Source: a virus
DNA: 64,000 bases
Virus record (IMG/VR): IMGVR_UViG_3300023174_000080
Span: 54,947 to 118,946 of that record
Strand: one strand, 5' to 3'
The stretch's first letter is position 1. Every line of letters starts with the position of its first letter. The position numbers were made by a program, and so were the translations under genes. The notes under the pieces are model-generated. The model did not search any database and was not told where the DNA came from. It saw nothing but the letters and a program-made list of their open reading frames with translations. Below, piece after piece: positions 1 to 64,000 of the stretch.

Positions 1-2
1 GA

Positions 3-2036
3 ATTCCACAAGAGTTACGTAGCGACGATAAAAATATGTATTATTTAAATCCTTCTTATTATACATCAGATGTATTAACAGGAAGCGATTATAGTTTATT
101 ATCTTATCCAAGTTATAATATGGGTTCCGGCTCATTAAAGGCATTCATATTTCGTGATGCTAACTATAAATTAGCAATGCATAATTTCCTTGCGGAAATA
201 CCAAATTTCTTCCTTAATGGTAAATTAACAAATATAATTTCACTACCAGAAAATGAATTTACTACAGCTAAACGAGGTGTGACATATTATATGGATGTTG
301 TGTTAGAGCGCGATTCTAAATATAAAGAATTTATTGCCGATCCATATTATGAAGGTTTAAAAGCGCAAGCAAACAGCTTTTACGATGGTACTTTCTTATT
401 ACCATCACCTGATTCTCTATATGGTCCACCCACAAGGTATTGGAATAATGTAAATCCAAATCCATTTTTCTCACGTAGCCCATATAATTTTTATTCTAAA
501 TTATTAGATACACCTGCATATGCACCATATGTACCTCCATATTATTATGGTAAAGCAGTGGCTAGAATATCTTTCACTGCCGATGATACAAGACAATATT
601 CTTTATCCGAAATTCAATCTTCATGTTCAGTGGAATATATTAACACCGAAGCGGAAGCTTTATTTAATCAACGTTCTAATTTTATAAATGGTAATTTTAC
701 AGGATCATTTATTGATAATTATTCAACCTCCCCAGCTTATAAACAAATGATGCGTTTATCATCAAGTGTTAATTTATTCTTAGCAATTGATACAAAGCTT
801 ACTAAATTTGATCCAAAGACCGGTCAAACAACGGAAGTTGGAGATAGAGAAGGTAACAATAAATCTTGGGTTATTCAAACTAAATTTGAAACACCAAGTA
901 TTAATTTTATAAATGCTGATCTGTCTAATAATCTTGGTCTTAAATTTCTTGGTGGAACAAAAGAAAGTGGAAGTGTTAAAGGTATTTATTCTTACATGAT
1001 GAAGGGTCTTTGGACAACCTATGGAGAGCCAGTAGATAATGGCTCTGGGATTAAATTATATATTCAAGATTCATTTCAAAAAAGATTAACGAATCAAACA
1101 GGATCTTTGATAGAGCTTTGCGGTTTCCGAAATGCAGGAGATAAAAAAACAATAGGTTTATTATCAGAACGTAAAAAGGTTAGCGAATGTATCGTTATGA
1201 TTCCATATACATTTAATAAAAATCACGGTCCAAACATGAATACAGATTATGCTACTACAATAGATCCAATATTAGGAGAAAATGGTATTTATCTTTCTTC
1301 TCAAACAGGAAATGGACCATATTATTACGCCATAGATATAAACGTAATAACAGATTATCTTGGTGGATTGAAATTTAAAAACGCATCAGTAGAGCAAATT
1401 AAAACAGCCGCAGAGTCAAGTCCGTATCAAGAAAGTACAATTATTAAGTTAATTTTGGCAATGACTAAATATGTCATTCCTCCTCATCTTGATTGGATTA
1501 GAAATAAAAATATCAATCCATTCGTTATGTATTTAGCTGAATTCTCCACAGAATTTGACAAGCGAGATTTGTCTGATATTTGGCAGGGAGTTATGCCAAA
1601 ACAAAGTTATAAAGCAGAAATAGAGCAAATAGATATTAATCATAAGTTTACAAATAATGAATTCTTCCACGGTAAACGTCCACAAAACGATACTAAATTT
1701 AAAGTATTTAAAGTAAAACAACGAGCAAATATTAATTATTATAAACTAACTGATGATTCTAAGGATGATGATCGCTTTAAATTTACATTTAGTAATTCTC
1801 AACAAGCAACAATCCCAGAATATTCTTATAACTGGCCTTATGATTTCTTTTCTCTCGTAGAACTAGTTAATATTGAAACTTCTTTAGAATATAAGAAACC
1901 AGAAGAAAAAGAAATTATGATTAATCCAAATGAAATTTTATCTACTTTACAGGATCAAAACCCAATTTCTCAAAAAGATAAAATAGAAAAATTAAATAAA
2001 AAAGCAATTCCACCGAGAAAAAAACTTAAACGGTAA
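3..2036 (+). CDS. 3' part of a large virion/baseplate-associated protein (gene starts upstream of the window)
   Basis: Frame is open from nt 3 (IPQELRSDDKNM...) so the Met at 36 is probably internal. Lies in the structural cluster; no recognisable catalytic motif. Confidence 0.55.
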   Translation: MPQELRSDDKNMYYLNPSYYTSDVLTGSDYSLLSYPSYNMGSGSLKAFIFRDANYKLAMHNFLAEIPNFFLNGKLTNIISLPENEFTTAKRGVTYYMDVVLERDSKYKEFIADPYYEGLKAQANSFYDGTFLLPSPDSLYGPPTRYWNNVNPNPFFSRSPYNFYSKLLDTPAYAPYVPPYYYGKAVARISFTADDTRQYSLSEIQSSCSVEYINTEAEALFNQRSNFINGNFTGSFIDNYSTSPAYKQMMRLSSSVNLFLAIDTKLTKFDPKTGQTTEVGDREGNNKSWVIQTKFETPSINFINADLSNNLGLKFLGGTKESGSVKGIYSYMMKGLWTTYGEPVDNGSGIKLYIQDSFQKRLTNQTGSLIELCGFRNAGDKKTIGLLSERKKVSECIVMIPYTFNKNHGPNMNTDYATTIDPILGENGIYLSSQTGNGPYYYAIDINVITDYLGGLKFKNASVEQIKTAAESSPYQESTIIKLILAMTKYVIPPHLDWIRNKNINPFVMYLAEFSTEFDKRDLSDIWQGVMPKQSYKAEIEQIDINHKFTNNEFFHGKRPQNDTKFKVFKVKQRANINYYKLTDDSKDDDRFKFTFSNSQQATIPEYSYNWPYDFFSLVELVNIETSLEYKKPEEKEIMINPNEILSTLQDQNPISQKDKIEKLNKKAIPPRKKLKR

Positions 2037-2043
2037 TAAATAA

Positions 2044-2979
2044 ATGTCATATTTTGACGATAAACAAGAAATATTAAAATTAGAATTGACCACTTATGGT
2101 AGATATTTGCTTTCTAAAGGTAAATTAAAGCCAGTTTATTATGCTTTTTTTGATGATGATATAATATATGATGCTGAATATGCTCAGATATCAGAATCTC
2201 AAAATTCTACCCAAACAAGAATATTAGATGAAACTATATTTCTAAAACCACAAACTACGTTTACTGGTGTAGAAAATAGTGTTTCTAGAAATAAAACTTT
2301 AATTATTGATGAATTGCAGAAATTAAAACAAGAAGAATTACAAATTTCTTCTGATAAAAATTATGCTCTATCATTACCTCTAGGTAATTCTTCGCATGCC
2401 TCAGAATATGCTCCATCGTGGAAGTTAAACTTAATTAATGGACAAATAGATAATGTAGAGCAATATATCGACAATTCAACTGGTGATTCTGGTTCTTTAC
2501 AACCATATTTAAAAATTCCTCAAATATTTCTAAAAGATATTGTATCAAATATAAAAATTAAAAAAAATGATAGCAAAATAGATGAAAATTATATTTTCTT
2601 GTCTTCTAAAATAATTGGTTCAGATACTTATTATGCTTCTTATAAAGAAGAAAGCTGCACCTTAGATATTTTAGAATTAAATACATATGACGAAAAATTA
2701 AATTTTGATATTGAAATGTTTGTTGAAGAAAAAAATAATATGGATGAAACTACTTGGAGACAATTAAAATTTAATTCTTCTATAAAACAGATAGAAAATA
2801 ATCTTTTATTGGATGAACCAATTATTCCTAAAAGCATGGATAATACCAACTTCTCAGAATATTATTTTGATTCAACGGTAGATGCAGAAATAGAAGAAGT
2901 TAAAATACAAAGCATAGGTACCTCTACCTATCAATCAAATGTCAAGCCAGAAGACGGTCCATTTGGAGAAGATTGTTAA
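2044..2979 (+). CDS. baseplate/tail-collar-type structural protein
   Basis: N-terminus LELTTYGRYLLSKG...YYAFFDDDIIYD parallels the 8170 protein and the N-terminal half of phage tail-collar fibre domains (LTxxGxxxLA). Confidence 0.5.
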   Translation: MSYFDDKQEILKLELTTYGRYLLSKGKLKPVYYAFFDDDIIYDAEYAQISESQNSTQTRILDETIFLKPQTTFTGVENSVSRNKTLIIDELQKLKQEELQISSDKNYALSLPLGNSSHASEYAPSWKLNLINGQIDNVEQYIDNSTGDSGSLQPYLKIPQIFLKDIVSNIKIKKNDSKIDENYIFLSSKIIGSDTYYASYKEESCTLDILELNTYDEKLNFDIEMFVEEKNNMDETTWRQLKFNSSIKQIENNLLLDEPIIPKSMDNTNFSEYYFDSTVDAEIEEVKIQSIGTSTYQSNVKPEDGPFGEDC

Positions 2980-5900
2980 TGTTTTTTAAATTATCTAACG
3001 AACAAATTAAGAATGCGAAAACCAATTCTTTCCCACAAAGTGTTGATTACGATGCGATTGTATCCTCTAAAGGCACAGACAATAATATAAAAATAATTAT
3101 TAATATAATAGATGGTATTAATAAAAAATACAAAGTTTTTAATAATATTACCGCTCAAAAATATATGAAGTTAAAAATTTTTGAAATTAATGGCGATAAT
3201 ATGAAAAGCGAATTAGAAACTGCGGCCACAAATGAAAATCCATCTTTAATAGAAGAAATAATTAAGAAATATGGTGTAATTTCAAGAACTTTAAGCGCTG
3301 CTTATGATTTTAAAGGAGATGTTTATAAATTACAAAATAGAAATAGTTATTCTGGTATAACACGTTTAAGATATGAAACAGATATACTTTTACCTAGAGA
3401 TATAATAAATTATTTAAGTATTGGTGTATATTTTTATTATGATCTACCATCATATTTAAAAGAAATAAATGTTGAAGAAAAATTTGTAAATAAAGCAGTA
3501 ACTTGGGACAAGCTTCATGTGTTTTCATTATATAAAAATGATAAAATTGTCATAGGAGCAGATGTAAAAGATTTAAGAAAAATAAAATCAATATTTAATC
3601 AAAGTTCTTTTTTAGATAATTTAAATGCTAATATAAATTTAGAAAATAGCTTTAATAAAAAACTAGAAGATTCTAGAAAAAATAAATCTATAAATCAATA
3701 TTTCTCTAAAGCTTATTTTTCAAGAACGCAAGATAAAAAAGCAGGTTTTGTTTTTAATTTTGATTATAAAAAAATTATAGAAAATAATTCTGCATATAAA
3801 AATATAGTAAAAGATTCCATAAAAGAATTGTCAGATATATATGCTAGTGCAAATAAAGTTTTAGATTTAAAAGTTTCTAGAAGGCAAGTATTAATAAAAA
3901 ATAAAAATAATAATGAAAAAGTAGAAATATTAAAGGACACAGAGCAAAAAATAATATCTACTAAATTTTCAAAAAATGATATTTTTTCTTCTGTAGAAAA
4001 CAAAGAAGGTAAAATTTTTGAATTATCAACTAATAATAGTTTCGGTAATTCAATTAAAACAATCTGTGTTACTGATAAAAAAGCTTTTCAGCATTCAAAC
4101 GCAATATATCAGTATGGTGTACAAATAACTATTAAAGATAGTTTAGCGTATTTATTTAATTACTTATCTAATGCACATATTTCTGATTCTATCAATATAT
4201 TAAAATATTATTTATCTTTATTAGATGATCCAAGAAATTATGATCCAACTGAAAATTCTATTACTAATGAATTTATTTTAAAAATAGATTTTGATAAGAA
4301 TTTACAACAAAAAATATCTAATGCTGTAGATAGTTTCATATTAGTTTTAAAAGTATTTGGTATTTATAAAAATGTTGATGATGATTTACAAGAAACTTTA
4401 ATATCTATTTTTAATCCTAAAAATGTTAATATAGAAAATATATCTTATTTTATTAAAATATATGAAAAAGTACAAGCACAAGTGACTAAGATATCTAAAA
4501 ATAAATATGAAAATGTTTATACAATAGAAAATTGGTTTAATGATTATTTGGATACTCAAGATAGCATTGAATATGGTTTTACTTACTTTGATAAATTACA
4601 AACAAATAGTTTGGCAATTATAGATAGCGATAAATATATTGATAAAATTACCAATGAAGTAAAAAAATATTCTACTGATACAACTATTACAAATCAGTTT
4701 GCACAAACAACTTTATATTCGTACATAACTCCTACAAGAATTATATTACCAAATAATAAAGTTATTAATTTAGAATCTTTAGCTTCAAAAGCAGATTCCA
4801 TACTTTTGGAAGAGTATGCAAGATCTTTTATAGAAATTAAAAAAATAAATTTTCTATCTAATTTAGCAAATCATGATGAAATCGTATCACAAGATTTTTC
4901 ATCAAAATCAAATCTTACTTTAAAAAATTCTATTTCCTACATGTCAGAAATTATAGGAAATAAAGCTTCTATAGTAACTAATTTATTGCAAAAACCTATT
5001 AAGCAAATAACTCTTAAAAATAAGAAAAAAATTGTTAAAAAAGAATCAGAAGTAGATACATCACTTTTTATGTTAGAAGTAATAAATCATTTTAATATTG
5101 ATGGTAGAACTTTTTATAGTATTGAAAAAGATGATAATGGCGTTCTCTTAGGATCTAATACAACGCCAGATATGCCAATACATCTACAAACACTTATACA
5201 AAATAAAAGTAGATTATTTACTTCAACCGATAAGTATCTACAAAACATACAATTATATATAAAATTTTTATTATTATATAATACTATACAACAAGTAGAA
5301 TATCTAACTTATGATAATGACTTATTAAGTTCTGATCCAGCGACCACAAGCTTGAACAAAGAAAATTGGCGTTTATTAGATAAAAATTCTTTAGAATCTT
5401 TTATCAATGGCTCTATCCATATTTGTAGATTAAAATCTTATGTAAATACAAAAAATTATATAAAAGGAATTAAAGAAGTAAATTTACCAATTTATGACAA
5501 ATATTTTTTGTTTATGGCAAAAAATACAAATACAAATATTGAAATACCTGCTCCTATTGTTACCGTTCCAGCGCCAACTACTTCTCGTATTTTAGAGCCA
5601 ATTGAAAGGCCGACGCCTTTGAAAGTTACGCCAACAAGACAAATAGAACCATTAATATCCTCTCAAATAACAGCAAAAATAGAAAAAATTAGACCTATTC
5701 CCGCTTTTAATCCAGCTAAAGATATTGCTACAACAGAAATAAATCCAGCTATTAATAAATTAAATAATCTATTAAATAATAGTAACATAAATATTGGATC
5801 AAAAATACAAAATAATTTAAATAATGTTCTAGAAACAGTTAAACTTCCATTAAAAGCTGAGTCATTAAAAATTACTAACACTGATAACCTAAAAGTTACA

Positions 5901-6182
5901 CCGACAATGCAAGTTCCTACTCCAAAAGCCCCACCGAGCGTTCCCGTCGTTGCAAAAACAACAGCCGCTAACGCACCGGAGCAGACGCAATCTTCAACAC
6001 CTAATTTAAAACCAGTTATTCCGGCTGTAGCTAAAGCTTTGTCTGAACAAATATCAAATCCAAAAACTAACGCAACACCAGCTACAAAATCAGTTTCATC
6101 AGCAAAAAAAGAAGATAAACCAAAGGCTATTAAAGAAGAAAAGAAGTCTATGCCTTCTTCTAAGAACTTTTCAAGAAGATAA
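2979..6182 (+). CDS. large hypothetical protein with Pro/Ala/Lys-rich C-terminal tail
   Basis: ~1067-aa ORF; the ATG at 2979 overlaps the upstream stop (TAATG); last ~210 aa are low complexity. Confidence 0.5.
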   Translation: MFFKLSNEQIKNAKTNSFPQSVDYDAIVSSKGTDNNIKIIINIIDGINKKYKVFNNITAQKYMKLKIFEINGDNMKSELETAATNENPSLIEEIIKKYGVISRTLSAAYDFKGDVYKLQNRNSYSGITRLRYETDILLPRDIINYLSIGVYFYYDLPSYLKEINVEEKFVNKAVTWDKLHVFSLYKNDKIVIGADVKDLRKIKSIFNQSSFLDNLNANINLENSFNKKLEDSRKNKSINQYFSKAYFSRTQDKKAGFVFNFDYKKIIENNSAYKNIVKDSIKELSDIYASANKVLDLKVSRRQVLIKNKNNNEKVEILKDTEQKIISTKFSKNDIFSSVENKEGKIFELSTNNSFGNSIKTICVTDKKAFQHSNAIYQYGVQITIKDSLAYLFNYLSNAHISDSINILKYYLSLLDDPRNYDPTENSITNEFILKIDFDKNLQQKISNAVDSFILVLKVFGIYKNVDDDLQETLISIFNPKNVNIENISYFIKIYEKVQAQVTKISKNKYENVYTIENWFNDYLDTQDSIEYGFTYFDKLQTNSLAIIDSDKYIDKITNEVKKYSTDTTITNQFAQTTLYSYITPTRIILPNNKVINLESLASKADSILLEEYARSFIEIKKINFLSNLANHDEIVSQDFSSKSNLTLKNSISYMSEIIGNKASIVTNLLQKPIKQITLKNKKKIVKKESEVDTSLFMLEVINHFNIDGRTFYSIEKDDNGVLLGSNTTPDMPIHLQTLIQNKSRLFTSTDKYLQNIQLYIKFLLLYNTIQQVEYLTYDNDLLSSDPATTSLNKENWRLLDKNSLESFINGSIHICRLKSYVNTKNYIKGIKEVNLPIYDKYFLFMAKNTNTNIEIPAPIVTVPAPTTSRILEPIERPTPLKVTPTRQIEPLISSQITAKIEKIRPIPAFNPAKDIATTEINPAINKLNNLLNNSNINIGSKIQNNLNNVLETVKLPLKAESLKITNTDNLKVTPTMQVPTPKAPPSVPVVAKTTAANAPEQTQSSTPNLKPVIPAVAKALSEQISNPKTNATPATKSVSSAKKEDKPKAIKEEKKSMPSSKNFSRR

Positions 6183-6187
6183 TATTT

Positions 6188-8113
6188 ATGTCTAAAATAG
6201 GTAAAAAAGTAACAATATATCAAACCTCTAGTTTTTCTGCTGGTAATGCGGAGTTAATAAATTATAAAGAGAGTTATATTTCTAATTTAAATGCTTACGG
6301 CGGATCTTTTTTCTTAAATAAACAAAATCCTCTTATTTTTACAAATAATAATTTGGAAAGTTTTAATTATTCTGTTGATGTTCATTATGATGAATTAAAA
6401 GAAATAAAAAATATTGAAAATGGGCAAAATGAAGAAACAAGATTAGCTAATTTATCCAATTTAAATTTGCACACTTTTCGTTCAAAACTAGAATATAATT
6501 TTTTAATTAAAAATTTTGAAGAAAATATTAAGAAATTAGGAATAAATTCTTTAAGAGTACCTAATTTTTATGACGTTGTTGAAAGCCTATCTTCCACTGG
6601 ACAATATAAAAATTCAGATGGCACTTCCTACTTAGAAGATTCTGCTAATTTTCTATCTTTACAGGAATCAAATGAATTTAAAATAAATATTATACCTTCT
6701 AAAATATTAGTTGGAAAAAAGTATGTTCCTTTAAATAAGTATGTAAAAAATTTTAATCCTTTTAAAGAACAATTTCCATATTATGGTGACATAAGTTTTA
6801 CTACTCATAAAAAAGTAAAAAATAACATATCTGATTTATTTCATGAGCATGATCTGTATCAATATGTATTTGAAAAATTATCAAAGACTAACATTACGCA
6901 AACTGTTTTTGTTAATAACGAAAATACTTCTACTGTTGCAAAAGTGTTAATTTTTGATGAATCATTTGTTAATACTATCTTATCTCAAAGAGTGGATTTG
7001 CAAACAAATTTTATATTTGAAATAAATAAAAGTATTGATTCTAAAGCAAGAAATTTTGCTGATATAGTAAAAAACTATCAAGAATACTCGGAAGTAATTG
7101 GTTATCATTTAAAAAAATATGAAGGTTTAGCTAATCCTTCGTTAACGCAAAAGCCATTACCAATACAGGAATGGTATATACCAAATATATCTGAAGATAG
7201 ATTTGAGTTTGTAGATACGCAACTTATTTATGATAATCGCTATACATATACTTTAGACCCAATAGTGTTAACTTTTTCATCAATTTGTACAATTAATCAA
7301 GAACCACAAACAAATAATCTTATAAAGTATAATTTTACTAGAAAACCTATTATTAAAATATTTGATATTGATAGAATAGGGGTTTCTTATAGCAATTATT
7401 TAAAAGATAGCCCCCCAACAGAACCAGAAATAGAATTTATACCATATATCGGAGTTCCGAATAGAATAAAAATAAATTTAAATACTTCAATAGGAATAAA
7501 AACTGTTAAACCAGTTAATTTTTCCGCTAATGAAGAAAATAAAAATAAATTATTAATGGAAGCTCAAGATAAATTAATTACTGATAATTTATTAACTTAT
7601 CAATCTGATGAACCATCGGATTTTTTTGAAATATATAGATTAATAGATAAACCTAGCCAATATGAAGATTTTTCTAATAAATTATTAGCCTCTATTCCAA
7701 CAAATGGTGCCGCTGGAGCGTCTTTTGAAGATACAATAACGCAAAATAGAAAACATTATTACGTAGCTAGATCAGTAGACTATCACAAAAACATATCAAA
7801 CCCCACAGTTTTATATGAAGTAGAGATAATTAACGATAATGGATTAATAATACCAAATATTAATGTTGTTGATTTTAAAAGCAATGAAGATATTGGCTCT
7901 TATGAAAAAGAAATTAAAAGATTTTTCAAAATTAAACCATCTCTTAGGCACACTATCTTAGAAGATGCTAATTTTTTCCCTAGTTTAATCCAATTAGGAC
8001 AAAAAGAAGAAACTGTATGGAATAGTAGATTCAAGATTAGAGTCACTTCTAAATCTACTGGTAAAAAAATGGATATATTTGTAACTTTTAATTATAAAAA
8101 GCAAGATAGTTAA
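6188..8113 (+). CDS. hypothetical virion protein, possibly with Fn3/Ig-like beta domains
   Basis: Motifs EFVDTQLIYDNRYTYTL and FEIYR...FEDTITQNRKHYYVARSVD resemble fibronectin-III strands. Confidence 0.45.
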   Translation: MSKIGKKVTIYQTSSFSAGNAELINYKESYISNLNAYGGSFFLNKQNPLIFTNNNLESFNYSVDVHYDELKEIKNIENGQNEETRLANLSNLNLHTFRSKLEYNFLIKNFEENIKKLGINSLRVPNFYDVVESLSSTGQYKNSDGTSYLEDSANFLSLQESNEFKINIIPSKILVGKKYVPLNKYVKNFNPFKEQFPYYGDISFTTHKKVKNNISDLFHEHDLYQYVFEKLSKTNITQTVFVNNENTSTVAKVLIFDESFVNTILSQRVDLQTNFIFEINKSIDSKARNFADIVKNYQEYSEVIGYHLKKYEGLANPSLTQKPLPIQEWYIPNISEDRFEFVDTQLIYDNRYTYTLDPIVLTFSSICTINQEPQTNNLIKYNFTRKPIIKIFDIDRIGVSYSNYLKDSPPTEPEIEFIPYIGVPNRIKINLNTSIGIKTVKPVNFSANEENKNKLLMEAQDKLITDNLLTYQSDEPSDFFEIYRLIDKPSQYEDFSNKLLASIPTNGAAGASFEDTITQNRKHYYVARSVDYHKNISNPTVLYEVEIINDNGLIIPNINVVDFKSNEDIGSYEKEIKRFFKIKPSLRHTILEDANFFPSLIQLGQKEETVWNSRFKIRVTSKSTGKKMDIFVTFNYKKQDS

Positions 8114-8131
8114 AATAATTAAATATTTCGT

Positions 8132-8140
8132 ACTATTTAT
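8132..8140 (+). promoter_or_regulatory. putative late promoter motif ACTATTTAT
   Basis: Exact intergenic copy of the recurrent motif, upstream of the 8170 gene. Confidence 0.65.
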
Positions 8141-8169
8141 AGAAAAAGACACTATAAAGGATAAAAAAC

Positions 8170-9144
8170 ATGGCATTTTTAGATAATAGCGGTGATATAA
8201 TTTTGGATGCTGTATTAACAGATACAGGACGTATGCGTTTAGCCAAAGGAGATGGCTCATTTAGAATTACAAAATTCGCTCTTGCTGATGATGAAATAGA
8301 TTATTCCTTATTTAATGGAAACCACGTTAGCGGTACTGCTTATTATGATTTAGAAGTTTTACAAACCCCAGTTATGGAAGCATTTACTAACAACGGTTCT
8401 TCGATGAAAAGCAAGCTTATTTCTATTTCAAGAAATAATTTGTTATATTTACCAGTCGTTGTACTGGATACGGTTAATAGTCCAGTAGTTCAAGCAACCG
8501 CAATAGTAAATAACGGTTTCATACTTGCCGTAGATACAGCTACAGAGGATTTTTTAAATCAATCTAATTTACAATATAGTGGTCAAAGTTTCGGAACACA
8601 AAAAAGCGGCATTTTAAAAGGTATTAATCCGGACTCTAAGACTATTACTATAGCACAAGGATTAAATACTACTGCTTTGCCATACGCTAGAACAATCGAT
8701 CAAGATCTAAAAGAAGTACAATACCTTGTAGAAATCGATAATAGATTAGCTAGAGTAGTAAATCCATTAGATGCCACAAAAGAATTACCAGTTTCTTATA
8801 TTGATGATGATAATATTGCAACATATTATTTATCATATGGAACTGATGCAGAATATGTTAAAGATTTTCCTAATGCTACCACCAGCACTGATTTAAGAAT
8901 CTTAGCTGGACCGAGAGGAACAATACTAACATTTAGACTTGGATCTCAAAATGATGTCTCTACAAGCAGATATCTTTTTGATCAATTAGGTAAAAATATA
9001 ACATCATTATTTACTATTAGCGGTGGCTCACCCGGCGCAGGAGCCAGTGAAGTAAGAAGTATATTGACAAACATTAGAATTACAGGAGTTACAACTGGTA
9101 ATTCTATAGATGTACCACTATTATTAGTAAAAAAGATTTCTTAA
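8170..9144 (+). CDS. baseplate/tail-collar-type structural protein
   Basis: MAFLDNSGDIILDAVLTDTGRMRLAKGDGSFRITKFALADDEIDY resembles a tail-collar-fibre N-terminal motif; paralogous to the 2044 protein. Confidence 0.55.
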   Translation: MAFLDNSGDIILDAVLTDTGRMRLAKGDGSFRITKFALADDEIDYSLFNGNHVSGTAYYDLEVLQTPVMEAFTNNGSSMKSKLISISRNNLLYLPVVVLDTVNSPVVQATAIVNNGFILAVDTATEDFLNQSNLQYSGQSFGTQKSGILKGINPDSKTITIAQGLNTTALPYARTIDQDLKEVQYLVEIDNRLARVVNPLDATKELPVSYIDDDNIATYYLSYGTDAEYVKDFPNATTSTDLRILAGPRGTILTFRLGSQNDVSTSRYLFDQLGKNITSLFTISGGSPGAGASEVRSILTNIRITGVTTGNSIDVPLLLVKKIS

Positions 9145-9160
9145 TATAAGGAAGATATAA

Positions 9161-10297
9161 ATGGCTACAACATTTAAAACGTTTTTAGATGACGATATTG
9201 TTTCAACACGTACTTTATTGCATGAAAATATTCCAATAACAGGTACAATAGTTTCTGGTTCATCTTATGGAACATCAAGTCTAAAAACATATACACACGG
9301 AATGTTCCAGACTGTTTATGATTATCCTTATTTAAGTTCTTCCGCTAACCAGTTATTTGATTTAACCATTGGACAAACTATCGATTCACCAGCAAGCGCA
9401 AGTACATCAGTAGATCCATTTAATAAGAAAAAAGTTAATATATATAATCAAATGGCACAAGTACTAGCTGGTCATGATACTAGCGGCTCTATAGTACAAT
9501 TTGATAGAGATGGTGACCCTGCAACTGGTGGTGATAAATTTAATTCAATGTTTTTTATCAATTTCTCAAGATTGTTGGTAAAAGATGAAATAAAAAAGAG
9601 AAGCTTCCAAATAACACTTGGAGTTAATTCTTCAAGCGTTTCTCCTTTTAATGCCACATGTCTAGTAAGCGATGCAAGTGGTACAACTAATTATAAAATA
9701 AATTCACCAGCTGGTGAATATGGATTATTATACGCTACAACATTCTCTAGCGCTTCAGCTGGATGGACTGTAGCTGCTTCTCAATCAGTTGGTTTTGTTT
9801 TCTATCAAGCAGGCGTAGTTGCATTATCGACTGCTATATTTGCACAATCAAGTTCTAATAGCCCTTCTACTTCTCTTTCCGCTAGTACATATGGTCAAAT
9901 TAAAAATGGGTATGTTGTTAACTTTAGTGCTTCTTCAGGTACTCCTTATACAAATATAGAAACAATGTTTGAATCAGGTAGCATTAATGATTGTTGCAGT
10001 GCATTGCGTAATAGAATACAAAACATTACTTTCAATAATACAACAGAATTAAATTCAACAATACATTTCTGTCGCATAAATCATAACGATTTTAATTATA
10101 GTTCTAATCCTACTTATTTAAGCAGTAGCCAAATAAGAGTTAAGAATGGTGATATCGCAAAAGCACCTATTAGCTATATGACAACCGTTGGCCTTTATTC
10201 GCCAGACAATGAATTGTTAGCAGTAGCGAAATTATCTGAACCCTTAAAGAAAGATCCAACACAAGAAATGATATTGCGTGTAAGACTAGACTACTAA
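9161..10297 (+). CDS. baseplate/tail-collar-type structural protein
   Basis: C-terminus YMTTVGLYSPDNELLAVAKLSEPLKKD resembles the C-terminal half of tail-collar fibre domains; paralogous to the 13725 protein. Confidence 0.55.
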   Translation: MATTFKTFLDDDIVSTRTLLHENIPITGTIVSGSSYGTSSLKTYTHGMFQTVYDYPYLSSSANQLFDLTIGQTIDSPASASTSVDPFNKKKVNIYNQMAQVLAGHDTSGSIVQFDRDGDPATGGDKFNSMFFINFSRLLVKDEIKKRSFQITLGVNSSSVSPFNATCLVSDASGTTNYKINSPAGEYGLLYATTFSSASAGWTVAASQSVGFVFYQAGVVALSTAIFAQSSSNSPSTSLSASTYGQIKNGYVVNFSASSGTPYTNIETMFESGSINDCCSALRNRIQNITFNNTTELNSTIHFCRINHNDFNYSSNPTYLSSSQIRVKNGDIAKAPISYMTTVGLYSPDNELLAVAKLSEPLKKDPTQEMILRVRLDY

Positions 10298-10298
10298 T

Positions 10299-10520
10299 AT
10301 GTCATTTAAAAAATTTGAAAAAGGAGATTTGTTATTTAATACAATCAAAACAAAACCTCGTTTTGAATTTAAAATATACAATGGAAATATTTATCTAAAT
10401 AATTCCACTGATGGATACGCGAAGTTGCATGATTTGGGCAACGGTGAACAACAATGCGGTGTTGAAAATATATTAGATTTTTCATGCCCAGAGACTTCTT
10501 ATAATATAGGATTAATATAA
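10299..10520 (+). CDS. small protein, probable N-terminal piece of the split 13725 gene
   Basis: Starts MSFKKFEKGDLL, similar to MATTFKTFLDDDIV of the 9161 protein. Confidence 0.5.
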   Translation: MSFKKFEKGDLLFNTIKTKPRFEFKIYNGNIYLNNSTDGYAKLHDLGNGEQQCGVENILDFSCPETSYNIGLI

Positions 10521-10532
10521 AGGATTAATTAA

Positions 10533-11408
10533 ATGGCTGAGAGTTTAAAAATTAAAGATGGTCTTGGAATATTAAAAAATTTAACAGTAGAAAGCGGAAG
10601 TTATGGTTTAATGCCAGTTCATTATGTAACTTCCTCTACTTCTGCCCCTGTATATATCACTGCTTCTTCTGCTAATCCTATTCCAGTAACAGGCACTATT
10701 GCAGTCGATGTAACGGTTGGAGATTTAATTACAGTTACTGCTTCTACAGCTAGTCCTGTTGCAGTTACAGGAACAGTAACTAATGTTTCAAGCTTACAAG
10801 CTGCTTATAATACTTCCACTTATACTGCTAATACTATTCCTATACAATTGGTAGGTACAAGTAGTTATAAGGCAGCAATTGATTCTGCTGGAAGATTATT
10901 TGTCACTGGCGCAGTAACTGTAAATACTGCTTCATCTATGACAGTTACAGCCAGTTTAGCTAACCCAACTGGTATTACTGGAACTGTTAATATTAACAAT
11001 TCGTCTTTGTCTGTTACATCATCGCTACTAAGCCCAGTTTACGCTTTGGTGGCTACCCCACCTGTTACTACAGTGACCACAAATGCAACTACATCTTTCG
11101 TTTGGAATACCATTGCTAGTGGTACATTTGCTATTGCTGCAAATAGTTTAACTAGAAAAGGTTTAACTATATTTAATCCCGGCCCACATAATTTATATGT
11201 TGTATTATCTACAATAGGCGGTGGAGGTGATTCAGGCAGACATGGTTTTACTATAGTTAATACGGCTTCTGCGCCATCTATATATTCCTTTATAGTATAT
11301 CCATCTGGAACTTATGTAGCTCCTCCAACTACAGTTGGCGTTTATCATGGCGGTTATTTTATTAGTGGATCGGCATCGGTCGGTGTGTTTGATTCAGAAA
11401 TAAGTTAG
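10533..11408 (+). CDS. Ser/Thr-rich fibre/spike-like virion protein
   Basis: Repeated VTAS(S/T)xxPxxVTG segments, beta-rich C-terminal domain, AAGGA RBS. Confidence 0.55.
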   Translation: MAESLKIKDGLGILKNLTVESGSYGLMPVHYVTSSTSAPVYITASSANPIPVTGTIAVDVTVGDLITVTASTASPVAVTGTVTNVSSLQAAYNTSTYTANTIPIQLVGTSSYKAAIDSAGRLFVTGAVTVNTASSMTVTASLANPTGITGTVNINNSSLSVTSSLLSPVYALVATPPVTTVTTNATTSFVWNTIASGTFAIAANSLTRKGLTIFNPGPHNLYVVLSTIGGGGDSGRHGFTIVNTASAPSIYSFIVYPSGTYVAPPTTVGVYHGGYFISGSASVGVFDSEIS

Positions 11409-11417
11409 GAAAAATAA

Positions 11418-13418
11418 ATGTCTATTCAGTATCCTACATTTCAAAGTAATCCAAGTGTTAATAGTCTTACAGCTTCTGCTGGTATTTCCAGTTCATTAGG
11501 GTTATTTACATCTTTAACAGGTTCTAATACTTATGTATCTGGCAACATTGGCATTGGAACGACAAGTCCAATAAAAGCATTACATCTTTCTGCTTCTTCC
11601 GGCGATCCGATGATGGTAGAAAACAGCCTACAAAATAATTTTAATAGAATTATTTATAAAAAACCATCTAGAATGTGGTCTTTAGGGCAAGACAGTGGAG
11701 ATGGATTTGCCTTAGCAGATGAAACAGCGCCGGGATATAGATTATATATAAGTAGCTCGGGAGATATCGGCATAGGAACAACTATTCCTGCTGCCAAACT
11801 AGACGTTCAAGGTACCGGTCGTTTTACCTCTAACGTTGAAATAACCGGTACTTTAAAAGGGATAACTGAGCTAACCGCTTCTGTTATTAGCGCATCATCT
11901 TACCTAGGAATATCTGCTGGAGAAAATGCTATATATGTCGGAAATAAAATAATTAGCGGTAGTTTATTGGTTTCTTCTTCAATAAGCACACTACAATCCA
12001 TCACTTCTTCTGGACCAGTATTATTAGATGGATTATATTTTGGAACTGGTAAATATGATACAATAAACAGCATAGCTATTGGCTATTTTGCTTTAGGTTC
12101 AACTTCTACCGGTACTAATAATATTGGGATTGGCTATCTTTCTGCTTATAATACCACGCAGGGTTCTAGAAACACTGCAATAGGCGATTCAGCTTTAAAT
12201 GCTAATACTACTGGCAATAATAATACCGCCGTTGGTAGAGCGGCTTTCTTAGCTTTAGCAAGTGGTAATAACAATTTAGGTTTAGGTTTGTCGGCGGGAT
12301 CTTCTAGTACCTCTTTAGAAAATTGTGTCATAATTGGTAGCAATAACGGTTCCACTATTAATGGTACTACCGGTTCTATCATTATTAGTGATGGAGCAGG
12401 AAATATAAGAATTCAAGCAAACAACACTGGTCTTGTAACTATTCCCGGTGCTTTAACTGTATCAGGAAATGTAATATTAGGTGATGCATCATCTGATAGT
12501 GTCACTGCTACAGCACAACTAACTGCTTCAACGGGTATTTCTAGTTCATTAGGACTATTTGCTGCAATAACTGGTTCTCATTCTGGGACTCTTGGTTTAT
12601 TTACAAATCTAACCGCTTCTAATATAAGCGGAACTAATAATTTATTCATCGGAAATTCCATTGGTATTGGAACCACTTCTCCATCTTTACAAGGAAATGG
12701 TAGCGGTCTTGAAATTAATGGTAGTAGCTATACGCAATTAAAACTAAGAAGTACAGCTAATGGAACTGCCGGTTTACAGCTTAGTAGTAGTGTCCGTCAA
12801 TTTGAAATTCAAAGTTCCGACCAAGGTTATTTTTTAGTCTATGATAGAAACGCATTACAATATAGATTACTTATTGATTCAAACGGTAAAGTTGGCTTTG
12901 GAACAACTACTCCTGCTACCGAATTAGATGTACGTGGAACAGGAAGTTTTTATTCTGTTAAATTTCCTTCTGTTCAATCTTCATCTACCGACCCAAACAC
13001 TCTTGATGATTATGAAGAAGGAACATGGACACCGGCTTTATCTGCTAGCATAACAAATACAGGTTTTGCTTACAATGCAACAAACACATCTGGCAGTTAT
13101 ATAAAAATTGGTAAAATGGTTAGATTGACAGGTAGATTAACTTTAACTGCAACTGGCAGTGCGGCAGGAAACATTTTTATCACTGGGTTGCCATTAGTTA
13201 ATGTAGATACAGGACAAGGAAACTTTGGAACGATGAATACAGCATTTTATCAATTTTTTGCTGCTGGTGTGACAAATGTATTTGGTCGTTTAGTTCAAGG
13301 AGCTAACGTAGTGACATTGGCAAAAGCTGGCACTGGGGCAACTGTAGATATGTCTGTTACTGATTTAACTACTACATCAGATATAATATTTGTTGTTCAT
13401 TATAATCACACAACTTAA
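11418..13418 (+). CDS. tail fibre / receptor-binding protein
   Basis: Four GxIGIGTTxP-type fibre repeats, NTAIG/NTAVG beta-roll repeats, and a C-terminal NTLDDYEEGTWTP...GSYIKIGKMV domain typical of phage fibre tips. Confidence 0.8.
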   Translation: MSIQYPTFQSNPSVNSLTASAGISSSLGLFTSLTGSNTYVSGNIGIGTTSPIKALHLSASSGDPMMVENSLQNNFNRIIYKKPSRMWSLGQDSGDGFALADETAPGYRLYISSSGDIGIGTTIPAAKLDVQGTGRFTSNVEITGTLKGITELTASVISASSYLGISAGENAIYVGNKIISGSLLVSSSISTLQSITSSGPVLLDGLYFGTGKYDTINSIAIGYFALGSTSTGTNNIGIGYLSAYNTTQGSRNTAIGDSALNANTTGNNNTAVGRAAFLALASGNNNLGLGLSAGSSSTSLENCVIIGSNNGSTINGTTGSIIISDGAGNIRIQANNTGLVTIPGALTVSGNVILGDASSDSVTATAQLTASTGISSSLGLFAAITGSHSGTLGLFTNLTASNISGTNNLFIGNSIGIGTTSPSLQGNGSGLEINGSSYTQLKLRSTANGTAGLQLSSSVRQFEIQSSDQGYFLVYDRNALQYRLLIDSNGKVGFGTTTPATELDVRGTGSFYSVKFPSVQSSSTDPNTLDDYEEGTWTPALSASITNTGFAYNATNTSGSYIKIGKMVRLTGRLTLTATGSAAGNIFITGLPLVNVDTGQGNFGTMNTAFYQFFAAGVTNVFGRLVQGANVVTLAKAGTGATVDMSVTDLTTTSDIIFVVHYNHTT

Positions 13419-13432
13419 TCAGGAGAAGCAAA

Positions 13433-13687
13433 ATGGCTTTAACAGAACGTAGTATAATTGATAAAATTGAAGTATTAGAAAATGGTATCATACAAGTTCG
13501 TCGTGCAGATATTGTAGAACGTGATGGTATAGAGATTGCTAAAAGCTATCATCGTTGGAGTTTAACTCCCGGTCAAGATTTAACAGGCCAAGAGCAACGT
13601 GTTATAGATGTAGCAAACGCAGTTTGGACAGCAGAAATTGTTTCTGCCTATCAAACGCAATTAAATAATACATCTATAACAGAATAA
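13433..13687 (+). CDS. small tail-fibre-associated protein (chaperone-like)
   Basis: 84 aa, DKIEV...IQVR...ERDG.EIAKSYHR, strong AGGAG RBS, directly follows the fibre gene. Confidence 0.6.
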   Translation: MALTERSIIDKIEVLENGIIQVRRADIVERDGIEIAKSYHRWSLTPGQDLTGQEQRVIDVANAVWTAEIVSAYQTQLNNTSITE

Positions 13688-13724
13688 TGAACGCTTTTTA
13701 AAGACATGATATAATTAGTGTATT

Positions 13725-14717
13725 ATGTCTTTATCTAATACTTCTTCGTATTATTCTTTCTTACCAAAAGATAGCAGCAGAGATTCTTATAAAAGTGTCG
13801 GCAAGGCTGATTACGCTTATCTAGATTTTGGTGATATTCTAACATCATCATATCCATTAAAAACAACTATTGATTGTTATCGTTATTCTGCTACATCAGA
13901 ATATGTTTCCACTAGAAAAAGAATTTATGCTTTAAAAAATACATTAAATTTTTATTCTAGCTATAGCCCACATTATAATTACAGTTCAAGTTATGGTGAT
14001 AAATCTAAGCAAGAAATAATATTATTAAGTATACCATCGATATTTTATGGCTCTTCTATAGATAAAGGCACTGTAGAATTGAGTTTTTATATATCTGGTA
14101 CTTTAATAGCTAAATTACAAGACGTAAATAAAAATGGCGAACTTATACAAACAATAGGAACTTTAGGTTCCGGTAATGTTGCTGGTGTTGTTTTATATAA
14201 TGAAGGATTTGTTCTTCTAACAGGCTCTTGGAATCTTGATAATATCCATACAGAAGAATACATATATAACCCTGACAATAGCGTAAGCACAGATAATCCC
14301 AAATGGTTATATTGGGGCGCAGGATTTTCAGCGCCAATTAATTATACTGTTTCTTCAAGTTATGATATAAAGTTTGAAGGAATAAATTATATAAATACAT
14401 TAACTATGTTTGCACACGCTGAGAAGGGTGAATACAATCATTCAAACAATCCAACATATGTAAAACATAGCCAACCAATATTTGTTGAGCCAAATATTTC
14501 TACAAATACATATGAAGAATATTCAAAGTATGAAATAAAAAACACTGTAAAATATCCATATGAAAATTATACAGGAAGTTTAGAAAAACAAACTTATATA
14601 TCAAAAATAGGTATTTTTGATGATAATAAGAATCTTATTGCTATAGCTAAATTCGCAAAACCTATAAGAAAAAGTGAAAATCGTGATTTTACGTTCAAAC
14701 TTAAATTAGATATCTAA
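13725..14717 (+). CDS. baseplate/tail-collar-type structural protein (paralogue of 9161, lacking its N-terminus)
   Basis: AGVVLYNEG, YNHSNNPTY and YISKIGIFDDNKNLIAIAKFAKPIRK align with equivalent segments of the 9161 protein. Confidence 0.55.
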   Translation: MSLSNTSSYYSFLPKDSSRDSYKSVGKADYAYLDFGDILTSSYPLKTTIDCYRYSATSEYVSTRKRIYALKNTLNFYSSYSPHYNYSSSYGDKSKQEIILLSIPSIFYGSSIDKGTVELSFYISGTLIAKLQDVNKNGELIQTIGTLGSGNVAGVVLYNEGFVLLTGSWNLDNIHTEEYIYNPDNSVSTDNPKWLYWGAGFSAPINYTVSSSYDIKFEGINYINTLTMFAHAEKGEYNHSNNPTYVKHSQPIFVEPNISTNTYEEYSKYEIKNTVKYPYENYTGSLEKQTYISKIGIFDDNKNLIAIAKFAKPIRKSENRDFTFKLKLDI

Positions 14718-16711
14718 TGAGTAATACTACAGACACAGAATTGACAAAAAATATTGTTTTGTCTCAAGCAGCTATTGAAACAGTAGATTCTGCCATATTT
14801 AATTACGTACAAAAATTAGATATTTTCTGTACTACCAATGAGGGCTGGAATAAAATCCCAGTCATTTGGGCTTCTGCTGAAAGATCTTATCAGATAAAAA
14901 ATAATAAATCTTTACGTGATAAAGATGGAACTTTGATATCACCAATTATTTCCATAGAAAGAATTGGTATAACAAAAGATGTAAATAAAAAAGGTAATTT
15001 TCAAGCTAATTTATCGCCAAAAGACGATAGATATTATGTTAGTAGCATATTAAATCAAGATAAAACTTCTAATTTTGCTAACGCTGATTCTTTAAAACAA
15101 TCTGGTGGTCTGAACATTGTTACATCGAAGAAAAATAAAAAGAAAGTAGTACAACATTTAAAAGTACCAATTCCGATTTATGTAACAATACAGTATAAAA
15201 TTAATATATTTACAAATTATCAAACTCAAATGAATGATGCGATACAGCCTTTTATGGCACGTACCGCTCAAGGTTATTTTACAATTAAAGAAGATGACTA
15301 TAGATTTGAATGCTTTATAGATCCAAATTATGCACAAGAAAGTGTTGCTGATTTAGGAGAGGACGAGCGCAAATTTAAAAGTACTATAACTATAAATATA
15401 TTAGGACAATTATTAGGTGAAGGTGCTAACCAAGAAAAACCTAATGTATTAATAGATGAAAGTCCTGTTGAAATAAAAATACCAACAGAAAAAGTTATAA
15501 CCGATACAACCCCATTAAAAAAAAATAGAAAAGACACTTCTAGTGCGTTAAAACTAGATTCTGCAAAATCTTCTACTACTTTAAAAAGAAATTCCCTACA
15601 AGATAGTGTTTCAAAGCAAAAATCAACTAGTGGACAAGTAAACCCTAGCGAAAAAACAAAAAATAATATCCTATCAGCTAGTAATATTGAAACTATTGAT
15701 TCTGCTTTTTTGGATCATGTAGAACAATTAAATATTTTTTGTAATACTAATAATGGTTGGAATAAAGTACCAATTATCTGGGGGTCAGCCGAAAGAGCAT
15801 TTCAGGTAAAAAATAACAAATTGTTACGCGATGCTAATGGTTCTTTAATCACACCTGTTATATCTCTAGAAAGAGCAGCAGTAGTTAAAGATCCTAATAA
15901 AAAAGGCAACTTTCAAGCAAATTTATCTCCAAAAGATGATAGATATTATATAACTAAGATATTAAATCAAGATAAAACATCTAATTTTGCTAATGCTGAT
16001 TCTTTAAGACATAACGATCAAGTAAACTTCGTTACTTCTAAAAAAAATAAAAAAATAGTTTATCAAAATTTAGCTGTTAGAATACCAACATATATTTTAG
16101 TTGATTATAAAATTAATATTTTAACAAGTTATCAGTTACAAATGAATGAAATAGTACAAACATTCATGGCTAAAACAGCACAGAACTATTTTATCATTTC
16201 TAAAGATGATCATAGATATGAATGTTTTATGAATCCTGAATTCAATCAGGAAAGTATAGCTGATTTAGGTGAAGAAGAACGTAAATTTAAATTAACTATT
16301 ACTGTAAAAGTATTAGGCTACCTTGTCGGTGAAGGCGAAAATAATACTGATAGAAATATAGATATTAATGAAAATCCAGTAGAAATTAAATTTCCAAAAG
16401 AAAAAATAATAATTGATGGCCCTAAAAAGAAAAAGAAAAAAGAAATAGGCGATAGCTATGGCGATGAAACACCAGCGTCAACTACTACTGGGGCGATTAA
16501 AAAAACATTCATTATAGGGAACGGCTCAGATTCAGTGTATACAATAGTTCATGGTTTAAATACACGCGATGCATATGTATCAGTAAGAGAAGATTTTGGT
16601 AATTTTTACCAAGTTATCGCTCATGTTGAATTTCCTACTTTAAATTCAATAGAGGTGGATGTAGGCGATATTATTGATGAAAATAGCCATGTGGTTACAA
16701 TTATTGGCTAA
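14717..16711 (+). CDS. tail-terminator/sheath-stabiliser (T4 gp15-like) protein with a tandemly duplicated domain
   Basis: Two ~250-aa copies (IETVDSA...KIPVIWASAERSYQIK...LISPIISIER and IETIDSA...KVPIIWGSAERAFQVK...LITPVISLER) plus a small C-terminal HGLNTRD beta domain. Confidence 0.6.
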   Translation: MSNTTDTELTKNIVLSQAAIETVDSAIFNYVQKLDIFCTTNEGWNKIPVIWASAERSYQIKNNKSLRDKDGTLISPIISIERIGITKDVNKKGNFQANLSPKDDRYYVSSILNQDKTSNFANADSLKQSGGLNIVTSKKNKKKVVQHLKVPIPIYVTIQYKINIFTNYQTQMNDAIQPFMARTAQGYFTIKEDDYRFECFIDPNYAQESVADLGEDERKFKSTITINILGQLLGEGANQEKPNVLIDESPVEIKIPTEKVITDTTPLKKNRKDTSSALKLDSAKSSTTLKRNSLQDSVSKQKSTSGQVNPSEKTKNNILSASNIETIDSAFLDHVEQLNIFCNTNNGWNKVPIIWGSAERAFQVKNNKLLRDANGSLITPVISLERAAVVKDPNKKGNFQANLSPKDDRYYITKILNQDKTSNFANADSLRHNDQVNFVTSKKNKKIVYQNLAVRIPTYILVDYKINILTSYQLQMNEIVQTFMAKTAQNYFIISKDDHRYECFMNPEFNQESIADLGEEERKFKLTITVKVLGYLVGEGENNTDRNIDINENPVEIKFPKEKIIIDGPKKKKKKEIGDSYGDETPASTTTGAIKKTFIIGNGSDSVYTIVHGLNTRDAYVSVREDFGNFYQVIAHVEFPTLNSIEVDVGDIIDENSHVVTIIG

Positions 16712-16746
16712 GTAAAATCCGAAATAATTCTTTTCCTAAAAATAAA

Positions 16747-16755
16747 ACTATTTAT
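16747..16755 (+). promoter_or_regulatory. putative late promoter motif ACTATTTAT
   Basis: Exact intergenic copy upstream of the 16834 gene. Confidence 0.65.
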
Positions 16756-16758
16756 TAT

Positions 16759-16802
16759 ATAGCGATTTTAATCGGTTGTTAAGGTTAAGGCGCTATTTTT
16801 TT
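16759..16802 (+). terminator. possible intrinsic terminator abutting the late promoter
   Basis: ATAGCG...CGCTAT stem with a G-U-rich inner extension, followed by T7. Confidence 0.4.
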
Positions 16803-16833
16803 ATCCGCCCATAGGGCAAGGAAAAGTATTACA

Positions 16834-18369
16834 ATGGCAAATCCATTAAAGATTTTAACAGTTTTGACAGCTTCTGAAGCTGCTCAATTCAAAAAAGCAG
16901 TTCAAGTTGAAACTGGCGGTTTAACAGTTTCTGCTGGCGACACAACCGTTCAAAATTTATATGCTGCAAATCTTAGCGGTTCAGGCACAGCACAAGTAGG
17001 TGGTGCATTAACTGTAGCAGGCAACGCAGTATTAACAACTGTAAGCGCTTCTAGCGTAAGCGCATCTGGTGATATGACCATGCGCGATGCAGTATTACGT
17101 AACGCCAATTTATCAGGCGATGCATATTTACAAAACGCTTATTTAACTAACGCATATCTAAGCGGCGCAGCAACATTTATTGATGGCGTATCTTTCAATT
17201 CCGTCACAAGCTCAATCAAAACATTGATCACTAACGAAGCTAGCGCACGTATCGCTGGTGATATTGCCGTTGCTGCAACTGCATCTGCTAACTTAAACAC
17301 CGTTTCTGGTGCTTTAAAAACATATGTTGATTCACGCGATACAGCAATTTCTGGTGCATTTAAAACTTACGTAGACGCACAAGACAGTGCTCTATCTAGC
17401 TCAATGAAGACCTACGTAGATGCACAAGACACAGCACTTTCTGGCGCATTAAAAACATACGTAGATGCAGCAGATGGCGTATTAGATGGCAGAATTTCTT
17501 CTGTTTCAGGTGCTATCAAGTCTTATGTAGATGCACAAGATACAGCACTTTCTGGCGCTGTTTCTTCTTCACTCGCAGCAGAAGCTTCAGCACGTATCGC
17601 TGAAGATTTGAAATTCTTATATCTAGATGGTACTCGCGCAATGACTGGCGATTTAAATATGGGTAGCAAAAACATCACCTCTGCAAAGAGTGGTTCATTC
17701 TCAGGTGACGTAACAGTTGGCGGTAACTTACAAGTTAATGGTCAATTAACCTACATCAACAGCGTAAACCTTGAAGTAACCGATAAATTAGTAACTATCG
17801 CAAAAGGTGCAGCTAATGGTGCAGCAGCAGATGGTGCAGGTATCGAAGTAGACGGTGCAGGCGTAAGCTTCAAATATGATAACGCAGCAGGTAAATGGGT
17901 ATCAGACATTGGCTTAAGCGTTGCTAACGAAGCAAGCTTTGGTGGTGCTATGAAGCTTTCTGGCTCTGCATTCTCCTATATCGCTACACCAATCGTAAGC
18001 AACAAATATGATGTAAACGCCGCTATTCGCGCATTAGACGTAGCAGTAAGCGGTGCAGTAAATGCTGGTTCTTCTGATTTAAACACCTTGAAGAGCAACT
18101 ATGATGCACTACGTCAAGTTGTAACTGGTACATTAAGCAGCGGTACAGCATTGTTAACCTTAGCTGGCGCACAATTCGCAGCAGGACAAATTGATAATCT
18201 AGCATTAGACGTAATGATTGATGCAGATAACACTGGCTATACAAACGACTTGGTAGCAATCAAAATGTTTGCAGACGGTGCAAATGTCAAAGTACAAATT
18301 GATGCTCCAGCAGCAGCAAGCGCTAAGTATCGCTTAATCGTTGTAAACGAAGCAGACGGCAAGCTCTAA
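16834..18369 (+). CDS. fibre/whisker-like virion protein with coiled-coil repeats
   Basis: 18-aa repeats KTYVDAQDTALSGAL, LYLDGTRAMTGDLNMG, and a C-terminal domain shared with the 18917 and 20398 proteins. Confidence 0.65.
   Translation: MANPLKILTVLTASEAAQFKKAVQVETGGLTVSAGDTTVQNLYAANLSGSGTAQVGGALTVAGNAVLTTVSASSVSASGDMTMRDAVLRNANLSGDAYLQNAYLTNAYLSGAATFIDGVSFNSVTSSIKTLITNEASARIAGDIAVAATASANLNTVSGALKTYVDSRDTAISGAFKTYVDAQDSALSSSMKTYVDAQDTALSGALKTYVDAADGVLDGRISSVSGAIKSYVDAQDTALSGAVSSSLAAEASARIAEDLKFLYLDGTRAMTGDLNMGSKNITSAKSGSFSGDVTVGGNLQVNGQLTYINSVNLEVTDKLVTIAKGAANGAAADGAGIEVDGAGVSFKYDNAAGKWVSDIGLSVANEASFGGAMKLSGSAFSYIATPIVSNKYDVNAAIRALDVAVSGAVNAGSSDLNTLKSNYDALRQVVTGTLSSGTALLTLAGAQFAAGQIDNLALDVMIDADNTGYTNDLVAIKMFADGANVKVQIDAPAAASAKYRLIVVNEADGKL
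17300..17560 (+). repeat. coding 54-nt-period repeats (18-aa coiled-coil units)
   Basis: GTAGATGCACAAGA(C/T)ACAGCACTTTCTGGCGC and degenerate copies recur. Confidence 0.7.
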
Positions 18370-18402
18370 TAATTAGAGATAACTTATTGTTAGAATAGGT
18401 TA

Positions 18403-18440
18403 AGGGGGGGAGGCAGAAATGCCTCCCTTTCTTTTTATTT
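18403..18440 (+). terminator. intrinsic terminator
   Basis: GGGAGGCA-GAAA-TGCCTCCC followed by TTTCTTTTT. Confidence 0.85.
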
Positions 18441-18443
18441 TTA

Positions 18444-18452
18444 ACTATTTAT
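18444..18452 (+). promoter_or_regulatory. putative late promoter motif ACTATTTAT
   Basis: Exact copy immediately after the terminator, 4 nt before ATG 18457. Confidence 0.6.
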
Positions 18453-18456
18453 TACT

Positions 18457-18660
18457 ATGAAACGTAAAATAACTTATCTTATTAAAGACTTTGATAAAAT
18501 AATGCGCGAGATATTGCCACATACTGGAGATTTTCGCAAAGAAGTCATGTTGTTAAAACGTAAGGAAGAATTTATAGAAATAATAGATAACATGGCAGAA
18601 AAATACGATAAAATTATTGAGCTAATAGAAAACGAAAAGGATCTACCAGATGAAATATAA
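18457..18660 (+). CDS. small charged hypothetical protein
   Basis: 67-aa ORF overlapping the next gene. Confidence 0.5.
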   Translation: MKRKITYLIKDFDKIMREILPHTGDFRKEVMLLKRKEEFIEIIDNMAEKYDKIIELIENEKDLPDEI

Positions 18661-18904
18661 ATTTTCTTTTATTCAAGTAACTAATTGGTTAATGATTTGT
18701 CGTGATAATCTTAAAAAAATTCGTGAAGAAGCTAATGAAGGTTTCCAAGATAAGGAGAAAGTTATAGAAAAATTAAAAAAACAAAAGCGCGATCTTTTGT
18801 TGGTTAAAGATATTTTAAATAGAAAAATTAAGCTACATGGGATTAGCCCTGATTTCTTGAAAAATTTAAAAACCATCAAGAAAGAATACGGTATAGAAGA
18901 TTAA
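18650..18904 (+). CDS. small basic helical hypothetical protein
   Basis: 84-aa ORF with AAGGA RBS. Confidence 0.5.
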   Translation: MKYKFSFIQVTNWLMICRDNLKKIREEANEGFQDKEKVIEKLKKQKRDLLLVKDILNRKIKLHGISPDFLKNLKTIKKEYGIED

Positions 18905-18916
18905 GGAAAATAAAAG

Positions 18917-20356
18917 ATGGCAGTTAAGCCAGCAAAAGCGATTGCGGATTTACTTGCGCGAAAGCAGATATTAAAAGTCGATAAAGAAAACAATATTCTT
19001 TTTAAAGTTTCTGGATCTTTAGGTTCTGGTGCTGTTAGTTCATCATTGCCGGTAACAGCATCTGGATATTTTTCTGCTTTTGATTCTTTTATTTCTGGAA
19101 CATTAACTACTAAAAACTTAGCAATCTCTGATGAAAAAAGTTATGTAAATATAAATCAATTAAGCAATGTTTCTGCTTCTGATGCTACGGAAGGAAAATT
19201 TCTTACATATGATGGTACTAATTGGATCCCTTCAGAAATACAAGTTAATGCAGGCATAGGAGCGCAAAGTTATTCAAGTTTAAGGTATCATTCAGATGGT
19301 TTATTTTATAATAATGATACGATAATATTAAATTTGCCTTTATCTTCTGCTTATGGTCCTAGCTTCCCAGTAGAATCAATAAATTATTTTACGTATAATT
19401 TGTTAGTCCAAGAAACATCAGAATCTAGCTGGAGAAATGATTTAGCATCTGTAGAATTCGTAGTTACTGGTACAGGGACTCCATATGTTGCAGCGGTAAT
19501 TAACGCTCCGTTTGTTCCTTATGCATATACATTTAATGCGACAAATGAAAATACAGCTGACTTAAGAACTTCTGTTGCATTTAACGGTTTTGGTGTTTCA
19601 GAAGAATCTTATAATCGTTTACGTTTTCATGATTTTGGTTTTTTTACTAGCGATGCGGCAGAAATACCCCTACCAGTTTCTTCTACTTTTGGCGTTTCTT
19701 TTCCTACAGGTTCATTAAAATATATAACCTATAATGTTCTTATAAAAGAAACTGAATTTTCAAATTGGAAAAATGATCTAGCATCAGTAGAATTTAAAAT
19801 TTCTGGTTCCCAAATATGGGCAGTTATTTCTGCTCCTGCTCAACCATACGCATACACCTTCAATGCTACTAATAATAATCCAATAGATGTTCCATCAGAC
19901 GTTTCTATTGCAAATTATACAAACATTTATGTTTCAAATAATGCTGAGATACTTGGAGATTTAACAGTTAAAGGTACGAATGAGCTATCTAATATAGGGT
20001 ATAATCTTCTTGTTGATGATTTATATAATGTAGCAGATGTATTTTCTGCCGTTGATACAAGATTTGCTCAATTAGTAACCAATTTTAATAATTTGCGTGA
20101 AGTTCAAATAGGAAATTTTGACATTTACGGAAACAAAACTATCGTACTTAATAATTTTACAGCTGATGATATTGATTATCTATCACTTGATGTAATGGTT
20201 AAATATAGTGGTAGTTCTCAATACGTTAATGATTTAATAAGTGTACGAATGTCGGGAACCTTATCTAACCAAATAAGTATCGAAATTGATGCTCCTAGCG
20301 TAACCTATGAAGATTTTTATAGAATTATTGCAGTAAAAGAGACAGGAAGCATTTAA
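18917..20356 (+). CDS. fibre-family virion protein with three copies of a shared C-terminal-type domain
   Basis: YxxLR...LP...F...NDLASVEF...I(N/S)AP...YAYTFNATN occurs twice, followed by a terminal LDVMVK...NDLISV...IDAP...YRIIAVKE. Confidence 0.6.
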   Translation: MAVKPAKAIADLLARKQILKVDKENNILFKVSGSLGSGAVSSSLPVTASGYFSAFDSFISGTLTTKNLAISDEKSYVNINQLSNVSASDATEGKFLTYDGTNWIPSEIQVNAGIGAQSYSSLRYHSDGLFYNNDTIILNLPLSSAYGPSFPVESINYFTYNLLVQETSESSWRNDLASVEFVVTGTGTPYVAAVINAPFVPYAYTFNATNENTADLRTSVAFNGFGVSEESYNRLRFHDFGFFTSDAAEIPLPVSSTFGVSFPTGSLKYITYNVLIKETEFSNWKNDLASVEFKISGSQIWAVISAPAQPYAYTFNATNNNPIDVPSDVSIANYTNIYVSNNAEILGDLTVKGTNELSNIGYNLLVDDLYNVADVFSAVDTRFAQLVTNFNNLREVQIGNFDIYGNKTIVLNNFTADDIDYLSLDVMVKYSGSSQYVNDLISVRMSGTLSNQISIEIDAPSVTYEDFYRIIAVKETGSI

Positions 20357-20360
20357 ACAA

Positions 20361-20369
20361 ACTATTTAT
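20361..20369 (+). promoter_or_regulatory. putative late promoter motif ACTATTTAT
   Basis: Exact intergenic copy upstream of the 20398 gene. Confidence 0.65.
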
Positions 20370-20397
20370 TACAAATTGTAAAAAGGAGATTAAATAA

Positions 20398-21492
20398 ATG
20401 GCTGTTAAACCAGTAAAAGTATTAACTGATCTGCAAACAAATAAGCAGATTACTAAAGTAGATAGAGCAGCAGGTAATGCAGTATTATTCAACGTTTCAG
20501 GTACAGTTGCTGGTGGCGGTCATGTAAGTTCTTCTCTTCCTTATACTGGTTCTGGCCTTTATATAGATGGCGATGCATTAATTAATGGTACATTAACTGT
20601 TAAAACATATCATTCAATAGATGTTACCGCATCAGTTTTATATGAAAGTGGTTCTTCAAAGTTTGGTAATAGTGCAGATGATACTCATCAATTTACTGGC
20701 AGTGTATCAATTAGCGGCTCTTTTGTTGCCGATTATCTAACAGCATCATATGGCCTTTATTCTGGTGGTCCTTCTAATTTATCAGGTGCTGTCACAGCAA
20801 GAAATGGTTTAACAGTTCTTGGAGCGCCATTAAATGCAATAGCCGTTCCAGTAAGTGCAAGTAGTTTGTTTGTAACAGATGGCGGCACTTTTGGCGGCAA
20901 AGTAACAGCAGTGGGTCTTACTTCTTCAGCTGGATTATCTGTAGTAGGCCAAGCAAATGTTATCGGCACCATTAGTGCAACAACTTCTGCTTATGCTCCA
21001 ACAGTTGCAGGTGTTAATGGTTTATTTGCCACTAGCTCTGTGGCCGCACAAAGTCCATTTAGTAATATAGCGGTCATTACTGGTTCTCAAGCTGTTGGCG
21101 GTGTAACGTATGACATGTATAGTATCGATCAGGCTTTCCATGCTATCGATTCTGTATTAGCCGATTCTAGCAAAACTTCTAATGCATATAAGCGTTTGCG
21201 CTATCAAACAAGTGGTACTTTTGATCCAAGTGGCATTCAATTAGTGGCCCTACCATTAACACAATTTAGCGGTTCAGCATTTTCAACTTCATCATTAGAT
21301 TTTATTACCGTTGATGTTATGGTTAAATTAGAAAGTGGCGATAATTGGATGAACGATGTAGTAGCAATTGAAACATATATTACTGGTTCTCCCGGTAGTG
21401 AATATGTGGAAGTAGCTATTCACAGTGCTGATGTACCTTATGCTTATCGTTTAATCGCATTAAATGAAGATCCAAGCAAATATGTGATATAA
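20398..21492 (+). CDS. fibre-family virion protein
   Basis: N-terminus MAVKPVKVLTDL matches the 18917 protein; contains SGSSKFGNSADDTHQFTGS and the shared C-terminal domain. Confidence 0.6.
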   Translation: MAVKPVKVLTDLQTNKQITKVDRAAGNAVLFNVSGTVAGGGHVSSSLPYTGSGLYIDGDALINGTLTVKTYHSIDVTASVLYESGSSKFGNSADDTHQFTGSVSISGSFVADYLTASYGLYSGGPSNLSGAVTARNGLTVLGAPLNAIAVPVSASSLFVTDGGTFGGKVTAVGLTSSAGLSVVGQANVIGTISATTSAYAPTVAGVNGLFATSSVAAQSPFSNIAVITGSQAVGGVTYDMYSIDQAFHAIDSVLADSSKTSNAYKRLRYQTSGTFDPSGIQLVALPLTQFSGSAFSTSSLDFITVDVMVKLESGDNWMNDVVAIETYITGSPGSEYVEVAIHSADVPYAYRLIALNEDPSKYVI

Positions 21493-21501
21493 TAATCACA
21501 T

Positions 21502-22032
21502 ATGATTCTCGGTTTAGATATTTCAACTTCGATTACAGGAATAACCGTCCTTGATGATACAGGGACGGTTGTTCTTTTTGATGCTGTAGACATGCGTTCT
21601 AAGAAATTTACTACTTTCTTTATTAAAGCAGATGCTATAGAACGGCGGCTGGTACAGATAAAAAACCAATACAAAATTGATAAAATATTTATAGAACAAA
21701 GTTTACAAGCATTTAGACCGGGACTTTCATCTGCAAAAGTCATTTTGACATTAGGAAAATTTAATGGCATAGTTAGTTGGACTTGTTATAAAATTTTTGG
21801 CTTTGAACCAGAATATATCGGCGCTTCTACTGCTAGAAAAGCTTTAGGAATTAAAGTAGAACGTGGCGAAAATGCCAAAGAAATCGTTTTAAAGCGAGTT
21901 TTAGAACTTGAAAGCTCGTTTAACGTAGAGTATACTCCAAAAGGTAATCCAGTAGCAGGCACTTATGATAGAGCCGATAGCTATGTTATTGCTAGAGCGG
22001 GGTATTTGTCTTGTCAGACACCAAAAAAATAG
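21502..22032 (+). CDS. ruvC: RuvC-like Holliday junction resolvase
   Basis: ILGLDISTSITG, IFIEQ and DRADS acidic catalytic motifs. Confidence 0.85.
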   Translation: MILGLDISTSITGITVLDDTGTVVLFDAVDMRSKKFTTFFIKADAIERRLVQIKNQYKIDKIFIEQSLQAFRPGLSSAKVILTLGKFNGIVSWTCYKIFGFEPEYIGASTARKALGIKVERGENAKEIVLKRVLELESSFNVEYTPKGNPVAGTYDRADSYVIARAGYLSCQTPKK

Positions 22033-22952
22033 AAATTCTTAAACAAATTCTTGGTGATTATTATACTTCTGGTCATGAAAAGTTGTTTTTTTGTCCAAAG
22101 TGTAAACATCACAAAAAGAAATTATCCGTTAATCTTGATAAAGATGCCTTCAAGTGCTGGATTTGCGATTTCTCAGGCAAATCTATTCGTCGTTTAGTGT
22201 TAAGGTATGGTAATTATGTCCAACAAAAGTCTTGGAATGAACTTTCAGGTGTTGTCGAGATTACAGAATACGAAAAAATCTTCCTCACAGAAGAAAATAT
22301 CGAAGAAAAGACTGAACCAATCACACTTCCGTCTGAATTTCAGACGCTATGCAACAAAGATTTAAGTCTTACATCACTTCCAGCACGTAGATACCTGAAG
22401 GATCGTGGTGTAAATCGTGAAGATATCTTATTTTGGAAGATTGGTTATGCAGTTTCTGGTGAATACGCTGGTAGGATTATAATCCCATCATTTAATCTTG
22501 ATGGAAAAATAGATTATTTTATTGGTAGAACATATGAAGGTGATTGGAAGCGATATTTAAATCCTCCAATCCCAAAAGATATTATTTTTAATGAACTTTA
22601 TGTTGATTGGAATAGTGATATTACAATTGTTGAAGGAGTATTTGATGCCATTAAAGCAAAAAACGCCATTCCTATTCTTGGCTCTACTCTAAGAGAAGGT
22701 TCAAGATTATTTCGTGAATTAATACGTAACGACCCAGCAATTTATATTGCATTAGACCCAGATGCCGAGAGAAAGGCGGAAAAATTAATTGGTACTCTAT
22801 TAAGCTACGATGCTGAAGTATATAAGATAGAAATACCTTTTGGAAAAGACGTAGGTGATATGACTCACGAAGAATATTTAGAACGTAAGAAAGAGGCGAA
22901 ACTAATTAAAGATAGAGATTATTTTTTAATTAATAAAATCATGAGCCTATAA
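22011..22952 (+). CDS. DNA primase (Zn finger + TOPRIM)
   Basis: CPKC-H...CWIC zinc finger, RIIIP, IVEGVFDAI, ALDPDA; TTG start. Confidence 0.9.
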   Translation: MSDTKKIEILKQILGDYYTSGHEKLFFCPKCKHHKKKLSVNLDKDAFKCWICDFSGKSIRRLVLRYGNYVQQKSWNELSGVVEITEYEKIFLTEENIEEKTEPITLPSEFQTLCNKDLSLTSLPARRYLKDRGVNREDILFWKIGYAVSGEYAGRIIIPSFNLDGKIDYFIGRTYEGDWKRYLNPPIPKDIIFNELYVDWNSDITIVEGVFDAIKAKNAIPILGSTLREGSRLFRELIRNDPAIYIALDPDAERKAEKLIGTLLSYDAEVYKIEIPFGKDVGDMTHEEYLERKKEAKLIKDRDYFLINKIMSL

Positions 22953-22953
22953 C

Positions 22954-23148
22954 ATGTCGAGCAATTTTAAATATGATAAAAAAACATTAATGGAATTATT
23001 AAAGATTGTTCTTGCTACACATGATGATATTACGCCACAAGAAAAACAAGATATACTAAAAATAATGCAATTATTATTAAATCAATCGGATGAAAAACAT
23101 GAAGATAAACAAAATATTTTTAATACAGATTATAAAAGAAGAAATTAA
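22954..23148 (+). CDS. small hypothetical protein
   Basis: 64-aa ORF abutting the primase gene. Confidence 0.4.
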   Translation: MSSNFKYDKKTLMELLKIVLATHDDITPQEKQDILKIMQLLLNQSDEKHEDKQNIFNTDYKRRN

Positions 23149-23584
23149 AAGGGCGCTATACGAATCCCACCAGCCTTGGGAAATTCCATTAGCACAATAT
23201 TTTGTTGTTATTCGTGATTTAGTTGATAAAGGAAAAGGTGAAGATAATAGAGAGAAGTTTATTAAACATATAAATAAATTAACTGGCGGTGATTATGTTA
23301 ATGCTATCAAATATATGGATGGAAAAGTAGATTATAATCTATATGGCACCGTTGCTTCTCTTTTAATAAATCAAAAGCCAAATGTTCCAGCAATGTTGCC
23401 AAATTCATATAAAACAACCAATCCAAGATATAAAGATATGAGCGATGTTCGTAGTCCATATGCTACAAATGCTCCCCCTACACATAATCGTAGACCGCAG
23501 CCTATATCACAAGAATATCAAGATGATCCAAGAAAAAATCCTGTAACTAGAAAAGAAAAAAAGAATTCAGTTCACGAGGAATAA
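23099..23584 (+). CDS. hypothetical protein with N-terminal IIKEE motif (candidate internal head protein)
   Basis: MKINKIFLIQIIKEEIKRALYE; start could be 23090 or 23099. Confidence 0.5.
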   Translation: MKINKIFLIQIIKEEIKRALYESHQPWEIPLAQYFVVIRDLVDKGKGEDNREKFIKHINKLTGGDYVNAIKYMDGKVDYNLYGTVASLLINQKPNVPAMLPNSYKTTNPRYKDMSDVRSPYATNAPPTHNRRPQPISQEYQDDPRKNPVTRKEKKNSVHEE

Positions 23585-23588
23585 AGAA

Positions 23589-23783
23589 ATGTCTGAACGT
23601 CCACAAAGCGGCGGTAAAAGTGAAGGAAAAAGATGTGGTGGTGCTTGTAAACATAGCAGCACATATCACCAAGTAAAATGGTTTGATAAATATACAAACA
23701 TGTATTATTATGGATGCTCATATGTAGATTGCAAATGTATGAATTATGTAGCCACTGATATTGATAATACAGAAATAAGATAG
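23589..23783 (+). CDS. small Cys/His-rich putative zinc-binding protein
   Basis: CGGACKH...H and CSYVDCKC; GAGG RBS. Confidence 0.55.
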   Translation: MSERPQSGGKSEGKRCGGACKHSSTYHQVKWFDKYTNMYYYGCSYVDCKCMNYVATDIDNTEIR

Positions 23784-23812
23784 TTGACAGCAGGTAGATT
23801 AATAGATATAGT
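23784..23812 (+). promoter_or_regulatory. sigma70-type promoter
   Basis: TTGACA-N17-TATAGT upstream of the sbcD-sbcC fusion. Confidence 0.75.
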
Positions 23813-23843
23813 GCCCGTTAGGTTTGTCTTAACGGGCATTTTT
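23812..23843 (+). terminator. intrinsic terminator overlapping the promoter start site
   Basis: TGCCCGTTA...TAACGGGCA stem followed by TTTTT. Confidence 0.7.
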
Positions 23844-23875
23844 GTATCATGTACAATTGCCACATTGGAGAACAA

Positions 23876-26800
23876 ATGAAAATTTTGCACTTGGCCGATA
23901 CGCATATTAAGAACTTGAAACACCATGATGAATATACGCAAATATTTAATGAAGTATACCGTATTGCCCGCGAACAGAGAGTTGATTTAATTATTCATTG
24001 CGGCGACATAGCTCATACTAAAACACAAATTAGTCCAGAGTTTGTTGATATGGCAAGTGAGTTCTTCAAAAATCTTGCCTCTATCGCTCCTACCCATGTA
24101 ATTCTTGGTAATCACGATGTGAATCTAAAAAATGATTCACGGCAAGATTCTATTACACCAATTATTAAAGCACTTAATTTATCAAATCTTTTTCTTCATA
24201 AGTATTCCGGCGAAATCTCAATTAATTCTCAATTTAGTTTGAATATATTGAGCATTATTGATGAGGACAAATGGGTTAAACCAAGCAACGCCGAAAAAAT
24301 TAATATTGGTCTTTTTCATGGTGCCATTTCAGGCATCACTACAGATACTGGGTATCAATTAGAGTCAGACGTTCATCTTGTAGATGTATACGATGGACAT
24401 GATTATGTATTTCTTGGCGATATTCATAAAACAAATCAAGCTGTAGATAAAGAAGGAAGAGTTCGTTATCCCGGCTCAACTGTTCAGCAAGGTTTTGCTG
24501 AAACGGTTGACAAAGGATTTTTAATTTGGGATATTCAGTCAAAAACTGATTATACGTGTACTCATTATGCTATCAAAAATCCAAAACCATATGTTAACAT
24601 TACTCTTGGAGATCAAGGTGAAGTTCCAATCGTTGATGTTGCTCCTAATGCTCGCATCCGTATTATTGCCGACAAAAGCATTTCATTGGATAAAATTAAA
24701 AAAGCAACTGATATTATCAAAACTAATTTTCAACCTGAAAGCGTAACGTTTATAAGTAAAGCGTCTGATAATAAAACTAGTCAGAGTGCTTCTGCCATAA
24801 CTCACGCAGATAATCTACGTGATTTAGGTTTTCAAGAAAAATTAATTCGTGAATATTTAAAAGAATATAAAGCCAATGAAGAGATTTTATTAAAAGTTCT
24901 TGAACTAAATAAAAAGTTCTCTTCTGCAATTGAAGAAGGAGAAGAAACATACCGCAATATTAATTGGAAATTAAAATCTCTTGAATGGGATAATCTTTTT
25001 AATTATGGCGAAGGTAATAAAATAGATTTCACTAATCTCAATGGCATTGTTGGTATATTTGGAAAAAACTATACCGGTAAATCATCAGTGATAGATGCGT
25101 TGCTTTATACAATTTTTAATACTACATCAAAAAATAATAGAAAAAACCTAAATGTCATAAATCAAAATGCAGAATCTGCTTTTGGTAAAGTCACAATTGA
25201 CATTGATGGTGAAGAATACCTTATTGATCGTAAAAGTGAAAAATATATTAAAAAAAGTAAAGGTGTAGAAGTAATTGAAGCCAAAACTGATGTTCAATTT
25301 ACGACTGATTCTGAATCTTTAAATGGCCTTGCGCGCAATGATACAGATAAAAACATTCGTCGTTTTTTTGGAACAGTAGATGATTTCTTTTTAACCTCTA
25401 TGGCTAGCCAATTTGGATATCTTTCTTTCATTACAGAAGGATCTACAAATCGCAAGCAGATATTGGCTAAATTTCTTGATTTAGAGACTTTTGAAAAGAA
25501 ATTTAAAATGGCTAAAGAAGAAAGTTCCGAACTTAAATCTCTTCTTAAAAAGTTAGAAGGGGTTAATTATGAAAAAGATATTTTCTTAGCTCAAGAAGAA
25601 ATTTCTAAAATAGAAATAGAAATTGAGATGAAAAAATCGTCTATTGATGATCTAAAGAATAATATTTCTCTAGCTAATCAATCTTTGGCTGAAATACAAG
25701 TAGCTATTAATAGCATGCCAACAGAAATAATTGATTATAAATCTCTAGAAATATCTTTGAAAAATTATATATTTAAACTTAATGAACTAACTGAGACAAA
25801 TAATAAATTACAAATTGATTGCGAAAAGAAAACCTTATTATTAAATGAGATCAATAATTTGTTGTCTAATATTGATGAAAAAGAATTAAGAAAAAAAGAT
25901 AGTGAACTTGCTTCTCTATCAAAAGAAGTTATTTCTTTAGAAAAAAAATATGATGTTCTAAGCAATGAACTCTCTAATAGAGATAATAAAATTAAACTTT
26001 TAAATGAAATTCCTTGCGGAGATTCGTATCCAAGTTGTAAATTTATTAAAGATGCTTTTGCTGCTAAGACAGGTTACAGCAGCATTTTTGATCAAAATAT
26101 TGAAATTAGTAATGATTTAAGTTCAAAAAGATCATCTGCGATAAGTTTAGAAGAAGAAGTAAAAGAACAGAATGATAGATTTAAGTCTTTAACGCAGAAA
26201 TGTTTTATTCTTAAGGATTCAATTGCTAAAAATGAACTTATGATTGAAAAAAATCGATCTTCTATACATATTACGGAAGGTAATATACAGACATTAAAGA
26301 AAAAGCTAGAAGAATACAATAAAAATAAACAAAAAATACAAAACTATCAAGATCTTTTATCTAAAAAAGATACTAAAAATAGTATTTTAACTAATTTTTC
26401 TAAAGAATTGAATTCTTTTGAGAAAGAATTATTGGAAATGTATAAAAATCATGGTTCTATAACTCAAAAATACGAAATTTTTGTTAAACAAAAAGAAGAA
26501 CTAGAAAAAATTCGTAAAGATTATGCTGCTTATGATTTATATCTATCCTGTATGCACCCTAATGGGCTTTCATATGAAATAATAAAGAGTAAACTACCAG
26601 AGATTAATCAAGAAATAGCTAAAATATTGTCTAATATTGTTGATTTCTCTATTTATTTAGAGAATGATGACGATAAACTAGATATTATGATTAAACATCC
26701 AAAATATGATGCCAGACCGCTTGAAATGGGAAGCGGAGCAGAAAAAACTCTTGCTTCAACGGCTATTAGATTAGCGCTTATAAGCGTTACGACTCTACCA

Positions 26801-27001
26801 AAACCAGACATTTTTGTAATGGATGAGCCGGGAACTGCTTTAGATGCAGAGAACTTAGATGGATTTACAAAAATATTAGATCTAGTTAAAAGCTATTTTA
26901 AAACTGTGATACTTATATCACATTTAGATAGCTTAAAAGATTGTGTTGATACGCAAATAATCATAGATCGTAAAGAAGGATATGCTTATATAAATCAATA
27001 G
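23876..27001 (+). CDS. fused SbcD/Mre11 nuclease - SbcC/Rad50 ATPase
   Basis: Metallophosphoesterase motifs DTH, GD, GNHD, HG, LGDIH; then Walker A GKNYTGKSS, Q-loop, coiled coil, signature SGAE, Walker B FVMDEP, ISH. The GGAG RBS favours ATG 23876. Confidence 0.92.
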   Translation: MKILHLADTHIKNLKHHDEYTQIFNEVYRIAREQRVDLIIHCGDIAHTKTQISPEFVDMASEFFKNLASIAPTHVILGNHDVNLKNDSRQDSITPIIKALNLSNLFLHKYSGEISINSQFSLNILSIIDEDKWVKPSNAEKINIGLFHGAISGITTDTGYQLESDVHLVDVYDGHDYVFLGDIHKTNQAVDKEGRVRYPGSTVQQGFAETVDKGFLIWDIQSKTDYTCTHYAIKNPKPYVNITLGDQGEVPIVDVAPNARIRIIADKSISLDKIKKATDIIKTNFQPESVTFISKASDNKTSQSASAITHADNLRDLGFQEKLIREYLKEYKANEEILLKVLELNKKFSSAIEEGEETYRNINWKLKSLEWDNLFNYGEGNKIDFTNLNGIVGIFGKNYTGKSSVIDALLYTIFNTTSKNNRKNLNVINQNAESAFGKVTIDIDGEEYLIDRKSEKYIKKSKGVEVIEAKTDVQFTTDSESLNGLARNDTDKNIRRFFGTVDDFFLTSMASQFGYLSFITEGSTNRKQILAKFLDLETFEKKFKMAKEESSELKSLLKKLEGVNYEKDIFLAQEEISKIEIEIEMKKSSIDDLKNNISLANQSLAEIQVAINSMPTEIIDYKSLEISLKNYIFKLNELTETNNKLQIDCEKKTLLLNEINNLLSNIDEKELRKKDSELASLSKEVISLEKKYDVLSNELSNRDNKIKLLNEIPCGDSYPSCKFIKDAFAAKTGYSSIFDQNIEISNDLSSKRSSAISLEEEVKEQNDRFKSLTQKCFILKDSIAKNELMIEKNRSSIHITEGNIQTLKKKLEEYNKNKQKIQNYQDLLSKKDTKNSILTNFSKELNSFEKELLEMYKNHGSITQKYEIFVKQKEELEKIRKDYAAYDLYLSCMHPNGLSYEIIKSKLPEINQEIAKILSNIVDFSIYLENDDDKLDIMIKHPKYDARPLEMGSGAEKTLASTAIRLALISVTTLPKPDIFVMDEPGTALDAENLDGFTKILDLVKSYFKTVILISHLDSLKDCVDTQIIIDRKEGYAYINQ

Positions 27002-27010
27002 GAGGATTAA

Positions 27011-27298
27011 ATGTCTAATATGGGTATAAAAGATGAAGTTAAAGAAGAGTTAAGTGATTTGGATAAACGTATGGAAGCGGAACGTAAGAAATTAGATGGC
27101 TCTAGGCTTGGTATAATTGACTTAGTTACAGAAAAATTTGTCTCTCGTAAGCTTTTAGTATGGGGAATAGCAACATTATTGTTATGGACAGCAAAGATAA
27201 CGCCTGATGAATGGACTGCAATTTCTCTAGGATATGTAGGCATTGAAGGAATGGCCGATTTAGCAGTTAAATGGCGTACAGCTAGTAAAAAGGAATAA
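27011..27298 (+). CDS. holin-like membrane protein
   Basis: SRKLLV followed by two short hydrophobic segments and a basic C-terminus; AGGAGG RBS. Confidence 0.55.
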   Translation: MSNMGIKDEVKEELSDLDKRMEAERKKLDGSRLGIIDLVTEKFVSRKLLVWGIATLLLWTAKITPDEWTAISLGYVGIEGMADLAVKWRTASKKE

Positions 27299-27301
27299 TA
27301 T

Positions 27302-27700
27302 ATGATTAAATTAAAACAATTATGGAATAAATTTCGTGTTTGGATTGGATTATTAGTTGCAGGTATTGCTATAAGTTTCCTTGTTCTTAGGAAACACGTA
27401 GGAGATGGTTTAGAACAACAAAGAGAACAATATAAAAAAGAAAATGAAGCAAAAGAAGCGGCTGAAAAAAAGATTGTAGAAGAAAAACAAAAGATTGAAG
27501 AGAAAAAAATAGAAGAAGTAGCAAAAGTTGATGAAGAAAAAAAGAAAAAGTTAAAAGAAGCAGTAGAAAAAGCAAAAGAACAAAGAGACAATCTAAAAAA
27601 ATTAGAAAAACGTGATCAACAAGGTTTTGTTATGGCTGTTGAAGAAGAGTTAGGAGTCAAGCAAAAGAAAAAGAAAGGTAAACGTAAGAAAGATGAATAA
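27302..27700 (+). CDS. N-anchored membrane coiled-coil protein (i-spanin-like)
   Basis: One N-terminal TM helix followed by an E/K-rich coiled coil. Confidence 0.45.
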   Translation: MIKLKQLWNKFRVWIGLLVAGIAISFLVLRKHVGDGLEQQREQYKKENEAKEAAEKKIVEEKQKIEEKKIEEVAKVDEEKKKKLKEAVEKAKEQRDNLKKLEKRDQQGFVMAVEEELGVKQKKKKGKRKKDE

Positions 27701-28184
27701 TTACAAGTCTTTTATATCTATTATTACGCTGCTAGCGTTCCTAGCGGTGCGGATTCCTATTGCCTATGCTTTGCCACCACAAAATGGTGGCATTGTAGAG
27801 GATGAATATGAAGATGGTGATTTTTCTATTGTCAAAACTGGTGAAGAAGTGCCTTATGATGGTTTTTTGTTTGATGCTGAAGGTTTGGCTAAAGTAATTG
27901 CTAATAAAAACTTTCAGTTAGATAAATTAAAAATAGAAAAAGATAATGAAATAGCAAAACTTAATATAGAAATAAAATATCTTAAAGAACAACATATATT
28001 AGAAATTAAAACTAAAGATGAACTGAATGATAATATAATTTCTATTAAAGATAAAAGAATAGAACAATTAGAAGATAGTAAAAAATGGGAAGATGTTAAA
28101 TTATTTAGTTCAATGTTATTAGGAATGGCTTTATCAGTAGTTATATTTTATGCAGCGGTGAAAATACAAAATGTCAATCAATAA
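27693..28184 (+). CDS. secreted/membrane coiled-coil protein (spanin-like)
   Basis: Signal peptide ending AYA, coiled coil and C-terminal TM helix; overlaps the upstream gene. Confidence 0.45.
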   Translation: MNNYKSFISIITLLAFLAVRIPIAYALPPQNGGIVEDEYEDGDFSIVKTGEEVPYDGFLFDAEGLAKVIANKNFQLDKLKIEKDNEIAKLNIEIKYLKEQHILEIKTKDELNDNIISIKDKRIEQLEDSKKWEDVKLFSSMLLGMALSVVIFYAAVKIQNVNQ

Positions 28185-28563
28185 AAAAGATCCTAATTAT
28201 ATTGTCGCTTTAGAAAAAGCAGTTAAAGAAAAATACGGTGAATTAGCAACCATGCATCCAAAATACTTCTGGAATCAAGAAAAAGAACGAGAATATATAT
28301 CTGACAGCAAAGAAGTAACAAAAAAGCTGCTAAACAATGAACAATCCAGAGAAAAAGTAGACTTAGGCGGGATTTTAATACCTAAGAAACTAATTAATAA
28401 AAATGAACATAAGACATGTTCTGCGTGTAAAGAGTATAGTTTTGATAAAAAAGATGATGTTTATTTAAACAAATATATTGCTTGTTATAAATGTTATGTA
28501 AAATTTATAGAAGGTAGAGAAGAAAGATGGTTGTCAGGTTGGAAACCAAACGGAGACAAATAA
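28171..28563 (+). CDS. hypothetical protein with CxxC...CxxC zinc ribbon
   Basis: CSAC...CYKC, ends EERWLSGWKP. Confidence 0.55.
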   Translation: MSINKKDPNYIVALEKAVKEKYGELATMHPKYFWNQEKEREYISDSKEVTKKLLNNEQSREKVDLGGILIPKKLINKNEHKTCSACKEYSFDKKDDVYLNKYIACYKCYVKFIEGREERWLSGWKPNGDK

Positions 28564-29073
28564 ATGGCTAGTATTTTAGAAGTTATAAACGGTATCTCAG
28601 AAGTTTTAAAAGCCAAACACCATGGCGGTTCTGAAATTGGCTTAAAACGTGAAACTGAGGATTTAGTACAAGGTGTCTCCATATACGATCCAAGAGTTAT
28701 GGATGGTTTTGGTATCCAGTATCAAGGCAACAACATTATTGTTAAGTATCATAGTGAAATGCCATTAAAAAGCGTACATGATAAAAACTTTGAAACTGAC
28801 ATTCGCAGAACAGTAAAAGATATTACTAATTTTATTAAATCAGAATATAAAAAAGTTAATAAAAGTAGCCTAGACTTAACTGAAAAAGGTGATATTAATA
28901 TTCTTGTTCAAACTGCAAATCGTAGAACCGCTTATGTAAATGCTTCTCAGGTTTATGAAATTGGTAACGTAGAGGGTTTTTCAAAAGAAGAAAAACCAAT
29001 GCAGCAAACTTATGCAGATATAGCAAAGCGCTGGTTGATGAACGTCAAGCAACCAAAGACTTATATTAAATAG
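28564..29073 (+). CDS. hypothetical protein upstream of terminase
   Basis: 169-aa ORF with GGAG RBS. Confidence 0.55.
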   Translation: MASILEVINGISEVLKAKHHGGSEIGLKRETEDLVQGVSIYDPRVMDGFGIQYQGNNIIVKYHSEMPLKSVHDKNFETDIRRTVKDITNFIKSEYKKVNKSSLDLTEKGDINILVQTANRRTAYVNASQVYEIGNVEGFSKEEKPMQQTYADIAKRWLMNVKQPKTYIK

Positions 29074-29088
29074 GTAAAAGGTAATGGC

Positions 29089-30669
29089 ATGGCGTATAAG
29101 TTATCTAAAGAAGAGATGACTAAAGAAATCTTGAAGTGTGGCAGAGAGCCTGCCTACTTTCTAGATAATTATGCCAAAATAGTACATCAAGAACGCGGTC
29201 TAATACCATTTAAGACATTTAAATTCCAGAAAAATCTATTAAACGATTTCCATGATCATAGATTTAATATTATATTGAAATCTCGTCAAATGGGTATTTC
29301 AACTATTGTATCTGGATATATCGCTTGGATGATGCTTTTCCACAAAGAAAAGAACGTTCTTGTAATGGCAACAAAATTAAATACCGCAATTGAAATAGTG
29401 GAAAAAGTTAAAGATATTATTGATTCAGTACCTTCGTGGCTAAAATTAGCACAAATTAGCGTCAACAATAAAACAAAACTTGAATTAGATAACGGTTCTA
29501 AAATTCAAGGTGTTCCTACTTCTAAAGATGCTGGTCGATCACAAGCTCTTTCCCTTCTTGTACTTGATGAAGCGGCGCACGTAGAAGAAATGGATGAATT
29601 ATGGACAGGCTTGTTACCAACACTTTCTACTGGTGGTCGTTGTATAGCTCTTTCGACTCCTAACGGCGTTGGTAATTGGTTTCATAAAACCTATGTAGAT
29701 TCCGAGAGTGCATCTAACAATTTCAAACCAACTAAATTACCTTGGACATTACATCCTGAATATACACAGGAATGGTTTGATAATATGACTCGTAACATGA
29801 GCAAACGACAAATCGCTCAAGAGTTTGAATGTAATTTCAATGCGTCTGGTGAAACGGTAGTTGTCGCAGAAGACATAGCCAGAATGAAAAAAACTATTCA
29901 AGAACCTAAAAGAAAAACTTGGATAGACAGAAATTATTATATCTGGAAAGAGTTTGATAATGGTGGTTCTTATTTATTAACTGCTGACGTTGCTCGCGGC
30001 GACGGAAGAGATTATTCCGTATTTCATGTTCTTGATGTAAAAAACATGGAACAGGTGGCAGAATATCAAGGAAAAATAGATCTTGATAGTTTTGCAAGAT
30101 TACTTTTTGATGTTGGAAGAGAATATGGAAATTGTATGATAGTAGTAGAAAATAATAATATTGGTTATTCTGTATTAACTAAATTAGTTGATATGCAATA
30201 TCCAAATATATTTTATTCTACTAAAGGATCTCATGAATTTGTAGACGGACTAAATTATAATCAATATTCTAGTAATACAGTACCGGGGTTCTCTACTTCG
30301 ATGAAAACAAGACCACTTATTGTTGCTAAATTAGATGAATATATAAGAAATAAAACTCTTATTATAAATTCAAAACGTACAATAAATGAATTAGATACTT
30401 TTGTGTGGATTAATGGCCGTCCAGAAGCTCAAAAAGGTTATAACGATGATTTAGTTATGTCTTTGGCTATTGGATGTTGGGTTAGAGATACAGCTGTTAT
30501 TAACAACGAAAGAAATTTAGAGTATTCTAAAGCGTTCTTAAATTCTATAGGTAAAACAAATACCATTCTACACACACAAATAAAAGATTTCAGAGAGCAA
30601 GATAAATATAGACAGCAAGAACAAGCTAAGAAAATGTATCAAGATTATATTTGGGTCATTAAAGGTTAA
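29089..30669 (+). CDS. terL: terminase large subunit (T4 gp17-like)
   Basis: KSRQMGIST Walker A, LVLDEAAH Walker B, STPNG coupling motif, QEFEC, ADVARGDGRDYS and DDLVMS nuclease motifs. Confidence 0.95.
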   Translation: MAYKLSKEEMTKEILKCGREPAYFLDNYAKIVHQERGLIPFKTFKFQKNLLNDFHDHRFNIILKSRQMGISTIVSGYIAWMMLFHKEKNVLVMATKLNTAIEIVEKVKDIIDSVPSWLKLAQISVNNKTKLELDNGSKIQGVPTSKDAGRSQALSLLVLDEAAHVEEMDELWTGLLPTLSTGGRCIALSTPNGVGNWFHKTYVDSESASNNFKPTKLPWTLHPEYTQEWFDNMTRNMSKRQIAQEFECNFNASGETVVVAEDIARMKKTIQEPKRKTWIDRNYYIWKEFDNGGSYLLTADVARGDGRDYSVFHVLDVKNMEQVAEYQGKIDLDSFARLLFDVGREYGNCMIVVENNNIGYSVLTKLVDMQYPNIFYSTKGSHEFVDGLNYNQYSSNTVPGFSTSMKTRPLIVAKLDEYIRNKTLIINSKRTINELDTFVWINGRPEAQKGYNDDLVMSLAIGCWVRDTAVINNERNLEYSKAFLNSIGKTNTILHTQIKDFREQDKYRQQEQAKKMYQDYIWVIKG

Positions 30670-30674
30670 TAAAC

Positions 30675-32705
30675 ATGTCAGAAAATAATAAAGTTAGAGA
30701 TGCAAATGCAGCAAATTCTAAAGAAGAAAAAAAAGAAAATGAAAAAAATCCTAGAAATAGCTTATCGCCACTTTATATTGGCTTAACTAGATTATTTTCT
30801 GGCCCTTTAGCTACATTCCGTTCCCAATCCCCTATTAGACAAAAACGTAGGGACTTAGATAGATATAAATTTACAAGTACAAGCGGTCAAAGTTTTAAAA
30901 AGAAAAGCTATAATCCTTTTGAAGCCATTCAAAGTAACATAATGGCTAATCAAACACGGGCAGAACGTTATAGTGATTTTGATCAAATGGAATTCATGCC
31001 AGAACTTGCTTCAGCATTAGATATTTATGCTGATGAAATGACTACTAGTAATGCTTTTCGTGATGTTGTAATTGTAGATTGTAGAAATGAAGAAATAAAA
31101 AACATATTACATAATTTATATTTTAAAGTATTAAATCTTGAATCTAATTTATTTTCTTGGTGTAGAACAATGTGTAAGTTTGGTGATTTCTTTTTATATC
31201 TAGATATCGATGAAAAACTTGGTGTAAAAAATGTATTAGGGTTGCCATCGCCAGAATTAGAAAGACTAGAAGGAGAAGATGAATCAAATCCAAACTATGT
31301 TCAGTTTCAATGGAATAGTGCCGGTATGACATTTGAAAGCTGGCAAATAGCTCATTTTCGTATTCTTGGACAAGATAAATATTCTCCATATGGAACTTCC
31401 ATTTTAGAACCTGCTCGTCGTATATGGCGTCAATTACAACTAATGGAAGACGCCATGATGGCATATCGTATCGTAAGAGCGCCAGAACGCCGAGTGTTTT
31501 ATATTGATGTAGGTAACGTAGCCCCGCAAGAAGTAGAACAATATATTCAGAAGATCATTACTGGATTGAAAAGAAATCAGATCGTCGATCCAAGTACTGG
31601 TCGTGTAGATTTACGCTATAATCCAATGAGCGTAGATGAAGACTTTTATATTCCTGTTCGTGGTTCAACTAGTGCAACAAAAATTGAAAATTTACCGGGT
31701 GGACAGTTCCAAGGTGATATCGATGACGTACAATATTTACGTGATAAATTGTTTTCAGCAATAAAAATTCCACAATCTTATTTAACGAGTGCAAAAGATA
31801 AAGCAGCAGATGACAAAAGCACATTAGCGCAAAAAGATATACGTTTTGCGCGCACAATTCAACGTCTACAGAGAGTAATAATTTCAGAATTAGTTAAAAT
31901 TGGCATTATTCATTTGTACACAATAGGTTATCGTAATGAAGACTTGTTAAGTTTTAATTTGAGACTTAATAATCCATCAAAAATTAGTGAATTGCAAGAA
32001 TTAGAACATTTCTCTAAACAAGTGGCTGTTGCAAAAGATGCTAAAGAGCTTGGCTTTAGCTCAAGATGGATATACGAAAAGTTATTCCGTCTACAAGATT
32101 CAGAAATCTCAAGAATACAAAGAGATTTATATTTTGATAAATCTTTACAAGTATCTCTTGAAGCGGTTGGTTCTGGTGATGCAGCAGATTCTTCTAGCGG
32201 CGCTGGTGGAAGCGCTATCCCAGATACTTCTGGTGCAGACACTGGCGGCGCTGGAGAAACAGCTGGAGGCACAGAAACTCCTCCTGCTGGCGCTGAAGCC
32301 TCCGCTACTGGTGGTGAAGAAGAAGGAAATCTATTAGCCGCTCCAGCTAGAAGAGCAGATGGTTCTCTTGAGGCGGCATATACTAAAAAAGGCTGGAAAG
32401 GAAAGACCTATATACCAGTTGTAAATGATCAAAGAAAAGAAGTAGGTATGAAAAAAAGCTTAAACAGAATAGTAAAACCAGAACCCACCTCTGGAGAGAC
32501 TACAAGAAGCATCTTCCCAGATTTAAATGGCATGAAGAGTATTTCTAAAGGTTTATATGAGTCTGAAGAAACAGAATTACATCAAAAAGATGAAAAATTT
32601 CTTTTAGAAATCGAAAATAAGTTACAATCATTATCTAAAAAACTATTTAATAAAGAAAAAGACCTAATAACTGAAGAAAAACAAGATATTGAGGATTTAA
32701 AATAA
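30675..32705 (+). CDS. portal protein (T4 gp20-like)
   Basis: LMEDAMMAYRIVRAPERRVFYIDVGN, EDFYIPVRG, IENLPGG, DDVQYLRDKLFSAIKIP. Confidence 0.95.
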   Translation: MSENNKVRDANAANSKEEKKENEKNPRNSLSPLYIGLTRLFSGPLATFRSQSPIRQKRRDLDRYKFTSTSGQSFKKKSYNPFEAIQSNIMANQTRAERYSDFDQMEFMPELASALDIYADEMTTSNAFRDVVIVDCRNEEIKNILHNLYFKVLNLESNLFSWCRTMCKFGDFFLYLDIDEKLGVKNVLGLPSPELERLEGEDESNPNYVQFQWNSAGMTFESWQIAHFRILGQDKYSPYGTSILEPARRIWRQLQLMEDAMMAYRIVRAPERRVFYIDVGNVAPQEVEQYIQKIITGLKRNQIVDPSTGRVDLRYNPMSVDEDFYIPVRGSTSATKIENLPGGQFQGDIDDVQYLRDKLFSAIKIPQSYLTSAKDKAADDKSTLAQKDIRFARTIQRLQRVIISELVKIGIIHLYTIGYRNEDLLSFNLRLNNPSKISELQELEHFSKQVAVAKDAKELGFSSRWIYEKLFRLQDSEISRIQRDLYFDKSLQVSLEAVGSGDAADSSSGAGGSAIPDTSGADTGGAGETAGGTETPPAGAEASATGGEEEGNLLAAPARRADGSLEAAYTKKGWKGKTYIPVVNDQRKEVGMKKSLNRIVKPEPTSGETTRSIFPDLNGMKSISKGLYESEETELHQKDEKFLLEIENKLQSLSKKLFNKEKDLITEEKQDIEDLK

Positions 32706-32709
32706 TCAA

Positions 32710-33528
32710 ATGTTAACTTTTAAACACAATAAAAAAAGAAATACTGCTTTTCTATATGAAACATTGATGCGCGAAGGCACAAAAGCATCCTTAGAAAAGG
32801 ATTTCGATAGATTGAAGATTGTAAAAGACATAATTGTTGAATATTTTCACCCATCCAGTATATTAGGATATGAATTATCTTTATATAAGTCTCTTTTAAC
32901 TCCAGAAGTTGAACCAAGTATGGCAGACAAATATTTAACTGAAGTAAAAAATAGACACTATCAGTTAAATAAAGAATTTTTATTCAATGAACAGACAAAA
33001 TTAATTAATAAAATTAATAAAGCTTTAGGGGCTTCCGTTTATAGTAACTTTGTTCCATATTATAAAGATTTAGCCACTATTTCACAAATATTTAACGATA
33101 GTACTCCTGTAAAAGAAAAAATATTACTTGAACAAGCAATTGTTAGTCAATTTGTAACTAATAATACAGAAAGTAATACTTTAAAACATATTGATAATAT
33201 CGTTTATACAACTTTCGTTAAAAAATTTAATGAAAAATATTCTTCATTATTAAATGAACAAAAAGAATTGCTAACTAAATATGTAAGTTCTTTTGCTGAT
33301 GAAGGTTTAGAATTAAAAGTTTATTTAAATGAAGAAATAACAAGATTAAATACTAAAATTAATTCTGCTTTGCAATTAGAAGAAATTAAAAACGATGTAA
33401 GAATGTTTGAAAAAACAAATAAACTACTTAACGTATTAAATGAATTTAAAAAAACAAAAGAATTATCAGCACCAATGTTAGAAAATCTTTTAAAAATTCA
33501 ACAATTCGTTAAAGAGGTAGAATCATAA
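32710..33528 (+). CDS. head-region hypothetical protein
   Basis: KHNKKRNTAFLYE N-terminus, helical, directly after the portal gene. Confidence 0.6.
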   Translation: MLTFKHNKKRNTAFLYETLMREGTKASLEKDFDRLKIVKDIIVEYFHPSSILGYELSLYKSLLTPEVEPSMADKYLTEVKNRHYQLNKEFLFNEQTKLINKINKALGASVYSNFVPYYKDLATISQIFNDSTPVKEKILLEQAIVSQFVTNNTESNTLKHIDNIVYTTFVKKFNEKYSSLLNEQKELLTKYVSSFADEGLELKVYLNEEITRLNTKINSALQLEEIKNDVRMFEKTNKLLNVLNEFKKTKELSAPMLENLLKIQQFVKEVES

Positions 33529-33529
33529 A

Positions 33530-34051
33530 ATGATTACTTTAACAATAAAAACTACTGAAGGATTGGAAAAGAAAGTTAATATCCGTAAAACACTTTCCGG
33601 CGATTTTTTAATGCGCGAACACCCAGAAATAGATATTATTGTTATGCCAGAAAAAGCTAAAGTTTTAGTTTTAGCAAAAGATGAACAAACAGAAAACGTT
33701 TATAAACTTCAAGAACGTTTATTTAAATACATGGTTCAAAGAGGAGTTGTGTTACCGGAGAGTGTTAATTCCGGTAATGTATATGGCTCATTAGAAGGTA
33801 AATTCACTGCTCAACCTCCCGGTGGCGAGAATGCTTCGCAAGTGGTTATATATAATTTAGCTAATTTTATTGAAGAAGAAATGCCAAAATACAAATCTGA
33901 AAAGAACTTTGAAGACAAAATGGAAAAGAACTTACTCAAACCAGACGTGGAAGATTCTACAGAAATTGGAGAAGTTCCTCAAGAACCATTCAAAGGATCT
34001 ATTCCAAAGTATGGTTTCCCAACTCGCGGCATTTATCGCTACAATTATTAG
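33530..34051 (+). CDS. head-region hypothetical protein
   Basis: 173-aa ORF with GAGG RBS. Confidence 0.6.
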   Translation: MITLTIKTTEGLEKKVNIRKTLSGDFLMREHPEIDIIVMPEKAKVLVLAKDEQTENVYKLQERLFKYMVQRGVVLPESVNSGNVYGSLEGKFTAQPPGGENASQVVIYNLANFIEEEMPKYKSEKNFEDKMEKNLLKPDVEDSTEIGEVPQEPFKGSIPKYGFPTRGIYRYNY

Positions 34052-34062
34052 GATTATATCAA

Positions 34063-35853
34063 ATGTTATTTACAGAATCGGAAATTAAAAAAATGATTCA
34101 AGAAGAAATTTTAAAAGAAAATATATTAAAAAATGTTTTCAACAAGCTTTTTAATAGACCTGAAAAAATTTCCGCAAAAGATATAATTGTCAAAGATGAT
34201 TCTGGATATATTGATCCAGATGTCACTTCCGAAACAAGAAAAGCTTTTGAAACAATAAATTTATTAGTTTCTCAAGGAATGCCTAGAGAAGAAGCTTTTC
34301 GACAAATAATTTCTAAAGAATTAAAAGACATTAAAAAACTAGCTGGTTTAGAAATATCTCCAATAGATGCAGAAAAAACATCTAAACAAATACGAGATTA
34401 TCAAGCCACTGGGAGGAAAAGTGAAATTTCAAAAGCTCGTAGAAATGCTAGAAACGAAAAAGATAAAAAAAGAAAAGCTAACTTTTTAGCTTCTAAAATA
34501 GCACAAAGAGCAATGGAAGAAATTCCAACGGAAATAACACCAAAAGATTTTATTAAGGAAACCTTCAAGATGAAACTTACAAATGATATTTTAAGAGAAA
34601 TTATATTAGAAGAAATAAATAAACAAAAAAAATTAGATGAAGGAGCCTTAGATGCTATAAAAGGATTTGCCGGTCATTATGCTAGTAAAGCTTCTAAAGT
34701 AGTATCTGGTGGTGTTAACGCCGCTAAATTATCTAGTATTAAAGGTGATGTATCAAAAAAACTTCAATCTTTTGAACCACAATTAACTTCAATAGCAAAT
34801 ACAATTAGAGATTTTAATAAGAGAGCGCAAGAAAATGGCTTCAGCTTATCTCCAGAATTAAATAATGTTCGTAAATTTGCTTTAACTGCTAATCAAGCAA
34901 TTAATAACGTTTCTGAATCTCCAGATGGTGGAATTATAGCTAGCAAACAATCTTCTCAGCAAAGCGCCGAGCAACCAAATCAAGATGTTAAAAAAGAGGA
35001 AGAACCAAATAAAGGTGATAAAGCAAGCGAATCAGAACCCGGTGGAACAACTGCCGTTGGTGGAGAAACACCCGTTGGCGGAACACCATCAGGCCCAGTA
35101 AAGGCTCCTGAATCTGTGGCATCAATAAATCCCAGCGCTGATAAAGGTAAAGAAGAAAAAACTGCTCCACAACAAGCTACCAGAAAATCATTTGGTCAAG
35201 AAATTAGCGGAGAAGGACCAAAGCCTGCTTCTGCTGCTGGAGAAACTCCTGCCTCTGCACAGCCTGCTGCCTCTACTGCTCCTGCCGCTGCACAGCCTGC
35301 TGCCTCTGCTGCTGGAGAAACTACTGCCGCTGCACAGCCTGCTGCCGCTGAAGCACCAAAACCTCCAAACATGTCAGCAGCACAGCTAATAGATAGTTCA
35401 TTTAATAGTAATGATCCTGATCTAAAAGTGAAAGGATTAAGTAAGCCATTAGCTTTAAAAATTATTAATGTATTAAATAATTCAATGGAAGCAAACATAC
35501 AAGAAGTAAAAGGTAAGTCAACACCGCAGCAATTAATTCAAACAGTTGCTGACCAAAGTAATTCTAAACCTTATCAAGTAAGAAGATTGTTAATGTTTTT
35601 AGCCAAACATGGAAAATTATCTTCTGATCAAGCAAAAAGATTTGGTATAGAATTACCCTCTACAGCCGCTCAACAAACCCCCGATTCAGGACAGGGAAAA
35701 TTATCTGTTGGTGCAGAATATGCAGATCCTAAAAAGCATAAAATGTATGAAGAAGAAAGCTTAAATGAAAATTTAATTTCACGTAATAAGTCTTCTAAAT
35801 TATCTGATGAACAAGCAAGAAGAATGAAGGTATTAGCAGGTATTATAAAATAA
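34063..35853 (+). CDS. candidate internal head/core protein
   Basis: Two I(I/Q)xEE motifs, an Ala/Pro-rich linker, and C-terminal RMKVLAGI like the scaffold. Confidence 0.55.
   Translation: MLFTESEIKKMIQEEILKENILKNVFNKLFNRPEKISAKDIIVKDDSGYIDPDVTSETRKAFETINLLVSQGMPREEAFRQIISKELKDIKKLAGLEISPIDAEKTSKQIRDYQATGRKSEISKARRNARNEKDKKRKANFLASKIAQRAMEEIPTEITPKDFIKETFKMKLTNDILREIILEEINKQKKLDEGALDAIKGFAGHYASKASKVVSGGVNAAKLSSIKGDVSKKLQSFEPQLTSIANTIRDFNKRAQENGFSLSPELNNVRKFALTANQAINNVSESPDGGIIASKQSSQQSAEQPNQDVKKEEEPNKGDKASESEPGGTTAVGGETPVGGTPSGPVKAPESVASINPSADKGKEEKTAPQQATRKSFGQEISGEGPKPASAAGETPASAQPAASTAPAAAQPAASAAGETTAAAQPAAAEAPKPPNMSAAQLIDSSFNSNDPDLKVKGLSKPLALKIINVLNNSMEANIQEVKGKSTPQQLIQTVADQSNSKPYQVRRLLMFLAKHGKLSSDQAKRFGIELPSTAAQQTPDSGQGKLSVGAEYADPKKHKMYEEESLNENLISRNKSSKLSDEQARRMKVLAGIIK
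35222..35352 (+). repeat. coding GC-rich low-complexity minisatellite (AAQPAASAAGET)
   Basis: Repeated CCTGCTGCCTCT, GCTGCTGGAGAAACT and GCACAGCCTGCTGCC blocks. Confidence 0.8.
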
Positions 35854-35854
35854 T

Positions 35855-36121
35855 ATGGATTTGTTAGCTTTTATACTAGCTTGTTATGGAATGACAATGA
35901 TTTTGGTCTATGGCAAAATTTTTGATACTGTTAGACCAAAGTATCATTTTTTTAAATGCCCAATGTGTATGGGATGGTGGGTTGGATTATTTAATTGGTT
36001 TATCATGCCAATCACTTTTAATTGGTTTGCAGCAGCCTGTATAAGTTCAGGAACTTCATATTTTATAAGTCGTCTTGTTGATGACGATGGAATATTAATA
36101 AAAATGAAGAAAAGCCAATAA
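35855..36121 (+). CDS. small membrane protein with CxxC (DUF1360-like)
   Basis: Three hydrophobic segments with CPMCMGWW. Confidence 0.6.
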   Translation: MDLLAFILACYGMTMILVYGKIFDTVRPKYHFFKCPMCMGWWVGLFNWFIMPITFNWFAAACISSGTSYFISRLVDDDGILIKMKKSQ

Positions 36122-36125
36122 ATAG

Positions 36126-36134
36126 ACTATTTAT
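36126..36134 (+). promoter_or_regulatory. putative late promoter motif ACTATTTAT
   Basis: Exact copy upstream of the 23-aa mini-gene. Confidence 0.65.
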
Positions 36135-36155
36135 AAATGATTGGAGGTGTATAAT

Positions 36156-36227
36156 ATGCAAGAACAAATCACCTATACTAGACGCTATCTTCTCCAACCT
36201 GTTCGTAGATGTTGCAGTGGTAGCTGA
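36156..36227 (+). CDS. 23-aa peptide MQEQITYTRRYLLQPVRRCCSGS (below the ORF-track cutoff)
   Basis: GGAGGTG RBS 6 nt upstream of the ATG, upstream late motif, downstream hairpin. Confidence 0.65.
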   Translation: MQEQITYTRRYLLQPVRRCCSGS

Positions 36228-36231
36228 ATTT

Positions 36232-36258
36232 AGCCCCGATGAAATATTCGGGGCTTTA
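36232..36258 (+). terminator. hairpin / weak terminator
   Basis: AGCCCCGA-TGAAATAT-TCGGGGCT followed by only a short T run. Confidence 0.55.
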
Positions 36259-36274
36259 ACCTTAAAAAACTATT

Positions 36275-36886
36275 ATGTCAAAAGTATTACTTAGAGAATT
36301 TTACGAATTATGCGACGGCGGAACATGCCAAGACCTTTTAACAGAGCAAGAAAAAGCTCTTGTTAAAAGCGGCGTTCTATTTTTGACAGGTGTTATGCAA
36401 AAAGCCGATCAAGAAAATGGCAACGGGCGCGTGTATGGTAAAAAAATATTAGAACGCGAAGTACAAAATTATCAAAAAATGATTGATGACCGCAGAGCGC
36501 TTGGAGAATTAGACCATCCAGAAGATTCTGTAGTCAATCTAAAAAATGCATCTCATATAGTAACAAAAATGTGGTGGGATAATAACAATGTGATGGGAAA
36601 AGTAAAAGTATTGGATACACCATCAGGAAAAATACTTAAATCTCTTGTTGAAAGTGGAGTTAAATTAGGTATTTCAAGTCGTGGTCTAGGTAGCACACGT
36701 AAAGAAAGCGGCAAAACAATAGTTGAAGATGATTTTCAATTAATATGTTTTGACTTTGTTCAAGAGCCAAGTACACCCGGAGCTTTCATGATGAATGAAG
36801 GTAAAAATCGCGTTTATGATCCAAATAAGATTTGGACAAAAGCAGACCGCTTGAATAGATTATTAAATGAAATTGTAAAAGGATAA
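36275..36886 (+). CDS. prohead protease (T4 gp21-like)
   Basis: NGNGRVY, ALGELDHP, SH, GISSRGLGS, FDFVQEPSTPGA. Confidence 0.95.
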   Translation: MSKVLLREFYELCDGGTCQDLLTEQEKALVKSGVLFLTGVMQKADQENGNGRVYGKKILEREVQNYQKMIDDRRALGELDHPEDSVVNLKNASHIVTKMWWDNNNVMGKVKVLDTPSGKILKSLVESGVKLGISSRGLGSTRKESGKTIVEDDFQLICFDFVQEPSTPGAFMMNEGKNRVYDPNKIWTKADRLNRLLNEIVKG

Positions 36887-36890
36887 AGAA

Positions 36891-37310
36891 ATGTCAGAAT
36901 TTCAATATAAAGCAGGAATAAACAATGTAGGAAGTTATCAAGTAAGTGGTATACCATATGTAACTGCCTCTTTAACTGCTCCTGCTAATACTAATACACC
37001 ATTAGAAATAGTTTTTCCGTCTATAACACAAAAAATATTTATTCATAATAATCAATCTAGCGATAAACCTATTAGGATTGGTTTTAGTGCTAATGGCGTT
37101 AAGTCAAAAAATTATTATTTAATTGAAGCACATCAAACAAATGGTAAAAGCAATGATAGGATAGAATTACGAGTAAAAACTGATAGAATTTATATTCTAA
37201 GTGATGATACTTCAAATGTAACAGATATTTTTGTAGCTGCTGAATTAACAGGCATAAAATTAGATTATAATCTTGCCGCTGTTTATTCTGGCTCTGCTGG
37301 TATTGGATAA
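36891..37310 (+). CDS. small beta-rich virion protein (possible head decoration)
   Basis: VGSYQVSGIPYVTAS...IFIHN...IRIGFS; located in the head cluster. Confidence 0.45.
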   Translation: MSEFQYKAGINNVGSYQVSGIPYVTASLTAPANTNTPLEIVFPSITQKIFIHNNQSSDKPIRIGFSANGVKSKNYYLIEAHQTNGKSNDRIELRVKTDRIYILSDDTSNVTDIFVAAELTGIKLDYNLAAVYSGSAGIG

Positions 37311-37362
37311 AATTAACATTTACTTTTTTATATCTTATAATTAAACCTCTAAGCGAGGATAT

Positions 37363-37758
37363 ATGAAAAAAGAACAATTGAAGCAAATTATAAAACCTTT
37401 AATTAAAGAATGCCTTAAGGAAGTTCTCATCGAAGAGGGTTTCACAAAAATGTTGAGTGAAAGTGTAAAACCTTCAATGAAAGTTATAACTTCTAATAAT
37501 ATATCTCCAAAATTAAAAAATAATTTCGAAGAAATTTCTCGCCAAAAACAAAATCAATTACAAGAAAACAAAAAAATTATATTAGATAGAATTGGTAATA
37601 CGGGTTTTGATCCTTTTGCCGGAAGCGAGCCATTAAGAGAAGATAAAGAAGTTCTAACATCAAATCCCGGTATTGATATTAGTGGTTTAATCGGAGAAAA
37701 TAAAACAGTTTGGAGACAAACTTTAAATGCCCTTAACGGCAAGAAAGAAAAAGAATAG
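37363..37758 (+). CDS. head-region protein with LKQIIKPLIKE motif
   Basis: GAGG RBS; N-terminal motif related to the 23099 and 34063 proteins. Confidence 0.55.
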   Translation: MKKEQLKQIIKPLIKECLKEVLIEEGFTKMLSESVKPSMKVITSNNISPKLKNNFEEISRQKQNQLQENKKIILDRIGNTGFDPFAGSEPLREDKEVLTSNPGIDISGLIGENKTVWRQTLNALNGKKEKE

Positions 37759-37761
37759 AAC

Positions 37762-38064
37762 ATGAGTAAGCGTCCAATTAATTTAGAAACAAAATTACCA
37801 AAAGGTTTACAGCCGTCATTAGAAAATAATGAATTATTGATTAATCGTTTTTTAAAAGCATGCAGTAAAGAATCCCTTGTACAATATTTATATGACTACT
37901 CAGCCTATACAAGAAGATTTGATAAACCAAGCGTATTAGAACGCCAACGTCAATTGAAATATAAACGTAATGCTAAAATAGCAAATTTGCAATCTTCTAA
38001 AGATCCAGAAGATAACTTAAAAAAGAAAAAACCCAAAGTTAAAAAGCAAATTAAGAAAGATTAA
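37762..38064 (+). CDS. rpsU: divergent ribosomal protein bS21-like protein
   Basis: ELLINRFLKACSKESLV...RRFDKPSVLERQRQ matches the bS21 pattern ExxLRRFKR..K.G.....YEKPS..R.R; position between protease and scaffold/MCP. Confidence 0.55.
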   Translation: MSKRPINLETKLPKGLQPSLENNELLINRFLKACSKESLVQYLYDYSAYTRRFDKPSVLERQRQLKYKRNAKIANLQSSKDPEDNLKKKKPKVKKQIKKD

Positions 38065-38149
38065 TGTGTATAATATGTTGTCATTTCACATACATACATA
38101 CTAATTAAGTAAAAGTATTGGGTTAATCCTGCTTACAGGAGAATTTTTA

Positions 38150-39592
38150 ATGTCAGATTTGTTACAACAAGCGATTATAGACGCTACTGCTTTAAAAGAA
38201 GCAGCAATAAAAAATGCAGAAAATACTCTTATTGAAAAATACTCACATGAATTCAAGAGTACAGTTCAAAGATTATTAGAACAAGAAGAATTAGCTTCCA
38301 CAGCTGGTACGCCTGAAGCAGTTCCTCCACAAGTTGCTGCGCCAGTTCAAGCAGATGCAAATGCCGCTCTTCCACAAGCAGATGTTGGCGCTCAACCTGT
38401 AGCAGATGCTATGCAAGCAGCACCAACAGCAGAAGTTGAGGCACAAGATCCATTATCAAAGATACCACCATCTTTTGCTGACGCAGATGATGAAGAATTG
38501 ATAACTATTAATTTCTCTGATCTTAAAAAGACACTTCAAGAAATGATGGGTGTATCAGAACAAGAAACAATCAATGAATCATATGCAGTTGGTAATAATG
38601 ATACACCTCCCGGTGCAAGCGGTGGCTCACAAGCTGTAGCGCCAGCAGCAGTTATTGCAGAAGACGAATCGGAAAGTGCTTCTGAGGGCGACATGGAAGA
38701 ATCGTTAGAATTAGATGAAGAATTTGCACTTGAAGAATTGCAATTAGATGAACAAGACGTAATACAAAATGATAATTCACTAGATGGCTTAAAGGCACAA
38801 TTAACATCTTTACAACAAAAGAAAGATGGAATGATGAAAAGTAAACAAGGAGAAGTAGCTTCTTTGGATACGCAAATAAAAGAATTACAAAATAGAATAA
38901 AACAATTAGAACAAAACGCCTCTAAACAACCCACCCCAGCTGAATCTGCAACCACATCAGCAGAATCTAGCACAGAAGCTTCTTCAATGGGAGAAGATCT
39001 TCAAATTACAGAAGAAGAATTGATGGAATTAGCAGAACAATTAAAAGTTGATATTAATGTTGAAGGTCAAGCAAGAGGTTATATGGGTTCAACCACAAAT
39101 GAAAGACGCATGCAACGTGATGCAGAATTAGCTGCTTCGCGTGATGATACGGCAACAGAAAAGCGTGAAGAAGAAAAAGAAAAGATGGAAGACCTTATCA
39201 AAGAAAACCTCCAATTAAAAGCAGTTAATGAAGAAATGATGAATTTGATGGAAGCATTAAAGGTTCAAATTGAAAAAATGAACCTTTCTAATGCAAAATT
39301 ATTGTACACGAACAAAGCATTGGTAAATATCTCCTTGAATGAGCGACAAAAGAATCACATTGTCGAATCAATTTCCAAAGCAGGTAGTGTATTAGAGGCG
39401 AAAACAGTTTTTGAAACACTTCAAAGCACAGTGGAGAGCGTAAAGAAGGAAGAAAAAGCTCCAAAATCACTAAGCGAAGCGTTAAACAGAGCACAATCGC
39501 CATTTGTAGCAAAGAAGTCAACCGCAAATAGTATTAATGACATGCAAGCGCATCGAATGAAGCTATTAGCTGGTATTAAAACTAATAAATAA
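38150..39592 (+). CDS. prohead core/scaffold protein (T4 gp22-like position)
   Basis: Acidic coiled coil, LLQQAIIDATALKEAA start, NLSNAKLLYTN, C-terminal RMKLLAGI, directly upstream of the MCP. Confidence 0.8.
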   Translation: MSDLLQQAIIDATALKEAAIKNAENTLIEKYSHEFKSTVQRLLEQEELASTAGTPEAVPPQVAAPVQADANAALPQADVGAQPVADAMQAAPTAEVEAQDPLSKIPPSFADADDEELITINFSDLKKTLQEMMGVSEQETINESYAVGNNDTPPGASGGSQAVAPAAVIAEDESESASEGDMEESLELDEEFALEELQLDEQDVIQNDNSLDGLKAQLTSLQQKKDGMMKSKQGEVASLDTQIKELQNRIKQLEQNASKQPTPAESATTSAESSTEASSMGEDLQITEEELMELAEQLKVDINVEGQARGYMGSTTNERRMQRDAELAASRDDTATEKREEEKEKMEDLIKENLQLKAVNEEMMNLMEALKVQIEKMNLSNAKLLYTNKALVNISLNERQKNHIVESISKAGSVLEAKTVFETLQSTVESVKKEEKAPKSLSEALNRAQSPFVAKKSTANSINDMQAHRMKLLAGIKTNK

Positions 39593-39613
39593 CTATCTTA
39601 AGGAGATAAATAA

Positions 39614-41374
39614 ATGAGTAACGTATTAGAGCGCCTCACAGAAGGCGTAGTTGAACGCAACATGTTGAATGAAACAAAGGCTGTAGTAGGTAAGTGGGAA
39701 GCTTCTGGTTTATTAGAAGGTTTAAAGACAGAACGTGAACGCAGCACAATGGCAGTATTGCTTGAAAACCAAGCAAAAGAATTACTCCGCGAAGCTAACA
39801 CAATGGCTTCTGGTGACGTACAAGGTTTCGCAGCAGTTGCATTCCCTATCGTTCGTCGCGTATTCGCTGGCTTAATTGCTAACGACCTTGTATCTGTACA
39901 ACCAATGAGCTTACCATCCGGTCTTGTATTCTTCATGGATTTCAAGCGTGGTACAGCAGTAGGTAACACAGGTGACCGCGTATTCCAAACTGGTTCTTCA
40001 TTCTTCGGTGATCGTTTAGGCGTAGAAATCACTGGTGGAGTTCGTTTAGATGGCGCATACACAGAAAAGGGTTTTTATAACTTAGCAAATGGTTATAACA
40101 AAAACCGTTATAATACCTTTGTACCAACTGGCAGCGTATCCGAAACAGCAGCATTTGCTCTTTCTGGCGCAAGCGACACCAACAAGGCATTAATTCGTTG
40201 GGATCCAGACCTTTTGGATGGCGTAACATATACTTCTGCTTCAGTATTACGCATTCCATTAACTGCTGTATCACAAAGTGCATTACTTGCTGAAAAAGAT
40301 GTATTTTCTCTTTCAGTAGCACAAGCAGCTGGCTATACTGCTGGCACCACTGGTGACGTAACAGCTTCTACCTTAACTGGTACAGGTACCACAGTAGTTC
40401 GCCGCTTAACAACCGTTGTAGAAGTTGCTGGCACCAAGTATTTGCAATTCGTTGTAGCAAGCAACAGCGCAGCTGCATTAGCAAGTGTTGTAACTGGTTC
40501 TCACGTAGCTCTTTCTTACCCAATCAAAGATAATTTGATTGGCGTAGGCGATCATGCTCTTGGCGCTATCAAGGGTGCAACACCATGGGGTTTTGAAGAT
40601 TCTTCCGCAATTCCAGAAGTTGAATTAAAGGTAGACAGCTTCTCTATCACTGCTGGTACCCGTAAGCTCAAGGCAGCTTGGACCCCAGAATTAGGTCAAG
40701 ACTTGAACGCTTATCACAATCTCGATGCAGAAGTAGAATTAACTTCTATCCTTTCTGAACAAATCGGTCTTGAAATCGACCAAGAAATCTTGAACGATCT
40801 TGTCAAGGGTGCTACAGCTGGCACCAAGTATTGGAGCCGTCGTCCCGGTAAGTTCGTAAACCGTGCAACTGGTGCAGATATCGGCGCAGGCGCTTATACC
40901 GCTCCACCAGACTTCACTGGTAACGTAAGCATGTGGTACGAAACACTCGTTGAAACAATCAATGATGTATCCGCAGCAATTCACCGTAAGACATTACGCG
41001 GCGGTGCAAACTTCCTCGTATGCTCACCAGAAGTTGCTAATATCTTGGAATTCACCAGCGGTTTCCGCGCTTCAGTAACAAACGATGCTGAAAAGGGTAC
41101 TGTAGGCGCAGTTAAAGTTGGCGATATGAACAAGAAGTGGGATGTTATCGTACACCCATACTTCCTCCGCAACGTAATTCTCGTTGGTCGTAAGGGTGGA
41201 AGCTTCTTAGAAAGCGGTTACGTCTATGCACCATACGTACCACTACAATCTACACCAACCATCTTCGATCCAAACACCTTCTCACCACGTAAGGCAGTTT
41301 TGACCCGTTATGGTAAGGCAATGGTTCGTCCAGACATGTACGGCCTCGTAGTTGTAGAAGATTTGGAAGGCTAG
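39614..41374 (+). CDS. major capsid protein (T4 gp23-like) with large insertion
   Basis: AVLLENQ, PIVRRVF...VSVQPMSLPSGLVF, TRKLKAAWTPELGQDLNAYHNLDAEVEL, YAPYVPL, TRYG; high-expression codon bias. Confidence 0.97.
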   Translation: MSNVLERLTEGVVERNMLNETKAVVGKWEASGLLEGLKTERERSTMAVLLENQAKELLREANTMASGDVQGFAAVAFPIVRRVFAGLIANDLVSVQPMSLPSGLVFFMDFKRGTAVGNTGDRVFQTGSSFFGDRLGVEITGGVRLDGAYTEKGFYNLANGYNKNRYNTFVPTGSVSETAAFALSGASDTNKALIRWDPDLLDGVTYTSASVLRIPLTAVSQSALLAEKDVFSLSVAQAAGYTAGTTGDVTASTLTGTGTTVVRRLTTVVEVAGTKYLQFVVASNSAAALASVVTGSHVALSYPIKDNLIGVGDHALGAIKGATPWGFEDSSAIPEVELKVDSFSITAGTRKLKAAWTPELGQDLNAYHNLDAEVELTSILSEQIGLEIDQEILNDLVKGATAGTKYWSRRPGKFVNRATGADIGAGAYTAPPDFTGNVSMWYETLVETINDVSAAIHRKTLRGGANFLVCSPEVANILEFTSGFRASVTNDAEKGTVGAVKVGDMNKKWDVIVHPYFLRNVILVGRKGGSFLESGYVYAPYVPLQSTPTIFDPNTFSPRKAVLTRYGKAMVRPDMYGLVVVEDLEG

Positions 41375-41398
41375 TAATTAAAAGAGAATAAAATCTCT

Positions 41399-41429
41399 AC
41401 CCCGCTACTGAAAGGTGGCGGGGTTTTTT
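41399..41429 (+). terminator. intrinsic terminator after the MCP gene
   Basis: ACCCCGCTACT-GAAA-GGTGGCGGGGT followed by TTTTT. Confidence 0.9.
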
Positions 41430-41453
41430 ATTTGTAAAAAGCCAATAAATAAA

Positions 41454-41462
41454 ACTATTTAT
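41454..41462 (+). promoter_or_regulatory. putative late promoter motif ACTATTTAT
   Basis: Exact copy between the MCP terminator and the neck gene. Confidence 0.7.
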
Positions 41463-41485
41463 TGTATACTTTAGAGGGATAATAA

Positions 41486-42781
41486 ATGGCACTTCCAGAT
41501 TTTTCACCTATTTCAAAAATGAGTAAGGTAATTTTGCCTGTCACTGGCAATACAGCAAATGTAAATACCTCTAGTTTACCATTTGGAGTTTATGTATCTA
41601 CAGATTATTGGAATGCCGAACAAATTGCAGCATATAAAACTGGCTCCGCTGAACAAGTGGCATTTGTTTATAAAAGATTAGGTGGTGACGTAATAGACAT
41701 AGAATTAGTTGAAACTCAAGTTCATGCTGCATATGAAGAAGCATTGTTAGAATATTCTTATTTAATTAATTTACACCAATCAAAAAATGCTCTTCCGTTT
41801 GCTTTAGGACAAGAAACCGGATCATTTAATAGTGATGGTCAGTTAACAGGTAGTAATAGTGGAAGTTTGTTGAATGCTAATTTAGCATTTCCAAAAATGC
41901 AATTTAGTTATGCAAAAAATTTGTCGATGGGGGTTAATACTCAAGTTGGATTAAACAGCAATGAACCAATTTATTCTGCATCATTTGACATCATAGCTGG
42001 TCAGCAGGATTATGATTTACAATCAATAGTTTCTTCTTCTGCTAACACAAACGGATGGCCTGTAGAAAATAAAAGAATAAATATTCAAAAAGTCTATTAT
42101 AAAACTGCTGGTGCATCTTGGAATTTCTATGGTTATTTCGGCGGTCTTAACGTAGTTGGCAATTTATCAACATACGGTCAATATGCAGACGATAGCACAT
42201 TTGAAATCATCCCAGCATGGCAAAATAAACTACAAGCTATGGCTTATGAAGATGCAATCAAAACTCGCGTAAGCGATTGGTCATTCCAAATACGCAATAA
42301 TATCCTACGTATATTCCCAGTTCCAAACGCCTCTTCTCCATTAAAATTTTGGTTTGATTTTACTGTTTCAAGTAATGCTTGGACGCAAACACCACAATTG
42401 TCTGGCTCTACTAGCACTATAGAAAGTGGAATAAATGGTGTAAATAATATGAATTCTTTACCATTTCAAAATATACCATATGATAAAATAAACAGTATTG
42501 GTAAACAATGGATTCGTCGTTTTGCTTTAGCAATTTGTAAAGAAATGTTGGGTCAAATACGTGGTAAGATAGATAAAATACCTATTCCCGGCGATTCTGT
42601 TACATTAAATGCTGATAAGTTATTATCGGAAGCTAAAGAAGAAATGGAAAAACTTCGTGAAGAATTGAAGTCTCAATTAGCTGACATGACATATGTTAAA
42701 ATTGGCGAAGATAGTTCAAAGATGATGGACGATGCTAGCAAAATTAACTCTTATGTACCAAATCTAATATTTGTGGGTTAA
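41486..42781 (+). CDS. neck/head-tail adaptor (T4 gp13-like)
   Basis: RLGGDVIDIEL, GQQDYDL, WIRRFALAICKEMLGQIRGK, VTLNADKLLSEAKEE. Confidence 0.8.
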   Translation: MALPDFSPISKMSKVILPVTGNTANVNTSSLPFGVYVSTDYWNAEQIAAYKTGSAEQVAFVYKRLGGDVIDIELVETQVHAAYEEALLEYSYLINLHQSKNALPFALGQETGSFNSDGQLTGSNSGSLLNANLAFPKMQFSYAKNLSMGVNTQVGLNSNEPIYSASFDIIAGQQDYDLQSIVSSSANTNGWPVENKRINIQKVYYKTAGASWNFYGYFGGLNVVGNLSTYGQYADDSTFEIIPAWQNKLQAMAYEDAIKTRVSDWSFQIRNNILRIFPVPNASSPLKFWFDFTVSSNAWTQTPQLSGSTSTIESGINGVNNMNSLPFQNIPYDKINSIGKQWIRRFALAICKEMLGQIRGKIDKIPIPGDSVTLNADKLLSEAKEEMEKLREELKSQLADMTYVKIGEDSSKMMDDASKINSYVPNLIFVG

Positions 42782-42786
42782 AATAA

Positions 42787-43305
42787 ATGGCTAGAAAGAA
42801 AAAAACTAAAGCTTCAATAGCTGAAAATATCGCTAACCAACCAGAAGCACCCCCTGCTCCACTTTTTCTTGGACAAAAAGAAAAAGATTTTGTTAAACAA
42901 ATTAATGATGAAGTATCTGAAAGAATAGTTGGTCAAACAGTCACCTATTATCCTATTAGCAGAGAACATACGCACTATCATCCTGTTTATGGCGAAGCAG
43001 TACAAAAAACATTCTTAAGCCCAATAAAAGTAATGGCTCTTGTAGAATGGGAAGGCAGCAATACAACAACACAAATTTTTGGTATAGATCGTAGAACGAG
43101 CGTTACTATACATTTTCATCGTAGACGTTTAACTGAAGATCAAGATTTATATGTTCGTGAAGGAGATTTCGTATTATACGGTGAGACATTTTATGAAATT
43201 ATTACTCTAGCAGAAACAAAAAATTTATTTGGTCAAGTAGATAGCAAGTTTGAAATTGTAACAAAATGTGTTAAAGCACGCGAAAGTTTATTTAATGCTA
43301 AATAA
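42787..43305 (+). CDS. head-closure/neck protein (T4 gp14-like)
   Basis: GQTVTYYP, VYGEA, REGDF; follows the gp13-like gene. Confidence 0.7.
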   Translation: MARKKKTKASIAENIANQPEAPPAPLFLGQKEKDFVKQINDEVSERIVGQTVTYYPISREHTHYHPVYGEAVQKTFLSPIKVMALVEWEGSNTTTQIFGIDRRTSVTIHFHRRRLTEDQDLYVREGDFVLYGETFYEIITLAETKNLFGQVDSKFEIVTKCVKARESLFNAK

Positions 43306-43339
43306 AAGTAATAATTATAGTATTTTCAAAACTACAACA

Positions 43340-43348
43340 ACTATTTAT
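43340..43348 (+). promoter_or_regulatory. putative late promoter motif ACTATTTAT
   Basis: Exact copy upstream of the tail sheath gene. Confidence 0.7.
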
Positions 43349-43399
43349 AATAAGTTATTAGGCTACAATATTTTGTAGACTCCCAAAGGAGAAATCAGA

Positions 43400-46171
43400 A
43401 TGTCAGTATCAAAATTTAGATTTGTATCACCCGGCGTATTTGTTAATGAAATAGATAATTCTCAATTACCAAGAGAAGCAGAAGAAATGGGTCCAGTAAT
43501 TATTGGACGCTCCTTGCGCGGTCCTATGATGCGCCCTGTACGAGTACAAAGTTTTTCTGATTTCGTAGATGTATTCGGTAATCCAATCCCCGGTGGTGCC
43601 GGTGGCGATGTGTGGAGAGAAGGCAATAAGTTAACACCAACTTACGCCCCATACGCTGCACAAACTTATTTAGCAAATTCTTCACCAGTTACTTTTATAC
43701 GTTTAGGCGGTTATCAATATCTTGGCGATAGCGCAACAACTGGTTTAGCAGGTTGGGAAACGCCAAAAGCATATGGTTTATTTGTTGCTCCTACAAGTGG
43801 TTCTGGAGTATCAACAACTGTTAACGGTCTAGCACCTTTAGCAGCAATAATTTATGCAACCGGTTCTATCGGCCTTTCCGGTAAAGGATTAGCTAGTTTA
43901 TCAGATAACGTAACTAATCAAAGCAAGACATGGGTTAAGCTTGATAATAATAATCTTGAATTAAGAATTGTTGCTGGCGGTTTAACTTCAAGCGTTAATT
44001 TTGATGATCAATCAAAAAAATATATTCGTAGCGTTTTGAATACAACCCCATCATTATACTCAGAAAAAAATTATTTTTTGGGTGAAACATTCTTAACTTT
44101 CGTTAAAGAAAAATTAGGTAATAGCATAACATCAACAGAAAATTATGCAGCGATCTTGCTAGAATTAGTAGACCATTCTAACTTTAGAAAAAATGCTGGC
44201 GATGCAAATTCTGACCCATCTGGTAATTCAACATTAGATAACTATGCAGGTTGGGTTGTATCACAGCACACCTCAGTATCTTCAAGTATGACCGCATCAG
44301 CAGATGGTACTTACGCTAGCTTGCAAAATTTATTTAAAGTAGTCGGCTTATCAGAAGGTGAATGGAATAGCCAAAATCTTAAAGTATCTATTGAAGATAT
44401 TAAATTGCCACCAAATCAATTCATTAAGTATGGTACATTTACATTGTCTATTAGAAAGATGGATGACACAGACACTAATCCAGTATTCTTAGAAAGATTT
44501 ACTGGTTTGAACTTAGATCCTTCGTCAGAAAATTATATTGCTAAGAAGATTGGTGATAAATATAGTGAATGGGATTATGATAAATCTGCATTTATAGAAT
44601 ATGGAATGTACGATAATCAATCCAAGTATATTAGAGTTCAAATGAATCAAGATGTAGATAATGCTTTGCTCGATCCAGCATTATTGCCATTTGGTTATTA
44701 TGGTCCTGTAGTATTAACTACTGGTTCAGTAAGTGGCACAAACGGCTATTCTATTACAAATGGTTTCTTAGCTGGTAACGTTGTAACAGCTAGTAATGAA
44801 TTTACTGCTAGCTTTAAATTACCAACAATTCCAAACTACACTGATAATTCTTATAGTCCTGTTTCTAGCAAAGCAGCTATGTATTGGGGCTTAAAGACAA
44901 ATGTTTCTGCTTCTAAGAAACACAATCAAGATATTTTAGATCTTGTTAGAGCAAAACCAGTAGACTATGCCACATTAGGTGGAACTGCAAAAGTATCTTA
45001 TCTATTCTCTCTTGATGATGTAAGCGGATCTGTTGTTAATGGAGTATTGGATAAATCCGCACCAGTATCTTGGACAGAAGGTAATAGAGCGGTTGGTGCA
45101 TCTTTAACTACTGATACAAGTTCATTTGATGGCGTTACTGGTTTATTACAAACTTTCAATAAATTTACATTGCCATTAGTTGGTGGTTTTGATGGTTTAA
45201 ATATATTAAAAGCAGATCCATTTGCTAATAGTTTATTATCTGTAGCTAATGGCGATCACACTGCAAACTATGCATTTAACAGCGTTAAAGTAGCTATCGA
45301 AAGTATTGCAGATGCAGAAGTAGTAGAAATGAATCTTGCATCAGTCCCCGGTATCTATGAAGAAAGATTAACAAATCTTTTGATTGAAAAGTGCGAAACC
45401 CGTGGTGATGCTTTGGCAGTTATTGACTTAGAGGGTGATTATGACCCAGAAGCTACCACAAATGCCGATAAATTGCCAGTAGTACAAGATACTGTTGATG
45501 CTTTGAAGAACCGTACATTGAACAGCAGCTATGGTTGTGCATTCTTCCCATGGGTATTGGTAAGAGATACTATCAGCAATAAGAAAGTATGGATGCCGCC
45601 TTCTGTAATTGCATTAGGTACCTTCTCTAGTTCACAAAAGAAGACCGAATTATGGTTTGCACCAGCAGGTTTTAACCGTGGTGGTTTGACAGATGGTTCA
45701 GCAGGTTTACCAGTTCTCCAAACATCATTACGTTTAAGTTCCAAGGACCGCGATGCTTTGTATGAAGCAAACATTAATCCAATTGCTACATTCCCAGCAG
45801 AAGGAATCGTAATCTTTGGTCAAAAGACCTTACAAGTAACACCAAGTGCGTTAGATCGTATTAACGTTCGTCGTTTAATGATATACTTGAAGAAAGAAAT
45901 TAGCAGAATGGCATCAACAGTATTGTTCGATCCAAATGTTGAAGTCACATGGAATAGATTCTTGAATCAAGCACAACCTTTCTTGGCTAGCGTACAATCA
46001 AGATTCGGTTTGTCAGAGTATAGAATTATTCTAGACAACACAACAACAACGCCAGACTTAGTAGATAGAAATATCGTATACGCTAAGATTCTTTTGAAGC
46101 CAACACGCGCTATCGAATTTATCGCTCTTGACTTCGTTATCAGCAATACAGGTGCTTCTTTCGCTGATTAG
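43400..46171 (+). CDS. tail sheath protein (T4 gp18-like)
   Basis: FVSPGVFVNEID, WFAPAGFNRG, LYEANINPI, GQKTLQ...SALDRINVRRL, LKPTRAIEFI. Confidence 0.97.
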   Translation: MSVSKFRFVSPGVFVNEIDNSQLPREAEEMGPVIIGRSLRGPMMRPVRVQSFSDFVDVFGNPIPGGAGGDVWREGNKLTPTYAPYAAQTYLANSSPVTFIRLGGYQYLGDSATTGLAGWETPKAYGLFVAPTSGSGVSTTVNGLAPLAAIIYATGSIGLSGKGLASLSDNVTNQSKTWVKLDNNNLELRIVAGGLTSSVNFDDQSKKYIRSVLNTTPSLYSEKNYFLGETFLTFVKEKLGNSITSTENYAAILLELVDHSNFRKNAGDANSDPSGNSTLDNYAGWVVSQHTSVSSSMTASADGTYASLQNLFKVVGLSEGEWNSQNLKVSIEDIKLPPNQFIKYGTFTLSIRKMDDTDTNPVFLERFTGLNLDPSSENYIAKKIGDKYSEWDYDKSAFIEYGMYDNQSKYIRVQMNQDVDNALLDPALLPFGYYGPVVLTTGSVSGTNGYSITNGFLAGNVVTASNEFTASFKLPTIPNYTDNSYSPVSSKAAMYWGLKTNVSASKKHNQDILDLVRAKPVDYATLGGTAKVSYLFSLDDVSGSVVNGVLDKSAPVSWTEGNRAVGASLTTDTSSFDGVTGLLQTFNKFTLPLVGGFDGLNILKADPFANSLLSVANGDHTANYAFNSVKVAIESIADAEVVEMNLASVPGIYEERLTNLLIEKCETRGDALAVIDLEGDYDPEATTNADKLPVVQDTVDALKNRTLNSSYGCAFFPWVLVRDTISNKKVWMPPSVIALGTFSSSQKKTELWFAPAGFNRGGLTDGSAGLPVLQTSLRLSSKDRDALYEANINPIATFPAEGIVIFGQKTLQVTPSALDRINVRRLMIYLKKEISRMASTVLFDPNVEVTWNRFLNQAQPFLASVQSRFGLSEYRIILDNTTTTPDLVDRNIVYAKILLKPTRAIEFIALDFVISNTGASFAD

Positions 46172-46215
46172 TAAAAAAGTAATTTAGTGACTATATAATA
46201 TAGGAGAACAAAAAA

Positions 46216-46809
46216 ATGTCATTTTGGAGTACAGCGACAGCAGAACCAAAAAGAAAGTTTAGATGGAAAATAGTATTTTCCGGTGCAGGTGGTATTTCAA
46301 ACTTATCCTATGCTCTTAAAAAAGCAGATAAACCAAAAGGTAAAGTAAATCCAACTACCCACAAATATTTAAATCACAACTTTAATTATCCGGGTCGTTT
46401 TGAATGGGAAGATATCAATTTAACCTTTGCTTCAGTTTCACAACCTGATGCAACGTTTTTAATTAATCAAGTATTAATTAATGCTGGTTATGGTGTACCG
46501 AAAACAGCCGGTAACACAACCACAAATAAAAGAGATTTAGCTACAATCAGCAAACGTAAATTCAATGGCGCTTTAGGTAGCTTCTTTAACATTCAACAAT
46601 TAAACCCAGATGGTGAAGTAATTGAAAATTGGAAAGTGTGGAATCCATTTTTTACTAGCGTTAATTATGGCGATCTAGATTACAGCAGCGAAGATATCGT
46701 AGATATCCAAGTTGGTGTTAAATACGATTATGCACAATTAATGGATATAAACTCAAACAACCCAGTTGATAAAAATACTCCATTTAATCCCGGTTTCCCA
46801 AGTCCATAA
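46216..46809 (+). CDS. tail tube protein (T4 gp19-like)
   Basis: EPKRKFRW, YPGRFEWEDINLTF, GEVIENW, YGDLDYS, YDYA; follows the sheath gene. Confidence 0.85.
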   Translation: MSFWSTATAEPKRKFRWKIVFSGAGGISNLSYALKKADKPKGKVNPTTHKYLNHNFNYPGRFEWEDINLTFASVSQPDATFLINQVLINAGYGVPKTAGNTTTNKRDLATISKRKFNGALGSFFNIQQLNPDGEVIENWKVWNPFFTSVNYGDLDYSSEDIVDIQVGVKYDYAQLMDINSNNPVDKNTPFNPGFPSP

Positions 46810-46824
46810 TATTTTATATAACGT

Positions 46825-46833
46825 ACTATTTAT
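46825..46833 (+). promoter_or_regulatory. putative late promoter motif ACTATTTAT
   Basis: Exact copy 6 nt before ATG 46840, with no RBS. Confidence 0.6.
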
Positions 46834-46839
46834 TTTATT

Positions 46840-47622
46840 ATGCCATTTTGGTCAGATAAAGAAACAAGTGAGCCATTAAGACAAAATAGATGGTATATAG
46901 AATTTGGTAGTTTAGAAAATTTTAAATATGCTTTAAAATCATGCTCCAAACCCGAATATGATATCGGTGTTTCGGAGCATGTTCTTTTGAATCATACTTT
47001 TAGATATCCGAAAAATCTTGTCTGGAAGCCGGTAACAGTTAAAATGATATCTGTTACCACCAACGCTATTGAATACGATCCAGCATCAGGAAAAACAAGC
47101 TTGTCTGAAAAATTATATCAAATGCTGTATTATGGCGGATATAGACCACCAAGTGAAGAAACAACACCTTCTGCTCCTGTGCCATCTGATAATCGTGCGC
47201 CGGTTATTCCTAAACCTCCCGGCCCAGAATATAATAAATCAAATATTTCTAAAAAAAATTTAACTGCTGGTCTTCTTATGCAACCGCAAGAATTAATAAA
47301 AAAAGTAACACCAGAGGGAGGTTTGATTCGATTAATTCAAATTGATTCTAATGGAAATGGAATAGAATTTTGGGATTTGTATAATCCTTTTATTAATAAC
47401 GTTAAATTTGGTAGTTTATCATATGATAATGATGGATTTGTTGATATTGATTTAACTATTCAATATGATTATGCTAAAGTTTATTCTAAGCCCTCTGATG
47501 ATAAAGGTTTAGATAGACAAACATTTACTATATTTGGTTTAGATACTAATATTCAAAATCCATTTGCTTCACTATCACCTAGTGATAAAAAAATTAATCC
47601 GGGTTTCCCTAGCTCGAATTAG
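46840..47622 (+). CDS. second tail-tube-like paralogue
   Basis: EPLRQNRW, LNHTFRYP..LVWKPV, IEFWDLYNPF, FGSLSYD, YDYA; contains a Pro-rich insert. Confidence 0.8.
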   Translation: MPFWSDKETSEPLRQNRWYIEFGSLENFKYALKSCSKPEYDIGVSEHVLLNHTFRYPKNLVWKPVTVKMISVTTNAIEYDPASGKTSLSEKLYQMLYYGGYRPPSEETTPSAPVPSDNRAPVIPKPPGPEYNKSNISKKNLTAGLLMQPQELIKKVTPEGGLIRLIQIDSNGNGIEFWDLYNPFINNVKFGSLSYDNDGFVDIDLTIQYDYAKVYSKPSDDKGLDRQTFTIFGLDTNIQNPFASLSPSDKKINPGFPSSN

Positions 47623-47652
47623 TAGTAGTATAACACGAAAGCGTAGGTTTAT

Positions 47653-48504
47653 ATGCGTAACAATGAAGAACGTCTTGGAGCAAATATGGCTCGCCAAGAC
47701 CCATTTGTACCACAAGCTCCACAAGCAGCAGATGCGTCAGCGGCACCATTAAGTTTTATTGTTCCTACCGAGCATGTAATGTTGCCATCTGGAGGTAAAT
47801 TTTATCCAGAACATCATCCATTGCACGGCAAGGATTCAATAGAAATTAAACAAATGACTGCGAAGGAAGAAGATATTCTTACTTCTAAAAATCTATTAAA
47901 AAAGGGGGTGGCCTTAGATAAATTAATTCAATCTCTTGTTGTAGATAAGAATATCAATACAGATACTCTTACTATTGAAGATCGGAATGCAATTATAGTT
48001 GCAGCAAGAATTTCTGCTTACGGAGAAGAATACGCTACACAAGTAGCATGTCCAGAATGCGAAACAAAAGTCAAGCATACCTTTAATTTGTTGGAAAAAT
48101 TAGAGAATCAAAAAATTCCAGAATCAATTACTATAGCCGGTGATGGAACTTTTGATTTATTACTCCCTTCAACTAAATGGAAAATAAAATGTCGCGCACT
48201 TAATGGATATGATGAAAAAGCAATTTTAAAATTATCAGAAGCAAAAAAGAATGGCAAAGAAAGCGATTCTTTACTTCTTGAACAATTAAAGATGACAATC
48301 GTAGAAATACAAGGCGTTTCTGATAAAGAAATGATCAATAGAGCCATAGATGCAATGCCAGCAAAAGATTCTAAATATATTAGAGGCATGTACGAACGAA
48401 TAGTTATTCCTCTTGATATGACAAAAACATTTAAATGTGAAAATTGTGAATATGAATCAACGCTGGAGGTACCGCTGACAGCAGACTTTTTTTGGTTTAA
48501 GTAG
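47653..48504 (+). CDS. tail assembly chaperone / baseplate hub assembly protein (T4 gp26-like)
   Basis: LPSGGKFY, MTAKEEDILTS, ARISAYG, two CxxC pairs, ends ADFFW. Confidence 0.85.
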   Translation: MRNNEERLGANMARQDPFVPQAPQAADASAAPLSFIVPTEHVMLPSGGKFYPEHHPLHGKDSIEIKQMTAKEEDILTSKNLLKKGVALDKLIQSLVVDKNINTDTLTIEDRNAIIVAARISAYGEEYATQVACPECETKVKHTFNLLEKLENQKIPESITIAGDGTFDLLLPSTKWKIKCRALNGYDEKAILKLSEAKKNGKESDSLLLEQLKMTIVEIQGVSDKEMINRAIDAMPAKDSKYIRGMYERIVIPLDMTKTFKCENCEYESTLEVPLTADFFWFK

Positions 48505-48676
48505 CGATTATCAAGAGAACACATATAGCAATTTTTTCTATTTAAAATACTATGGTGGTTTCTCTTTATTTGAAAGCTATAATTTACCAGTTGGTCTTAG
48601 AAACTGGTTTGCTAAAAAATTGTCAGAGCAATTAAAAGAAGAATCAGATGCTATAAAACACGCATCTAAGAAATAG
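48488..48676 (+). CDS. startless +1-frame ORF, frameshift extension of the chaperone (gp51/GT-like)
   Basis: FFGLSSDYQENTYSNFFYLKYYGGFSLFESYNLPVGLRNWFAKKLSEQLKEE...; in-frame TGA at 48476 and no ATG; begins on a T7 run. Confidence 0.7.
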   Translation, partial: FFGLSSDYQENTYSNFFYLKYYGGFSLFESYNLPVGLRNWFAKKLSEQLKEESDAIKHASKK

Positions 48677-48679
48677 AAA

Positions 48680-48709
48680 GTGAGCGGATTATCCGCTCAC
48701 TTTTTTTTT
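48680..48709 (+). terminator. intrinsic terminator
   Basis: GTGAGCGGA-TTA-TCCGCTCAC followed by T9. Confidence 0.9.
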
Positions 48710-48754
48710 ATATCACTATTTAATATGTCGTTCTATATCTATCGGTAAAATATT

Positions 48755-51604
48755 ATGGCTGAAAAAAGCGCTGAAGAATTAGAGAGAGAAGTAAAACTTC
48801 TAGAGCAAGCTAAAGCTCTCAGAGAAGAAAATATTTCTTTAATTGAAAAAGAATCTAAATCTTTAAAAGACTTATCAAATTTACAAGGTGATTCAAATAA
48901 GGAATTACAAAGAGAAGAAGCTGCAAGGAAACTTAATAAAGAATTATTAACCTCTGAATCTAAACTTTTAAAAGAACAAATAGATTTAGAGTTAAAGCGT
49001 AGCGATTTAACAGACGAAGAACAAAAAAAATTAGCCGATAAAGTCGTTAGATATAGAGAAATTCAAGATCAAATAAAAGAAGAAATAAATTTACTAGATA
49101 AGGTAAAATCAGGATTAAGTAAATCTATAGATTTTGCTAGCAATTTAGCTAAGGGGTTTGAAAACGGATTAAATAAAATTCAAGGCATGGTAGGACAAAT
49201 CTCAGGACTTCAAGGAAGTCTTAGCGGCTTATTAAACAGCATAAATGATATTGATGGCGGCTTGGGAAACGCTGGATTAACATTATTAGATTTTAATAAA
49301 ACGATGGGATTATTAAAAGAACGTTCTTTGGAGGTCATTAAAGCCAATCAAGATGTTGCTACAAATACAGGTGTTGTTTTAACAACTCAGAAAGCTTTAT
49401 TAAGTCAAGGATTAGGACAATTCGGTATTTCAAATAAAGAATTAGGAGAATCATTTACTAGTCTTTATAATAATATGAATACTTTTTCACATTTAAATCT
49501 AAATGTGCAAAAAGATTTAGTCGCATCAGCTGCTAAGATGAAAAATCTTGGGGTTGATACTAACACATACGCTAAAGATTTACAACTTTTAAATACTACA
49601 TTGGGTATGTCGGCAACAAAATCCAATGAAATGATGGGGAAGCTTGCTCAAACCGCTAGAGAAGCAGGAATAGCGCCAAAGAAAATGTTAGAAGAATTTG
49701 GGCCTGCCATGAGTTCCCTAGCAGTATATGGTCAAAAAGGTGTTCAAATCTTTGTTGATTTGGAAAAGCAATCTAAATCATTAGGCATTGAAGTTGGTCG
49801 TTTGAATTCTATATTCGGTGAAGCATTTGATACATTTGAAGGCGCTGCTCAAAAAGCTGGTGGTTTAAATGCAATATTGGGTGGTGATTTCCTTAATGCC
49901 ACTGAAATGATGAATGCTAATGAATCAGAAAGAATTATTTTGTTGAAAGAAGCAATGGAAGCCTCTGGCAAAAGTTTTGGTTCTATGGATAAGTTTGAAA
50001 AGAAGGCCATCGCAGCCCAATTGGGCATTAAAGATATGGCTGAAGCTGAAAATCTTTTTGGTAAAAGTTCCAAAGAGATGGAAAGCGATATGAATAAAAA
50101 AATTAATACTCAAGAATCCCTAACTAAAGCACAATTAGCTGGTGCCGACGCACAAAGAAAAGCACAATTAGCTCAACAAGCAGCAGCAGAAGAAATGAGA
50201 AAATACATAGAAGAAGTTAGAAAAGCTTTAGCTCCAATATTTGAATTTATTGATAAAAATAAAGCTTTAGTAGCCGGAATTACTGCTTTTATCGGTGTTG
50301 CTGGTCTAGTCATACCAGTAATAATTGGCGTGATTGGTGTAATCAAAACACTATGGGGTATGTCTACCGGATTGATTAATTTTTTTAGATCTTTCGGTTC
50401 TGGAGTGAAAGCTGCTGGAGAAAGCTCAAAAAAATCTATGGGTGCTATGTCGGAAGGGCTTAAGAAAATGTCCGCTCCACAAATACTCATAGCGTTATTA
50501 TTAATTTCTGTTGCCATAGTCGCAATTGGTTATGCCATTAAAATAGCCTCAGAGGGTTTAGCAACGCTTGTTAAAGCATTCCAAGGGTTAACCGGTCCTC
50601 AAGCTGCTGCTGCCGTAGCAGCGATTGTAGTTGTTATGGCGGGCTTTGTGGCTATTATCGCTGTATTAGGTGCTATAATGTTGGCCGGTCCCGGTGCCGC
50701 TGCTGTTGCTGGTATGTTAGCACTCGGCGTTGCTGCAGTATTATTAGCTGTTGCTTTAAATTTGGCGACTGATTCATTGGTTATTTTGATGCCATATATG
50801 GAGCCAATAGCAAAGCTAATTATAGACGGATTAGTAGTGGCATTCAAATATTTAGTAGATGCATTAAAATCAGTTGCATATATAATTGGTGATGTTTTAA
50901 TAGTAGCATTTAAAGGTATAGTGGAAATAGCTAAAGAAGTTGGGAATGTATTAAAAGCTGCGTTTTCTGCCGTAGTTGATATATTTAAAATATTAGCCGA
51001 CGTAGTTAAATCAGCTTTTGGAACCGTAGTAACTATATTTGATAAAATCATCCAATTAGCAGGAATGGATGGAATAACAATGAAACTAATGGGAATCGCT
51101 GGAGGACTAACGGCAATAGCATTCGCTTTAGTGGCATTAGGAACTGGTTCTGCTCTTGGAGCTTTGGGTAATTTAATTGGCGGTGCGTTTACTGGTATTA
51201 GCAATGTATTCACAGGTGGTGACACAAAATCTGGAATAGACGGCGTTACCGATTCTGTAACTAAATTAGCAGCTGCAATGAATGCCTTGCCAACTGATTC
51301 AGAAGTTAGAGTGAAGGGTATAGTACAGATGAATCAAGTTGTAAATACCGCTGGTGTAGCTAACTATGAAGCAGCAAGCAATTTCATGATAAGAGCTAAA
51401 GAATATCACGATGCACAAAAATTATCAAAAGATGCCGATAAAGATGCTTTATTGGGAGCACTTAAAGTATTATTCGGCACCGGAGAAGAAAAGAAAGAAG
51501 GCGAAGAACAAGGTGGCATGAAAATGATATTGCAAGTTGATGGCGATGAACTAAATGCTGTGTTATTTGGTAGAGGTGCTGGAATGTTTAAAACCAGAAG
51601 GTAG
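48755..51604 (+). CDS. tape measure protein
   Basis: Long helical Ala/Gly-rich protein after the tail chaperone, with several TM-like segments, 11-aa periodic repeats, and C-terminal LQVDG. Confidence 0.85.
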   Translation: MAEKSAEELEREVKLLEQAKALREENISLIEKESKSLKDLSNLQGDSNKELQREEAARKLNKELLTSESKLLKEQIDLELKRSDLTDEEQKKLADKVVRYREIQDQIKEEINLLDKVKSGLSKSIDFASNLAKGFENGLNKIQGMVGQISGLQGSLSGLLNSINDIDGGLGNAGLTLLDFNKTMGLLKERSLEVIKANQDVATNTGVVLTTQKALLSQGLGQFGISNKELGESFTSLYNNMNTFSHLNLNVQKDLVASAAKMKNLGVDTNTYAKDLQLLNTTLGMSATKSNEMMGKLAQTAREAGIAPKKMLEEFGPAMSSLAVYGQKGVQIFVDLEKQSKSLGIEVGRLNSIFGEAFDTFEGAAQKAGGLNAILGGDFLNATEMMNANESERIILLKEAMEASGKSFGSMDKFEKKAIAAQLGIKDMAEAENLFGKSSKEMESDMNKKINTQESLTKAQLAGADAQRKAQLAQQAAAEEMRKYIEEVRKALAPIFEFIDKNKALVAGITAFIGVAGLVIPVIIGVIGVIKTLWGMSTGLINFFRSFGSGVKAAGESSKKSMGAMSEGLKKMSAPQILIALLLISVAIVAIGYAIKIASEGLATLVKAFQGLTGPQAAAAVAAIVVVMAGFVAIIAVLGAIMLAGPGAAAVAGMLALGVAAVLLAVALNLATDSLVILMPYMEPIAKLIIDGLVVAFKYLVDALKSVAYIIGDVLIVAFKGIVEIAKEVGNVLKAAFSAVVDIFKILADVVKSAFGTVVTIFDKIIQLAGMDGITMKLMGIAGGLTAIAFALVALGTGSALGALGNLIGGAFTGISNVFTGGDTKSGIDGVTDSVTKLAAAMNALPTDSEVRVKGIVQMNQVVNTAGVANYEAASNFMIRAKEYHDAQKLSKDADKDALLGALKVLFGTGEEKKEGEEQGGMKMILQVDGDELNAVLFGRGAGMFKTRR

Positions 51605-51615
51605 GAAAAAAATAA

Positions 51616-52374
51616 ATGTTAGGATTTGATAACTTAAAAAAAGACAGCGTTTATAATATTTATATTTACAGTTATTCTGTAAATACGCGAGTTCAATTTC
51701 CAGTTTTCTTAACTTCATATAGTGATGATTTTAAATCTAGTTGGACTCCTGTAACAGTTTTAGGAAAAATGGATCCTATATCAACATATAAAAATACTAG
51801 CAGAACCATATCAGTTGGGTTCGATGTACCCAATGAATCAATTCAACAAGCTATGGAAAACATGCAAAAAATTGATGCCTTGATTAAAGGCATGTATCCT
51901 GTATATTCATCCGATGGCGGTATTGGAGGTACATATGTTATCGGCTCACCCCCAATATTTAGAGTGAAATTTGCTAATTTTATCTCTAACGTATCACAAA
52001 CTGATGAAATACCAGCTGCTAATAATTCTTTAAATAGTGGTTTGTTATGTCACATACCAGATTTTAAATTTAGTCCTGATGTATCAAGTGGATTTTTTAT
52101 AAGTGAAAATAAAATATATCCTAAATTAATCAAAGTTTCGCTTATCTTAAATATTATTCATGAAAATCCTTTAGGAAATGAAAGTGTTAGTATAAATGGA
52201 AATAATAAACCAGTTCCAAGAATACAAAAAGACGACTTAAACCGTACTTATGACTTTCCTCACAAATTTGATACAAGGGCGCAAACAATAGACTCACCAG
52301 AACAAAAAAGAGCCTATGCCGCAGTTGAAGATGCGAGGAAAAAAGCTGGCGAATATGATGTTTTATCAGCATAG
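51616..52374 (+). CDS. baseplate tail-tube initiator-like protein
   Basis: FLTSYSDDFKSSW...GKMDPISTYKNTSRTISVGF, PPIFRVKFANFI. Confidence 0.65.
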   Translation: MLGFDNLKKDSVYNIYIYSYSVNTRVQFPVFLTSYSDDFKSSWTPVTVLGKMDPISTYKNTSRTISVGFDVPNESIQQAMENMQKIDALIKGMYPVYSSDGGIGGTYVIGSPPIFRVKFANFISNVSQTDEIPAANNSLNSGLLCHIPDFKFSPDVSSGFFISENKIYPKLIKVSLILNIIHENPLGNESVSINGNNKPVPRIQKDDLNRTYDFPHKFDTRAQTIDSPEQKRAYAAVEDARKKAGEYDVLSA

Positions 52375-52386
52375 AGAAAAAATTTT

Positions 52387-52725
52387 ATGATTAATCGTTA
52401 TGCAGACAGAGAAATTTTTAAGAATGATTTGGAGCAATATAAAGACACACTTAAAGATAGAAACGTAAAATTTATTAGACATTATTCAACTGCTAAATTT
52501 ACTTATCCAAAAAGTGAACAATTAAAATATTTTCAAACAATACAGTATACTTGGAAATTAGGAGATAAGTTTTCTAAATTAGCCGACATACATTACGGCG
52601 ATGCAAAAGATTGGTGGATAATTGCAAAATATAATCAAAAACCAACTGAATCTCATGTACAAGTTGGAGATATAATCGAAATTCCTTATCCTCTTTCATC
52701 AGTTATTAAATATTTGTTAGGATAA
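52387..52725 (+). CDS. LysM-type baseplate protein (gp53/tail-X-like)
   Basis: YTWKLGDKFSKLADIHYGDAKDWWIIAKYN...GDIIEIP. Confidence 0.85.
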   Translation: MINRYADREIFKNDLEQYKDTLKDRNVKFIRHYSTAKFTYPKSEQLKYFQTIQYTWKLGDKFSKLADIHYGDAKDWWIIAKYNQKPTESHVQVGDIIEIPYPLSSVIKYLLG

Positions 52726-52729
52726 TAAA

Positions 52730-55700
52730 ATGAGTGAACAAAATGCTGCAAATGCTAACACTAATGTTAGTAATCAACCAACATCAGATGGTTCAAGACA
52801 ACTGTATGAAAATCAACAAACTAATACTAGTGAAGTTGTAGCGTATGCATCACCTGAACAATTAAGACAACTAGAATCTGATCAACAAAGAAAACAGGAA
52901 ATAGATGAAATAATATATAAAGAATCTATTAAAGCTAGTGATGAAGCATATATAAAAAAAGAAAAAGAATTAAGAGCAAAATCCACTTCTTCATCACCTG
53001 AAGAAGAAAAAAAAATTAAAGATGCAGCGACTAAAGCTGCTGATGAAGCATATAAAAAAAAGACATCAGAGTTACAAAAAAAATATAAAAAATACTATCC
53101 TGAACAAAAATCTTCTGGTGTTTCAGGGGCAGCGAAGGGACAAGCTTCTAAATCTAACAAGGTTGATCCTATTAGAACACGCCTAAATGAACAAGCTGCT
53201 TTGATGCTTAATATTGATAAAATAATTAATGCAAAAGCTGTTAAACCAACAAAAAAACAAGAGAAAAAAAGAACAGAAATAGAATATAAAAATTTTTATG
53301 TTACTAGGCTTAAAGAATCTGGGCATACAACTATTACATCATTATTAACCAAGCATAATTCAATGAATGCTTTTTTTAATAAACTACCATCTCAAGTATT
53401 AAGTTTGCTTGTTCCATCTATAAAATTATATAAAGTGTTTTATCCAAAATTAATAAATGCTAAAAATGAATCTTCGCCAGATAAAAATGATAAAACTAAA
53501 GAAAAGCCAATTAGTTGGAGAATTCCATTTGATGACATTCCAATACAATATAGAAAACAAACTAGTAATGTACCACCTCAAAGTGTAGATGAAATATTAA
53601 ATGGAAATGGTTTTCTACATACTGTTGGTATAAAATCATTTAGTTATTCTTATCAAGGAAACAATCCCGCTACAGCAAACACACTTGTATCGGCTGAATT
53701 AAAATTATTTTTTCAAAGCCCAGAAGAATTAATGAAAGAATTTAATATTGTGCATGAAGGTATTAATGGTAAATATACTTTTGCCTATACAGATCTTATA
53801 AATTCAGCCACTAGAACAGAAAGGCAAGAAGGTAAGTTGGATGATACTCCAAATGAAAATTATTATAGAATTAAAATAATTTGCGGCTATTCAGATAGTA
53901 ATAATGATTTAATAAGAAATATATTACTTAATGAAAATTACAATAATGATAAAATTACAGAAGTGCTTGCTGCCTTATCATTATCTAGAGCAACTTTTTA
54001 TTTATCACCATATTCATATGATATATCTTTTAATGAAAGCGGAGCAGTTGATTTATCTATTAAATGTAATGCTTCTGTAGATAAAATGTTATTATCAGAA
54101 GAAGCTGATATATTTTACACGACCGAAGAGCTTAAACAAGCAAGGCATTATATTAAAGCTTTAAATACATTTGTAAAAAATAAAGATAGAAAACCAACCG
54201 AAATAAAAACAAATGGAGAAGCGTGTGTAGCAGATGCTAATGAAAAATCTATTTTAAAAGAGTTTTTTCAAAAATATCCAGAAGCAAAAAAAGATGAAAA
54301 ATATTTAAAACAAAGATTGTATAATTTTAGAAAAAATTCCTATAATTCTATTTTTAAAAAATTAATTGGTGCCGGTAAGGAAAAACAAACTCATGATAAT
54401 GTCGGTATCTACAGTGCTTATGTTAATAATAAAATTCTTTCAATACTTTCAGACGAAAATAATATAGATTCCAGAGAAAATGATTTAAGAAATCAAAATA
54501 GTTTTAAAGGAGTATATGCAGAAAATATAAATGACCCTTTGACTATAAAAAGAAATTTATTAAAAGGCGAGCATAAAGACGAAGATGCTAAAGGAAAAGC
54601 TAATTCACAAAGCATGGATGAACAGGCTATGAAAGAATTAGATAAACAAACAAACTCACAAGCTTCTAAATCCAGATATAATGGCTTTTCTCAAATTAAA
54701 TTTATGTTTTTGGGAGATCTTATAGACGCAGCATTAGATTGTTTAGATAATTTAGATAACGATCATGATAGACCAAGAATAGTATTAGGTGAGATAACAA
54801 TGGAAATACCGACCATTAATAATATTGGAGAAGAAGAAAGCAAGCATCTTCTTACGGTAAATCTTGCCGATGTACCAATAAGCATGAAATTGTTTGAACA
54901 ATTTTTTATTAAAAAAGTTGTTAAACAAATGAGAGATAAATATCCGGCAATGGAATTTATTAAAGATGCAATATCTGAATTAATATTTCCCGCTCTAAAT
55001 CCATCAGTGTTTGGTAAATCTTATACTTTTAATTCAAAAATAAAATATTCTATTTTATCGCTAAATGTCGGTATGTCTAATGGTAGAACCGACCCGGTTA
55101 CTGGATTAGATGTTAATAGTAAAGATTTTGGTAATGGTGAGCACATCATTGATGATAAAAAAATAGAGCAATTACAGAAACAAGTAACAGATAATCTAGC
55201 GTCTATAAAAGAAAGCTTAGACAACTTAAATTATATTTTTATTTATTGTTCTAGTGGTATGCCTAGAATTGCAAATCCATCGGAAGAAGACGATATAAAA
55301 AGAGGTATTTATCATGTAAGAATGGGCCGTGACTCTGGTCTTATAAAAAAAATTGATTTTACAAAATCCGAGATACCTTTCCAGAGAGAATTCATGGCTA
55401 GAAGAGAAGGTAATAAACGTGGAACTTCCATAAAACAATTATACAATGCAAATATAAGTATGTTTGGAAATAATATATATGTTCCCGGTGATTATATTTA
55501 TATTGAACCTTATTTTCTATTAACTACAAATAAAACTCTTGATTTACAAGATTCGCTTGGATTAGGTGGATATTATATGGTTCTTAAAGTAAATAGCTCT
55601 ATAGCAGAAGCCAGTTTTGATACTAAACTAGAGTGTATTTTCCAAGGACAATTATATAAAGATGGTGATAAGAAAAAGCTTGCAACTCCTAATACAGATA

Positions 55701-55732
55701 AATGTTTAAAAGGTGAATATAGAGTAGGATAA
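52730..55732 (+). CDS. baseplate hub-like protein
   Basis: VGIKSFSY near the N-terminus; C-terminal ANISMFGN...PGDYIYI...GGYYMVLKV...FDTKL is typical of hub proteins. Confidence 0.6.
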   Translation: MSEQNAANANTNVSNQPTSDGSRQLYENQQTNTSEVVAYASPEQLRQLESDQQRKQEIDEIIYKESIKASDEAYIKKEKELRAKSTSSSPEEEKKIKDAATKAADEAYKKKTSELQKKYKKYYPEQKSSGVSGAAKGQASKSNKVDPIRTRLNEQAALMLNIDKIINAKAVKPTKKQEKKRTEIEYKNFYVTRLKESGHTTITSLLTKHNSMNAFFNKLPSQVLSLLVPSIKLYKVFYPKLINAKNESSPDKNDKTKEKPISWRIPFDDIPIQYRKQTSNVPPQSVDEILNGNGFLHTVGIKSFSYSYQGNNPATANTLVSAELKLFFQSPEELMKEFNIVHEGINGKYTFAYTDLINSATRTERQEGKLDDTPNENYYRIKIICGYSDSNNDLIRNILLNENYNNDKITEVLAALSLSRATFYLSPYSYDISFNESGAVDLSIKCNASVDKMLLSEEADIFYTTEELKQARHYIKALNTFVKNKDRKPTEIKTNGEACVADANEKSILKEFFQKYPEAKKDEKYLKQRLYNFRKNSYNSIFKKLIGAGKEKQTHDNVGIYSAYVNNKILSILSDENNIDSRENDLRNQNSFKGVYAENINDPLTIKRNLLKGEHKDEDAKGKANSQSMDEQAMKELDKQTNSQASKSRYNGFSQIKFMFLGDLIDAALDCLDNLDNDHDRPRIVLGEITMEIPTINNIGEEESKHLLTVNLADVPISMKLFEQFFIKKVVKQMRDKYPAMEFIKDAISELIFPALNPSVFGKSYTFNSKIKYSILSLNVGMSNGRTDPVTGLDVNSKDFGNGEHIIDDKKIEQLQKQVTDNLASIKESLDNLNYIFIYCSSGMPRIANPSEEDDIKRGIYHVRMGRDSGLIKKIDFTKSEIPFQREFMARREGNKRGTSIKQLYNANISMFGNNIYVPGDYIYIEPYFLLTTNKTLDLQDSLGLGGYYMVLKVNSSIAEASFDTKLECIFQGQLYKDGDKKKLATPNTDKCLKGEYRVG

Positions 55733-55747
55733 TAGTAGGAAATAATA

Positions 55748-57028
55748 ATGACAGAAAAATATGATAGTCCTTTAGGCAATAATAGCGTTTCATCATTAAA
55801 AGTATTATTTGATGATAAAAGATATTATTATAATTTTATTTTACCAATAATATATTTGACAAATAATAAAATATTTTTTAGTGATTTATATAAAAACAAT
55901 GCTCTTTATGGCTTAGTAGATAGAGAATATAATGTTATAGTTCCTAAACAAGAATATATTGTTAATTTATCTATTGTAGATAACAAACAACAATATTTAT
56001 TAGATTTTGCGGCTGAAGCTTATACAGGATTAAAGAATTACTTAGAAAATGCTTGTATTTTAGGAAAGGTTAGCAGAACTGGAGTATTCGGTAATATTAG
56101 ACCATATAAATCTTATAATGATCCAAGCATTTTAGTTGACTCCATACAATCACTCGCAGCTATAGAATTTAAAAACGCGATGACGGCTGAAGTGGAATTA
56201 AACTATAGAGTTAGAGATCACATAACATTTAATAAAGAATTTCTTATTTTTTTAAAAAAACGAATAGGGCTTAATATGGCAGTTAGTAAATCAGAAATTC
56301 TTCTGTCAAACTTTTTTATCTCTTATAGCAATGGCATAATGCTTGACTATGCTAATGAAAAAAATTGCGATGATGATAAAATAAAATATGAAAAATATTT
56401 AAGCGATAAAGATTTAATTGGATTTAAAGATTCCTGTAAAAGATTCGGTTTTTCTATAGACGCGAATATTCCTTGGAGAATAAGTCTAGATTTGAACTCC
56501 CCAGCTATGCAAAAAACGGGAAATCATAATGGCTATTTATATAAAAGACAAATAGGTAACTTAGATGATCTATTTGACAAGAGATATAATCGCGTATACA
56601 ATGATGAAATAGAACATTTAAAAAATTTCTTTTATAATTCCTATATTAAGTTTTTAGAAAATAACTTGTATTACGAAGAAGATTACAGTAAGATCGCTGG
56701 TAATAAAATCAAAAATAGAAAATTATATAAAAGAGATGTATATAAAAAAGAAGAATACCTATCAAAATTTGATGATTTATATTGGTTAAGAATGTTTGGC
56801 TATATTAGAAATCTAGAAACAAGCAGGGGTCTAACTCAGCAACAGTTTGAAAATGTAATCAGAGAAGGATCTAGATTTATAAAAGGTGCTAGAACTAGTG
56901 AAGGATTGAAATACGTTAATAACTTCTTTAAGAATTTTAATAATGTTGATTTCGTAATGTCTTCACAGCAGAATAAAGACATGGTAAAAGTACCTTCACC
57001 GGCAAGTATACCGCAGATTATTTTTTAG
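55748..57028 (+). CDS. hypothetical protein
   Basis: 426-aa ORF with RFGFSIDANIPWR. Confidence 0.55.
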   Translation: MTEKYDSPLGNNSVSSLKVLFDDKRYYYNFILPIIYLTNNKIFFSDLYKNNALYGLVDREYNVIVPKQEYIVNLSIVDNKQQYLLDFAAEAYTGLKNYLENACILGKVSRTGVFGNIRPYKSYNDPSILVDSIQSLAAIEFKNAMTAEVELNYRVRDHITFNKEFLIFLKKRIGLNMAVSKSEILLSNFFISYSNGIMLDYANEKNCDDDKIKYEKYLSDKDLIGFKDSCKRFGFSIDANIPWRISLDLNSPAMQKTGNHNGYLYKRQIGNLDDLFDKRYNRVYNDEIEHLKNFFYNSYIKFLENNLYYEEDYSKIAGNKIKNRKLYKRDVYKKEEYLSKFDDLYWLRMFGYIRNLETSRGLTQQQFENVIREGSRFIKGARTSEGLKYVNNFFKNFNNVDFVMSSQQNKDMVKVPSPASIPQIIF

Positions 57029-57036
57029 AGGATTAT

Positions 57037-58248
57037 GTGATATTTCAAACACTAGACGATAAAAAAAATTGTGTAGCGCTTTACCAAAACAAAGAATTAA
57101 AATATAATTTTTCTCCTGATGAGAGCATGAGTAAAACTTGGTCTTACTCAGCCTTTTTAAAAGGTGCTGATGTGCAGTATGCTTCCTTATATACAGAAGG
57201 AAAGTCGTTAGACGAATGCTGCCCAGAAGCTTTAAAAGACGAATGGTTGGCTATAAATAATCGTCTTAAATCATTTATTAATTCTTTCATTGAATCAAAA
57301 GTATCGCTAAAAGAAAATTGTTTTTTTGATTTAACTCCAAAGAAATTTTTGATTGATTATTGTGAATTAAAAAATAAAATTTGTGAATCAGTTTTTTCTA
57401 ATGTTTCTAAACCATTAGAATATAATTTCTATAGAAGATTTAATGAATTATTACACGATATAAAATATCGTGATCTTAATATAGATGTAGAAAATATTCA
57501 TAATAAACTTTATAAAAAAGAGGCAATGACATTCTATAAAAAAGTAATAAATGGTAAAAATAACATAAACTATAATATGTTTGGATCAATAACTGGTAGG
57601 TTAACAGTTAAAAAAGATAGTTTTCCTATTTTAACTTTTCCTAAGCAATATCGTAGCATTCTTAAACCAGTAAATGACTGGTTTGTTTGTTTGGACATGA
57701 ATGCCGCTGAATTAAGAACAGCACTGGCTTTAATGGGTAAAGAACAACCTGTCGGTGATCTACACCAATGGTGTGCAGAAAACCTTTTTAAAGGCGATTT
57801 AAGCCGCTCACAGGCAAAAGAAACAGCAACATCTTGGTTATATAATTCTAGTTCAGAGCTAGCTAAGAAATATAATGATGTACTTTCTAGTTTTTATGAC
57901 AAAGACGGATTAAAGAAAAAATACTGGATTAATGGTTATATTAATACACCATATAACAGAATAATACAAAGCGATGATCATCATGCTATTTCCTATTTAA
58001 ATCAATCAACATTTATAGATCTATTTCATAGACAAATAATTAAAGTTGATGATTTTTTAAAAAATAAAAAATCATTTGTTTCATTTATGATACATGATGA
58101 ATTTGTTATTGATATGAGCGATGATGAAAAAGATGAAATATTAAATATTATTAATATTTTACAAGATACGCCATATGGTAAATTTACTGTTAATGTAAAA
58201 GCAGGTAAAAATTTTGGTGAAATGAAAAAATTAAATTTAAAGGCATAA
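57037..58248 (+). CDS. minimal family-A DNA polymerase-like protein
   Basis: TGRL, motif A LDMNAAELR, motif B RSQAK...LY, QS, motif C IHDE; GTG start with GAGG RBS. Confidence 0.8.
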   Translation: MIFQTLDDKKNCVALYQNKELKYNFSPDESMSKTWSYSAFLKGADVQYASLYTEGKSLDECCPEALKDEWLAINNRLKSFINSFIESKVSLKENCFFDLTPKKFLIDYCELKNKICESVFSNVSKPLEYNFYRRFNELLHDIKYRDLNIDVENIHNKLYKKEAMTFYKKVINGKNNINYNMFGSITGRLTVKKDSFPILTFPKQYRSILKPVNDWFVCLDMNAAELRTALALMGKEQPVGDLHQWCAENLFKGDLSRSQAKETATSWLYNSSSELAKKYNDVLSSFYDKDGLKKKYWINGYINTPYNRIIQSDDHHAISYLNQSTFIDLFHRQIIKVDDFLKNKKSFVSFMIHDEFVIDMSDDEKDEILNIINILQDTPYGKFTVNVKAGKNFGEMKKLNLKA

Positions 58249-58249
58249 T

Positions 58250-59077
58250 ATGATTACTGTAATTTGCTTAGGATCCAAAGCTTGTGACCTTGGAGAAATA
58301 TTTGAAAATTCAAAAGAGTATATTGTTAAATTAATAGATAAAGAAATTGAAGGAGATAATTGTTTCTCTATAAAACAACAAAACACACCAGAAGACTACG
58401 AGTTAAAGACCCCTGATATGAGAGAATATTTTTCTGATATTTCAGATGACGTATTATTTATTACTAGTGGCGACTCGGAAGTTTTAAGTTGTTCTTTAAA
58501 AATTTTACAACAAATAAAACATAAAAAAATATCGATTGCTTATCTAAGACCAACGTTAGATTTTTTAACTATTAAAGGTCAAATGCAAGATAAACTAGCT
58601 TTTAATGTTCTTCAGGAGTATACTAGATCTGGATTATTTGATAATATTTATTTATTCGGAGACTCATCAATAGAAGTATTGATGTCCGATACATCTATAA
58701 ATGAATATGATAAAAAATACTATAATCTTATTTATAATTCACTAACTAACTATCTAAAATTAGATAATGTTGATTGTTTAATAAACAACGCCAATCGACC
58801 AAGTAATATTAGTAAAATAATAACTTTTGGTTATTATGACGTAAGCTCAGATATTGAGAGTTTATTTTATCCAATAAAATATTGCGATAGTAAAATTTAT
58901 AATTTTTATATCAATGAAGAGTCTTTAAACACTGATAAAATTTTACATAAAAAAATAAAAGAAAAAATTAAAAATAAAAATGTTGACACTACAAAATGCT
59001 CTTATACAATAAGAGCTACAACGGCTGAACAAAACTTTTGTTATGTTGTAGCATATAGTAAACTTATTCAAGAATAG
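58250..59077 (+). CDS. degenerate tubulin/FtsZ (PhuZ-like) protein
   Basis: TVICLGSKACDLG resembles the T1 loop, and DVLFITSG resembles FtsZ DMVFITAG, but the GGGTG signature is absent. Confidence 0.5.
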   Translation: MITVICLGSKACDLGEIFENSKEYIVKLIDKEIEGDNCFSIKQQNTPEDYELKTPDMREYFSDISDDVLFITSGDSEVLSCSLKILQQIKHKKISIAYLRPTLDFLTIKGQMQDKLAFNVLQEYTRSGLFDNIYLFGDSSIEVLMSDTSINEYDKKYYNLIYNSLTNYLKLDNVDCLINNANRPSNISKIITFGYYDVSSDIESLFYPIKYCDSKIYNFYINEESLNTDKILHKKIKEKIKNKNVDTTKCSYTIRATTAEQNFCYVVAYSKLIQE

Positions 59078-59084
59078 AGGGAAT

Positions 59085-59324
59085 ATGATTACATATAAAG
59101 CACTATATAGAAAAAAGAATGGACAATTTCGTAGCATGCATTTTTCTAAGTTAAAGAACTTGCCACCAGAGTTTGTATCAGCTAAGATACGTAAGTCAAA
59201 GAATACTAAGCTTGCTGAAGGAATGGAAGTAGTGTGGGATTTAGACGCACAAGATTTCCGTATTTTTAATTGGAATACGGTTGTAGGTGAAGTAAAGAAA
59301 CAAGAAGAAATGTTTGTGTTGTAA
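59085..59324 (+). CDS. small SH3/Sm-like (WYL_2/DUF2693-like) protein
   Basis: YRKKNGQFRSM...VWDLDAQDFRIFNW. Confidence 0.6.
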   Translation: MITYKALYRKKNGQFRSMHFSKLKNLPPEFVSAKIRKSKNTKLAEGMEVVWDLDAQDFRIFNWNTVVGEVKKQEEMFVL

Positions 59325-59348
59325 CTCTAGCTCAAGACGTGTTAGAGT
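59319..59348 (+). promoter_or_regulatory. possible sigma70-type promoter for ssb
   Basis: TTGTAA-N18-TAGAGT with TGn extension. Confidence 0.45.
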
Positions 59349-59402
59349 CTAACCATCAGCCGGGAGATTTACCGTGCTGATATATAAAGGAGAAGTAAAA
59401 AT

Positions 59403-60170
59403 ATGGGTATTGATCTAAAGAAGATGAAGGCAAAGCTTAACGCACTAAACAATAAGGGTGGTAATAAGACCAATTTCTGGAGTCCAAAGGAAGGACAATC
59501 TTATTCTCTCCGCATCGTTCCAACGCCAGATGGCGATCCATTCAAGGAGTCTTGGTTCCACTATGAACTAGGTACTACAGGCGGTTTCCTTTGTCCAAAG
59601 AAAAACTATGGAGACTCCTGCCCAGCTTGTGATTTTGCTAGCAAGCTCTATAAGGAAAAGAACGAAGAAAGTGCAAAGATGGCTAAAAAGCTATTGCCAC
59701 GTCAACGATTCTTCTCACCAGTAGTGGTTCGTGGAGAGGAAAAGGAAGGCATTAAGATTTGGGGCTATGGCAAGCTAGTATATCAAGATCTTATTAATCT
59801 TGTTCTAAATCCAGACTATGGTGATATTACAGATCCAGAAGCTGGTACAGATTTGACTATCGCAGCGAGCAAGGCTCCGGGTCAGTCTTTCCCAACTACA
59901 AAGGTAACTCCTGCCCGTAAGACAAGTAAGCTTTGTCAAGGTACAGATGTTGAATGTAAGGAACTTCTGGAAACTCTTCCAGAATTTGAAACATTGCACC
60001 AACGCAAGACAACAGAAGAAGTGTCAGCTATTCTAGATGCTTATCTTGCTGGTAATACAGATGAAGAGGCAGAGGAATCTTCATCAGAAACTAAGAAGTT
60101 TGCCGCAGCCGTACCAGTTAAGGCTAAGTCAGCAGTTGACGAAGCGTTTTCTGAATTAATGGGTAACTAA
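59403..60170 (+). CDS. single-stranded DNA-binding protein (T4 gp32-like)
   Basis: FWSP...LRIVP, HY, CP...CPAC, IWGYGK, DITDPEAGTD, acidic tail; AAGGAG RBS. Confidence 0.85.
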   Translation: MGIDLKKMKAKLNALNNKGGNKTNFWSPKEGQSYSLRIVPTPDGDPFKESWFHYELGTTGGFLCPKKNYGDSCPACDFASKLYKEKNEESAKMAKKLLPRQRFFSPVVVRGEEKEGIKIWGYGKLVYQDLINLVLNPDYGDITDPEAGTDLTIAASKAPGQSFPTTKVTPARKTSKLCQGTDVECKELLETLPEFETLHQRKTTEEVSAILDAYLAGNTDEEAEESSSETKKFAAAVPVKAKSAVDEAFSELMGN

Positions 60171-60196
60171 ACAAACAAGTTGTTGTGAGTTAAACT

Positions 60197-60230
60197 GAGG
60201 GCACAGAAGAAATTCTGTGCCTTCTTTTCT
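60197..60230 (+). terminator. intrinsic terminator
   Basis: GGCACAGAA-GAAA-TTCTGTGCC followed by TTCTTTT. Confidence 0.8.
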
Positions 60231-60243
60231 ATCTGGAGATAAA

Positions 60244-61401
60244 ATGGCAATGGCTAAAAAAACTGAAAAAAGCGAAGCGGGAAAAGTTTCTATTAATGAT
60301 TTGCGTACTCTATTAAATAAAAAGAGTGGTAGAGAAGTTGCTTATGATTTAGCAGAGGATAATCCAACAGATGTTACCGATTGGATTCCAACAGGAAGTC
60401 GCTGGTTAGATTCTATTATTTGCCGTGGAAAGCTAGCTGGTATTCCTGTGGGCAAATTAACAGAACTTGCTGGCTTGGAAGGCTCTGGTAAATCTTATAT
60501 GGCAGCACAGGTTGCTGCAAACGCACAAAAGATGGGAATTGATGTTGTATACTTTGACAGCGAATCCGCTATCGATTCAGAATTCCTTGTAAAAGCGGGA
60601 TGCGATATTGAAAAGCTTCTTTATGTTCAAGCGGAGAGCGTTGAATTCGTTCTTGAAAGTATTGAAGAGCTATTAAAAAATAATAAAAATAGAATGTTGT
60701 TTATTTGGGATTCTATGGCATTGACTCCAAGCAAGACTGATATTGAAGGCGATTTTGACCCACAATCTTCAATGGCAGTCAAGCCACGTATTCTTGCCAA
60801 GGGTTTATCAAAGCTAGTTCAACCTATTGCTAATAGCCATTCAACCCTATTGGTCCTAAACCAGCTTAAAACCAACCTAAACGTCCAGAATATCAAATAT
60901 GCAACTGATAGTGAGAGATACACCACCCCCGGTGGAAAAGCGCTCAGTTACGCTTATAGCTTGCGTATATGGCTAACTGGACGTAAATCAAAGGATAGTT
61001 ATGTTCTTGATAGCCGTGGATATAAGATTGGTAGCGAAGTCAAGGCAAGATTAGAAAAATCTCGCTTTGGTACAGCAGGACGCGAATGCCTGTTTAAAAT
61101 CATGTGGGGTGGCAGCGTTGGAGTATTGGACAATGAAAGCATATTTGAAGCTGTGAAACCATTTATTAAACAAATGGGTGCATGGTATGAACTAGAAGTT
61201 GCCGGTACACCAAAGAAATTTCAGCAAAGCGGTTGGGAAGACTTAATGAATAAAGATGAAGCTTTTAGAAAAGCTGTTCTTGATATTATGGACAGTGAAG
61301 TTATAGTAAAATTTGATACCCGTGAAGGCGATGCAAAGAATTTCTATAATATTGAAGGTGAAGAAAATATTGATCCAACAACTGGTGAAGTGTTAAATTA
61401 A
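60244..61401 (+). CDS. recA: RecA/UvsX recombinase
   Basis: IPTGS..LD, GLEGSGKS Walker A, YFDSE, FIWDS, LNQ, TPGGKAL; the GGAG RBS favours ATG 60244. Confidence 0.93.
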   Translation: MAMAKKTEKSEAGKVSINDLRTLLNKKSGREVAYDLAEDNPTDVTDWIPTGSRWLDSIICRGKLAGIPVGKLTELAGLEGSGKSYMAAQVAANAQKMGIDVVYFDSESAIDSEFLVKAGCDIEKLLYVQAESVEFVLESIEELLKNNKNRMLFIWDSMALTPSKTDIEGDFDPQSSMAVKPRILAKGLSKLVQPIANSHSTLLVLNQLKTNLNVQNIKYATDSERYTTPGGKALSYAYSLRIWLTGRKSKDSYVLDSRGYKIGSEVKARLEKSRFGTAGRECLFKIMWGGSVGVLDNESIFEAVKPFIKQMGAWYELEVAGTPKKFQQSGWEDLMNKDEAFRKAVLDIMDSEVIVKFDTREGDAKNFYNIEGEENIDPTTGEVLN

Positions 61402-61412
61402 TATTTAAGCAC

Positions 61413-61441
61413 TTGTAAACGAAACCGCTCTAGTGTAGAAT
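61413..61441 (+). promoter_or_regulatory. sigma70-type promoter whose -10 lies in a hairpin loop
   Basis: TTGTAA-N17-TAGAAT. Confidence 0.6.
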
Positions 61442-61461
61442 ACTAGAGCGGTTTTCTTTTT
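61422..61461 (+). terminator. intrinsic terminator after recA
   Basis: AAACCGCTCTAGT-GTAGAAT-ACTAGAGCGGTTT (13-bp stem) followed by a T run. Confidence 0.8.
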
Positions 61462-61470
61462 GGAGGATAC

Positions 61471-62400
61471 ATGTCATTATCTGTTTGCTGCCAGTGGCTT
61501 TCTTCTCGTACAAAACGTGATGGTTCTATAGTTTATGAAAATGTTCTTGACGAAAAAAACCTCCAGCTTGGAGCGTTTAAAAACGGCAAATATTCAGAAC
61601 AAAAAATTATTGAAACTTATCACAATAATGTCGATGAACACATTAAGATTTTTCCTAAATTTCTAGAAAATAATATTAAGTCTTTCCGGCTTAGTAGTTC
61701 TCTTTTTCCGTTATTTGAGTTTTGCTCTCATCTTGCAAAAGAAGATATTTCTCTAAAGAATAAGCTTGCTTATCTTGGTGGTTTGTTTTATTCTCACGGC
61801 ATCCGTGTAACAACACATCCCGGCCAATTTACTGTTATCTCTAGTGATAGCGATAAGGTAATCGAAAATTCTATTCGTGAACTTGAATATCATGCGTGGA
61901 TTTTTGATACTATGGGTTTTGAACAAACGCCATATTATGCAATTAATATTCATGGCGGCAAAAAAGATAGAACTAACAAAATTATAGAAGTATTTAAATC
62001 ACTACCAACAAATATTAAGAATCGGTTAACTCTTGAGAATGATGAAAAGTGTTATAATGTGAAACAGTTATTGGAGATACATGAGCAAACAAATATTCCT
62101 ATCGTCCTTGATTCTCATCACTATACTTTTGGAAGTAATGATCTATCTTTCATAGATGCTTTTTTGGAAACCTCTAAAACATGGAAAAAAATTAAACCAT
62201 TACAGCATCTTTCCAATACAGAACCGGGAATGGAAAATGGCTCATACGCCCAACGTAGAAGCCATTCCAACTTTATTCACCATGTTCCAGACATACAATT
62301 AGCAGCAATTCGTGATAATTTGATTGATGTCGATGTAGAAGCTAAGATGAAAAATCTTGCGGTATTACAGATGCGTAAAAAATTTGATATCAATGTTTAA
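61471..62400 (+). CDS. uvsE: UV damage endonuclease
   Basis: FRLSSSLFP, RVTTHPGQF, INIHGG, RLTLENDE, VLDSHH, HLS, HS, DVEAKMK. Confidence 0.93.
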   Translation: MSLSVCCQWLSSRTKRDGSIVYENVLDEKNLQLGAFKNGKYSEQKIIETYHNNVDEHIKIFPKFLENNIKSFRLSSSLFPLFEFCSHLAKEDISLKNKLAYLGGLFYSHGIRVTTHPGQFTVISSDSDKVIENSIRELEYHAWIFDTMGFEQTPYYAINIHGGKKDRTNKIIEVFKSLPTNIKNRLTLENDEKCYNVKQLLEIHEQTNIPIVLDSHHYTFGSNDLSFIDAFLETSKTWKKIKPLQHLSNTEPGMENGSYAQRRSHSNFIHHVPDIQLAAIRDNLIDVDVEAKMKNLAVLQMRKKFDINV

Positions 62401-62578
62401 ACCAAAACTTGGTCAGCTAGTTATATATACTCATCCTTATTTAAATCAGGGACAGTCTTATTATGCTATAGTGACAGACATACAAGACGATGATATAATA
62501 CAAATAGCGTTCTGTGACCAAGATTGGATTTTATACGTAAGCATTAAGTTTCTAGAACTAGCATCAGATGTTGACTAA
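62393..62578 (+). CDS. small SH3/KOW-like hypothetical protein
   Basis: MFKPKLGQLVIY...AIVTDI; start probably at ATG 62393. Confidence 0.45.
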   Translation: MFKPKLGQLVIYTHPYLNQGQSYYAIVTDIQDDDIIQIAFCDQDWILYVSIKFLELASDVD

Positions 62579-62599
62579 AGGCTGATTTGTTGTTAGTAT
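62571..62599 (+). promoter_or_regulatory. sigma70-type promoter for the deaminase gene
   Basis: TTGACT-N17-TAGTAT with TGn extension. Confidence 0.7.
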
Positions 62600-62624
62600 G
62601 CTTTTACTTTCAAAGGAGAAAGAC

Positions 62625-63096
62625 ATGGATACCGATTCGACGACGACGAGCTATACGAAGAAGCACAGCGAGATTACTGATACTCATATTGCAAGAGGGG
62701 AGGTATCAAAAAAGATTCGGAGGTATCTTCCAGCTGGCTAAAAAGCTTGCTAATGCATCTACTTATGGTAATTTTAGACATGGTGCGGTTCTTATTCGCG
62801 GTGGTGCCATTGTTGGCATGGGAATCAATTCAGAGCGGTATTGTTCAGTTGGAAAAGATTATCGTCCTGAAGAAAAGGGAAACGCCACATACCACGCGGA
62901 AATCAAGGCGCTACTCAACATTCCGCGACATGTGACTAAGGGTTCTATTATGTATGTTGCTCGCTGTTCAAAGAACGGTAACGATGATAGAATGAGTAAG
63001 CCGTGCGCTATGTGCCATGCAGTTATGGAAGAACGTGGTATTAAGAAGGTTTATTATACTGTAGATAATGAGGTTGTTGGAACTTATAAATTTTAA
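62625..63096 (+). CDS. zinc-dependent CDA/dCMP-type deaminase, probably made via a +1 frameshift at 62727-62730
   Basis: HGAVL, HAE and PCAMC are in frame +1 relative to the RBS-led ATG at 62625, whose own frame stops at 62741. Confidence 0.75.
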
Positions 63097-63098
63097 TT

Positions 63099-63410
63099 AT
63101 GAATAATACAGAAAATGAATTGCTTTTTGTTAAAGAACAAATAGAGACATTAACTGATGATATGTCTAAATTGCGTTTACAAATCATATCTTTGATAGAC
63201 CAAAATGGTGAACTGTATAAGGCTTTAGAAAAAACAACTTATTGGCTTTTGAATGTTGCAATTAAAAACAATATTGATTTTGAATGTCTAAAAACAAACA
63301 AAGAGATTCTAGGAGAAAAAAGATATTTAGAAATAGCAGAGGCGGCTGAACATCATATAAAGCAAATTAAGGATTTCCAAGATGGATGGAAAAAAAATTC
63401 TCATAATTGA
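63099..63410 (+). CDS. hypothetical coiled-coil protein
   Basis: 103-aa ORF. Confidence 0.5.
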   Translation: MNNTENELLFVKEQIETLTDDMSKLRLQIISLIDQNGELYKALEKTTYWLLNVAIKNNIDFECLKTNKEILGEKRYLEIAEAAEHHIKQIKDFQDGWKKNSHN

Positions 63411-64000
63411 TGCAAATAATTTATACATAAGAAATTATGTTATGAATCCAGCCGTATCTACTAACGGAAGCCCTATTGGTGGCATATTTGGTTTTCTTAA
63501 ATCTCTCCAAAAATTATGCAGAGAGATTAAGCCAAATCGTATTGTAATTTGTTGGGATGGAAAAGGCGGTTCTAATAAACGGCGTCTTGTAAATAAAAAT
63601 TATAAAGATGGCAGAAAACCTCTTCGCTTAAATAGAAATATTCAAGTTCTTGAAGGTGAAGAAGAATTGAAAAATAAAATTTGGCAGATGACTAGACTGG
63701 CTGAATATCTAAATATGATGCCAATAATCCAGCTATTACTTGATTCTGTAGAGGCTGATGATTTAATTTCTGCTATTACTAATCATCCTTCTTTAAGTGA
63801 ATATTTTAAAGTCATCGTATCAAATGATAAAGATTTTATTCAGTTGTGTGATAATAAAACAATCCTATACCGGCCAGTAAAAGACGAATATTTAAATACA
63901 AAAAGAATTGTAGAGCAATATGGTATTCATCCCAATAATTTTTGCTTGGCAAGAGCCATTTCTGGTGATAAAAGCGATAATCTTGATGGCGTTTCAGGTG
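63382..64000 (+). CDS. 5'-3' exonuclease / flap endonuclease (T4 RNase H-like), truncated by the window end
   Basis: MDGKKILIIDANNL...GIFGFLKSL...ICWDG...YKDGR...EADD...SNDKDF...GDKSDNLDGV; not in the ORF track because it has no stop in the window. Confidence 0.9.
   Translation, partial: MDGKKILIIDANNLYIRNYVMNPAVSTNGSPIGGIFGFLKSLQKLCREIKPNRIVICWDGKGGSNKRRLVNKNYKDGRKPLRLNRNIQVLEGEEELKNKIWQMTRLAEYLNMMPIIQLLLDSVEADDLISAITNHPSLSEYFKVIVSNDKDFIQLCDNKTILYRPVKDEYLNTKRIVEQYGIHPNNFCLARAISGDKSDNLDGVSG

Follow-up and report, generated by a model that had tools for sequence, protein, structure and literature searches.

Only one gene family, prfB, is known to use Shine-Dalgarno (SD)-stimulated +1 shifting at a CUU codon, and the shift there goes together with a stop codon and with feedback by release factor 2 (RF2). 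In that family a short frame-0 ORF leads into a main body in the +1 frame, an internal SD lies exactly 3 nt 5' of CUU, and no downstream RNA structure takes part. For +1 shifts the SD spacing is given as 3 nt and CUU_U as the most efficient site in Atkins 2016 (PMC5009743), and in the PRFect paper (PMC10885494) every CUU-stop +1 site in RECODE is said to belong to prfB. In yeast Ty1 and ABP140 (CUU_AGG_C), peptidyl-tRNA-Leu slips +1 from CUU with a sense codon in the A site, and a short N-terminal part becomes fused to an enzyme body, as described in the same review (PMC5009743). Programmed +1 shifts also occur in phage genes, as in the cps/tsh genes of Listeria phage PSA (CCC_UGA; CCC_UCC with a pseudoknot), described there as well (PMC5009743). 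The literature searched, for the most part as listings and abstracts, held no paper on a frameshift in a phage deaminase.

The window, that is the whole stretch of 64,000 nucleotides analysed here, comes from an uncultured lake phage. On its plus strand an SD, AAGGAG (62613..62618), stands 6 nt before ATG 62625, which opens a frame-0 ORF of 38 aa, MDTDSTTTSYTKKHSEITDTHIARGEVSKKIRRYLPAG, ending at TAA 62739-62741; ribosome-binding site and leader frame are thus present as the earlier note had read them. Codons 1-35 of this ORF (62625..62729, MDTDSTTTSYTKKHSEITDTHIARGEVSKKIRRYL) constitute the N-terminal part of a deaminase and are homologous to the N-termini of continuous relatives, and the frame then continues as CCA GCT GGC TAA (62730..62741, plus strand), with the sense codon CCA in the A site and the TAA that would end the 38-aa non-shifted product. 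The body of the deaminase lies in the +1 frame of the same strand at 62731..63096 (QLAKKLA...HAE...PCAMC...YKF, 121 codons plus TAA); that frame is open over 62587-63096, and the zinc deaminase domain PF00383 sits there with an E-value of 1.9e-13. The junction, also on the plus strand, reads CGG AGG TAT CTT C CAG (62718-62733), with CGG at 62718-20 and AGG at 62721-23, so that an internal SD-like GGAGG (62719..62723; GGAGGT with the next base) is separated by a 3-nt spacer, the E-site codon TAT (62724..62726), from the slip site CTT-C (62727..62730), which consists of the P-site Leu codon CTT (62727-29) and the C (62730) that would be skipped before CAG (62731-33). The UAU spacer is that of E. 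coli prfB, whose sequence is given in the logo legend of Atkins 2016 (PMC5009743). When CTTC is taken as one step, a 156-aa protein (P0001) results, and this fusion aligns end to end with continuous homologues of 145-149 aa.

It is highly likely, judging from sequence comparisons, that a prfB-type SD-stimulated +1 ribosomal frameshift at CTT-C, with a sense codon in the A site, yields this 156-aa deaminase. Ribosomes that start at ATG 62625 would stay in frame 0 for 35 codons; once tRNA-Leu occupies the P site on CTT 62727-29, some of these ribosomes would slip +1, skipping C 62730, and resume at CAG 62731 to complete a CDA-fold zinc deaminase, while those that do not shift would read CCA GCT GGC and release a 38-aa peptide at the stop. 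As in prfB, the stimulator GGAGG(T), lying 3 nt ahead of CTT, would base-pair with the tail of the 16S rRNA while the ribosome elongates. What is observed is a conserved two-frame architecture, selection acting on both frames and conservation of the signal at nucleotide level; the ribosomal nature of the event, the exact tRNA mechanics and the efficiency are inferred.

Annotation of the fusion points to a predicted zinc deaminase of the CDA fold, nearest to phage and cellular dCMP deaminases. PF00383 matches the fusion with 54.9 bits against a cut-off of 25 over residues 29-145, thereby spanning the junction, and the match starts at profile position 2 on the fusion, as compared with position 8 and 51.6 bits on the +1 ORF alone. 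The zinc and catalytic residues H90, A91, E92, P126, C127 and C130 (motif letters HAEIKA and PCAMCH) are invariant in alignments of 29 and of 33 sequences. In an AF2 model (mean pLDDT 89.5) the leader contributes strand 20-23 and the first part of helix 29-42, which crosses the junction; continuous homologues made up the input alignment, so that they and the junction helix are not independent evidence. Profile, fold and PHROG searches are all headed by dCMP deaminases, at an identity of only about 21-25%: PHROG 174 dCMP deaminase is matched at 9.1e-19, the best PDB profile match is 4p9c of cyanophage S-TIM5 (2e-8), and the top Foldseek matches have E-values of 2e-5 to 1e-4 and TM of 0.5-0.6. 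In the profile search, TadA-type tRNA deaminases match more weakly, at 8e-4 and above. The dCMP deaminases of T4 (Cd, 1vq2), S-TIM5 (4p9c), S. mutans (2hvv) and human (DCTD, 2w4l) share with the fusion the CDA fold and the HAE and PCxxC zinc motifs, although the fusion differs from them in its wording of these motifs, HAEIKA and PCAMCH, and to our knowledge none of these four has been reported to need a frameshift.

Conservation of the break and of its signal was examined among IMG/VR relatives confirmed by tblastn, of which the best 80 of 490 were taken; the close loci classified numbered 75, corresponding to 62 distinct sequences. One further locus, L102, was left unclassified, its contig beginning inside the gene, and L125 (AAGAGG at the stimulator) was placed in the broken class by hand. 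The same frame break was found in 59 of the 62 distinct loci, the remaining three being continuous, and two further distinct broken loci exist besides the 59. Since dozens of diverged relatives keep the same break, from many assemblies and down to about 55-60% protein identity, it very probably reflects deliberate recoding. Recent decay into a pseudogene, or a C inserted by mistake during sequencing or assembly, would account for a frame broken by a single extra base and for the three close relatives that are continuous, and the earlier note had raised the extra C as a matter to be excluded with reads. Logan contigs from four runs of four other studies (X2, X4, X5 and X7), none of which is the sample that the phage probably came from, span 62720-62740 with the same base and no indel, bearing in mind that such contigs drop rare variants and a minority form could escape. 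With 59 distinct sequences from many assemblies sharing the break, with pN/pS of 0.13 and 0.07 in the two groups for the first 25 codons of the +1 body, and with an extra base that alternates between C and T and is never lost in broken lineages, error or decay is an extremely remote explanation.

Deliberate recoding is also what the details of the signal suggest. GGAGG occurs 3 nt before the slip codon in 58 of the 59 broken loci, the hexamer at this position being CGGAGG in 56, AGGAGG in two and AAGAGG in one. Per-base entropy is close to 0 both in the stimulator, despite the rarity of CGG and AGG (2% and 5% of the Arg codons of this genome), and in the 12 nt encoding RRYL. The spacer is 3 nt long throughout (59/59) and varies in its letters (TAT 48, TTA 4, TTT 3, ACT 2, CTA 1 and CTT 1); the slip codon is CTT in 55 loci and CTC in four. 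As the extra base, 30 loci have T and 29 have C, and none has a purine. Across the whole genome of 118,946 bases, GGAGG-N3-CTY-Y occurs twice. No structural signal accompanies these elements: RNAalifold over 58-59 aligned loci gave 0.0 kcal/mol for a downstream stimulatory structure, and over the slip site it returned only a trivial 4-bp hairpin (-1.43, as against shuffled means of -0.02 to -0.34). The likeness to prfB therefore extends to the short frame-0 ORF with the main body in +1, the internal SD exactly 3 nt 5' of CUU, a following U in 30 of the 59 relatives, the spacer codon and the lack of a downstream RNA structure. The phage site differs in having C after CUU in half of the loci, in a sense A-site codon with the 0-frame stop at least 2 codons later, and in the gene recoded, a phage deaminase. 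Ty1 differs from it in relying on a rare, slow AGG and no SD, whereas the phage A-site codons are common and the SD is bacteria-specific; PSA slips at the proline codon CCC, stimulated by a stop codon or a pseudoknot, and thereby adds a second, extended structural protein, whereas the deaminase gene uses an SD and its shift is needed for the only functional product.

As to tRNA mechanics, a Leu anticodon with G34 would re-pair from CUU to UUY, and the invariant pyrimidine is as expected from this; in the CTC-C sites used by four of the 59 loci and by L152, re-pairing to UCC would involve a middle mismatch. The same product would be expected if the message were corrected at the RNA level, by transcriptional slippage that removes one base, or if an expanded-anticodon tRNA read CUUY as a four-base Leu codon, a decoder that the invariant pyrimidine could also suit. 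The T run at the site is only 2-3 long, and homopolymers known to cause polymerase slippage are far longer. The genome record encodes only tRNA-Ala(tgc) and tRNA-Ser(gct), although at 65% completeness a further tRNA could be missed. Both of these routes leave the invariant GGAGG at exactly 3 nt unexplained, and we regard them as very improbable.

A second GGAGGTATC (GGAGG at 62699-62703) and, behind it, an in-phase A_AAA_AAG heptamer (62708-62714) are present upstream on the plus strand, as the earlier note had described. As a -1 frameshift cassette the pair was rejected: the in-phase heptamer occurs in one of 59 loci, the window itself, the upstream GGAGG occurs in five, and a -1 shift does not lead into the deaminase frame. 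The note's promoter fared in a similar way, in that the sequence TTGACT-N17-TAGTAT (62571..62599, plus strand) exists, as a weak site with 9 of 12 matches and a TG before the -10, and the call is no better than chance. Promoter-like sites in the region number 7 as compared with 4.8 +/- 2.2 in shuffles, so that this site by itself is no evidence of a promoter; a better match, GTGACA-17-TATAAT (11/12), lies at 62471-62499.

In all 59 broken loci the conserved frame-0 leader opens with an ATG that follows an SD core of 4 nt or more. Leader changes concentrate on frame-0 third positions, with variability per codon position of 12.4/13.5/22.7 in one group and 11.1/10.1/21.3 in the other, and pN/pS is 0.49 (325 pairs) and 0.41 (78 pairs); by these substitution patterns, the frame-0 leader is under purifying selection. 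The frame-0 tail after the skipped base is not conserved, its stop falling 6-66 nt past that base among the relatives (9 nt in 36 of the 59), and the stretch shared by the two frames can be as short as 24 nt before and 6 nt after the first +1 codon. Upstream of the site, stops interrupt the +1 frame in 319 of 325 sequence pairs of one group and 77 of 78 of the other, and in 24 of the 59 loci the part of that frame which is open contains no ATG, GTG or TTG, which bears out the earlier judgement that the TTG at 62587 is an implausible start.

These counts also bear on whether the locus makes two separate products, a 38-aa leader peptide from ATG 62625 and a shorter deaminase started inside the +1 frame, at TTG 62689 or at a non-canonical codon, with GGAGG possibly serving as its ribosome-binding site. 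Gene callers annotate relatives in this manner, as proteins of 114-140 aa in the databases, with at least 12 different N-termini; in some distant relatives the first ATG matches the position of the L in RRYL. An ATG, GTG or TTG occurs somewhere in the open upstream +1 frame in 35 of the 59 loci (an ATG in 28), and independent +1-frame initiation may take place in some members; such a start has a 4-nt SD core nearby in only six loci and is absent altogether in the 24 mentioned. An internal start served by GGAGG was rejected on account of the codon found 10 nt after it, which is TTA, CTA, CTT or CTC in 43 of the 59. Separate products are also at odds with a frame-0 leader that is homologous to the continuous N-terminus and under purifying selection, with a Pfam domain and a predicted helix that span the junction, and with in-frame revertants that recreate exactly the fusion, and we consider this explanation improbable.

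The continuous relatives of 145-149 aa read MDxDGPQ...SKKxRRYL-QLAKK, which is exactly the predicted fusion, and in this respect the proposal of the earlier note, that a prfB-like cassette (SD, 3 nt, CTT-Y) joins ...KKIRRYL to QLAKKLA..., is upheld. Only three in-frame close loci were readable as DNA (L016, identical to L132; L083; and L101). In L016 the sequence CTT TCG resembles the CTT T CAG of its shifted sister minus one base, and GAAGG is found in place of the stimulator, while L083 has GGAGA there; loss of the signal thus appears to be a tendency of in-frame relatives, with a decayed SD in two of the three loci. Non-shifting prfB genes likewise tend to lose theirs, according to Atkins 2016 (PMC5009743). 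At a greater distance, none of 38 distinct continuous homologues has GGAGG at the junction position, where the Arg codons vary. In-frame and shifted forms are interspersed in the tree, which needs 13 changes, five of them forced by starred branches, and grouping the 16 in-frame rows in one clade is rejected by the AU test (p 3.8e-8). The tree was built on 121 columns with 46 of 102 inner branches unresolved, and it leaves out proteins whose called N-terminus begins after the junction. No cultured relative of the deaminase gene was found: tblastn with P0028 at 1e-10 gave none, 62300-63400 had no blastn match among 50,697 phage records, and a scan of GTDB genome contigs gave 26 pattern matches, of which none was confirmed.

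The 0-frame A-site codon is TCA in 30, CCA in 23 and CAA in six of the 59 broken loci, and a stop codon in none; since it is never a stop, release-factor feedback of the RF2 type is impossible. The suggestion that the cassette senses Pro-tRNA supply is not supported as a feature of the family by the same counts, and CCA is the commonest Pro codon of this genome (61%). +1 shifts are usually driven by a slow A site. Here a slow A site is not evident, because the sense codons CCA and TCA are common in this genome (TCA makes up 22% of the Ser codons), and the efficiency of frameshifting could be low. The likely purpose would be to set the amount of deaminase from a well-translated leader, and not to sense a release factor or Pro-tRNA.

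A more far-reaching reading by analogy, which we hold to be doubtful and rather unlikely, is that no natural RF2-type cassette (with anti-SD pairing 3 nt ahead of CUU_Y) was known outside prfB before this locus, which would act as a switch responding to the ribosome's own state, as opposed to a release factor or an amino acid. A perfect match to the 16S tail, GGAGG(U), is the one stimulator conserved, and for this reason deaminase output might follow the freedom of that tail on elongating ribosomes. The anti-SD of Flavobacterium is sequestered, and mutation of bS21 raises frameshifting on prfB there, as reported by Naeem 2024 (PMC10798248). The nearest cultured relative of the phage capsid is that of a Flavobacterium phage at 48.5% identity, followed by those of a Microcystis phage and of Rhodothermus phage RM378; of 87 crude ORF starts in the genome, 42 have an SD core ahead of them, compared with a background of 5.7%. 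If the hosts are Flavobacterium-like, the shift could be nearly off on native ribosomes and on only once infection frees the anti-SD, thereby timing the deaminase, and under such a ribosome-state switch the frequent in-frame reversions would mark lineages or hosts that do not need the control. A phage-encoded bS21 at 37762-38061 was considered as a link to the anti-SD and is not supported, the ORF having no Pfam match even at E up to 10. PF01165 was not found in the one record of this genome, which is 65% complete, at E up to 1.

If the prfB-type +1 frameshift is true, the SD-tension mechanism would be a general and portable recoding device, and a slow stop codon would be unnecessary for selection to keep an SD-stimulated +1 cassette. 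The relatives constitute a natural variant series for this mechanism, differing in spacer codons, in CUU or CUC, in C or U, and including in-frame revertants with decayed SDs. For annotation, the finding means that gene callers currently truncate or mis-start the deaminase gene. For the biology of these phages, it suggests that a deaminase acting on the nucleotide pool, by supplying or by editing it, is tightly controlled.

The window, which contains the deaminase locus, forms the 3' 64 kb of an IMG/VR virus record that is 118,946 bases long, has a GC content of 32.1% and is 65% complete. All large ORFs are on the plus strand, including those for portal, major head, tail sheath and SbcCD-like proteins and for gp32-like, RecA, UvdE and 5'-3' exonuclease proteins; the UvdE and exonuclease genes flank the locus. 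On the same strand, AAGGAG (62613-62618) precedes an ATG at 62625 that opens a 38-codon frame-0 ORF (MDTDSTTTSYTKKHSEITDTHIARGEVSKKIRRYLPAG; stop at 62739-62741), and a zinc deaminase domain (PF00383, E 1.9e-13) is encoded in the +1 frame, whose open stretch is 62587-63096. The frames meet at CGG AGG TAT CTT C CAG (62718-62733), where decoding CTTC in one step gives a 156-aa fusion, P0001. This architecture, described in the earlier note as a prfB-like frameshift cassette, matches the sequence to the base. The promoter placed upstream by the same note is present as sequence, but is no better than chance. A stronger promoter-like site (GTGACA-17-TATAAT, 11/12, with TG before the -10) is seen at 62471-62499, within a 73-aa ORF (62357-62578) upstream of the deaminase; this ORF overlaps the UvdE end by 44 nt and gave no match in Pfam and PHROG searches. 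Elsewhere in the window, one 1050-aa ORF (23849-27001) has both SbcD-like (residues 8-347) and SbcC-like (218-1048) PHROG matches, indicating that nuclease and ATPase are fused.

A protein search with P0001 detected 87 proteins of two kinds. Continuous homologues of 145-149 aa, encoded in a single frame, read MDxDGPQ...SKKxRRYL-QLAKK..., and the predicted fusion ...RRYL-QLAKK is identical to this reading. Shorter homologues read ...GGIFQLAKK... after at least 12 differing N-termini; since GGIF is CGG AGG TAT CTT C read in +1, they represent the same gene, broken at the junction, as gene finders call it. DNA was fetched for 80 IMG/VR loci, 49 metagenome loci and 28 further IMG/VR loci. The 75 classifiable close loci reduced to 62 distinct ones, 59 broken and 3 continuous, so that the frame break is conserved among relatives; L102, not being classifiable, stands outside these counts, and L152 (= L153) and L159 are two additional distinct broken loci. 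All 54 more distant loci (L029-L082) are continuous. In L029, L030, L031, L034, L046, L052, L057, L067, L075 and L077-L082 the first ATG is the Met of ...RYM-ELAKR, which aligns with the slip-site Leu, and the in-frame sequence upstream of this Met is conserved in the distant continuous homologues (...ADRYHKYKGKVxRYM...). Translation of these genes probably begins at non-ATG codons, and they are likely to be mis-called as well.

An extra C introduced during assembly would also produce such a frame break. The site is covered by Logan contigs from 4 runs of 4 different studies, all other than the probable source sample, with 0-4 substitutions and no indel, and these independent contigs exclude the error.

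Both frames are under coding constraint. In 59/59 broken loci a frame-0 leader, 18-35 codons long and ending in ...S(K/N)(K/R)xRR(Y/F/L/T)L, starts at an ATG with a preceding SD core. Leader variation is highest at third frame-0 codon positions (12.4/13.5/22.7 and 11.1/10.1/21.3 in two groups), with pN/pS of 0.49 (325 pairs) and 0.41 (78 pairs), and the leader stretch read in +1 has stops in 319/325 and 77/78 pairs. Downstream of the junction, the +1 frame has pN/pS values of 0.13 and 0.07. As regards separate initiation of the deaminase frame, 24/59 loci lack any ATG, GTG or TTG in the stretch of open +1 frame that precedes the junction, only 6/59 have a start near an SD core, and in 43/59 the codon spaced from GGAGG for initiation encodes Leu and is not a start codon. 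The Pfam match on the fusion begins at residue 29 (profile position 2) and continues across the junction 35|36 with 54.9 bits, and that on the +1 ORF alone begins at profile position 8 with 51.6 bits. An AF2 model (33 sequences, mean pLDDT 89.5) shows residues 20-23 as a strand and 29-42 as a helix spanning the junction; as its alignment was built from continuous homologues, this helix is supportive, not independent. The deaminase is thus predicted to need its leader-encoded and +1-encoded parts together.

The signal was counted over the 59 distinct broken loci. The hexamer preceding the spacer is CGGAGG in 56, AGGAGG in 2 and AAGAGG in 1, and the spacer is 3 nt in every locus (TAT 48, TTA 4, TTT 3, ACT 2, CTA 1, CTT 1). 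The slip codon is CTT (55) or CTC (4), followed by an extra T (30) or C (29) and never a purine, the next +1 codon is CAG (53) or AAG (6), and the 0-frame A-site codon is TCA in 30, CCA in 23, CAA in 6 and a stop in none. Relative to the first +1 codon, the overlap of the two frames can be as short as 24 nt on the upstream side and 6 nt on the downstream side, a minimal overlap which means that the frame change must happen at the junction motif. Per-base entropy of CGG AGG TAT CTT is ~0 even at synonymous positions, against 0.6-2.0 bits at neighbouring third positions, and CGG and AGG make up 2% and 5% of the Arg codons of this genome. As a control, GGAGG was found at the homologous place in 0/38 distinct distant continuous homologues, where the two Arg codons vary widely and are never CGG AGG. 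GGAGG-N3-CTY-Y has 2 occurrences in the entire 119-kb record, the other being G000:C1:39823, outside the window (GGAGGAAACTCT). No conserved RNA structure was detected from -60 to +90 around the site. The first +1 codon (62731-62733; same place in L003-L159) is never CAA or AAA, though these two account for 85% of Gln and 81% of Lys codons, respectively, in the genome; the third-position G of the first +1 codon may belong to the signal. In a sub-group (L026/L027, L028, L121, L129, L152/L153), GGAGG-TTA-CTC-C replaces GGAGG-TAT-CTT-Y, and Leu anticodon re-pairing from CUC to UCC would involve a middle mismatch.

The anatomy of the site agrees with that established for prfB. According to the part of the Atkins 2016 review (PMC5009743) consulted, +1 shifts have the SD 3 nt from the slip site, and no other slip site approaches CUU_U in efficiency. 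Re-pairing of a G34 tRNA-Leu on UUY would require a pyrimidine as the extra base. Unlike prfB, the phage site has no stop codon in the A site and, therefore, RF2 feedback cannot apply. Sensing of Pro-tRNA supply, proposed earlier from the CCA codon, is ruled out as a family feature, since A-site codons differ between relatives and are common ones in this genome. On comparative grounds we hold, with considerable confidence, that this is a real, conserved and very probably programmed prfB-type +1 ribosomal frameshift with a sense A-site codon; the exact tRNA mechanics are less certain. In the literature searched, frameshifting was not described for any phage deaminase. Comparison was made with parts of the Atkins review, the GeneTack paper (PMC3711429) and PRFect (PMC10885494). 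In the portions consulted, RECODE CUU-stop +1 sites are all prfB (PRFect), and the sole deaminase frameshift is an incidental -1 event in Bacillus cytidine deaminase (Atkins 2016). The gene family is very probably new for this type of shift.

In a tree built from C-terminal parts, with 105 distinct sequences of which 84 are broken and 21 continuous (5 of the latter as outgroup), the outgroup is continuous and the 16 continuous ingroup rows are scattered among broken ones. The topology requires 13 broken/continuous changes, 5 of them forced by well-supported branches, and monophyly of the 16 rows is rejected in an AU test (lnL difference 238.7, p 3.8e-8). In-frame L016 reads CGA AGG TAT CTT TCG TTA and its broken sister L089 CGG AGG TAT CTT T CAG TTA; L016 seems to have lost a single base directly after the slip site, changing Gln to Ser. 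Its SD is weakened to GAAGG, in-frame L083 has GGAGA and in-frame L101 retains GGAGG. Such repeated interconversion with an unchanged protein product, together with SD decay when dispensable, matches the prfB pattern as given in the part of Atkins 2016 (PMC5009743) consulted.

The nearest relatives of the enzyme are dCMP deaminases, which gives a predicted family and not a substrate. The PDB profile search detected 4p9c (2e-8), 2hvv (1.2e-7) and T4 1vq2 (1.4e-7), with TadA at 8e-4 or weaker; top Foldseek matches were T4 Cd, S. mutans, S-TIM5 and human DCTD (E 2e-5 to 1e-4, TM 0.5-0.6), and PHROG 174 dCMP deaminase matched at 9.1e-19.

The nearest cultured relative of the major head protein (39614-41371) is that of Flavobacterium phage vB_FspM_immuto (48.5% identity over 71%), followed by Microcystis phage Mel-JY01 and then Rhodothermus phage RM378; these capsid relatives give a weak hint of the host range of the phage group. 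A bS21 of the phage's own, proposed as a divergent form at 37762-38064, was not supported: relaxing the E limit to 10 gave this ORF no Pfam match, and a PF01165 search of the 65% complete genome record detected nothing. In F. johnsoniae, according to the part of Naeem 2024 (PMC10798248) consulted, prfB frameshifting is low and is increased by bS21 mutation. In the boldest reading, the deaminase frameshift site may act as a readout of anti-SD tail availability on host ribosomes.
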